Below the pieces are notes generated by a model. The model saw only the letters and a program-made list of their open reading frames with translations. It was not told the DNA's origin and ran no database searches. A DNA stretch of 60,629 bases from an uncultured Clostridia bacterium (GTDB lineage Bacteria > Bacillota > Clostridia > TANB77 > UBA1234): the NCBI GenBank assembly GCA_947588905.1, contig CANQBB010000003.1:1-60629 (forward strand). The letters are read 5' to 3'. Each line of letters opens with the position of its first letter. Position 1 is the stretch's first letter. Shown in pieces: positions 1-60,629 of this stretch. A program made the translations under genes and the position numbers.

Positions 1-315
1 TGGTTATTATTTATAGATTATTCACGAAAGGAGCTAATAAAAATGGCGGAGGAAAAGAATGAAATGATAAAGGAAGCCAAAGAAGAATATGAATATTTGA
101 CAGGAGAAGAAGATTTACAAAGAATAGCTTTCTTAAAAAGAAAGTTTGAACTTGATTATAATACTGGAATGGAAGATGCAGAAGAAAGAGGAATTGAAAA
201 AGGTGAAAAAGCAAATACGATAAAAATAGCAAAAAAAATGCTTGAAAAGAAAATGGACATAAACTTAATATCTGAAATAACAGGACTTTCAATAAAAGAA
301 ATTGAAAAACTATAA
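1..315 (+). CDS. Rpn-family (PD-(D/E)XK recombination-promoting nuclease / putative transposase) C-terminal part, runs off the window start
   Basis: Frame is open from base 1 (WLLFIDYSRKELIKMAEE...). The C-terminus GIEKGEKANTIKIAKKMLEKKMDINLISEITGLSIKEIEKL is the typical Rpn/YhgA tail. Confidence 0.75.
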   Translation, partial: WLLFIDYSRKELIKMAEEKNEMIKEAKEEYEYLTGEEDLQRIAFLKRKFELDYNTGMEDAEERGIEKGEKANTIKIAKKMLEKKMDINLISEITGLSIKEIEKL

Positions 316-331
316 TTATTAGATAAAAAAT

Positions 332-370
332 AAATTGGCTGTACAAAGTGACTTTTACAGCCAATTTTTT
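332..370. terminator. Intrinsic terminator between convergent genes
   Basis: Inverted repeat aaattggctgta (332-343) / tacagccaattt (356-367) followed by a T run. Confidence 0.7.
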
Positions 371-421
371 ATATTTCATATGTTCTAAATAAAACAAGAA
401 AAAATACTTTAAAAAAGTGAC

Positions 422-1855
422 TTAATTCTGATTCAATACATGAGCTAAATATACTCCAGAGCATGATGCCATCATTAAGCCTCTTGTTAATCCACCACCA
501 TCTCCGATACTATATAAATTTTTAATACTTGTTTCAAAATTATTATCTATTACAACTTGATTACTATAAAATTTTATTTCTGGAGAGTATAGTAAATTGT
601 CAGGATGGGCAAATCCAGGAATAAACTTATCAAGTGTTTTTATAAATTCTATTATATTTGTCATTGTTCTATATCCAAGAGCATATGTAATATCTCCAGC
701 AACAGCAGATTTTTGTGTTGGCACAACACTATTTGTTTCTAAGTCTTTTTCCCATGTACGTTTACCATTTAATATATCACCAAATCTTTGAACTAAAACA
801 TTTCCATTTCCAAGTTTATTAGAATTTTCAGCAACATTTCGTCCATATTCTATCGGCTGATTGAAAGGATAGTTGAAGTGGTGCGATACTAAAAGTGCTA
901 AATTTGTATTTGTACTTTTTCTATCTTTATATGAATGTCCATTTGCAAGTGTTATGTTTTTATCATAAACTTCTGTTGAAACGAATCCACTTGGATTTTG
1001 ACAAAATGTTCTAACTTTATCATGATAAGGTGCAAGTCTTGCAACAAATTTTGCTTCATACATGTATTTGTTTATGTCTGCCATGAATTTGTCTGGTAAT
1101 TCATATCTAACTCCAATATCAACAATTCCTGCACGACTATCAATTTTATGTCTTGAACACATATCAGAAAGCCAGTTTGCTCCTTTTCTTCCAACACCAA
1201 TAACAACTGATTTTCCATAGATTTCTTCAAAGTCTGAATATGTATCATCTTCAACATATTTTGCAGGTTTGGTTTTTACACCTTTAATTTCATTATTAGT
1301 TACAATTAAATCTGATACAACTGTATTAAATCTCATTTCAACACCATTATCTTCTAAAAAATGTTGTAGTTTTCCATATAATTCATGTGCTTTTTCTGTT
1401 CCTAAATGTCTAACAGGAACATCATACAAAGTTACATCGTATTTTTTTGCTTCTTCTTTTATTTTAGAAACTTCATCTTTAAATTCTATTCCTTCAACCT
1501 TAGGATCGGCACCATACTCAAGATAAATTTTGTCGGTGTAATCTATAAGTTCTTTTGTTTTTTCTATTCCAAGATATTCGTGTAAATTTCCACCAACATG
1601 AATTTCGGTATCTTCTGGATTATATAAGCTTAATTTACCATCTGAAAATGCTCCTGCTCCCGAAAATCCATTTGTTATATGACATAAAGGTTTGCATTTT
1701 ATGCATTTTCCAGTTTTTTCAATAGGACAGAAACGATCTTCTACCTTTTTTCCCTGTTCTATCATTAGTATTTTCTTTTTTGAACCAAGCTTAATTAACT
1801 CGTATGCTAAAAAGATACCACTAGGTCCAGCTCCAATTATTATTAAATCATACAT
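422..1855 (-). CDS. FAD/NAD(P)-dependent oxidoreductase (uncharacterised dehydrogenase family)
   Basis: N-terminal dinucleotide-binding motif IIIGAGPSG, GFSGAGAFSDGKL, and C-terminal YSIGDGGG; 477 aa. Confidence 0.8.
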   Translation of the reverse strand: MYDLIIIGAGPSGIFLAYELIKLGSKKKILMIEQGKKVEDRFCPIEKTGKCIKCKPLCHITNGFSGAGAFSDGKLSLYNPEDTEIHVGGNLHEYLGIEKTKELIDYTDKIYLEYGADPKVEGIEFKDEVSKIKEEAKKYDVTLYDVPVRHLGTEKAHELYGKLQHFLEDNGVEMRFNTVVSDLIVTNNEIKGVKTKPAKYVEDDTYSDFEEIYGKSVVIGVGRKGANWLSDMCSRHKIDSRAGIVDIGVRYELPDKFMADINKYMYEAKFVARLAPYHDKVRTFCQNPSGFVSTEVYDKNITLANGHSYKDRKSTNTNLALLVSHHFNYPFNQPIEYGRNVAENSNKLGNGNVLVQRFGDILNGKRTWEKDLETNSVVPTQKSAVAGDITYALGYRTMTNIIEFIKTLDKFIPGFAHPDNLLYSPEIKFYSNQVVIDNNFETSIKNLYSIGDGGGLTRGLMMASCSGVYLAHVLNQN

Positions 1856-2015
1856 AATAATACCTCCTTTACGGCGGTTATACTTAATTATAGTTTAGTT
1901 TAAGCATACCAAAAACATTATAGCTATAATGTTGAAGTAAATCAAGTTTTATATTGCAAAACTTAATAAATTAAATTAAAATTATAGTAGATAATTATAC
2001 AAAGGAAGTGATTTT

Positions 2016-2783
2016 GTGATTCAGGGATTAGAGAAAATAAAAACATTTGAAGACTATGAACTCGCTAGAAAAGATTTGGAATATTGCTTACATGAATATA
2101 AATGGATTTCTGATTCGAAAAATCCCAAAAAGGAAGTTGAAGAAGAATTAAAAGAATGTATGAAATTATTAAGAGCAAATATGGATAGAGATGAAGAACT
2201 AAATTTACTATCAAGAATTCATACTTTAAAAACAAAATATATTGCAATAGTTAGAGATGAATATAAAAATGAGCTTAGAACAAATATCATAGGATTATTT
2301 TTAACAACTGAACAATTTGAAGCTGCAAGTCAAGAAGTAAGTTTCTCTGATATTATTACTGGGCTTTTAAGAGGTAATCATGAAATTAAAAGTTATTTAA
2401 AGAAAAAATATATGTTTACTTTGTCTAATATATATGGGATTGTTCCAGCTCCTCAAAGTTTAAATATTGAGAAGATGGATGAAATATTAGATTATATAGC
2501 TAAGAATTATGAATTAGTGGACATAGATTTAAGTGATAGAAATGAAAGAAATGAAGATTTAAGTTTGATTCCAACTGAAGAACCTATTGGACTAAAAGCT
2601 GATATAATTAAAAACATAAATAATACAATTGATGAATGTATAAATTCTTTTGAAAATAAAGAAACATCAGTTAAAACTAATTCAAATGAAAAAGATGATG
2701 ATAAGAAATCACATCATGAAAAAAATAAAGGACATGCAAATGAAAAAATGCATGAAGAAGAAAAAGGGGAGATTGAAAAATGA
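2016..2783 (+). CDS. Hypothetical protein with charged, His-containing C-terminal tail
   Basis: 255-aa ORF, RBS aaggaag upstream of GTG, stop overlaps the lspA start (ATGA). No recognised motif. Confidence 0.6.
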   Translation: MIQGLEKIKTFEDYELARKDLEYCLHEYKWISDSKNPKKEVEEELKECMKLLRANMDRDEELNLLSRIHTLKTKYIAIVRDEYKNELRTNIIGLFLTTEQFEAASQEVSFSDIITGLLRGNHEIKSYLKKKYMFTLSNIYGIVPAPQSLNIEKMDEILDYIAKNYELVDIDLSDRNERNEDLSLIPTEEPIGLKADIIKNINNTIDECINSFENKETSVKTNSNEKDDDKKSHHEKNKGHANEKMHEEEKGEIEK

Positions 2784-3229
2784 TTTTAATATTACTTGTT
2801 ATTGATCAACTTGTAAAATTTTTAACTGTTCATTATAAACCAAGCATTGATGTGTTTGGAGATTTTTTAAGATTGGAATATGTTGAAAATACAGGTACGA
2901 TTTTTGGATTATTTACAGGAAATAACTTTACTTTTATAATTATTTCATTTGTTGTGTGTATTATATTAGGTATTTTCATTGGTAAATTTGTAAGCAAAAA
3001 ATCTTTTAAAGAAAAATGTTATACACTTGTTCTTGCTGGTGGAATTGGAAATTTAATAGATAGAGTGATTAGAGGTTTTGTGGTAGATTATGTTTCAATG
3101 AAGTGGGTTGGAATTTTTAATCTTTCAGATGTGTATATAATTGTAGGAGTAATATTAGTTATTATAGTAGAATGTAGGGAGTTATTTACTGATGATGATA
3201 AGAAAAAAAGAAATTACATCGACGAATGA
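2780..3229 (+). CDS. lspA: Lipoprotein signal peptidase II
   Basis: Motifs DQLVK, NTG.IFG, GGIGNLIDR, VVDY, FNLSD; directly upstream of an RluA-family gene (conserved pair). Confidence 0.92.
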   Translation: MILILLVIDQLVKFLTVHYKPSIDVFGDFLRLEYVENTGTIFGLFTGNNFTFIIISFVVCIILGIFIGKFVSKKSFKEKCYTLVLAGGIGNLIDRVIRGFVVDYVSMKWVGIFNLSDVYIIVGVILVIIVECRELFTDDDKKKRNYIDE

Positions 3230-4103
3230 TGGAGAAAGAATAGATACTTTCATTTCAAATACTTTTGATGATATTTCAAGATCACTTGCTCAAGACTTAA
3301 TAAAAAATGGTGAAATATTATTAGATGGTAAAAAGGTAAAAGTATCAACAAAAGTTCATGAAGGACAAGTTGTTGAAGTACCTGAAAATATTAAACAAGA
3401 AGTGAATGATAGTTTAATTGCAGAAGATATACCTATTGATATTTTGTATGAAGATGATGACATTTTAGTTGTTAATAAACCAAAAGATATGGTTGTACAC
3501 CCTGCTGTAGGAAATAAAACTGGAACATTAGTTAATGCTGTTTTAGGAAAAACAAAATTATCTGATTATAACGGAGAATTTAGACCTGGAATTGTACATA
3601 GACTAGACAAAAATACAACTGGTGTTTTGGTTATTGCGAAAAATAATGTTGCTCATAAAAATATTGCTGAACAAATTCAAAATAGAGCTACAAAAAAAAT
3701 TTATATAGCATTAGTTAGAGGAATAATAAAAGAAGAGAATGGTGTTATAGATTTACCTATTGGCAGACATCCTACTGATAGGAAAAAAATGGCTGTTGTA
3801 AAAGATGGCAAAAAAGCTTTAACAAACTTTAAAGTATTGAAAAGATTTGAAGAAGGATATACACTTGTGGAGGTAGAATTAAAAACTGGTAGAACACATC
3901 AAATTAGAGTGCATTTTTCATATATTGGTCACCCTGTTGTTGGAGATGATGTTTATTCAAATGGAAAAAATAATTTTGGTGTAACAAGTCAAATGTTACA
4001 TGCATATATACTTGGTTTCAATCATCCTAAAACAGGTGAATATGTGGAATTCAAAGCACCGCTTCCAAAATATTTTGAAGATATAATAAAAAACTTAAGA
4101 TAA
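3192..4103 (+). CDS. rluD: RluA-family 23S rRNA pseudouridine synthase with S4 domain (RluD-type)
   Basis: N-terminal S4 domain, VNKPKDMVVHP, catalytic VHRLDKNTTG, LKTGRTHQIRVH. Confidence 0.88.
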   Translation: MMIRKKEITSTNDGERIDTFISNTFDDISRSLAQDLIKNGEILLDGKKVKVSTKVHEGQVVEVPENIKQEVNDSLIAEDIPIDILYEDDDILVVNKPKDMVVHPAVGNKTGTLVNAVLGKTKLSDYNGEFRPGIVHRLDKNTTGVLVIAKNNVAHKNIAEQIQNRATKKIYIALVRGIIKEENGVIDLPIGRHPTDRKKMAVVKDGKKALTNFKVLKRFEEGYTLVEVELKTGRTHQIRVHFSYIGHPVVGDDVYSNGKNNFGVTSQMLHAYILGFNHPKTGEYVEFKAPLPKYFEDIIKNLR

Positions 4104-4114
4104 ATTATAAGTGG

Positions 4115-5530
4115 GTGATACTAATGAAAAAAATATTATATGTTGCTTCGGAAGTTGCTCCATATGCTAAGTCGGGTGGACTTGCAGATGTAGCAGGTTC
4201 TCTTCCAAAAGAAATATTTAAATTAGGATATGAAATGATGACTATTTTACCTCGCTATAGAGATGTAAAACAGGAACTAGAATATGTTACTGATTATCCA
4301 ATATATATGCAAGGTAGAAAAGAAAATTGTATTATTAGAAAACATACACAAATTGTTGATGGTAAAAATTTTAATACATATTTTGTTGATAATCTAAAAT
4401 ATTTTGATAGAGATGGATTATACTGTCATCCTGATGAAGCAGAGAGATTTGCATTTTTCGATAAGGCGGTAGTAGAATTTATTAGAAGAACAAATCCTGA
4501 TGTGGTTCATTTAAACGATTGGCAAACAGGTCCAATTGCACTTCTTTTAAAAGAAAAAAATAAGGATTTAAAATTGAAAGTTATTTATACAATTCATAAT
4601 ATGGAATATAATGGCCGTTTTAATAAAGGAAATATATATCATTTAGATTTAGATGATAGTTATTTTACCGCAGATGGTATCGAATTCTATGGAGATATGA
4701 GTTTCTCAAAAGCAGGTATTTTATATTCTGATTTAGTGACTACAGTTAGTAAATCTTATGCTAATGAAATTCAAACAAAGCAATTTGGTTTTGGGTATGA
4801 AGGATTACTAAGTTTTAAGGCAAAACAAGGTAAGTTAATTGGTATTACAAATGCTATTGACTATGAAGAATATAATCCTAAAACAGATAAAGAACTTTAT
4901 AAAAATTATGATGTAGATACAATAAAATTAAAAAAGGATAATAAAAAATTTTTACAAAAACAAGTAGGATTAAAACCTAAAGATGTTCCAATTTTAGCTA
5001 CAGTTTCAAGAGTTGTACAACATAAAGGCTTTGATATTTTAATAGAGGGAGTAAATAAAATTTTAAAAGAAGATGTGCAATTTATTGTACTTGGTGTTGG
5101 AGATCAACATTATATAAATAGATTAGAATATTTAAAAGAAAAATATCCAGATAAAGTTTCTGTTAATAATTTCTTTAATCATGAATTAGCAAAAAGAATA
5201 TATGCTGGAAGTGATATTTTCTTGATGCCATCTGTTTTTGAACCTTGCGGATTATCTCAACTTATTAGTTTTAGATATGGTACAATTCCTGTTGTTAGAA
5301 GCACTGGCGGTTTGAGAGATACTGTAATTGGCTATGTTTCGGATAAAGAAAATGGTAATGGATTTACATTTTGGGGAGATAGAATTGAAGATTTTGTATC
5401 TGTTACTGATATGGCATTAGAAACATATAAAAACAAAGAAGAATGGAATACTTTAGTAAAAAGAGTAATGAATTTAGACTTTTCTTGGAAAGAAACGGCA
5501 AAAGAGTATGTTAAAATATATGAACAATAA
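4115..5530 (+). CDS. glgA: Glycogen synthase (GT5)
   Basis: ADP-glucose-binding KSGGLADV, HLNDWQTG, MPSVFEPCGLSQL, TGGLRDTV. Confidence 0.93.
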   Translation: MILMKKILYVASEVAPYAKSGGLADVAGSLPKEIFKLGYEMMTILPRYRDVKQELEYVTDYPIYMQGRKENCIIRKHTQIVDGKNFNTYFVDNLKYFDRDGLYCHPDEAERFAFFDKAVVEFIRRTNPDVVHLNDWQTGPIALLLKEKNKDLKLKVIYTIHNMEYNGRFNKGNIYHLDLDDSYFTADGIEFYGDMSFSKAGILYSDLVTTVSKSYANEIQTKQFGFGYEGLLSFKAKQGKLIGITNAIDYEEYNPKTDKELYKNYDVDTIKLKKDNKKFLQKQVGLKPKDVPILATVSRVVQHKGFDILIEGVNKILKEDVQFIVLGVGDQHYINRLEYLKEKYPDKVSVNNFFNHELAKRIYAGSDIFLMPSVFEPCGLSQLISFRYGTIPVVRSTGGLRDTVIGYVSDKENGNGFTFWGDRIEDFVSVTDMALETYKNKEEWNTLVKRVMNLDFSWKETAKEYVKIYEQ

Positions 5531-5535
5531 TTGTA

Positions 5536-5562
5536 ACACATTTTAATTTCTTGCATATTATA
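5536..5562 (+). promoter_or_regulatory. Candidate sigma-K-type sporulation promoter
   Basis: AC-N16-CATA-tta-TA matches the B. subtilis sigma-K consensus, upstream of the small ORF at 5591. Confidence 0.45.
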
Positions 5563-5590
5563 AAGTAAAAAAGAAAAGGAGGTTTATAAT

Positions 5591-5695
5591 ATGGGAGACG
5601 GATGTGGTTGCAATGACAATATAAGTAATAATTGCTTATGCAATAGTAGATTTCTATTTTTTATTTTAATATTTTTGATATTATTTTCAAACTAA
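5591..5695 (+). CDS. Small Cys-rich membrane peptide (34 aa), resembling YjcZ-like sporulation peptides; absent from the ORF track
   Basis: RBS aaaggagg, then MGDGCGCNDNISNNCLCNSRFLFFILIFLILFSN*. It has its own candidate promoter and a downstream hairpin. Confidence 0.65.
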   Translation: MGDGCGCNDNISNNCLCNSRFLFFILIFLILFSN

Positions 5696-5704
5696 GCAAT
5701 TACT

Positions 5705-5760
5705 AACCTTCTTAAAATGAGTACATATACTTAATTTTGTACATTTTAAGAAGGTTTTTC
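5705..5760 (+). terminator. Long hairpin / intrinsic terminator after the small peptide gene
   Basis: aaccttcttaaaatg ... cattttaagaaggtt 15-bp inverted repeat followed by ttt. Confidence 0.6.
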
Positions 5761-5837
5761 ATATATAAACAATTTTTTTAATTTTTTATTTCCATTATTT
5801 TTCAATTGTGGTATTATATCTCTAATGGGGGTGCAAA

Positions 5838-7076
5838 ATGAAAGTTTGTGGAATTGTTGCCGAATATAATCCATTTCATAATGGACATAAATATCAAATA
5901 CAAAAATTAAAAGAAGAAATGAATGTTGATGCTATAGTTGCAGTAATGAGTGGTAATTGGATTCAAAGAGGTTTGCCAGCTTTGTTTGATAAATGGACAA
6001 GAACTAAAATGGCACTTTTAAATGGTGTAGATTTAATTATAGAATTACCAACATATTATGCTGTATCTAGTGCTGAATATTTTGCAACAGGAGCAGTAGA
6101 TATATTAAATTCTATAGGAATAGTAGATAATATATGTTTTGGAGCATCAACAGAAGATGTAGATACTTTAAAAAGAATAGCAAATGTATTATTTTTAGAA
6201 CCAGAAGGTTATAAAAAATTACTGCATTCTGATTTAAAGAGAGGAGCTTCGTTTCCAATAGCTAGAAGTAATGCACTCAAAAACTTTTTAAAAAAGGAAT
6301 ATGATGCAAAATATATTGCTGATATATTGCTTGATTCTAATAATATTTTAGGAATTGAATATTTAAAAGCATTACAATATTTGAGTAGTAAAGTTGAACC
6401 AATAGTTATAAAGAGAAAAGGAGGATCTTATAATTCATTAGAAGTTATAGATGATGTATGTAGTGCTACTGCAATTAGAGAAAAATTGCTAAAGAATGAA
6501 ACAGAAGATTTAGGCAAACTTTTGCCACAAGATTGTTATTTTATTATTGATTCAGAGATAATAAATGGAAAAGCACCAATGTTCATAAATAATTATGAAA
6601 AAGAAATATTATATAATTTTAGAAAATCTTCATCAGATGAATTATTACAACTTAATGATATTACAGAAGGACTAGAAAATACATTAAAAAAATGTTCAAA
6701 TGAATATTTTACTTTAGATGAATTTATAAATGAAGTTAAATCTAAAAGATATACAAGAACAAGAATCCAAAGAATAATGTTAAATTCTTTGTTAAATATA
6801 AGAAAGCCTGATATAGAAAGTTATAAACATAATTTACAATATATTAGAGTGCTAGGATTTACAAAAGCAGGAGAAAAACTTTTGAATAAAATATATAATA
6901 GTACAAGTTTACCTATAGTAACAAATGTTGCTAAATTTATGAAAACTGCAACTGAATCTCAAAAGAGGATGCTTGAAAAAGATATACTTGCTACCAATAT
7001 TTATACATTAGGATATCAAGTACCTAATTATAGAAAAGCAAATCTAGATTATACAACTCCTATTGTACGAGTTTAA
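5838..7076 (+). CDS. tmcAL: tRNA(Met) cytidine acetate ligase (YlbM/TmcAL, HIGH nucleotidyltransferase)
   Basis: [51 protein letters not shown]. Confidence 0.85.
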
Positions 7077-7095
7077 ATATAAAGGAATGATAAAA

Positions 7096-7530
7096 ATGGA
7101 AGATGTAATAATATATACTGATGGAGCTTGCTCTGGAAATCCAGGAAAAGGTGGATGGGGAGCTATTCTAATGTATGGAGATATAAAAAAAGAAATAAGT
7201 GGGGGAATGGCTAATACAACTAATAATCAAATGGAACTTACTGCTCCTATTGAAGCATTAAAACTTTTGAAAAGACCATGCAATGTGAAAATTTATAGTG
7301 ATAGTGCTTATTTAGTAAATACTTTTAAGCAAGGTTGGCTTGAAAATTGGAAGAAAAATGGATGGAAAACTGCGGATAAAAAATCTGTAAAGAATAAAGA
7401 GTTGTGGATTGAAATTGATAAATTTATGCAAATTCATAAAATTGAATGGATTAAAGTAAAAGGGCATAGTGATAATATATATAATAATCGTTGCGATGAA
7501 TTAGCTGTGAATGCAATAAAAAAATTATAA
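7096..7530 (+). CDS. rnhA: Ribonuclease HI
   Basis: [46 protein letters not shown]. Start moved to the ATG at 7096 after aaaggaatg. Confidence 0.95.
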
Positions 7531-7533
7531 AGT

Positions 7534-7560
7534 TCTAGTTATAATAGTTTGTACATAAAT
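7534..7560 (+). promoter_or_regulatory. Candidate sigma-E-type promoter for spoIIM
   Basis: TCTA-N16-CATAAAT upstream of spoIIM; spoIIM is sigma-E-dependent in B. subtilis. Confidence 0.35.
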
Positions 7561-7597
7561 ATTATTATTGATAATTTGATATTTATGGGAGGCTATT

Positions 7598-8174
7598 ATG
7601 AGAGCAGATATATATAAAAAAACAAATATAAATATTTTAAAAGAAATTGGATATATAATACTTTTAGTTATATTTTTTGTTGGAATTTTAATTCGGTTCA
7701 ATTAGTTTTAAAAATGTTTCTGAAAATGATTTTAAAGAATACAGAATTAGTTTGCAAGAAAATATTGATAAGCTTAACGAAATACCCAAAGATATTACTA
7801 TTAAAAATTATTTCAAAGAAGATATTAAGATTGTTATTTTATTTTGGATAGTTGGAATGTCTGTTGTAGGTACAGTTGTACTAGTTGGATATGTTGGTTT
7901 TAAAGGATATTCTCTAGGATATACAATTTCAGCAATTCTTAAACTATTAGGAATATCTCAAGGAAATGAATATATTTTTCAAAATCTTTTTATAAATAAT
8001 GTTATTATAGTTTTTATAATGATTTTTATGGCAAGCTATTCAATAAAAATTGTCAAAAACTTTTTCGTAAATAAAGCAAATTTAAAAGTAGATATTTTTA
8101 AATATACAATTTTATCTTTTTTAATATGTTTTATATTAGTAATGATTTGTTTTATTAGTACGATAATTATATAA
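7598..8174 (+). CDS. spoIIM: Stage II sporulation protein M, split by a +1 frameshift at CGG (extra C at 7694)
   Basis: RBS gggagg and ATG at 7598. Frame 0 reads ...VGILI-R(CGG)-FN* and stops at 7705. Skipping C7694 gives VGILIGSISF..., joining the 7752..8174 ORF into a 191-aa membrane protein. Position upstream of xerD is the conserved spoIIM context. Confidence 0.75.
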
Positions 8175-8299
8175 TCAAAATAGTGTAATTTTCCGCATGA
8201 TTACAGTAAAAATGATAGATTTATTGATATGTTTTTAAAAATATAGAAAGTGCAAAAAACATATTTTTCAAAAAAAAATAAAATTTTACATAAAAAGAC

Positions 8300-8328
8300 T
8301 TGCAAAATCAAAAAATATTGTATAAAAT
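8300..8328 (+). promoter_or_regulatory. Sigma-A-type promoter upstream of xerD
   Basis: TTGCAA-N17-TAAAAT. Confidence 0.5.
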
Positions 8329-8428
8329 AAAGCTGTTTAAGAAAAAAATACAAAAGATAAATGGTGCACATAAACCTTAAGGGTAATCTCCAAATTATGT
8401 ATAAACCAAGAATAAAGGAGTATGTGGG

Positions 8429-9313
8429 ATGGATAAGAAATATGTTGAAAATTTTTTAAACTTTCTTCAAAATGATAAAAAGCTATCAGACAATACTTTA
8501 CAATCTTATAACAGGGACATTAAATTATATTGTAACTATTTAGATCAAAATAGTATGGATATGGTGAAAACTAGCGAAGATGATATAAAAACATATCTAG
8601 ATAATTTGAAAAATAATGGTAAAGCTGTTTCAACAATATCTAGAAATTTAGCTTCATTACGTTCATTCTATCAATATTTACATAGGACAAAAGTTGTGTC
8701 AGATGATCCAACTGTAAATTTAGAATCTCCAAAAATAGAGAGAAAGCCTCCAAAGGTATTAACAGCTGATCAAGTTGAACTTTTATTAGAGCAACCTAAA
8801 TGTGTTGATTTAAAAGGATATAGAGATAAAGCAATGCTTGAATTAGTTTATGCAACTGGAATTAGAGTTACAGAATTGATTTCTTTAAATTTAGATGATG
8901 TTGACTTAGAAAATAAAACAATTAGATGTGTTGGAAAAAATAAAGAAAGAGTTATTCCAGTTGGTTCTTTAGCAGTCAATGCATTGAAAGAATATATGGA
9001 AAAATCTAGAACAGTTTTGTTAAAAAATGAAAATGATCCAGCGTTGTTTGTAAATGTAAATGGACAAAGATTAACAAGGCAAGGTTTCTGGAAAATCATT
9101 AAACAATACAAAACTCAAGCAAATATTGATGTAGATATTACTCCTCATACATTAAGACATTCATTCGCTGTTCATTTGATTGAAAATGGAGCAGAATTAA
9201 GAGCAATACAAGAAATGCTTGGACATTCAGATATATCTTCTACTCAAATATATGCACAAATGGGACAAAATAGAATAAAAGATGTATATTCTAAGACTCA
9301 TCCAAGAGCTTAA
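8429..9313 (+). CDS. xerD: Site-specific tyrosine recombinase XerD
   Basis: LSDNTLQSYNRD, RDKAMLELVYATGIRVTEL, GKNKERVIP, TPHTLRHSFAVHL, LGHSDISSTQIY. Confidence 0.9.
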   Translation: MDKKYVENFLNFLQNDKKLSDNTLQSYNRDIKLYCNYLDQNSMDMVKTSEDDIKTYLDNLKNNGKAVSTISRNLASLRSFYQYLHRTKVVSDDPTVNLESPKIERKPPKVLTADQVELLLEQPKCVDLKGYRDKAMLELVYATGIRVTELISLNLDDVDLENKTIRCVGKNKERVIPVGSLAVNALKEYMEKSRTVLLKNENDPALFVNVNGQRLTRQGFWKIIKQYKTQANIDVDITPHTLRHSFAVHLIENGAELRAIQEMLGHSDISSTQIYAQMGQNRIKDVYSKTHPRA

Positions 9314-9324
9314 ATAATAAAAAT

Positions 9325-9363
9325 AAAAAGATTCATGAAATTATATTTCATGAATCTTTTTTT
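9325..9363. terminator. Bidirectional intrinsic terminator
   Basis: aaaaagattcatgaaat / atttcatgaatcttttt inverted repeat between convergent genes. Confidence 0.8.
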
Positions 9364-9380
9364 GTAATAATACAAATATG

Positions 9381-9935
9381 TTATTTTGTATTTTCATTTG
9401 TTAATAATTCTATGAATTCTGGATATAATTTTATCGCATTATTTTTCCAGTTATCAGCTATGGCTTTTGCTTGACTTTGTGAAATGCAATATATATTTAT
9501 TTCAAATAATGTTTTGTGTGACTCTGTTATTTTACATTTTGTTATATAAGCATTATCATTTTCGGGAATATATTCAGCTGTGACAGTTATTTCATTTTTA
9601 ATATCTTTCAAAGAATGTTGCACAATCGTATCAAGTTTATATTTTATGATACCTGGTAAAACATTTTCGGTTAATTCAAGAATATTTTTTCCTTCTTCTG
9701 TAATTCTATATAACCATTCTTCATCTTGTTTATAATTTAAAATATATTTTTGTTCAACTAAATCAGATAATAAATGTTGAAACAAATAATAGTTAAATCC
9801 CTCAAAATCATATAATAATTTTAATAATTGAGAATTTGATAAAGAATAATTAAATTTATTTATTAAGTATAATATGATTAGTTTACTTTCTGCTAATTTT
9901 TCTTTATTTTCAAAAATAGAATCAGTTTCTTTCAT
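9381..9935 (-). CDS. DUF4364-family protein (winged-helix-like)
   Basis: LAESKLIILYLI...NYYLFQHLLSDL...YRITEEG pattern recalled for clostridial DUF4364. The ATG at 9935 is the likely start (track starts at 9953). Confidence 0.7.
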   Translation of the reverse strand: MKETDSIFENKEKLAESKLIILYLINKFNYSLSNSQLLKLLYDFEGFNYYLFQHLLSDLVEQKYILNYKQDEEWLYRITEEGKNILELTENVLPGIIKYKLDTIVQHSLKDIKNEITVTAEYIPENDNAYITKCKITESHKTLFEINIYCISQSQAKAIADNWKNNAIKLYPEFIELLTNENTK

Positions 9936-10065
9936 TACTTTTCGACCTTTCAATTTTCATACTCTTATGCTTGTATTATATCATAGAAAAAATAAAATTC
10001 AACCGATATAATAATACGAAAAAATGTTTGCATTATTTTTATAATTATTATATAATTAGTGCGAG

Positions 10066-20278: not shown

Positions 20279-20316
20279 CCCGAAACTTAGAGTAAAATCT
20301 AGTTTCGGGTTTTTTT
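20279..20316 (+). terminator. Intrinsic terminator
   Basis: cccgaaact / agtttcggg stem plus T run. Confidence 0.75.
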
Positions 20317-20359
20317 AATATTAAGTTACCGGATTTTTAATAAAAAACCTTATTTTTGC

Positions 20360-20388
20360 TTGAACTATGCAAAAAAATGTGTTATTAT
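20360..20388 (+). promoter_or_regulatory. Sigma-A-type promoter of rpmE
   Basis: TTGAAC-N17-TATTAT with an extended TG. Confidence 0.55.
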
Positions 20389-20454
20389 ATTAAAGCATGC
20401 TAACATAGTTAAATAAAAATTATATAGATAAGTCATAAAAGAGAGGTGAAAGAA

Positions 20455-20658
20455 ATGAAAGCAGGAATACATCCAGAATACAAAGAAGCTACAATTAAAT
20501 GTGGTTGTGGCAACATTATAAAAGTTGGTTCAACAAAAGAGAATATGTCAGTCGAAGTTTGCTCAAAATGCCATCCATTCTATACAGGAAATCAAAAATT
20601 CCAAGCAACTGGTGGTAGAGTTGAACAATTTAAGAAAAAATATGGTATTAAAGATTAA
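20455..20658 (+). CDS. rpmE: 50S ribosomal protein L31 (Cys-containing type)
   Basis: [37 protein letters not shown]. Confidence 0.95.
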
Positions 20659-20660
20659 AA

Positions 20661-20688
20661 AAAACCAGTCGTTAGACTGGCTTTTTTT
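20661..20688. terminator. Bidirectional intrinsic terminator
   Basis: ccagtc / gactgg stem with A and T runs between convergent genes. Confidence 0.7.
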
Positions 20689-20691
20689 ATT

Positions 20692-21006
20692 TTATTTGCA
20701 ATCTTCCTTGTCTTTGTGAAATTCACAATCTACGTAAGGGTCATCTATTGTAGTTTTAGCATCAAATTCTACAGGAATTTCAACTTTCATTTTTTGAACT
20801 ATAGTAAATTCACAAACTCCATTTTCAGAACCTTTACAACAATTATTTCCATGCATTGGAGTAATAATAGGCTTTCCGCAAGTCTCTGTTTTAATTTGTT
20901 TAACCTCTATACATGGAGTGATTGTAACAGGTAAACAAATTGTCAAAAATTTTTCTATTAGTTCAATACACTTTTTATCTGGATATTGATTTTCTTCTTC
21001 GAACAT
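20692..21006 (-). CDS. Cys-rich hypothetical protein, possibly spore coat associated
   Basis: RBS aaaggagg before the ATG at 21006; ICLPVTITPC...CGKP...CC...CEFTIVQ...VEIPVEF pattern; sigma-K-like promoter upstream. Confidence 0.65.
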   Translation of the reverse strand: MFEEENQYPDKKCIELIEKFLTICLPVTITPCIEVKQIKTETCGKPIITPMHGNNCCKGSENGVCEFTIVQKMKVEIPVEFDAKTTIDDPYVDCEFHKDKEDCK

Positions 21007-21034
21007 TACTGTTCCTCCTTTCAATGTTTTAATA

Positions 21035-21062
21035 TAAAGTATGCAATCTAATCAAATGTTGT
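21035..21062 (-). promoter_or_regulatory. Candidate sigma-K-type promoter
   Basis: Minus strand AC-N17-CATA-ctt-TA, closely resembling the element at 5536. Confidence 0.45.
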
Positions 21063-21165
21063 TACTATTTGTGTGGTTTATTATCATTAAAAATATCCTG
21101 ATTTATATTACAGCCATCTTGATTTTTTGCATATAATTTTATATAATTAGAGCCGAGGTGAGTTT

Positions 21166-22167
21166 ATGGAAAAGAAAATGACTTCAATAGGAGGCCAGGC
21201 CATTATTGAAGGAGTTATGATGAGGGGACCTAAAAAAATTGCTATGGCAGTTAGAAAGCCAGATGGCAATATTGAAATAGAAGAAAAAGATACAAATAGT
21301 ATTGGAAAATGGGCTAAAATTCCTATTGTAAGAGGAGTAGTTTCATTTATCAGTTCAATGGTTATAGGAGTTCAAGCTATAATGTTTTCTGCTAAATTTT
21401 ATGACGTAGAAGATGATGAACCTAAAAAAGAAAAGAAAGATAAAAAAGCAGATAAAGTTTCAAAAAAGGACAAGAATATAAATAAAGCTGAAACAAAAAA
21501 GAAAAAAGAAAAAAATAAGGATAATAAAAAGCAAGAAGATGGTAATGGATTATCTGATGGTGCAATGTATTTTTCAGTATTTGTATCTTTAGTAATTTCT
21601 ATTGGATTATTCATGTTATTACCTAATTTTGTTGCTGGTTTAGTTGTGCCAGAAGGAATGACAACAGCATACAATGTTGTAGAGCACGTTATAAAAATAA
21701 CTTTATTTTTATTATATTTAATATTGGTATCTCGAATGAAAGACATACAAAGATTATTTCAATACCACGGAGCCGAGCATAAGACAATATTTTGTTATGA
21801 AAATGGAGAAGAGTTAATACCCGAAAATGTAAAAAAATATTCTAGATTTCATCCAAGATGTGGAACTAGCTTTTTATTATTTGTAATTATTATAAGTATA
21901 ATATTCTTTTCATTTTTACCTAGATTTTCAAATGTTTTTGCCAATATGGCAATTAGACTTTTACTTCTTCCTGTTGTTGCAGGAGTATCATATGAAATTA
22001 TTAAATTTGCTGGTAGAAGCAAAAATAAATGTGTTATGCTTTTAAATAAACCTGGTATGTGGCTTCAAAGGTTAACTACTAATGAACCAGATGAAAGCCA
22101 AATTGAAGTTGCTATAGCTTCACTTAAGGCAGTAATTCCCGAAAATGGAGAAGATGATAAATGGTAA
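21166..22167 (+). CDS. DUF1385-family membrane protein
   Basis: IGGQAIIEGVMMRGP, YHGAEHK, HPRCGTSF, LQRLTTNEPD; usual position upstream of prmC. Confidence 0.88.
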   Translation: MEKKMTSIGGQAIIEGVMMRGPKKIAMAVRKPDGNIEIEEKDTNSIGKWAKIPIVRGVVSFISSMVIGVQAIMFSAKFYDVEDDEPKKEKKDKKADKVSKKDKNINKAETKKKKEKNKDNKKQEDGNGLSDGAMYFSVFVSLVISIGLFMLLPNFVAGLVVPEGMTTAYNVVEHVIKITLFLLYLILVSRMKDIQRLFQYHGAEHKTIFCYENGEELIPENVKKYSRFHPRCGTSFLLFVIIISIIFFSFLPRFSNVFANMAIRLLLLPVVAGVSYEIIKFAGRSKNKCVMLLNKPGMWLQRLTTNEPDESQIEVAIASLKAVIPENGEDDKW

Positions 22168-22970
22168 TAAATGAAGCATTACAAAATGCTAGAATAAAAT
22201 TAAGTGAAAACAATATTAACTCAAGAGAAGCAAGGCTTCTCTTGGCTTATTCTATGGGAATTTTACCTGATGATTTAATAAAATATAAAGAATGTTCTGA
22301 AGAGGAATATGAAAAATTTTTATTAAATCTTAATAGACGAATAAATGGTGAACCCTTTGCTTATATTGTTGGATTTAAAGAATTTATGAAACTTAAATTT
22401 AAAGTAAATGAATTTGTTTTAATTCCAAGAGAAGATACAGAAATATTAGTTCAAGAAGTAATTAAATTAAATAAAAAAAGAATTTTAGATATGTGCACGG
22501 GAAGTGGATGCATAGCAATTTCACTTGCTAAATATATAGAAAAGTCAAACATTGATGCGGTGGATATATCTAAAGATGCTTTAAACATTGCAATTGAAAA
22601 TGCAAAAAATAATAATGTTCAAGTAAATTTTATAGAATCAAATTTGTTTGAAAAAGTTAATTCAAGATATGAATTGATTGTTTCAAATCCTCCATATATT
22701 CCAACTAAAGATATAAACAATTTAATGAAAGAGGTAAAGCAAGAACCTAAAATTGCTTTAGATGGTGGTAATGATGGACTTGATTTTTATAAAAAAATTT
22801 CTAAAGAAGCTATTAACTATTTAGAAGATAATGGAATTTTAATTTTTGAAATAGGATATGATGAAGCAAAATCTGTTTGTGATATTTTAAAAAATGATGG
22901 ATATACAAATATTAAAGTGATTAAAGATTTAAGTGAAAATGATAGAGTTGTAATTGCTGAAAAGGAGTGA
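22161..22970 (+). CDS. prmC: Release factor glutamine methyltransferase (HemK/PrmC)
   Basis: GEPFAYIVG, VLIPREDTE, LDMCTGSGCIA, VSNPPYI, ALDGGNDGL. Confidence 0.94.
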   Translation: MVINEALQNARIKLSENNINSREARLLLAYSMGILPDDLIKYKECSEEEYEKFLLNLNRRINGEPFAYIVGFKEFMKLKFKVNEFVLIPREDTEILVQEVIKLNKKRILDMCTGSGCIAISLAKYIEKSNIDAVDISKDALNIAIENAKNNNVQVNFIESNLFEKVNSRYELIVSNPPYIPTKDINNLMKEVKQEPKIALDGGNDGLDFYKKISKEAINYLEDNGILIFEIGYDEAKSVCDILKNDGYTNIKVIKDLSENDRVVIAEKE

Positions 22971-22977
22971 GCGTTAG

Positions 22978-23922
22978 ATGTCTTTTTCTTCAGAATTAAA
23001 AGAAGAATTAAGTAAGGTAAGTACTAAAAATAAAGAATGTTGCAAACTTTCAGAACTTGCAGGGTATCTAATTACAAACTGTAATATAGCAAGAGAAAAA
23101 AATGATGAATTTATTTTGAAGATGACAACAGAAAGTTTATCATCTATTAAAAGAGTATATAATGCTTTTAGAAATTTATATGATGTAACACCAATTACTA
23201 ATATAGACAAAAAAATTGAAGGTAAAGATACTTTATTAGAACTTGTTGTATCTAATAAAGATGACTTGCAAAAAATTTTTAGTAATTCATGGATTAACAT
23301 TGATGTAAATCTTCAAATTGTTATAGATGATAATAATAATCATATACTCGAAAATGATTGCTGTATGAGATCTTTTTTAAGAGGTGTATTTATGGGAGCA
23401 GGTTCTATTGCTAATCCTAATACAGCTAATCATTTAGAAATTGTAGTAAGTAATCAGCAGAATGCAAATTTTATAAATAAAGTTTTAACTGAACTTGAAA
23501 TTAGTGCAAAGCTAATGAAAAGAAAAAAAGACATTGTTATATATATTAAAGATTCGGAAACGATATCTAACTTTTTGGTTTTAATAGGTTCAAATAAAGG
23601 AACTCTTGCATTTGAACAAATAAGGACATTGAAAAATTATAAGAACTATATAAACAGAAAAGACAATTGCGAAACTGCTAACTGGGATAAAACAGCACAA
23701 GCAGCATCTTTGCAATTAAAAGATATATTAGATATAAAGTCAGCGAAAAAATATGAGAAGTTACCTGTTAAGTTAAAACAAGTTGCAAACTTGAGAGTCA
23801 AATATCCAATGGCTGGACTTGGAGAAATTGGAGAAATGCTTGAACCACCACTTAGTAAAGCAGGAGTAAGTCATAGATTTAAAAAAATTAACGAAATTGC
23901 AGAAGGGATAAGAAATAAATAA
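22978..23922 (+). CDS. whiA: DNA-binding cell division protein WhiA
   Basis: MSFSSELKEEL, FLRGVFMGAGS, NCETANWDKT, LRVKYP, LGEIGEMLEPPLSKAGVSHR. Confidence 0.9.
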   Translation: MSFSSELKEELSKVSTKNKECCKLSELAGYLITNCNIAREKNDEFILKMTTESLSSIKRVYNAFRNLYDVTPITNIDKKIEGKDTLLELVVSNKDDLQKIFSNSWINIDVNLQIVIDDNNNHILENDCCMRSFLRGVFMGAGSIANPNTANHLEIVVSNQQNANFINKVLTELEISAKLMKRKKDIVIYIKDSETISNFLVLIGSNKGTLAFEQIRTLKNYKNYINRKDNCETANWDKTAQAASLQLKDILDIKSAKKYEKLPVKLKQVANLRVKYPMAGLGEIGEMLEPPLSKAGVSHRFKKINEIAEGIRNK

Positions 23923-23955
23923 ATGAACTAAAATAATTAACAAGGAGAAAAAATT

Positions 23956-25242
23956 ATGAAAAAAATAGTAATAATGGTATTAAGCTTAGTAGTATGTTTG
24001 TGTATGTCAAGTACAATATGTGCAGCTGTAATACCTAGTGATGTGCAGGGTACAAAGTATGAAACAGCAGTCAAATCATTAGTAGAAAAAAATATAATAA
24101 ATGGATTTGAAGATGGGACATACAAACCAAATGAAAATGTAACAAGAGCTCAATTAGCAAAAATAATATGCGAAGCATTAAAGTTAGAAGAAGTGACAGA
24201 TAGTATAACATTTTCAGATGTAGCTTCTAATCATTGGGCAATGAAATATATAAATACAGCGAGTAAGAATAATATAATAACAGGATATACAGATGGAACA
24301 TTTAAACCAGAAGCAAATGTAACATATGCAGAAGCAGTAACAATGGTAATGAGAGCAATAGGAAAAGATGTAGGAGTTAGTAGTACTGGAAAATGGTATG
24401 ACAATTATATGAATAAAGCAAAAGAAAATAATCTATTAGAAAAAATAGAAGGAGTAACAGAAGAGCAAAGTTTAAATCGAGGAGATACAGCGTTACTTAC
24501 ATATAACATGTTACAAGGCAATAATAATATGACTAATGATGAGTTTTATGCTTTTACTGATGTATATGATAAATTAATTTTTAGAGATGAAAATAATTAT
24601 AGAATATTTAGTGATGATAGAGTAAATGATACTAATTCAATGGTATATACTAGAAAAAATGAAGATGTCATGCAAATTAGTATTGATAATGGTCAAATTC
24701 GCAACTATATTAGTATACCATATGTAAATTTAGATTTAGAAATTGCAGATGAACTAAACAAAGAGTTTGAAACTGTTTATAATGATGTGATTGAACAGAG
24801 AACAACGGCTCTGAGAGATGAAAATTATTTTTTAGATGATAATAATGTAATAAAATGGTATGAAGATATAAATTATGATTATTATTTAAATAACGATATT
24901 CTTTCAATTGTTGTATATTATGGCAAAGGATATTATGCTGCTGATTATGAAGTTGAAACATATAATATAAATATAAAAACAGGGAAACTTTTAACAGTAC
25001 CAGAATTGATTAATTTTAATAGGAATGTTGAAAATAATTTATCTAATGAAGAAATTTTAGAACGAGTAAAAGAACTATATATAGAAGTATTTAATACGAT
25101 GGATTTGAACTATGGCTATGAAGTAATGCTTGAAAATGTTCCTACAAATATAAATGATTTAAAAGCTTTTATGGATGAAAATGGGAAAATATATATTTGT
25201 ACTATTAATGTTTTTGATGGAATAATTGGATCCGTAAAATAA
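23956..25242 (+). CDS. Secreted protein with N-terminal SLH domains
   Basis: Signal peptide; SLH motifs GFEDGTYKPNENVTRAQ, FSDVASNHWA, GYTDGTFKPEANVTYAE; acidic C-terminal domain. Confidence 0.85.
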   Translation: MKKIVIMVLSLVVCLCMSSTICAAVIPSDVQGTKYETAVKSLVEKNIINGFEDGTYKPNENVTRAQLAKIICEALKLEEVTDSITFSDVASNHWAMKYINTASKNNIITGYTDGTFKPEANVTYAEAVTMVMRAIGKDVGVSSTGKWYDNYMNKAKENNLLEKIEGVTEEQSLNRGDTALLTYNMLQGNNNMTNDEFYAFTDVYDKLIFRDENNYRIFSDDRVNDTNSMVYTRKNEDVMQISIDNGQIRNYISIPYVNLDLEIADELNKEFETVYNDVIEQRTTALRDENYFLDDNNVIKWYEDINYDYYLNNDILSIVVYYGKGYYAADYEVETYNINIKTGKLLTVPELINFNRNVENNLSNEEILERVKELYIEVFNTMDLNYGYEVMLENVPTNINDLKAFMDENGKIYICTINVFDGIIGSVK

Positions 25243-25284
25243 AGTAATAATAGTGTGATGATAGAATAATAAGAGGAGTAATAA

Positions 25285-26352
25285 ATGAAATCAGCATATA
25301 TTCATATACCATTTTGTAAGAAAAAATGCTTATATTGTGATTTTAATTCATTTGATAACAAAAATGAATTGATTGATAATTATATTGATGCATTAGTTAA
25401 AGAAATAAATAGTTATGATATTAAAGATTTATATACAATTTATATTGGTGGAGGAACTCCATCGTATATAGATGAAAAACATATTTCTAAAATATTAAGT
25501 TTATTACCAACTGCTGAAGAAATAACTATTGAAATAAATCCTGGCACTATAACTTATGAAAAATTATTAGAGTATAAAAAAGCAGGAATAAATAGAGTTA
25601 GTATTGGACTTCAAGTTGCAGATGATAATATACTTAAAATTATTGGAAGAATACATACTTTAAGTGAATTTGAAGATGCATATAATTTAGTTAGAAAGGC
25701 TGGTTTTAAAAATATAAATGTTGATTTAATGTTTGGACTTCCAACTCAAACATTAGAAAATTTTAAACAAAGTGTAGAATATTTAATTAACCTAAATCCA
25801 GAGCATATTTCTGCTTATTCTCTTATTTTGCATAATGATATTTTTAAGGACTTGCCATCTGATGAAGAAGAAAGAGATATGTATCATTATTTAATAAAAA
25901 GATTAAAAGAAGTTGGATACATTCATTATGAAATTTCTAACTTTGCTAAAGAAGGATATGAATCAAAGCATAACATTACATATTGGAAACAGCAAGAATA
26001 TTATGGATTTGGAGCAGGGGCGTCTTCTTATCTAGATGGAAAAAGATATACTAACGTGGCAGATATAAAAAAATATATAGATTTAATAAATGGCAAAGAA
26101 GATGTAAAAATTTTAGAAGAAGTGCAAAATGATGAAATAAAAATAAACGAATATATGATGCTTGGGCTAAGATTAGTTGATGGCATAAATATAGAAGAAA
26201 CAAATGAAAAGTTTAATCTTAATATATTAGAAAAATATAATGATAAATTAAAAAAATTAGAAAATATAGGTTTAATAAAGATTGATAGTAATATTTATCT
26301 GACAGAAAAAGGATTAGACTTGGCAAATATAGTGTGGGAAGAATTTGTGTGA
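25285..26352 (+). CDS. hemW: Radical SAM heme chaperone HemW (HemN-like)
   Basis: YIHIPFCKKKCLYCDF (CX3CX2C), YIGGGTPS, DLMFGLP, HYEISNFA, GFGAGA. Confidence 0.88.
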   Translation: MKSAYIHIPFCKKKCLYCDFNSFDNKNELIDNYIDALVKEINSYDIKDLYTIYIGGGTPSYIDEKHISKILSLLPTAEEITIEINPGTITYEKLLEYKKAGINRVSIGLQVADDNILKIIGRIHTLSEFEDAYNLVRKAGFKNINVDLMFGLPTQTLENFKQSVEYLINLNPEHISAYSLILHNDIFKDLPSDEEERDMYHYLIKRLKEVGYIHYEISNFAKEGYESKHNITYWKQQEYYGFGAGASSYLDGKRYTNVADIKKYIDLINGKEDVKILEEVQNDEIKINEYMMLGLRLVDGINIEETNEKFNLNILEKYNDKLKKLENIGLIKIDSNIYLTEKGLDLANIVWEEFV

Positions 26353-26438
26353 AAGTGGGGGACGGAGCAAAGTTGAAAGTGAGGGACGGAGCCGACTTTC
26401 AATTTGAAGAGCTTTTTTGAAAGTTTGCTCCGTCCCCC
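26351..26438. repeat. GC-rich nested inverted/direct repeat (REP- or MITE-like) between hemW and dnaE
   Basis: Perfect 15-bp IR gggggacggagcaaa (26357-26371) / tttgctccgtccccc (26424-26438). 18-bp direct repeat gaaagtg(g/a)gggacggagc at 26351 and 26375. Inner IR ttgaaagt / actttcaa. Confidence 0.8.
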
Positions 26439-26475
26439 TGTTTCAAAATATTGAAAGTTTTTGGAGGATTTTTAT

Positions 26476-29400
26476 ATGGAAGAAAGTAAGAAATTTGTCC
26501 ATTTGCATGTACATACAGAATATAGTTTACTTGATGGTGCTAATAGAATCAAAGATTTAGTTGCTAGAGTTAAAGAACTTGGAATGGATGCTATTGCTAT
26601 TACTGATCATGGCGTAATGTATGGTGCAATAGAATTTTATAAGGAATGTAAGAAGAATGGTATAAAGCCAATTATTGGTTGCGAAATATATACTGCTCCT
26701 AGAACTAGATTTGATAAAGAACCTAATATTGATGATAAAATGGGACATTTAATTTTGCTTGCAAAAGATAACGAAGGATATAAAAATTTAATTAAAATAG
26801 TATCTCATGCTTTTACAGAAGGATATTATTATAAACCAAGAGCTGATATAGAACTTTTAAGAAAATATAGTAAAGGTTTAATTTGTACTACTGCTTGTTT
26901 AGCAGGTTTTGTTAGCAGAGCAATTTTAGAAGACAATTATGAAAAAGCTAAAAAAATAGCTTTAGAATATATTGATATTTTTGGAAAAGAAAATTTTTAT
27001 ATAGAATTGCAACATAATGGTATAAAAGAGCAAGTGCTTGTGAATCAAAGTCTTATAAAACTTGCACGAGAATTAGATGTACCTTTAGTTGCAACTAATG
27101 ATGCTCACTACTTATATAAAGAAGATGCATATAGCCATGAAGTTCTTCTTTGCGTTCAAACTGGTAAGAAAATGATTGATGAAGATAGAATGAGATTTGG
27201 TAGTGATGAATTTTATATAAAATCTCCAGAAGAGATGTATGATAATTTTAAAAACTTGCCTGAGGCTTTAGAAAATACTGCTAAAATTGCAGAAAGATGT
27301 AATGTGGAGTTTGAATTTGGACATACTATTTTGCCTAATTTTGATACTCCTAATAATATGGACCATTTTGAATATTTAAGAAATATGTGCTATGAAGGAA
27401 TGATAAAAAAATATAAACTTAATGTTCCAAAAAATATTTCGCTTGAAGAAAAAATAAATTATATAAATGAAAATAATCAAGATTTATCTAAACGATTAGA
27501 GTACGAACTATCTGTTGTCAATAAAATGGGTTATACAGATTATTATTTAATAGTTTGGGATTTTATAAAATATGCAAAGGACAATGGAATACCTGTTGGA
27601 CCAGGTAGAGGTAGTGGAGCTGGAAGTATTGCTGCTTATTGTATTGATATAACAGATATTGATCCAATAAAATATAATCTAGTTTTTGAAAGATTTTTAA
27701 ATCCTGAAAGAGTTAGTATGCCTGATTTTGATGTAGATTTTTGCTATGAAAGAAGACAAGAAGTTATTGATTATGTATGTAGAAAATATGGAAATGATCA
27801 TGTCGCTCAAATTATTACTTTTGGAACAATGGCAGCAAGAGGTGTAATTAGAGATGTTGCAAGAGTCTTAAATGTTCCTTACGCAAAAGCAGATTCAATA
27901 TCAAAAAAAGTTCCAATGGAATTGCATATGACTTTAGATAAAGCTTTATCAATGAATCCAGAATTAAAAGCCTTATATGATGAAGATCCAGAAGTAAAAC
28001 AAATAATAGATATTTCTAAAAAACTAGAAGGATTGCCACGACATGCTTCGACTCATGCAGCAGGTGTTGTAATTACAAAAGATCCTGTTGATACATACGT
28101 TCCTTTATATAAAAATGATAATATAATTTCTACGCAGTATACAATGACAATTCTTGAAGAATTGGGACTTTTGAAAATGGACTTTTTAGGTCTTAGAACA
28201 TTAACAGTTATAAAAGATACAACAACTTTAGTAAAACAAAATAGAGGAATAGATGTAAAATATGATGAAAATATGGATGATCCAAATGTTTATAAACTTT
28301 GGAGTGAAGGAAATACTTTAGGAGTTTTTCAGTTTGAAAGTGGTGGCATGGTTTCTTTTATGAAGGAATTGAAACCAGATAGGCTAGAGGACTTAATTGC
28401 GGGAGTTTCACTATACAGACCTGGACCTATGGATCAAATTCCTAGATATATTAGAGGTAAATTAAATCCAGAAAAGACTGAATATACTCATCCAGCCCTA
28501 GAGCCAATATTAAATGTTACATACGGTTGTATGGTTTATCAAGAACAAGTTATGCAAATTGTTAGAGATATTGGTGGATATTCATTGGGCAGAGCAGATC
28601 TTGTTCGTAGAGCAATGGGTAAAAAGAAACTTGATGTTATGGCTCAAGAAAGAAAAAATTTTATATATGGTGTTACAGATGAAAATGGAAATGTTGTAAT
28701 TCCAGGAGCTATAAGAAATGGTGTTGATGAAAAGTCTGCTAATAAGATATTTGATGAGATGGCAGAATTTGCAAAATATGCATTTAATAAAGCACATGCG
28801 GCATGCTATGCAGTGGTTGCTTATCAAACAGCATATTTAAAAACATATTATCCAGCAGAATTTTTTGCTGCATTATTAAACAGTTTCATTACTGCTTTAA
28901 ATAAAATATCAATTTATATAAATGAATGTAAGAGATTAAATATAAATGTTATTAGACCAGATATTAACAGAAGCTTTAGCAGATTTACTGTAGAAGGTAA
29001 TGATATAATATTTGGACTAGCTGCTATAAAAAATGTTGGAGAAGCAGCTATTGAAAGTATTACAACTGAAAGAGAAAAGAATGGTAAATTTACCAACTTT
29101 GTAGATTTTTGTAAAAGAATTTCTAGCGCAGATGTAAATAAAAAATGCATTGAAAGTATGATTAAGGCTGGAGCATTTGATAGTTTAGGTGCTAATCGTT
29201 CAACTCTTCTTGCGTCTTTTGAAAATCTATTAGACACAATTAGTTCTGATACTAAAAAAGGTTTATCTGGACAGGTAAATATTTTTGATATGGGAAATGT
29301 AAAAGAAGAACATATATATACTTTAAAAGAAATTCCAGAAATGGATAAAAGAGAAATGTTATCTATGGAGAAAGATGTTTTAGGATTATATATTTCTGGA

Positions 29401-30000
29401 CATCCATTAAATTCATATACAAAAGAAATAGAAAATTATTCTACTATAAAAAGTATAGATTTGTTAAGTGAAGATGAAGATACAGAATATGCTAAATCAA
29501 AAATATTAGATGGACAGCTTGTTAAATTTATTGGTGTAATAAATCATATTAAAACAAAGATTACTAAAAATAATGATATGATGGCATTTGTTGATGTTGA
29601 AGATTTATTTGGAGAATTTAATATTATCGTTTTTCCTAAAACATATATGCAATATAGAGAAGCTTTGAAAGTAGATAATATTGTAAAAGTAGAAGGCAGA
29701 ATAAATATTCGTGAAGATGAAATAACAATAGCAACTACTAAAATTGAAACATTTACTTTGACAGATGATAAGATAATTCAAGAAAATAAAAATTTAATTA
29801 TTAAAATCCCTCAAAATATGAAAGAAGAAGATTTGAAATCTTTGAGAGAGTTCATTAAGACAATAAGTAATCAAAAAGGTAATAAAAAAGTTACAATAGA
29901 TAATAATGGAAATTGCAAAGATTTTGATATGTTTATTGATGAACAAATTATAAATGAGTTAAAAGATAAAGTAGGAGAGAGTAATATAATTTGGAGCTAA
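26476..30000 (+). CDS. dnaE: DNA polymerase III alpha subunit (DnaE)
   Basis: PHP motif HLHVHTEYSLLDG, GPGRGSGAGS, MPDFDVDF, KMDFLGL, YAFNKAHA, C-terminal OB fold. The ATG at 26476 follows ggagg. Confidence 0.96.
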   Translation: MEESKKFVHLHVHTEYSLLDGANRIKDLVARVKELGMDAIAITDHGVMYGAIEFYKECKKNGIKPIIGCEIYTAPRTRFDKEPNIDDKMGHLILLAKDNEGYKNLIKIVSHAFTEGYYYKPRADIELLRKYSKGLICTTACLAGFVSRAILEDNYEKAKKIALEYIDIFGKENFYIELQHNGIKEQVLVNQSLIKLARELDVPLVATNDAHYLYKEDAYSHEVLLCVQTGKKMIDEDRMRFGSDEFYIKSPEEMYDNFKNLPEALENTAKIAERCNVEFEFGHTILPNFDTPNNMDHFEYLRNMCYEGMIKKYKLNVPKNISLEEKINYINENNQDLSKRLEYELSVVNKMGYTDYYLIVWDFIKYAKDNGIPVGPGRGSGAGSIAAYCIDITDIDPIKYNLVFERFLNPERVSMPDFDVDFCYERRQEVIDYVCRKYGNDHVAQIITFGTMAARGVIRDVARVLNVPYAKADSISKKVPMELHMTLDKALSMNPELKALYDEDPEVKQIIDISKKLEGLPRHASTHAAGVVITKDPVDTYVPLYKNDNIISTQYTMTILEELGLLKMDFLGLRTLTVIKDTTTLVKQNRGIDVKYDENMDDPNVYKLWSEGNTLGVFQFESGGMVSFMKELKPDRLEDLIAGVSLYRPGPMDQIPRYIRGKLNPEKTEYTHPALEPILNVTYGCMVYQEQVMQIVRDIGGYSLGRADLVRRAMGKKKLDVMAQERKNFIYGVTDENGNVVIPGAIRNGVDEKSANKIFDEMAEFAKYAFNKAHAACYAVVAYQTAYLKTYYPAEFFAALLNSFITALNKISIYINECKRLNINVIRPDINRSFSRFTVEGNDIIFGLAAIKNVGEAAIESITTEREKNGKFTNFVDFCKRISSADVNKKCIESMIKAGAFDSLGANRSTLLASFENLLDTISSDTKKGLSGQVNIFDMGNVKEEHIYTLKEIPEMDKREMLSMEKDVLGLYISGHPLNSYTKEIENYSTIKSIDLLSEDEDTEYAKSKILDGQLVKFIGVINHIKTKITKNNDMMAFVDVEDLFGEFNIIVFPKTYMQYREALKVDNIVKVEGRINIREDEITIATTKIETFTLTDDKIIQENKNLIIKIPQNMKEEDLKSLREFIKTISNQKGNKKVTIDNNGNCKDFDMFIDEQIINELKDKVGESNIIWS

Positions 30001-30004
30001 CAAA

Positions 30005-30040
30005 TAATGGCTGTGATTTCTCACAGCCATTAGAATTTTT
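30005..30040. terminator. Bidirectional intrinsic terminator
   Basis: taatggctgtga / tcacagccatta 12-bp IR between convergent genes. Confidence 0.7.
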
Positions 30041-30083
30041 TAGATATCCTCCTTAATCAAAGGTTCATAGTTATAGCTTATTA

Positions 30084-31226
30084 TTAAGTAATGAAATCAT
30101 CTTCAGGATTATCTTCGGAAGAGACATTTTCAGGTTCTTCCTCAGAAATTGTTTCAGCAGAGTCATTTACTTCAGGCACGTCTTTGAGTTCTTCATCAAT
30201 TTCTGGAGATGAACAATCGGAATTTTCTTCAAACTCTTCGTTTGAAAGCACCTCAGTGCTTTCGCCAGAACTTTCATTTGAATCGTTTTCAGATTCTCCG
30301 TATGGAAGCACTTCAAGGTCCTCGTCAGAATCTTCGTCTATGTCTTTATCAAAATCTTCATCATCAGAATCATCCACTTGATCTACAAAAAAGCCATGCA
30401 AACGTTTCCATATAGAAGGGTGTTTACTTCTTTCATCAATATCAGATTCTTCACCTTCATCCATGTCTTCAACAAAATCTTCATCATCAGAATCATCCAC
30501 TTGACCTACAAAAAAATCATGCAAGCGTTTCCAAATAGAAGGTCGTTTACTCTTTTCATCAACATCAGATTTTTCATCTTCATATTCATCTTCAATTTCT
30601 ACTTGCTCATCTTCAACATTCTCATCATTGTGCTTATCAGGGTTATGAGAGCAATCGTTACAAGGACATAGTTCACACATGTCTTGTTGCTCACAATCTT
30701 CACAACCACAAGGGTATATATCACAATTTTTATCATTATTTTCTATATTATTAGCTATCCGTTTTTTTCTACTATCATATATTCTGAAAATACAATTAGC
30801 TACTGTGCAAAGTGCCAAAGCAAGAATTACAGTAAGAATAATAACAATAATGAAATAACCTATACGTATCAGTGTTTTATACGGATGGGTATATGACCAC
30901 TCATAAACAGGAACTGTTCCATTCAAAACAAATCTGCAAGTTACATGTGCATTAGAATTCTTGTCTTTAATAGTAATAGTTGCATTGTCAATTATGAAAA
31001 TAGAATCTTTAGGAATATACACGATTTGGCTATCATTGCGCAAAAAAGAATCAATAGCTGCAATATACTCCTCTTCAAGAGAAGCATAGCCATATTGTGG
31101 CCATCTATAGGTATTTTTTACAGTTGGAGTAAAAATGGTACACGTTATAAAAAAAGAAAAAGTCAAGATAATTATGATGATACTGACAATAGTTTCCCGG
31201 AGAAGAAAGTGTTTTTTGTTACTCAT
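30084..31226 (-). CDS. Hypothetical membrane protein with Cys cluster and very acidic repeat-containing tail
   Basis: Two TM segments, CDIYPCGCEDCEQQDMCELCPCNDC, two copies of a ~34-aa repeat. Start at 31226 after ggagg. Two in-frame CGG triplets. Confidence 0.7.
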   Translation of the reverse strand: MSNKKHFLLRETIVSIIIIILTFSFFITCTIFTPTVKNTYRWPQYGYASLEEEYIAAIDSFLRNDSQIVYIPKDSIFIIDNATITIKDKNSNAHVTCRFVLNGTVPVYEWSYTHPYKTLIRIGYFIIVIILTVILALALCTVANCIFRIYDSRKKRIANNIENNDKNCDIYPCGCEDCEQQDMCELCPCNDCSHNPDKHNDENVEDEQVEIEDEYEDEKSDVDEKSKRPSIWKRLHDFFVGQVDDSDDEDFVEDMDEGEESDIDERSKHPSIWKRLHGFFVDQVDDSDDEDFDKDIDEDSDEDLEVLPYGESENDSNESSGESTEVLSNEEFEENSDCSSPEIDEELKDVPEVNDSAETISEEEPENVSSEDNPEDDFIT

Positions 31227-31502
31227 AAAGCAATCCTCCATTTAGTTGTTCTAGAATGATTGTTAGTCGAGAATGTGCAAAAAGAGAAATGAACCTCCTT
31301 CCTAATTTACACTTATTTAAGTGCTATTACATAACTATAAAAGCAGAATTATTATATCATGATATCTACATTATGTCAATATGATAAACTGATAATATAG
31401 CATATTTGCAACATTTTTGTAAAGATTATAATAAAACTTTTATTGCTAAAAAAAATATATATTGATATAATTAAATCAAATATACAAAAGAGAGGTCGAA
31501 AA

Positions 31503-32489
31503 ATGGAAAATTATAATATTTCAAATGAAGAAATTGAAAGAAGCAATAGTATTATAAAAGCTATTTCAAATTATTATACTTCAAGGATAGTAGGACAAAA
31601 AAATTTGCAAATTTCATTACTTATATCTTTAATTGCTAATGGGCACATATTAGTCGAATCAGTACCAGGATTAGCTAAAACTACTGCAGCAAAAGTTTTA
31701 ACTGAAAGTTGTGGCGGTAAGTTTTCTAGAATTCAATGTACACCAGATTTATTACCTAGTGACATTGTTGGTACACAAACTTATAATGCTAAAACAGGAG
31801 AGTTTGAAACAAAGATTGGACCAGTATGTGCAAATTTTGTGCTTTTAGATGAAATAAATAGATCAAGTTCTAAAACACAAAGTGCTATGTTAGAAGCGAT
31901 GCAAGAAAGACAAGTAAGCATAGGAGGAGAAATTTATAAACTACCTGATGTATTTATTGTAATCGCTACACAAAACCCAATAGAACAAGAAGGAACTTAT
32001 CCACTAGCTGAAGCACAGCAAGATAGATTTATTATTAAAGAAACATTAAATTATCCTACATCTATTGAGGAACTAGAAGTTTTAAATAGAGTTGAAAAGA
32101 ATATATTTAATCAAAGTGAAAAAGTTGTTGATTTGGAAGATATAAAATATTTACAAGAATTAAGTAAAAAAGTTTATATGGATGATTCGGTAAAAAAATA
32201 TTTAATAAATATTGTATATGCAACGAGGAATACATCAAAGGTAATTAAACCAGAACTTGCAAAATATGTAACGAGTGGGGCAAGTACAAGAGCTTCTATA
32301 GCTTTTATGGATGCTAGTAAAGCATTGGCTTTAATAAAAGGAAGAACTTATGTTACACCAGATGATATTAAAGAAATAAGTGCTAGTATATTGAGACATA
32401 GAATTACTATGAATTTTGAGGCTATTGCAGATGAAGTAAAAGTAGAAACTATAATTGATGCAATAATAGCTTCATTAAAAACACCATAA
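31503..32489 (+). CDS. MoxR-family AAA+ ATPase
   Basis: HILVESVPGLAKT, RIQCTPDLLPSDIVG, LLDEINR, ATQNPIEQEGTYPLAEAQQDRF. Confidence 0.93.
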   Translation: MENYNISNEEIERSNSIIKAISNYYTSRIVGQKNLQISLLISLIANGHILVESVPGLAKTTAAKVLTESCGGKFSRIQCTPDLLPSDIVGTQTYNAKTGEFETKIGPVCANFVLLDEINRSSSKTQSAMLEAMQERQVSIGGEIYKLPDVFIVIATQNPIEQEGTYPLAEAQQDRFIIKETLNYPTSIEELEVLNRVEKNIFNQSEKVVDLEDIKYLQELSKKVYMDDSVKKYLINIVYATRNTSKVIKPELAKYVTSGASTRASIAFMDASKALALIKGRTYVTPDDIKEISASILRHRITMNFEAIADEVKVETIIDAIIASLKTP

Positions 32490-32512
32490 TATGAATATGG
32501 GAGAACTATATT

Positions 32513-33382
32513 ATGAATATGAAATATATAACGAAAGTTAAAGCCAATTTATCAATTTACACGAAGAAAAAAACTTCAAATATTCTTGAAGGATCATATA
32601 ATTCAATATATAAAGGTAGAAGTATGAATTTTGAAGATTTAAGAGAATATGTAGTTGGAGATAATGTTAAGGATATAGATTGGAAAGCTTCTGCAAGAAG
32701 TAATAAAATCTTAATTAAACAATATATTGCAGAAAAAAAACATAATATTTTGTTTATTTTAGATTCGGGTAAAAAGATGCTAGCAGATACAAGAGATTTA
32801 GACTCAAAAAAAGAAGTTGCATTGATGAGTATAGGAACGATAGGCTATTTAGTTGATAAACATGGAGATTCCATTAGTGCAATATTTAAATCTAGAAATA
32901 GTATAAAATTATTTCCATTTAAAACAGGAATTTATAACTTAGAAGAAATATTAGAAACATATGATAAAGAAATTGGTGCGGAGAATGATTTAGATAAGCT
33001 AGTAAATTATGTATTAAAATATATTAGAAGAAGAATGATTATTTTTATTGTTACAGACATTAAGGGAATGAGTGATATTTCTGAAGAAACATTAAGAAGA
33101 CTTTCTTTATTACATGATGTAATGTTTATAAATATATCTGATGCATTTATGACAGGATATAATGCTTTTGATGTTGAACAAAATTGTTATATACCAGATT
33201 TTATTTTAGAAGATGAAAAGTTAAAAGATATAGAATTGAAAGTAAAAACTGAAATATATGACGAAATAAAAGATAGGTTCAAAAAATATAAAATAATTAC
33301 TACTACAATAAATCAGCAAAAAGATATAGTAAATGATATTTTTAAGTTATTAGAAAGGCGAAAAAATGCAAACATCTATTAA
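32513..33382 (+). CDS. DUF58-family protein
   Basis: GRSMNFEDLREYVVGDNVKDIDWKASAR; follows moxR. Confidence 0.9.
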   Translation: MNMKYITKVKANLSIYTKKKTSNILEGSYNSIYKGRSMNFEDLREYVVGDNVKDIDWKASARSNKILIKQYIAEKKHNILFILDSGKKMLADTRDLDSKKEVALMSIGTIGYLVDKHGDSISAIFKSRNSIKLFPFKTGIYNLEEILETYDKEIGAENDLDKLVNYVLKYIRRRMIIFIVTDIKGMSDISEETLRRLSLLHDVMFINISDAFMTGYNAFDVEQNCYIPDFILEDEKLKDIELKVKTEIYDEIKDRFKKYKIITTTINQQKDIVNDIFKLLERRKNANIY

Positions 33383-33836
33383 TTTACAAGAACCTTTTAC
33401 ATATTCAATTATTCCATTAGTATTTTTAGTTATTATCATAATGATACTTATTTACTTTTTATTAAAGAATAGAAAAATAGTAACTGTGGAAAAAGAAATT
33501 GTAAAAGAGATTCCGGAAAAAAATATAAAGAATATTCCTGTAATTAAAAATAAATATTTAAAACAATTAGATAAAATAAATAAAGAATTTAAAGAAAATC
33601 TAATTACTCTTAGAGAGGCTTATCAATCAATAAGTGAAGTTATTAGATTGTTTGTTTTTGAAGTTACAGATATTACTACGCAAAACTATACTTTAACAGA
33701 AATAAAGAAACTTGATTTGCCAGTTATTTATGAGTTAATTGAAGAATATTATGAACCAGAATTTGCAAGTAAATCTATAGGAGATTTTGATGCGTCTATC
33801 AATAAAACAAGGAGAATTATAAACGAATGGAATTGA
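33366..33836 (+). CDS. Small membrane protein of the MoxR/Bat-like operon
   Basis: N-terminal TM helix; overlaps both neighbours. Confidence 0.7.
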   Translation: MQTSINLQEPFTYSIIPLVFLVIIIMILIYFLLKNRKIVTVEKEIVKEIPEKNIKNIPVIKNKYLKQLDKINKEFKENLITLREAYQSISEVIRLFVFEVTDITTQNYTLTEIKKLDLPVIYELIEEYYEPEFASKSIGDFDASINKTRRIINEWN

Positions 33837-34873
33837 TGAATCCAATTATAATAATTATTTGTTTAATAATTTCTATAGCAATATTTTTTATAAATTTTAA
33901 TAGAAAAAAGAAATATACTACAGGGAAAAAAGTTGCTAATACTGAAATTATAAAAGAAACAGAATATTATAAATCTAGAATAACTAGATATAAAATTTTA
34001 TCTATGCTAATAAAAATATTAAATGTTTTATGCATATTGCTTGTAAGTATTCTTATAGCTAGACCTATAACGATTCAAACTAAAACAGAAGAAAAGCTCA
34101 GTAGAGATATTATTTTAAGTATAGACATATCAACATCACAAAATGATGTTAATTTAGAATTAGTAAAAAAATTTAAAAGCTTAATTCATAAAATTGAAGG
34201 TGACAGAATCGGAATAATCATTTATAATACGTCACCTGTTGTATTTTGTCCTTTGACAGATGATTATGATTATATTAACGAGAAACTTGATGTAATTACG
34301 CGACAAATTGAACTTATAATAAAGAATAATGGTGTTGTTCCAACTTTGACAATGGCAGATGATGAAGAAACATATGCTTTTTGGAATGGTGGAACAATTG
34401 CCAATAATGCTGAAAGGGGTAGCTCATTAGTCGGAGATGGTTTAGCAGGAGCAATATTTTCATTTCCAGATTTAAAAACAGATAGCGATAGAACAAGGAT
34501 TATTGTTTTTGCTACAGATAATTATGTTTTAGGAACAGAAACAGTTACACTTGAGGATGCATGTATTCTTTGTAAACAATATGGAATAAATTTATATGCT
34601 TATTGTCCTTCAACAGATATGAATAAATATGCTACAACAGAAAGAATAAATTCATATAAAAAAGCAGTAGAACAAAATGCTGGAGGAAAATTTTATACAG
34701 GTGATTTAGACAAGATGACATCTAACATAGTTGATGAAATTCATCAAACAAAAGCTACAGCTTTGAAAACCGACAAGAAAACGTATGTAACAGATCATCC
34801 AGAATTTTTAGTAATTAGTATTGTGATATTATATATAATTTTAATTATTATAGAGAAAAGGATTAAGTTATGA
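33827..34873 (+). CDS. vWA-domain membrane protein (BatA-like)
   Basis: ARP after a TM helix, MIDAS-like DISTS, RIGII, PLTDDY, SSLVGDGL, FATDN, C-terminal TM. Confidence 0.82.
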   Translation: MELMNPIIIIICLIISIAIFFINFNRKKKYTTGKKVANTEIIKETEYYKSRITRYKILSMLIKILNVLCILLVSILIARPITIQTKTEEKLSRDIILSIDISTSQNDVNLELVKKFKSLIHKIEGDRIGIIIYNTSPVVFCPLTDDYDYINEKLDVITRQIELIIKNNGVVPTLTMADDEETYAFWNGGTIANNAERGSSLVGDGLAGAIFSFPDLKTDSDRTRIIVFATDNYVLGTETVTLEDACILCKQYGINLYAYCPSTDMNKYATTERINSYKKAVEQNAGGKFYTGDLDKMTSNIVDEIHQTKATALKTDKKTYVTDHPEFLVISIVILYIILIIIEKRIKL

Positions 34874-35910
34874 TAATAAAACCGATAATTCCTATTTGGC
34901 TTATGTCGATTATATGTATAATTGCAATTTTTATTATAATATTTAATAAGCCTTTGAAAAATATTTTATTAAAAAAACAAGAAAATAAATCAACAGAGCG
35001 ACAAAGAAAACTTATTATGCAGCATATACTAAATGTTTGTATAAAAATATGTATAATTATTTTGTTGTTTATTATTAATTTAAGATTTATGATTCCTAAT
35101 GGAGAAGTGTCTGTACTAAATCCAAATATAAATATTTTATTTGTTATTGATAAAACTGTTAGTATGAGAGCATTAGATTATAATAATGGTAAAGAAAGAC
35201 TTGAAGGGGTTAAGAATGATTGTTGTTATATAGTAGATAAATTACCAAATTGTAAATACTCTATTATTACTTTTGGAGATTTAGCACAGAGGATAGTTCC
35301 TTTTACAAGTGATACTAGCATAATACAATCAGAGATTAAAGCCATATCAGTTGAAGATGGTTCTTATGCAAAAGGAACGTCCCTTAATATAGTTAAGAAT
35401 TCACTAGAAGAGACATTGAAAAATGAAAAAGAGAAGCGAGGAGAAAATGTTAAATTTTTAGTGTTCTTTATTTCTGATGGAGAGATAACTATGAAAAATG
35501 AAAAATTAGAATCATTTTCTAATATACAAAAATATGTTGATGATGGTGCGGTAATGGGTTATGGAACAGAAGAAGGCGGAAAAATGGTTTGGAGTCTATA
35601 TGAAGATAATCCTGCTAGTAGCTCATATTATAAACATTACTATGATGAGAATTATAATAGCCATTTAGCTATATCTAAAATAGATGAAAACAATCTTAAA
35701 CAATTATCATCTGACTTAAAGATTGATTATATTCAAATGAGTAAAACATCTAATATAGATAATAAAATTAAGAGTATAAAAAAACAAATTGAAAATTCTG
35801 GAGTTAGTGAAGATACAGAAAGTTTTTATCAAGATATATATTATTATTTTGCAATTCCACTTGTGATTTTATTATTAGCTGACTTTATACTACAAAAAAG
35901 GAGATTATAA
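34870..35910 (+). CDS. vWA-domain membrane protein (BatB-like)
   Basis: VIDKTVSMRALD, PFTSD, GTSL, FISDGE, MGYGTEEGG, C-terminal TM. Confidence 0.82.
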   Translation: MIIKPIIPIWLMSIICIIAIFIIIFNKPLKNILLKKQENKSTERQRKLIMQHILNVCIKICIIILLFIINLRFMIPNGEVSVLNPNINILFVIDKTVSMRALDYNNGKERLEGVKNDCCYIVDKLPNCKYSIITFGDLAQRIVPFTSDTSIIQSEIKAISVEDGSYAKGTSLNIVKNSLEETLKNEKEKRGENVKFLVFFISDGEITMKNEKLESFSNIQKYVDDGAVMGYGTEEGGKMVWSLYEDNPASSSYYKHYYDENYNSHLAISKIDENNLKQLSSDLKIDYIQMSKTSNIDNKIKSIKKQIENSGVSEDTESFYQDIYYYFAIPLVILLLADFILQKRRL

Positions 35911-36600
35911 TGAAAAGAAAATTATTATTTTCAGTATTCATTATTTGTATATTGATTTCTTTAAAATTATTATGCAATATAATTACAAATAATATTTTAA
36001 TAAATAAATATAACATGGGAGAATACTCAGAGGGATTATCAAAATCATTATTTTTTTTAAACATACAACAAGGTTATATTGCAAATTATAATTATGGCAA
36101 TGTATTGTATAATAATGAAAAATATGAAGAAGCAATAGAGCAATATAAAGACGCGTTAAATAAAAATGTACCAAAGAAAAAAGAATGCGATATAAGAGTT
36201 AATTATGCATTAGCAATTTGCAAAACTGTTGAAGTAGATGAAAATGACGAAAATAGTATAAATGAAGCTATAAAAAAATATGAAACAGCTATAGATGTTT
36301 TGCTTGAAGATCGGATGTGCTAGTGAAGATGGTAAATCAGGTCATGATGCTGATGCAGAACAATTAAAAAAGGATATTGAAAAAGAAATTGAAAGATTGA
36401 AAAATTTACAAAATAATGATGAAAATAATAAAGACGAAAAAGATGACGAAAAAGATGATAGCAAATCAAATGAGGAAATTCAATCTATAGAAGAAAAAAT
36501 TCAAGAAATAAAAGATGAGGCAACAAAGGAGCAAAGAGATAAAGAAAATAAATATAGAGATTATAACAGTGATTACAATGGGTCAAATATGAATTGGTAG
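35910..36600 (+). CDS. TPR protein with charged tail (BatC-like), split by a +1 frameshift at CGG (extra C at 36312)
   Basis: TPR motif YNYGNVLYNNEKYEEAIEQYKDAL. Frame 0 ends LLED-R(CGG)-MC*. Skipping C36312 gives LLEDGCASEDG..., joining 36295..36600 into 229 aa. Confidence 0.72.
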
Positions 36601-36716
36601 AAAAATTACAAAATTAACGTAATAATTTTGTAATTAAAACTTAATATTTCATAACATTGTAAAAAAATGTAATTGTAATATAATTTAAATATAGTTATAT
36701 ATAAAGGAGGAAAGCT

Positions 36717-38849
36717 ATGGATAATAATGAAAATGGTAATGGATTATTAGAATTTTCTAATGAAACTACTACAACTAATTCGGATAATGGAACAAATTCA
36801 AATAATGTAGTAGATACTCCAAACCAAAACGTAAGTAATACTACTGATTCAAATGGAAGTAAAAAGGGTGGAGCAGGAAAAGTAATTGCAATAATAATAG
36901 GTATTGTAGTAGTGGTTGGACTTATTACTTGGGGAGTATTTGCATTTTCTAATAAAGGTTTATTTGGATCAAAAGTTTTTGCTTCTAAAGGTCAAAGGTT
37001 TATGCAATTAGCCACAACGGATCAAAAATTTTTATCTGTTTTTGAAGCAAGTAAAAATACAGAACAAATAAATACAAATGTTGAAATTAAAGTTGATGAA
37101 TTAGCAAAAGCATTTGGTGGACAAAATTTAGGTATAGGTAATTTCTTGATTGATACTAAGGAAATTAGTAAAGGCGAAGATTATTCTTTATCAATGTTAT
37201 TATCTGTTGATGAAATTAAAGATGCCAAGATAGAACTTCAAGTTGCTAAAACAGGAGATATTATTGGAATAAATATCCCTGAAATAATGAATAAATTTAT
37301 TGCTGCTGATTTGAGTGATATTGATGGATTGCAAAATAATCTAAAAAAATTAGGATTATTAGAAAATGAAATATATAATTCTTCAGATGAAGATAATGAA
37401 GCTAATGAGAAAAAGATAGAAGAATTCGAAGAACTATTAAAAAAATATTTAAATGTATTTGCTAATAACATAAGTGATTATGTTGAAAAAACATCTAATG
37501 TAACAGTTAGTGTTGGAGGGCATTCTGAAGATGCTACAGAGTATGTATTTGAATTAAATAGTAAAAACATAGTAGAATTAGGAATTATACTTGAAAAAGA
37601 ATTATTAAAAAATAAAGATGATATTGAAAAATTATCTGAATTAGGACTAATTGAAGACATAGATGAATTTACTACAAAATTAGAGGAAAATATAAAAGAT
37701 AACGAAGAAATGTTAGAAGCAGACAAACTTGGTACTTCAACTGAAGAAATCATGTCAATTAAGTTATATGAAAAAGGTGGAAAAAATATTGCTACAGTAT
37801 TTGATATAGCAAATGAAGTAAAAATTGGATTATATGTATTTGAAGAATCAAAAGGCAATTATGATTTTGTATTCCAAGTAAAATCAATATCAAGTGATGA
37901 TATGGAATTGTTAGTTGATTGGACAATGCAAGAAAGCGGAAATATAAAAAATGGTTCTTTAGGATTTACATATAATTATGGTGATGAAGAAATTAAAGCA
38001 ACAGTTTGTGATGTGGAAATTGAAGAATTATCTAAAGCAACTGATGATTTAATTACTATAGATAAATCAAATGCTCTTCTACTAAATGATGCAACACAAG
38101 AAGACATTAAAGATTTTGCTGAAGAAGTATCTGAAAATGTACAAAAGCTTGTAGGAAATATAGCTACAAATATTGATGATACGGTAGTAAATAATGATAA
38201 TACATTACCTAGTATAGATGATAATGATGACGACGATGATATTATATTGCCTAATGTAGATAATAATAACGATAATAATAGTAGTACTTCTTCTAATAAT
38301 ACTAGCAATGTTACTGGTAAGAAAATAGATGTTTCAAAAGGCTTTATCAAAGCTGGTCAAGAATTATACAATAAAGTTGAACCTAAAATGACAAGAGCAC
38401 AAGTTATTGCTGCTATTGGAGAGCCAACTAAGAACAAAGAATATGAAAGCATTTTTGGAGATGATAGTGAATTTTTAATGTACATTGCAGATGGAATGGA
38501 TGCAACAGAAGTTTTAAGAGTATGTTTAACTAATGGAATAGTTACAACGGTCGAAATACCAGTAGCATCATCTAATATAACAAAAATTTATTTATCAAAA
38601 GAATTAAATACAGATATTGAAGATTTAAGTGCAATTCTTGATAATGTAAAAACAGATATGACACTTGAAGATGTTGAAAAAATATTAGGTAAAAATTATT
38701 ATCAATCTAGAAAAACAGCATATGATTCATATGAGTATACTTGGTATGATAAAAAAGATAATCATGCTGTAGTATATATAGGTGGAGTGCTAAGAAATGG
38801 AACTACTAAGGAATTAGTTTCAGGTACATCATTTTCTGAATTATGGTAA
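36717..38849 (+). CDS. Membrane-anchored acidic extracellular protein with two C-terminal BLIP/DUF3862-like repeats
   Basis: Asn/Thr-rich N-terminus, single TM, paralogous core shared with 39007, repeats MTRAQVIAAIGEP / MTLEDVEKILGK. Confidence 0.7.
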   Translation: MDNNENGNGLLEFSNETTTTNSDNGTNSNNVVDTPNQNVSNTTDSNGSKKGGAGKVIAIIIGIVVVVGLITWGVFAFSNKGLFGSKVFASKGQRFMQLATTDQKFLSVFEASKNTEQINTNVEIKVDELAKAFGGQNLGIGNFLIDTKEISKGEDYSLSMLLSVDEIKDAKIELQVAKTGDIIGINIPEIMNKFIAADLSDIDGLQNNLKKLGLLENEIYNSSDEDNEANEKKIEEFEELLKKYLNVFANNISDYVEKTSNVTVSVGGHSEDATEYVFELNSKNIVELGIILEKELLKNKDDIEKLSELGLIEDIDEFTTKLEENIKDNEEMLEADKLGTSTEEIMSIKLYEKGGKNIATVFDIANEVKIGLYVFEESKGNYDFVFQVKSISSDDMELLVDWTMQESGNIKNGSLGFTYNYGDEEIKATVCDVEIEELSKATDDLITIDKSNALLLNDATQEDIKDFAEEVSENVQKLVGNIATNIDDTVVNNDNTLPSIDDNDDDDDIILPNVDNNNDNNSSTSSNNTSNVTGKKIDVSKGFIKAGQELYNKVEPKMTRAQVIAAIGEPTKNKEYESIFGDDSEFLMYIADGMDATEVLRVCLTNGIVTTVEIPVASSNITKIYLSKELNTDIEDLSAILDNVKTDMTLEDVEKILGKNYYQSRKTAYDSYEYTWYDKKDNHAVVYIGGVLRNGTTKELVSGTSFSELW

Positions 38850-38865
38850 AAAAATATAAATAAAG

Positions 38866-38912
38866 AAAAAGGTATCTTAAGCTGAATTGATTTTAGCTAA
38901 GATACCTTTTTT
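38866..38912 (+). terminator. Intrinsic terminator
   Basis: aaaaaggtatctta / taagataccttttt inverted repeat. Confidence 0.75.
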
Positions 38913-39006
38913 GTACAGAACTATAGTGATTTTTACAAAATATATTGAATTATTTTATAAAATATAATAATATTAAAATTGATAAATTATATGAGGGGGT
39001 ATTATA

Positions 39007-40434
39007 TTGAATACAGATAATGAAGAAAAAAAAGATGAAGTAATTGAAGAAAATGTTTCAAACGAAGAAACTAATAATGTAGAAGAAAATAATGAAGTTG
39101 TTGAAAACACTTCAAATAATGAACATTTGAATAATCAAAATGATTCAAATGTTTCAGAAACAAATAATCAAGAACCAAAAGGTAATGGTTGGACAGTTAT
39201 TTTAAGTTTGATAATAATTATAGTTGCTATAGGAATAATAGTGTATGGAATTGTAACATTTTTTGGAAAGAGTAATGTATCTAAAGGAAAAAAATTTATG
39301 GAATTAGCTACATCAAATCAAAAAATTCTTGAGCTAATAGATACAGAAAAAATGGAAAATGGACAAACAAATGTAAAAGCAACTGTTGATATTGATAATA
39401 TTGTAACTCAAATGGGAAAAGAAGCAACTGGAGTAGGAACCTTGAGCTTAGACAATGTACAAATTGTAGATGACAAAAACTATTCTTCTTCTACGAAAAT
39501 ATCTTTAGGAAATATAAAAGCAGAACTTCAACTTGTTAAAACAGGAGATATATTTGGAGTTAATATACCAGAAATAACAGATAAATTTATTGGAATAGAT
39601 ACAAATGATTTAGATGGATTGGTTAATAATTTAAGAAGATTAGGAATATTAACAAATACCCAAGACAATGATTATACAGAAGAACAATCAAAAGAACTTA
39701 TGGAAATATTTAAGAAATATTATGAAGTTGCTGTTGAGAATATGGGAGAATTTATAGTAGAGAATTCTAATGTTAGTATAAGTTTACATGGAAAAACAGA
39801 TACTGCTAATGAATATGTATTTACCATAAACGGAGAAGCATATTTAAAAATTGGTGTTGCTGTTGAAAAGGAACTTGTAAAAAACAAAAGCGATTTAGAA
39901 AAATTAGCTGAACTTGGACTAATTGAAAATGCTGATGAAACTTTAGAAAAAATTGAAAATGATATAGAAAAAAATGAAGAAGATATAAAAAATGGAGCAT
40001 ACAATAATGAGTCTTTCGCAACTATTACATTAAAACTATATGAAAAGAAAGGCAAAAATATTGCAACAGTTATTGAAGCTAATGGAGCTAGACTTGGATT
40101 ATATGTTTTTGAAACATCAAAAGATAATTATGAAATTGATTTTGAAAGTATAAATGGAGGTTCAAATATTATAGTATATTGGAATACAGAAAAGGCGGAA
40201 AACAATATAAGTAATGGTACAGTTGGAATTGTATATAATGACAAAGACATTAAAGTAACAGATATTACTTGTGAAAAATTAGATCAAGTTGAAGATGAGT
40301 TAATAACTATATCTGGAGACAATGTTTTATTACTTAACTCTGCAACAGAAGAAGATTTAGATAACTTTTCTAGTGCAGTATCAACAAATCTTCAAAAATA
40401 TTTTATGAAATTACTTTTGGGTGTACAAGAGTAA
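39007..40434 (+). CDS. Membrane-anchored acidic extracellular protein, paralogue of 36717
   Basis: Shared blocks SKG.+FM.LAT..QK, ELQ..KTGDI.G.NIPEI..KFI, KLYEK.GKNIATV, LLLN.AT.ED. Confidence 0.7.
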   Translation: MNTDNEEKKDEVIEENVSNEETNNVEENNEVVENTSNNEHLNNQNDSNVSETNNQEPKGNGWTVILSLIIIIVAIGIIVYGIVTFFGKSNVSKGKKFMELATSNQKILELIDTEKMENGQTNVKATVDIDNIVTQMGKEATGVGTLSLDNVQIVDDKNYSSSTKISLGNIKAELQLVKTGDIFGVNIPEITDKFIGIDTNDLDGLVNNLRRLGILTNTQDNDYTEEQSKELMEIFKKYYEVAVENMGEFIVENSNVSISLHGKTDTANEYVFTINGEAYLKIGVAVEKELVKNKSDLEKLAELGLIENADETLEKIENDIEKNEEDIKNGAYNNESFATITLKLYEKKGKNIATVIEANGARLGLYVFETSKDNYEIDFESINGGSNIIVYWNTEKAENNISNGTVGIVYNDKDIKVTDITCEKLDQVEDELITISGDNVLLLNSATEEDLDNFSSAVSTNLQKYFMKLLLGVQE

Positions 40435-40490
40435 CATAAATTATGGTAAATTTGGTCGATGAAATTATTGTGAAATTTAATAACAATCTA

Positions 40491-40519
40491 TTGACTTTTA
40501 ACGTATAATTTTATATATT
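40491..40519 (+). promoter_or_regulatory. Sigma-A promoter of groESL
   Basis: TTGACT-N17-TATATT immediately upstream of the CIRCE. Confidence 0.65.
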
Positions 40520-40521
40520 AA

Positions 40522-40854
<333 letters not shown>

Positions 40855-40902
40855 TTTACATAAATAAAAATCTTTATTGTTCATAAAAAGAAAGGATGAT
40901 AA

Positions 40903-42540
<1,638 letters not shown>

Positions 42541-42561
42541 TATAAAAAAGTAAAATTTATA

Positions 42562-42599
42562 AAGGGGCTGTAAAAAACTCAATTTACAGCCTCTTTTTT
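42562..42599 (+). terminator. Intrinsic terminator after groEL
   Basis: ggggctgtaaa / tttacagcctc stem plus T run. Confidence 0.75.
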
Positions 42600-42788
42600 G
42601 TCAAACTAATAGTAAATTGTAAGATGATAATATAAGGCACAAATATTAGTTAAAAAGATTGACATAATACGTATAAACGTGATATAATCTGCTCAATTAA
42701 ATCGTTATGTAAAAATCTTTTTATAAAGGATTTGGTATAGGATAGTAATTGCCATGTTTTACTAACATTAAAAGGAGGGTGAAACATC

Positions 42789-43478
42789 ATGAAGAAGCGG
42801 ACGATAAACATAATTCTTGAGGTTTTGTGCGTAGTGATTTTGATTGAGGTTTTTGCATTGTGCTTTGTATATAAGCCCATTAGGAAGATTATAATGGATT
42901 GTTTTGAAAAGGTTCGTGAAAAATGTGAAGAATGCTATGAAGCAGTTTATGAAGTCTGTGAAAATGCTATTTATAAGTTGCTCAATAAGAGTGAGAATGA
43001 TTCATACATAACTAATGAAGGTATTAAAATACAAGATATTGGTAACTTTGAGATAGGCAAAATAATTAACTTTACTGTACCATATGGAAGCACTGTTGGA
43101 AAACTGGAAATAGATGATAATATGACAATTGAAGCTATTGGTATAGAGAGTGATAAAACAACTATTACAATTTTTCTTGAAAATCTTGGTACAGATGCTG
43201 ATATTGATGCTGCTAAAAAATCTAGAGATGCTGTTGTAGAATCTTTGAAAGCAACATCAGATATAAAATTAGTTGGCACTGCGACTGTTGGCGATAGAAT
43301 AGCAACAGCTAATTATACATATAATGATAGCTATAATATAACAGTAGCAGTAATTGGGCTTGGAGATAAGACTATTTTGATATGCAACAAATACCAGCTT
43401 GAGAATCAGTTTGAAGCTGAAAATTGTTTTGTAGCACTTTTGGGAGAAATAGAAGGCTTATTGAAAGAAGGGCAGTAA
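42789..43478 (+). CDS. Hypothetical membrane-anchored protein
   Basis: RBS aggaggg, N-terminal TM helix, 229 aa; in-frame CGG at codon 4. Confidence 0.65.
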   Translation: MKKRTINIILEVLCVVILIEVFALCFVYKPIRKIIMDCFEKVREKCEECYEAVYEVCENAIYKLLNKSENDSYITNEGIKIQDIGNFEIGKIINFTVPYGSTVGKLEIDDNMTIEAIGIESDKTTITIFLENLGTDADIDAAKKSRDAVVESLKATSDIKLVGTATVGDRIATANYTYNDSYNITVAVIGLGDKTILICNKYQLENQFEAENCFVALLGEIEGLLKEGQ

Positions 43479-43481
43479 ACC

Positions 43482-43826
43482 ATGAATAAAGAAACTTTTT
43501 GTGAGCAATTTATTGCTTTGGCAGAAGAGCATTATCAATTGCTAAAAAAGAAAAATTATTCTAAGCGGGCTAGAGTAAATAAAAAATTACTAGAAATGTT
43601 AAGCTCCATTTCGATATATTTTATAGATATAGAGGAGTTTATAAGAAGTATTATTACCTCAAAAAATGAGTCGGCCATTTTGTGGATTTCAAATTATGCA
43701 CTTTATAATAAATTGTGTCGTCAAGAAATTATAAAAGCACTTGAATATATATACAATAATTCCAATGATTCAATTCATTCTGCTTCTGCTTATACAATTT
43801 TACTAAACAATAAAGTTAATGTTTAA
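43482..43826 (+). CDS. Putative immunity protein (DUF2019-like, tentative)
   Basis: 114-aa helical protein adjacent to the toxin gene; the N.K...L....A.LW pattern recalls DUF2019. Family assignment is from memory. Confidence 0.45.
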   Translation: MNKETFCEQFIALAEEHYQLLKKKNYSKRARVNKKLLEMLSSISIYFIDIEEFIRSIITSKNESAILWISNYALYNKLCRQEIIKALEYIYNNSNDSIHSASAYTILLNNKVNV

Positions 43827-43828
43827 AG

Positions 43829-43855
43829 CTTGGCTTTTTTAAAGCCAAGTTTTTT
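43829..43855 (+). terminator. Intrinsic terminator between putative immunity gene and toxin gene
   Basis: cttggcttt / aaagccaag stem plus T run. Confidence 0.7.
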
Positions 43856-43897
43856 GTTAAAAATTCATAGCAATTAGTTATCATAGGAGGTGGCTAC

Positions 43898-46060
43898 ATG
43901 ACTATGAAGCTCCGGAAGATTTTAACAGTTTTTCTGATTCTTGCAGTAGTGCTTATGAATATGCCTGCAATGGCATTGACAACGTATAGTATTAACACAC
44001 TTTTTGAAACCAACAAAGATAATGTTTCGATATATAGTGAACCGTATAAAGATTCTCAAAAACTTCATACTTTTAATCGGGCTGGTAGCACGGTTTATGT
44101 ATATGAAGGAGTTATAAATGATTATGGAAATTTGTGGTATGCAGTAGATGGAGGATATATAAATTCTAATCATATTGATGAGCATGTACATGTAGCAGCT
44201 GCATGTGCATCAAATACCTCTACAAGATATGAAGTATGTGATGAAAATGGACATAATAAGATATACTATGAGGGTGATTATATATGTAGGTGTGGAGAAT
44301 ATGTAGAAGATGGACAAACAACGGTAGAGTATGAGTTGCATAGTTTTTCTAGAGACGACATATGTACTGTATGCGGATATCAAAAAGAGCATGTTCACGT
44401 AGCAGTGGCATGTGCATCAAATTCATATACAAGCTATGAAGTATGTGATGAATATGGTCATAATAAGATATACTATGAAGGGGATTATATATGCAAATGT
44501 GGAGCATATGTAGAAGATGGACAAACAATAGTAGAATATGAATCACATAGTTTTTCTCAAGATGATATATGTACTGTATGTGGATATCAAAAAGAGCATG
44601 TCCATGTGGCGGCAGCGTGTGCATCAAATTCATCTATAAGATATGAAGTATGCGATGAAAATGGACATAATAAGATATACTATGAGGGCGACTATATATG
44701 CAAATGTGGAGCATATGTAGAAGATGGACAAACAATAGTAGAGTATGAATCACATAGTTTTTCTCAAGATGACATATGTACAGTATGTGGATATCAAAAA
44801 GAGCATGTACACGTGGCAGTGGCATGCGCGTCAAACTCTAGAAAATATTATGAAGATATTAGTTTTGATGGACATACTGTGGTTACTTATGAAGGCGACT
44901 ATATATGCAAATGTGGTGCATTTGTAGAAGAAGGCAAATATGAGAGAACGTTTGAACCGCACTCATATGATGAGAATAATATTTGTACTTCATGTGGATA
45001 TGTAAAAACACATGAACATGTTGCAGTAGCTTGTGCCAGTAATGGTGGAGCATGGGTAAAAGACATAAATGAAAATACACATACTGTAGTTATATATGAA
45101 GGCGATTATATATGTAGTTGTGGGGAATTTGTAAGAAGAGGACTAGAAACAGAAAATATTGAAAATCATTCTTTTTCAAATGATGTTTGCAGTGTATGTG
45201 GATATACAAGAACTCATGTACATACAGGAAGTAGTTGCAGGTATGGCTATGTTGAGTATAAAGACATAACTGCAACAACTCATAGAGTAGTAGGAACTAC
45301 AGGAGAAACATATTGTTCTTGTGGCTATAAAATTTCTGATAGTAGTCCTATAGATGAAGTACAAAAACATAATTTTGAAAACGGAAAATGCATTGAATGT
45401 GGATATGAAAGTAATTTTGGAGATTATGTAGTTTCTTCTTCTGAGCAGGCTGTATTAGGGGACTTTTCTGATGAATCTTCTTTTGGTGGTTTAGTATTAG
45501 AAGTTGTTGTAGGAGAAATACCAATTGTTGGTACAATAGCTGATATAAGAGATTTTGCTGGAAGTATTATAAATTACAAATCTCCAGCAGATGTAGCATT
45601 AAATGCTATTGGACTAATTCCTCTTGTTGGAGCATTAAAATTCTCTGATGAAGTATATGATGTTACTAAAAATTCAGATGAAATAATAGATGTTGTAGAC
45701 ACTACTACAGATGGTTTTCGGTATGTAGATAAAGCTTCTGACCAGATTGAAGAATTTTCAAGTTATGGAAAGTTTAAAAATGAATTTGGTAGAGCTGGAG
45801 ACAATATGCAATGGCATCATATTGTCGAACAATCTCAGATTTCAAAAAGTGGTTTTAGTTCTAGTCAAATCAATAGTACTTATAATATTATTTCATTAGA
45901 TGTTGAAACGCATCGGAAAGTTACAGCATTTTATAATAGTAAAATTGAAGGTTTGAATATAACTGTTAGAGATTGGTTGGCAGCTCAAAACATGTCTTAT
46001 GAAGAACAATATAATTATGGACTAAAAGTTTTGGAAAGGTTTGGAGTAAAAGTGAGATAA
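43898..46060 (+). CDS. Secreted polymorphic-toxin-like protein: signal peptide, SH3b-like domain, six Cys/His repeats, PT-TG-like region, C-terminal HNH-type nuclease
   Basis: Signal peptide; NLWYAVDGGYI; repeats; GEIPIVGTIADIRD...IGLIPLVGALK; QWHHIVEQ...N..N....H.KV..FY. Confidence 0.72.
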   Translation: MTMKLRKILTVFLILAVVLMNMPAMALTTYSINTLFETNKDNVSIYSEPYKDSQKLHTFNRAGSTVYVYEGVINDYGNLWYAVDGGYINSNHIDEHVHVAAACASNTSTRYEVCDENGHNKIYYEGDYICRCGEYVEDGQTTVEYELHSFSRDDICTVCGYQKEHVHVAVACASNSYTSYEVCDEYGHNKIYYEGDYICKCGAYVEDGQTIVEYESHSFSQDDICTVCGYQKEHVHVAAACASNSSIRYEVCDENGHNKIYYEGDYICKCGAYVEDGQTIVEYESHSFSQDDICTVCGYQKEHVHVAVACASNSRKYYEDISFDGHTVVTYEGDYICKCGAFVEEGKYERTFEPHSYDENNICTSCGYVKTHEHVAVACASNGGAWVKDINENTHTVVIYEGDYICSCGEFVRRGLETENIENHSFSNDVCSVCGYTRTHVHTGSSCRYGYVEYKDITATTHRVVGTTGETYCSCGYKISDSSPIDEVQKHNFENGKCIECGYESNFGDYVVSSSEQAVLGDFSDESSFGGLVLEVVVGEIPIVGTIADIRDFAGSIINYKSPADVALNAIGLIPLVGALKFSDEVYDVTKNSDEIIDVVDTTTDGFRYVDKASDQIEEFSSYGKFKNEFGRAGDNMQWHHIVEQSQISKSGFSSSQINSTYNIISLDVETHRKVTAFYNSKIEGLNITVRDWLAAQNMSYEEQYNYGLKVLERFGVKVR
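44183..45410 (+). repeat. Six tandem 207-nt (69-aa) intragenic repeats
   Basis: Units start at 44183, 44390, 44597, 44804, 45011 and 45215. The first three are near-identical and the later ones diverge. Confidence 0.92.
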
Positions 46061-46066
46061 GAAAAA

Positions 46067-46146
46067 GCGCACATTGAGGATATTCCTTAATGTGCGCATT
46101 CTTTTTCGCACATTAAGGGGCATCCCTAATGTACGCCTAATGTGCA
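46067..46146. repeat. Tandem palindromic (REP-like) units downstream of the toxin gene
   Basis: gcgcacattgagga-tat-tccttaatgtgcgc (46067-46097), cgcacattaagggg-cat-ccctaatgtacgc (46107-46136), and a partial ctaatgtgca. Confidence 0.7.
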
Positions 46147-46208
46147 TATTGACTTTTAGTTTGTTTATTGATATATTATTAACGTATAAGCATAGATTGG
46201 AGGAGTTT

Positions 46209-46703
46209 ATGGTTTTATTTCCAGATATGTATTATAAAAACGTTCAAAGTATTAGTTTACAAGACTTAAAAGAACATGAAATTAAAGGGTTAATATTAGA
46301 TGTAGATAATACTTTAATAGATTATAAAAAAGTAGTTAGCAAGGAAGTAATTGATTGGGTGGAAAGTGTTAAGAATGCTGGCTATAAAGTATGCATTTTG
46401 TCAAATTCTAATAATAAAGATAAAATATCAAAAGTTGCTAACGTACTTGGAATTGATTATTATATGCTGGCGAAAAAACCTTTTAAAAGTGGATTTAAAA
46501 AAGTACAAAAGATATTTGATTTACCAGCGAAAAATATAGCAGCTATTGGAGATCAAGTGTTTACTGATGTTTTAGGTGCTAATAGAATGAATATGATTTC
46601 TATTTATGTAGAACCAATAAACAAAAAAGAATATTGGTATACAAAATGGAAAAGACCAATTGAATCTTTTATATTAAAAAAGAGACCAAATGTAACAAAT
46701 TAA
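46209..46703 (+). CDS. yqeG: YqeG-family HAD IIIA phosphatase
   Basis: LILDVDNTL, ILSN, AKKP, IGDQVFTDVLGANR. The ATG at 46209 follows ggagg; the track's 46074 start runs through the repeat. Confidence 0.88.
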   Translation: MVLFPDMYYKNVQSISLQDLKEHEIKGLILDVDNTLIDYKKVVSKEVIDWVESVKNAGYKVCILSNSNNKDKISKVANVLGIDYYMLAKKPFKSGFKKVQKIFDLPAKNIAAIGDQVFTDVLGANRMNMISIYVEPINKKEYWYTKWKRPIESFILKKRPNVTN

Positions 46704-46718
46704 GAAAGAGGAATTTTT

Positions 46719-47411
46719 ATGGGTATTATTTTTTATAATATTTTAGTAGCAGTAGTTGGACTTGCAATGTCACCTTTTATTACAGCTCTTATTACAAGAT
46801 ATAGCAAAGAAAAGCAAATATTTACAAATGATTTTTTCAAAGATGTAAAGTTTGATATAAAAGTTGCATTATTTGTATCATTATCTTTTATAGCTCTTTT
46901 ATATTTCTTTGGATTAGGACTTAAATTTGCAATATATTCATTTTTAGCAGTATTACTAATTATTTCATTCTTTGTTGATATGAGAGCGCAGATAATACCA
47001 AATGAGACAAATTTCATTGGTTTTATAGTTGGAATAATTATTGCATATATTAAATTTACAGAGAGTGGAGAAGCTGGTGGTGATGCATTATTAGGTATGG
47101 TCGTTGGTGCTGGTATATTTCTTTTAATTGCATTATTTGCATTACTTGTTTATAAAAAAGAAGGAATGGGATTAGGCGATGTTAAGTTGATGGGAATGTT
47201 AGGTTTGTTCTTTGGTTTTGCAGATACAGTTCAAATCTTTATATTTTCATTTTTCATAGGTGCAATGATTAGTGTTATTTTGCTTATTGCAAGAAAGAAA
47301 AAAACAGATGATTATGTACCTTTTGGACCATTTATAGTAATGGCATCATTTATAACAATGTTGATACCCGCATCAACAACTATAGGATGGCTTTTAACTA
47401 ACTGGGTATAA
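46719..47411 (+). CDS. Prepilin peptidase (A24 family), lacking the N-terminal Cys-cluster domain
   Basis: FFVDMRAQIIP, GMGLGDVKL, VPFGPFI; multi-pass membrane. Confidence 0.82.
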   Translation: MGIIFYNILVAVVGLAMSPFITALITRYSKEKQIFTNDFFKDVKFDIKVALFVSLSFIALLYFFGLGLKFAIYSFLAVLLIISFFVDMRAQIIPNETNFIGFIVGIIIAYIKFTESGEAGGDALLGMVVGAGIFLLIALFALLVYKKEGMGLGDVKLMGMLGLFFGFADTVQIFIFSFFIGAMISVILLIARKKKTDDYVPFGPFIVMASFITMLIPASTTIGWLLTNWV

Positions 47412-47435
47412 TTTAAAGTGTAGAAAGGGAAAAAA

Positions 47436-48116
47436 ATGATAAAGACGAAAGAAGAAATTGAAAAATTAAAATATGCGTCTAGCTTAACAGATAAAGGGTT
47501 TGAATATATATGTAAAAATATTAAGCCAGGAATGACAGAAATACAAATTGCTAAAATGCTTGATGAATATATGTTTTCTCTTGGAGCATCAGGAGTAGCA
47601 TTTGATACAATAGTTGGTTCAGGAGTTAATTCTTCACAAATTCATTCTATACCAACAGAAAGAAAAATTCAGGAAGAAGATATTATACTAATGGATTTTG
47701 GGTATATTGTTAATGGATATTGCTCTGATATGTCTAGAACGATTTTTGTAGGCAAGATTACTGATAAGCAAAAAGAGATGTATGATTTAGTATATAAAAC
47801 TCAAATGAATGCAATAGAAAATATAAAAGTAGGAATGACTGCAAAAGAAGCAGATTTATTGGGAAGAAAATTTATATTAGATAAAGGGCTTGACTATAAT
47901 CATGCATTAGGTCACGGAATAGGACAAGTTGTACATGAAGAATTAGTATTGTCACCTAAAAGAGATACAATATTAGAAAAAAATATGGTTTTTACAATTG
48001 AACCAGGAATATATTTAGAAAATGAATTTGGAATTAGAATTGAAGATGTTGTTTTGCTAAAAGATGATGGAGTAGAAACATTATCAAATGCAACTAAAAA
48101 AGTAGTAGTAATCTAA
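47436..48116 (+). CDS. M24-family Xaa-Pro aminopeptidase (catalytic domain only)
   Basis: FDTIV, MDFG...GYCSDMSRT, HALGHGIG..VHE, FTIEPGIY, GIRIEDVV. Confidence 0.88.
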   Translation: MIKTKEEIEKLKYASSLTDKGFEYICKNIKPGMTEIQIAKMLDEYMFSLGASGVAFDTIVGSGVNSSQIHSIPTERKIQEEDIILMDFGYIVNGYCSDMSRTIFVGKITDKQKEMYDLVYKTQMNAIENIKVGMTAKEADLLGRKFILDKGLDYNHALGHGIGQVVHEELVLSPKRDTILEKNMVFTIEPGIYLENEFGIRIEDVVLLKDDGVETLSNATKKVVVI

Positions 48117-48141
48117 ATTAAAAAAGAGAGGATGATTTGAT

Positions 48142-49083
48142 TTGAAACTTAATTTTTTTGCAAGAATTTATTTAGCAATTACTGATTTTAGGTTGTATCC
48201 ATTTATTGTTCAAAAAGAGAAATTTATACATGCATTATTATATTTTTTAGGATTTATTCTTTTAGTAACAGCTATTTTATCTACAGGAGTAACTGTAAAA
48301 ATTTTAAATTGGCTTAATGATGCTATGTTAATTTATAATAGTCAAGTACCTGAATTTACTATTACTGATGGAATACTAGATTTAGACAAAAATATAGATA
48401 TTTCATTTGATGATATTCGTGTTCTTGGAAATGATAATTACACTATTAGTAATGTAGAAGAAAGATTAGGAGATATAAATGTAAAGGAAAATATGATTAT
48501 ATTGTTCTTAAAAGATGGAGTATCCGTTGGAAGTAAAGATAATGGATTTAGAATTTTTGAATATGGCAGAGATTTAAATACAAATAAAAAAGAAGTTTAT
48601 ATGGGAATGGAATATGCATTAAGTAGTGTGGTATTTAAGTTATCTCTTGCAGTTGGAATATTATGTGGAATATTTGTTGCATATTTAATTTCAAAATTTA
48701 TTCATATATTATTCATTACTGTTGCTTTAATGTTCTTAGGTCTTGTATTTAATACAAAACATAAATTTATTGATTATATGAAAGTAGCCTTTTATGTTAT
48801 AACTTTACCTATTATAACTGAGATTATAGCTTTAATGGTTATTGGTGAAATTAACACATATGCTAGCATAACATATTTCTTATTGATGTGGGTTTATATG
48901 TATTATGCAATTAGAGCTTTAAAATTAGATTATATTATTATGAGTACACAGCAAAAAATTATGGGAATGAAATTTACCGAAATGAACAATAATGCTGATA
49001 ATAGTAAAAAAGAAAAGAATGAAGATAAATTAGAAGAAAAGCAAGAAGAGAAAAAAGATGAAGATAAACCAGAGGAAAAGTAA
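48142..49083 (+). CDS. DUF1189-like membrane protein
   Basis: N-terminal TM, extracellular loop with VPEFTITDGIL, three C-terminal TMs, charged tail. Confidence 0.65.
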   Translation: MKLNFFARIYLAITDFRLYPFIVQKEKFIHALLYFLGFILLVTAILSTGVTVKILNWLNDAMLIYNSQVPEFTITDGILDLDKNIDISFDDIRVLGNDNYTISNVEERLGDINVKENMIILFLKDGVSVGSKDNGFRIFEYGRDLNTNKKEVYMGMEYALSSVVFKLSLAVGILCGIFVAYLISKFIHILFITVALMFLGLVFNTKHKFIDYMKVAFYVITLPIITEIIALMVIGEINTYASITYFLLMWVYMYYAIRALKLDYIIMSTQQKIMGMKFTEMNNNADNSKKEKNEDKLEEKQEEKKDEDKPEEK

Positions 49084-49155
49084 AAAAAGAAGAAAGATGA
49101 AGATTCAAAAGATAATGAACAAAAATAGATTTCATAAAGAAAGGATGTAATTTTC

Positions 49156-49443
49156 ATGGCAGTTAAAAGAGAAGATATTGAACATATTGCTAATTTAAGT
49201 ATGTTAAATCTTTCAGAAGAAGAAATAACAAAATATACAAAAGACATGGAAGAAATAGTTGGATTTGCAAATACAATAAATGAAATTGATACATCTAAGA
49301 TAGAAGAATCAGCATTTGCATTAGATGCAGTTAATGTTTTTAGAAAAGATGAAGTTAGAGAATCTTTTGATAAAGACTTACTTTTAAGTAATGCACCAAG
49401 TAGTAATGGAGAAGCATACTCAATACCTAATGTAATGGACTAA
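49156..49443 (+). CDS. gatC: Asp/Glu-tRNA amidotransferase subunit C
   Basis: EHIANLSMLNLSEEE, NVFRKDEV, LLSNAP; gatCAB order. Confidence 0.93.
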   Translation: MAVKREDIEHIANLSMLNLSEEEITKYTKDMEEIVGFANTINEIDTSKIEESAFALDAVNVFRKDEVRESFDKDLLLSNAPSSNGEAYSIPNVMD

Positions 49444-49465
49444 TTAAATTTAAGGAGGAAGTGTA

Positions 49466-50908
49466 ATGAATTCAATTTGTGAAATGACAGCTCATGAAAT
49501 AAGAGATGCTTATGATAAAAAAGAACTAACAGTTACAGAAGTAACAAAAGCATTTTTAGATAATATAAAAGAAAAAGATAATGATATAAAAGCTTTCATT
49601 ACTGTTTGTGAAGATGAAGCAATGAAAAAAGCTGAAGAAGTTCAAAAGATGTTTGATGATGGAAAAGATTTAGGACCTTTAGCTGGGATTCCGATTGCAA
49701 TAAAAGATAATATTTGTACAAAAGGAATAAAAACAACTTGTGCATCTAAAATGTTAGAAAATTTTATACCACCATATGATGCATCTGTTATGAATATGAT
49801 AAATGATTCTAATGCAATAGTTATTGGAAAAACTAATATGGATGAATTTGCTATGGGAGGTTCAACAGAAAATTCAGCATTTTTTAAAACGAAAAATCCA
49901 GTTAATTTAAATAAAGTTCCTGGAGGTTCATCGGGTGGAAGTGCAGCTGCTGTTGCAGCTAGTCTTTCTCCAATTGCTTTGGGAAGTGATACAGGTGGAA
50001 GTATTAGAGAACCTGCATCTTTTTGTGGGGTTGTTGGAATGAAGCCTACATATGGTCTTGTTTCAAGATATGGTCTTGTTGCCTTTGCATCGTCTCTTGA
50101 TCAAATTGGACCTTTTAGTAAAGATGTAAAAGATAATGCAATGCTTCTTTCTTTAGTAGCTGGTAATGATAATATGGATTCAACTTCTGCAAATGTAGAT
50201 AAAAAAGATTATACTAAATCTTTGACTAATGATGTTAAAGGTTTAAAAATTGGAATTCCTAAAGAATATTATGGTGAAGGAATAAATAATGAAGTTAAAT
50301 CGTCTGTTGAAACAGCTATTCAAAAGTTTAAAGATATGGGAGCTATTGTTGAAGAATGTTCTCTTCCTATAACAGAATATGCTTTGCCAACTTATTATAT
50401 AATTGCTTGTGCTGAAGCTAGTTCAAATTTGGGAAGATATGATGGTATTAGATATGGATACAGAACTAAAAAGTTTGATTCATTAAAAGATATATATAGA
50501 AATAGTAGAACAGAAGGTTTTGGAGAAGAGGTAAAAAGAAGAATTATTCTTGGAACTTATGTGCTTTCTTCTGGGTACTATGATGCTTATTATAAAAAAG
50601 CACAAAAAGTTAGAACTCTTGTAAAACAAGGTTTCGAAGAAGCATTTAAAAAGTATGATGTTCTTATAACACCAACAGTTCCAACAGTTGCATTTGATAT
50701 TGGCTCAAAAACTGAAAATCCATTAGAAATGTATATGACAGATATTTTGACAGTATCAATCAACATAGCTGGTGTGCCTGCAATTTCTATTCCTTGTGGA
50801 AAAGATAAAGAAGGAATGCCAATTGGAATGCAAATTATAGGAAAACATTTTGATGAAGAAACATTATATAGAGTTGCATATTCATATGAACAGGAAAGCA
50901 AAAAATAA
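49466..50908 (+). CDS. gatA: Asp/Glu-tRNA amidotransferase subunit A
   Basis: [57 protein letters not shown]. Confidence 0.96.
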
Positions 50909-50930
50909 AATGAAAGGAAGAAACACTTAA

Positions 50931-52361
50931 ATGGAATATGAGGTTATAATTGGAATTGAAGTTCATGCAGAACTTTCTACAAAAACAAAAATATATTGTG
51001 GATGTACAACAGAATTTGGTGGAGACCCAAATACACATTGTTGTCCAGTATGTACAGGTATGCCAGGGGCTCTTCCCGTTTTAAATGAAAAAGTTGTTGA
51101 ATATGCAGTCAAGGCTGGGCTTGCAACTAATTGTGAAATTGCAAGAGAAAGCAAACAAGACAGAAAAAATTATTTTTATCCTGACTTGCCAAAAGCATAT
51201 CAAATATCACAATATGATAAACCACTATGTGAACATGGCATAGTTGAAATAGATATAAATGGAAAGAAGAAAAATATTGGAATTACTAGAATACATATAG
51301 AAGAAGATGCAGGAAAATTAGTGCATGACAGTTATACTGGTGGAACTTTGGTTGATTTAAACAGAGCGGGAGTTCCTTTGATAGAAATTGTTTCTGAACC
51401 TGATATGAGGTCATCAGAAGAAGCAGTTGCATATGTAGAAAAATTAAAAGGAATTTTGGAGTATATAGGAGTTTCAGATTGTAAAATGCAAGAAGGTTCA
51501 CTTCGTGCTGATGTTAACCTATCTATTAGACCAGTTGGAACAGAAAAGTTTGGAACTAGAACAGAAACTAAAAATTTAAATTCATTTAGAGCAATTGCTA
51601 GAGCCATTGAATTTGAAATTGAAAGACAAAAAGAAGTTTTAAATTCTGGTGGAATAGTATATCAAGAAACAAGAAGATGGGATGATGAAGCTGGCGAAGG
51701 ATATGCAATGAGAACTAAAGAAGATGCACATGATTATAGATATTTTCCTGAACCTGATTTGTTACCTGTTCATTTATCAGAAGAATATATAAATAATTTA
51801 AAAGATACATTACCAGAACTTCCTGAAAGCAGAAAAGAAAGATATATAAATGATATGGGACTTCCAGAATATGACGCGGGAATTATTACATCTTCTAAAT
51901 ATTTATCTGACTTTTTTGAAGAAACAACTAAAGAATGTGGAAATGCAAAAGCAGTAAGTAACTGGATTATGGGAGATATAATAAGAGTTGTAAAGGATAA
52001 ATTTTTAGAATATAGTGAAATACCTATAACAACTACTAACATGGCAAACTTGATTAAACTAGTTGATAAAGGAACAATTAGTAGTTCTATTGCTAGAAAA
52101 GTATTTGATGAAGTTGTTGAAACTGGAAAAGACCCTGAAACTATTGTTAAAGAAAAAGGGCTTGTTCAAATTTCTGATGAAGGTGCAATAAAAGAAGTTG
52201 TAGATAAAATTATTTCTGCTAATCCTCAATCTATTGCAGATTATAAAGTAGGTAAAGATAGAGCTCTTGGATTTTTAGTTGGACAATGTATGAAAGAAAT
52301 GAAAGGAAAAGGAAATCCTCAAATTTTAAATAAACTTATTTTAGAAGAATTAAATAAATAA
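50931..52361 (+). CDS. gatB: Asp/Glu-tRNA amidotransferase subunit B
   Basis: IGIEVHAEL, YFYPDLPKAYQISQ, HIEEDAGK, DYRYFPEPDL, FLVGQCMK. Confidence 0.96.
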   Translation: MEYEVIIGIEVHAELSTKTKIYCGCTTEFGGDPNTHCCPVCTGMPGALPVLNEKVVEYAVKAGLATNCEIARESKQDRKNYFYPDLPKAYQISQYDKPLCEHGIVEIDINGKKKNIGITRIHIEEDAGKLVHDSYTGGTLVDLNRAGVPLIEIVSEPDMRSSEEAVAYVEKLKGILEYIGVSDCKMQEGSLRADVNLSIRPVGTEKFGTRTETKNLNSFRAIARAIEFEIERQKEVLNSGGIVYQETRRWDDEAGEGYAMRTKEDAHDYRYFPEPDLLPVHLSEEYINNLKDTLPELPESRKERYINDMGLPEYDAGIITSSKYLSDFFEETTKECGNAKAVSNWIMGDIIRVVKDKFLEYSEIPITTTNMANLIKLVDKGTISSSIARKVFDEVVETGKDPETIVKEKGLVQISDEGAIKEVVDKIISANPQSIADYKVGKDRALGFLVGQCMKEMKGKGNPQILNKLILEELNK

Positions 52362-52395
52362 TTATAAAATTTTATTAAAAAAGGAGGAATTTTAA

Positions 52396-60629: not shown

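Follow-up and report, generated by a model that had tools for sequence, protein, structure and literature searches.

A putative three-gene toxin cassette with a Cys/His-repeat stalk in an uncultured gut Clostridia bacterium

A cassette of three genes

A stretch of 60,629 nt from an uncultured gut Clostridia bacterium (contig CANQBB010000003.1 of assembly GCA_947588905.1, positions 1 to 60,629), referred to here at its whole length as the window, carries a putative three-gene toxin cassette on the + strand, the strand on which all of the features below are placed. It is likely that these genes form an antibacterial toxin operon, with gene 3 encoding a Sec-exported toxin of the HNH type on a Cys/His stalk, gene 2 an immunity protein and gene 1 a membrane helper. 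The product of gene 3 would be exported by the Sec pathway with cleavage of its leader, six all-beta units of 69 aa would serve as a rod-like spacer in which the four His and four Cys of each unit hold two Zn2+, and the far end of this stalk would present a nuclease domain of ~115 aa that is of the HNH (His-Me finger) type. Where other polymorphic toxins have a pre-toxin domain this one would have a linker, its two hydrophobic segments being the only candidate element for contact with the envelope or membrane of the target. Within a neighbouring cell the tip may degrade DNA by means of H640, H641, N663 and H672, and the cytoplasmic protein encoded by gene 2 would bind and block the tip, protecting the producer. 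That the target is a bacterium, and that the toxin has a route of entry into it, we infer; no known machinery for entry into target cells was found when gene 3 was compared with Pfam and NCBIfam.

Judged by its sequence signals the cassette appears to be a self-contained operon, with a perfect promoter match at one end and a strong predicted terminator at the other. The predicted promoter is of the sigma-70 type (42659..42688; TTGACA, an 18-nt spacer with TG, and TATAAT), agrees with the consensus at all 12 of 12 positions and is the sole perfect match within 42400-46400. An AGGAGG ribosome-binding site lies ahead of the ATG of gene 1 at 42789, with gene 1 (42789..43478) encoding a membrane-anchored protein of 229 aa and gene 2 (43482..43826) a helical cytoplasmic protein of 114 aa. 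A 13-bp hairpin with a U-rich tail (43825..43853) is found between the immunity and toxin genes and is possibly a partial terminator or attenuator, having a folding energy of -14.7 kcal/mol and a z-score of -3.4, with none of 200 shuffled sequences as stable. Gene 3 (43898..46060) encodes the secreted toxin of 720 aa and starts at an ATG with a GGAGG ribosome-binding site 7 nt 5' of it. The cassette ends at an intrinsic terminator (46067..46107) with a 14-bp stem, which contains 7 G-C pairs, followed by a run of T, and this is the sole terminator-like site within 42400-46400.

The cassette is conserved in two distinct genomic settings, one between groESL and a HAD gene and the other between rplM/rpsI and ArsC. 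The nearest public reads to it came from rabbit-gut and other gut metagenomes, and there were also plasmid matches from Ralstonia and Priestia that carry no annotation. An earlier reading of this DNA made from the sequence alone had described the toxin gene and had not included the probable immunity gene 5' of it, the membrane protein specific to the stalk or the operon from promoter to terminator.

The exported protein: leader, stalk and linker

The product of gene 3 runs from a signal peptide through a weakly SH3b-like segment, six repeats and a hydrophobic linker to a C-terminal domain with the motif WHHIVEQ, which is the order of N-terminal signal, central repeats and C-terminal toxin described for polymorphic toxins (Zhang et al. 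2012). The strings by which the sequence-only reading had marked the linker and the C-terminus are all present, with GEIPIVGTIADIRD at aa 539-552, GLIPLVGALK at 572-581 and WHHIVEQ at 639-645, while the final His is residue 672. Comparison of the whole protein with Pfam and NCBIfam gave only noise and no SH3, PT-TG, WHH or zinc-ribbon family, and the earlier statement that delivery does not follow the LXG, WXG or RHS types agrees with the protein, which has none of those domains.

The Sec-type signal peptide (aa 1-26; 43898..43975) was identified from the sequence and its hydropathy, as had been proposed earlier. It reads MTMKLRKILTVFLILAVVLMNMPAMA, with L as the next residue, and has basic residues, a 19-aa hydrophobic core in which the Kyte-Doolittle score reaches 2.36 and an A-x-A cleavage motif (AMA). 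Equivalent leaders are found in the homologues of gene 3, where they end with A-x-A just ahead of the first HxH. The segment that follows (aa 27-95; 43976..44182) is SH3b-like to the extent of sub-threshold matches to bacterial SH3 families in Pfam (SH3_4 with an E of 0.029, SH3_3 of 0.1 and SH3b_T of 0.17), and sequence and profile searches of the PDB gave no match to it. No more than 2 of the ~15 stalk homologues have it, plus P0015, and the window protein shares it with P0003 and P0015 alone. The SH3b-like label is weakly backed, and the proposal that the protein is targeted to the cell wall, which has this segment as its sole basis, is not supported in the form in which it was given, most homologues being without the segment.

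The stalk itself (aa 96-505; 44183..45412) is formed of six Cys/His repeats of ~69 aa, as the sequence-only reading had claimed. The units start at aa 96, 165, 234, 303, 372 and 440, with lengths of 69, 69, 69, 69, 68 and 66, and the elements HxH, C, H, CxC, H and CxxC are present in every one; Tandem Repeats Finder agrees, giving a period of 207 nt on the stalk DNA. At the DNA level units 1-3 are 87-91% identical to each other and share an additional Cys at +18 that is found in these three only, and unit 4 shows 60-65% identity with the three. When 116 units from 15 homologues are compared, H4, H6, H27, C38, C40, H56, C64 and C67 are 97-100% conserved, and C11 just 70%. As a sequence pattern this is far beyond chance. 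The number of copies varies from 6 to 13 among full-length homologues, and the description of the stalk as extensible is not supported in the form in which it was given.

When three units were modelled with AlphaFold2, as had been suggested for one, the result was a confident all-beta structure (pLDDT 92.3, pTM 0.50), to which a Foldseek search of the PDB found nothing significant, the best E being 0.078. In the model the knuckles C38-x-C40-G and C64-xx-C67-G-Y, which are invariant, lie between or after predicted hairpins. From the conserved residues it is most likely that the repeats bind zinc, with the 4 His and 4 Cys of a unit accommodating two Zn2+, although as the stalk is extracellular its Cys could form disulfides instead. 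No zinc-ribbon family or structure was matched by the repeat in Pfam, NCBIfam or, by Foldseek, the PDB. A distant relative, P0020, contains RYYR-CCHC (PF23674), but this family was dropped as a possible identity for the repeat, as it matches a different adjacent module; nothing relevant on zinc-ribbon stalk toxins, RYYR-CCHC or DUF2019 emerged from a search of the literature. Related but shorter Cys/His modules are found in a lipoprotein and in non-toxin surface proteins that carry dockerin, cohesin, LRR_5 or choline-binding repeats.

The scaffold shows no variation of its tip, because all of the ~15 proteins with the 69-aa stalk share the same one; close homologues of a scaffold that differ in their tips, as expected for polymorphic toxins, are not found on this stalk. 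A search for the same N-terminus with other tips, which had been proposed with the earlier reading, gave other C-termini in P0015 and P0228 only. In search of further stalks, a degenerate DNA pattern, H-x-F...CxxCGY...HxH, was scanned across metagenome contigs and produced one further true fragment of the family (L099), a distant lipoprotein family and chance matches, with no new tip on a stalk. The L099 fragment ends within its sixth repeat unit, before any tip is reached.

The pre-toxin linker (aa 506-606; 45413..45715), delimited by alignments and hydropathy, starts with a GDFSD motif, followed by two hydrophobic segments (aa 527-550 and 562-584) that are moderately hydrophobic, rich in Gly and Pro and flank an invariant G..D.RD, and then by an acidic variable spacer. 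The four residues G, D, R and D of this motif fall within a span of 8 and do not vary, and the confidence of AlphaFold2 is low across the linker (pLDDT 33-49). The sequence-only reading had called this region PT-TG-like. PT-TG (PF14449), the pre-toxin domain of LXG/WXG and other Gram-positive toxins, has been described as a poorly ordered or helical region that precedes the toxin and has a conserved Gly/Asp/Arg loop (PMC13483458). The linker may be compared with it in standing directly N-terminal to a putative nuclease tip in a Firmicute, in a helical or poorly ordered character with low AlphaFold confidence and in a short loop of Gly, Asp and Arg, which in the linker is G..D.RD. The linker has no TG motif in register, and no match to PF14449 was found at E<=10 in 10 homologues or at E<=1 in full-length gene 3; the label therefore reflects only position and a loose likeness around G..D.RD. 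Searches of the PDB with an alignment of linker and tip, by sequence and profile, returned nothing meaningful. The linker family is very small, with a profile search adding just 13 short proteins, and it is found with other C-termini in P0015, which has the SH3b-like segment, one degenerate unit and the same linker, and in P0228, which has the linker only.

The tip, its probable inhibitor and the membrane protein

The C-terminal tip (aa 607-720; 45716..46057), an HNH-like domain, is widespread, with 1,956 cluster representatives of the ~115-aa domain at E<=1e-3. It stands at the C-terminus in every match listed, in proteins of 84-2,394 aa, and its carriers include ones with RHS repeats, pretoxin-HINT (PT-HINT), SpvB/TcdB_midN, FG-GAP, dockerin or myxobacterial lipoprotein leaders; it is thus a cassette common to unrelated delivery scaffolds, as is typical of polymorphic toxins. 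It is found in Clostridia, Myxococcota, Spirochaetes, Bacteroidales, Nitrospira, Saccharibacteria and Ralstonia. On the evidence of sequence and model the tip is a real and widely shuffled polymorphic-toxin module of HNH-like design.

Elsewhere the tip has a frequent companion, with a DUF2019-like ORF lying directly 3' of the tip ORF in 75 of 92 other cases. This family of downstream ORFs matches Pfam DUF2019 (PF09450) in 20 of 40 members (best E 1.2e-10) and HEAT_2 in 11 of the 40. Gene 2 of the window gave no match in Pfam, DUF2019 included; aligned with the downstream family by hhalign it reached a probability of 90% and an E of 1.6e-6 over 101 columns, and an HMM built from three cassette gene 2 proteins matched the ORF downstream of the tip in L022 at 2.9e-11, plus 11 other such ORFs. 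Since its family directly follows the tip in those 75 cases, gene 2, a divergent DUF2019/HEAT-like protein, is likely to be the cognate immunity gene, with the gene order inverted relative to that found elsewhere. Homologues of it lie 5' of the toxin in 8 of 9 stalk-toxin locus entries, or in ~5 of 6 distinct cassettes, as L015 repeats L001 and L018 repeats L008, and are 39-49% identical across cassettes; the L014 cassette has no immunity gene. The adjoining immunity gene expected of a polymorphic toxin would thus be present by family linkage and placed upstream. Modules of tip and immunity gene occur as orphans too, in arrays that are typical of conflict systems. Two other candidates for the immunity gene were dropped, the downstream HAD phosphatase for being a housekeeping gene beyond the terminator, with the same flank present in L003, and the SUKH genes near L001 and L008 for being non-adjacent and absent from the window and L003.

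Where the gene 2 family goes with the tip, gene 1 goes with the stalk. Its product has a basic N-terminus, one transmembrane helix and a C-terminal domain of ~160 aa predicted to be outside the cell, and homologues with 28-40% identity lie directly 5' in every Cys/His-stalk cassette found (the window, L003, L001/L015, L008/L018, L014, L016 and L002), with none in ~80 other tip loci. The protein matched no family in the PDB or Pfam, and SUKH_5 matched the gene 1 family at an E of 0.0011 in just 2 of 5 members. From this association gene 1, anchored in the membrane with its domain on the outside, probably helps to export, fold, load with metal or tether the stalk.

On the pattern of NuiA with NucA and barstar with barnase, the cassette might be read as encoding a secreted or surface nuclease for extracellular DNA, used in nutrient scavenging or in remodelling biofilm or mucus, with gene 2 doing no more than guarding the producer from within prior to export. 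Sec export without recognisable machinery for cell entry, a stalk scaffold with no tip polymorphism and a gut source that is rich in DNA would all suit this explanation, as would the position of the inhibitor gene ahead of that for the enzyme, which is what protection before export predicts. It is nevertheless an unlikely one, as the tip and its inhibitor family are overwhelmingly found on interbacterial scaffolds (RHS, PT-HINT, SpvB/TcdB and SitA-like lipoproteins), their orphan modules sit in arrays of the conflict-system type and the linker, which is similar to pre-toxin regions, is found again ahead of a different C-terminus. An antibacterial toxin, with gene 2 as its immunity gene, is the reading preferred here.

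What the toxin would attack is suggested by the predicted fold of the tip. The AlphaFold2 model (pLDDT 82-93) has the order strand (WHH), strand (NIISL) and helix (THRK), with predicted strands at 637-641, ending in WHH, and 664-668, and a helix at 669-682 that contains H672. Across 60 relatives H37, H38, Q42 and N60, in the numbering of the tip, are invariant and H69 is ~90% conserved, with Asn replacing the His at the start of the helix in the tip of P0097. In the model the tip has the beta-beta-alpha arrangement of HNH/His-Me finger enzymes, namely His at the end of strand 1, Asn at strand 2 or the loop, and a helix that opens with His or Asn. H640 is proposed as a metal ligand and H641 as the general base, with N663 and H672 as the further residues of the site, and from sequence and model we infer nuclease activity.

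Matches of the tip to described families are weak. Of the 60 relatives, 27 match DUF2380 in Pfam (best E 4.3e-5), 15 match HNH_2 (best E 0.0027) and one matches AHH. Against DUF2380 (PF09533) the window tip scores 12 bits (E 0.14) and the best relative, P0107, 25.2, with a cut-off of 26.3, and no Pfam family reaches its cut-off with the window tip; by these scores the tip is a sister family or borderline member of DUF2380 and not a member. Foldseek with the tip model gave nothing significant in the PDB (best E 2.4, with SspE-CTD and Cap5 at E ~6) or among the viral models of BFVD (best E 0.24), and sequence and profile searches of the PDB gave no match. The sequence-only reading had placed the tip with WHH/HNH nucleases. 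An HNH-like toxin module at the C-terminus stands, but neither Pfam WHH (PF14414) nor Tox-WHH was matched by the window protein, 10 homologues or the 60 tip relatives at E<=1 to 10, and the immunity family is a different one.

The tip may be toxic without being a DNase, for instance as an RNase, as some other hydrolase that depends on metal or as an HNH-like domain that binds but is inactive, the likeness to H-N-H being superficial or the fold re-purposed. It has no significant match in fold or sequence to characterised HNH enzymes, and classical HNH residues do not include the E and Q that are invariant in WHHIVEQ, nor Q101 (tip numbering). This seems distinctly improbable when HH, N and H(N) occupy their canonical positions within a beta-beta-alpha topology, the repeated weak matches among enzymes are only to His-Me finger families and DUF2380, the closest family, includes a member with DNase activity (PMC6091211). 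That the Cys/His rod is instead an adhesin or structural surface fibre for metal-dependent attachment between cells or to a substrate, like SasG/Aap, with the C-terminal domain an accessory, can be largely set aside: the shorter modules of non-toxin surface proteins and the lipoprotein, and the weak Foldseek neighbours that are elongated rods, Zn-dependent SasG/Aap included, would fit, but those matches are not significant (best E 0.078), the gene 3 product itself lacks an anchor to wall or membrane and the tip and its immunity partner appear to be kept under selection across homologues, with the L014 cassette lacking the immunity gene.

In dense communities, that of the gut among them, polymorphic toxins shape how members compete. 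To our knowledge nearly all of the toxin delivery understood so far in Gram-positive bacteria is by type VII secretion (LXG/WXG) or is of the RHS/WapA type. A more tentative suggestion, which we hold as somewhat more doubtful than probable, is that the 69-aa Cys4His4 unit is an undescribed zinc-stabilised beta-rod that, together with its dedicated single-pass membrane partner, makes up a new Sec-dependent scaffold for presenting and delivering antibacterial toxins in strictly anaerobic gut Clostridia and belongs to a wider unannotated family of Cys/His-stalk surface proteins, those of the cellulosome type included. If so the Cys4His4 scaffold would stand beside RHS, LXG or CDI filaments as their counterpart. 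The stalk is a candidate for a new extracellular zinc-binding repeat fold. Neither the tip, which is widespread, nor the scaffold, which is rare, is annotated in Pfam. With the immunity protein tracking the tip and the accessory protein tracking the stalk, the cassette may serve as a natural experiment, and the WHHIVEQ tip and its DUF2019-like protein would be a defined toxin-immunity pair across many phyla that could be named and tested. Should the tip be an ordinary HNH DNase its enzymology would be unremarkable, and interest would move to the stalk, to its accessory protein and to how the toxin enters a cell.

Comparison with known systems

The closest Pfam family to the tip is DUF2380 (PF09533), that of the SitA6 lipoprotein toxins of Myxococcus and of the pair pMF1.20-pMF1.19, the alignment spanning the HH...N...H core (profile positions 94-139 with the window tip and 60-139 with its relatives). 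The SitA6 toxin family is DUF2380 (PMC12077181), and pMF1.20, a DUF2380 protein encoded on plasmid pMF1 of M. fulvus, breaks down plasmid DNA in vitro unless blocked by its partner (PMC6091211). A polymorphic toxin with an adjacent inhibitor is common to SitA6/DUF2380 and the cassette. SitA6 differs in coming from a diderm, where a lipoprotein leader and outer-membrane exchange deliver it, in having no Cys/His stalk and in having double_CXXCG (PF09535) as its immunity partner where the window tip has a DUF2019-like one (PMC12077181). Myxococcota also bear the family of the window tip itself, behind lipoprotein leaders.

With Tox-WHH/WHH (PF14414), AHH and LHH (Zhang et al. 2011, 2012) the tip shares a predicted HNH/EndoVII-type core, a C-terminal place in polymorphic toxins and a predicted nuclease function, and with Tox-WHH in particular the WHH tripeptide in strand 1. 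However, Tox-WHH is defined by WHH, L, H, HxG and two helix histidines, whereas the window tip has WHH-IVEQ, an invariant Asn (N663), one conserved helix His (H672) and no HxG. The partners of Tox-WHH are Imm-SUKH, Imm28 and Imm37, and that of the window tip is a DUF2019/HEAT-like protein.

In its overall plan the cassette is similar to Sec-dependent polymorphic toxins whose N-terminal regions are lineage-specific, such as MafB of Neisseria and the Sec/T2SS class (Zhang et al. 2012). Common to both are a signal peptide, a region at the N-terminus or centre that is conserved and restricted to a lineage, a toxin at the C-terminus, an immunity gene adjoining it and an accessory gene that is conserved within the operon. 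It departs from them in its tandem Cys4His4 beta repeat, which has no family assignment, in the upstream position of its immunity gene, in a tip that is non-polymorphic in the homologues sampled and in an accessory gene for an unrelated single-pass membrane protein.

The G5-E rods of SasG/Aap, Zn-dependent surface fibres of staphylococci, are like the stalk, as predicted and on weak matches (Foldseek E 0.5-1.5 and TM <0.2 against the repeat model, not significant), in being tandem small all-beta units that form an elongated extracellular rod with metal. G5-E units do not have the set of Cys/His ligands, and in them zinc bridges molecules rather than stabilising each unit. The principle of the toxin is already known; the stalk, the helper protein and the gene order are without earlier description.

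The probable toxin and its Cys/His repeat stalk

The toxin ORF (43898-46060, +) encodes 720 aa, with a GGAGG ribosome-binding site preceding the ATG. Read off the sequence, the N-terminus consists of MTMKLRK, a 19-aa hydrophobic core and then AMA|L, and so reads as a putative Sec signal peptide. The SH3b-like segment that follows was described in the sequence-only reading and is restricted to two stalk homologues and P0015, a related protein; its likeness to SH3 extends to sub-threshold matches only.

The six Cys/His repeats described there are borne out, starting at aa 96, 165, 234, 303, 372 and 440 with a period of 207 nt (Tandem Repeats Finder). Units 1-3 share 87-91% DNA identity and were therefore duplicated recently, unit 4 being just 60-65% identical to them. 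In an alignment of 116 units excised from 15 homologues eight positions (H4, H6, H27, C38, C40, H56, C64 and C67) are 97-100% conserved, the other positions are mostly free to vary and C11 is conserved at only 70%. This Cys/His pattern is well above chance. The four His and four Cys per unit would fit, in number, two tetrahedral metal sites, and from the ligand pattern together with the anaerobic habitat we infer that the stalk binds zinc. As the counts of HxH and CxxCGY are equal in the homologues, with the first HxH directly after the signal peptide, the repeat unit runs from HxH to CxxCGY.

Three consecutive units were modelled with AlphaFold2 from a 27-row alignment (pLDDT 92.3), each unit being predicted as two beta-hairpins with a CxCG knuckle between them and a CxxCGY knuckle after both. 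The pTM is 0.50, thus the orientation of one unit to the next is not fixed. The description of the stalk as extensible is unsupported, as is that of the protein as cell-wall-targeted. No Pfam model matched the repeats and Foldseek found no significant match to the stalk model in the PDB (best E 0.078), the only thematically similar matches being elongated beta rods (SasG/Aap G5-E and the Bd2133 fibre) at a non-significant E of 0.2-1.5.

About a dozen relatives, found in a search of 5.8 billion proteins, share stalk, linker and tip, carry 6-13 repeats and have neither a Pfam domain nor a name; the stalk-bearing toxin family is rare and unannotated. They come from metagenome-assembled genomes of uncultured Clostridia/Eubacteriales, from samples including sheep rectum, and reads near-identical to the window occur in rabbit-gut and other gut metagenomes. 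Tip variation on the stalk scaffold, for which the sequence-only reading had proposed a search, was not found. Two further proteins, P0013 (NCBI, 60.7-kb contig) and P0012, have 4-5 units and a degenerate linker (GEISDAGLVVEV...) without a tip, and look like decayed or truncated copies.

A shorter or looser ligand pattern (C/HxH ... H ... CxxC ... H.F ... CxxCGY) is found in distant surface proteins that are not toxins and that have dockerin, cohesin, LRR_5 or choline-binding repeats. Its presence in these and in an 821-aa lipoprotein suggests that anaerobic Firmicutes use it generally as a stalk element outside the cell. The repeats of P0018, P0020, P0014, P0016, P0017 and locus L102 (337-2802), some shorter (~47 aa) and some looser, suggest that Cys/His stalk modules form a broad family that lacks annotation. 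In P0020 the Pfam module RYYR-CCHC adjoins the Cys/His repeats; it was rejected as the identity of the repeat, as it covers a different, adjacent module.

The linker and the C-terminal tip

The linker (aa 506-606) contains GDFSD and two Gly/Pro-rich segments of moderate hydrophobicity (aa 527-550 and 562-584) with an invariant G..D.RD between them, and is of low confidence in the AlphaFold2 model of linker and tip (pLDDT 33-49). It is followed by other C-termini in P0015, where one degenerate stalk unit is present as well, and in P0228, a second related protein, and therefore acts as a pre-toxin joint. The family is tiny. The linker and WHHIVEQ strings quoted in the sequence-only reading lie where it placed them. 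The linker loosely resembles the PT-TG description and gave no PT-TG match when one was looked for, so that membership falls.

The tip (aa ~607-720) is modelled with high confidence (pLDDT 82-93) as a strand (..WHH), two short helices, a strand (NIISL) and a helix starting DVETHRK. Beta-beta-alpha is the arrangement of His-Me finger nucleases, and the predicted tip shows it with HH, N and H at the canonical positions. In tip numbering, H37, H38, Q42 and N60 never vary among 60 relatives and H69 is ~90% conserved, being Asn in P0097; a His/Asn swap is the usual HNH/HNN variation. Foldseek found nothing significant for the tip in the PDB and BFVD, with the HNH proteins SspE-CTD and Cap5 matched only at E ~6, and for this reason an HNH-like nuclease is likely and not proven.

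An exhaustive HMMER search gave 1,956 cluster representatives of the tip, and in every match among those listed it stands at the extreme C-terminus, the proteins ranging from 84 to 2,394 aa. Sampled carriers have RHS repeats, SpvB with TcdB_midN, PT-HINT, FG-GAP or dockerin domains, those in Myxococcota have lipoprotein leaders resembling SitA toxins, and in Ralstonia GMI1000 an LHHIVEQ variant directly follows the RHS DPxGL junction. Such a C-terminal tip on many scaffolds marks a polymorphic-toxin cassette. The Ralstonia variant (L094 4761-5339; R. pseudosolanacearum GMI1000 megaplasmid, NC_003296 ~100.0-100.6 kb) has a HEAT-like ORF downstream, and its site is without a listed feature in the plasmid collection's gene table.

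No Pfam model reached its cut-off on the tip. DUF2380 matched weakly in 27 of the 60 members (best 4.3e-5; P0107 scored 25.2 bits, the cut-off being 26.3), HNH_2 in 15 (best 0.0027) and AHH in one. DUF2380 corresponds to the SitA6 toxins (PMC12077181); one of its members, pMF1.20, breaks down plasmid DNA in vitro, and the partner of pMF1.20 inhibits it (PMC6091211). The tip is not a member of the WHH family, Pfam WHH never matching it; the Tox-WHH signature is WHH, L, H and HxG and its partners are SUKH, Imm28 or Imm37 (PMC3482391; PMC3113570), and neither this signature nor this immunity pairing fits the tip.

The probable immunity gene, membrane partner and predicted operon

The probable immunity gene, the accessory gene and the predicted operon had been overlooked. 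On the 3' side of the toxin gene, past the strong terminator (46067-46097, 14-bp stem), comes a housekeeping gene for a HAD phosphatase, therefore the usual downstream immunity gene is absent. In other genomes the ORF of a 110-160-aa helical protein overlaps or abuts the tip stop codon, such a neighbour lying directly downstream in 75 of 92 tip ORFs (80 GTDB loci plus loci fetched earlier); Pfam DUF2019 matched 20 of 40 of these neighbours (best 1.2e-10) and HEAT_2 matched 11.

Upstream of the toxin is a 114-aa protein (43482-43826), the probable immunity protein, kept in the cassettes at 39-49% identity, which aligns with the downstream-neighbour family over its full length (hhalign 90% probability, E 1.6e-6). 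An HMM of three such cassette proteins matched the downstream ORF of tip locus L022 at 2.9e-11, plus 11 other downstream ORFs, and on these profile comparisons the 114-aa protein appears to be homologous to that family. Homologues lie upstream in eight of nine locus entries with a Cys/His-stalk toxin, or ~5 of 6 distinct cassettes, as L015 and L018 duplicate L001 and L008. It follows that the immunity family accompanies the tip across phyla, and that the gene order is inverted in the stalk cassette. The exception is L014 (866-5348), which encodes the largest homologue, with 13 repeats in 1,214 aa. Here the toxin gene comes straight after that for the membrane protein, no immunity ORF intervening, and the immunity gene is either elsewhere in that genome or lost.

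Locus L010 (1853-4821; also L011) has, in this order, a 404-aa tip protein, two DUF2019-like paralogues, an orphan 120-aa tip (P0081) and another paralogue. Arrays of this kind, made of spare modules for tip and immunity, are typical of loci involved in conflict.

The 229-aa protein encoded first (42789-43478) is basic at its N-terminus and has a single transmembrane helix, together with a domain of ~160 aa that should face outwards by the positive-inside rule. Homologues (28-40% identity) lie upstream of every stalk toxin, and its family HMM matches only these loci and none of ~80 other tip loci, thus it tracks the stalk, not the tip. No PDB or Pfam relative was found, SUKH_5 reaching E 0.0011 with two near-identical members only.

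The predicted cassette promoter (42659-42688) is a perfect TTGACA-18-TATAAT consensus with an upstream TG. L003 has the same three genes in the same context as the window (groESL ... HAD), and L001 and L008 have them in a different one (rplM/rpsI ... ArsC), therefore the cassette acts as a movable unit. In the latter context the cassette is followed, 1.5-2.5 kb further downstream, by ArsC-like and SUKH (SMI1_KNR4) immunity-type genes (L001 10027-10893; L008 9189-10049); they are absent from the window and L003. Upstream of groES the window has a 475-aa ORF (39007-40434) whose low-complexity N-terminus is rich in Asn/Glu and which has one transmembrane segment, L003 having a larger protein at the matching position. 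The sole Rfam match in the window is a single tRNA gene (58324-58395, 72.1 bits).

A 13-bp hairpin with a U-rich tail (43825-43853; -14.7 kcal/mol, z-score -3.4) lies between the stop codon of the immunity gene and the start of the toxin gene, and might reduce transcription of the toxin gene compared with that of the immunity gene. Beyond it is a weak promoter-like site (43857-43884), and the two together could set the toxin transcript below the immunity transcript.

Comparison with known toxin systems

The core of the sequence-only reading holds, namely an HNH-type toxin that is exported by Sec and carried on a stalk rich in metal ligands, without LXG, WXG or RHS. Stalk repeat, linker, tip family and membrane partner are all four unannotated, and the gene order of the cassette is unusual. 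Nothing in it is categorically new, and it is a variant of the polymorphic-toxin theme.
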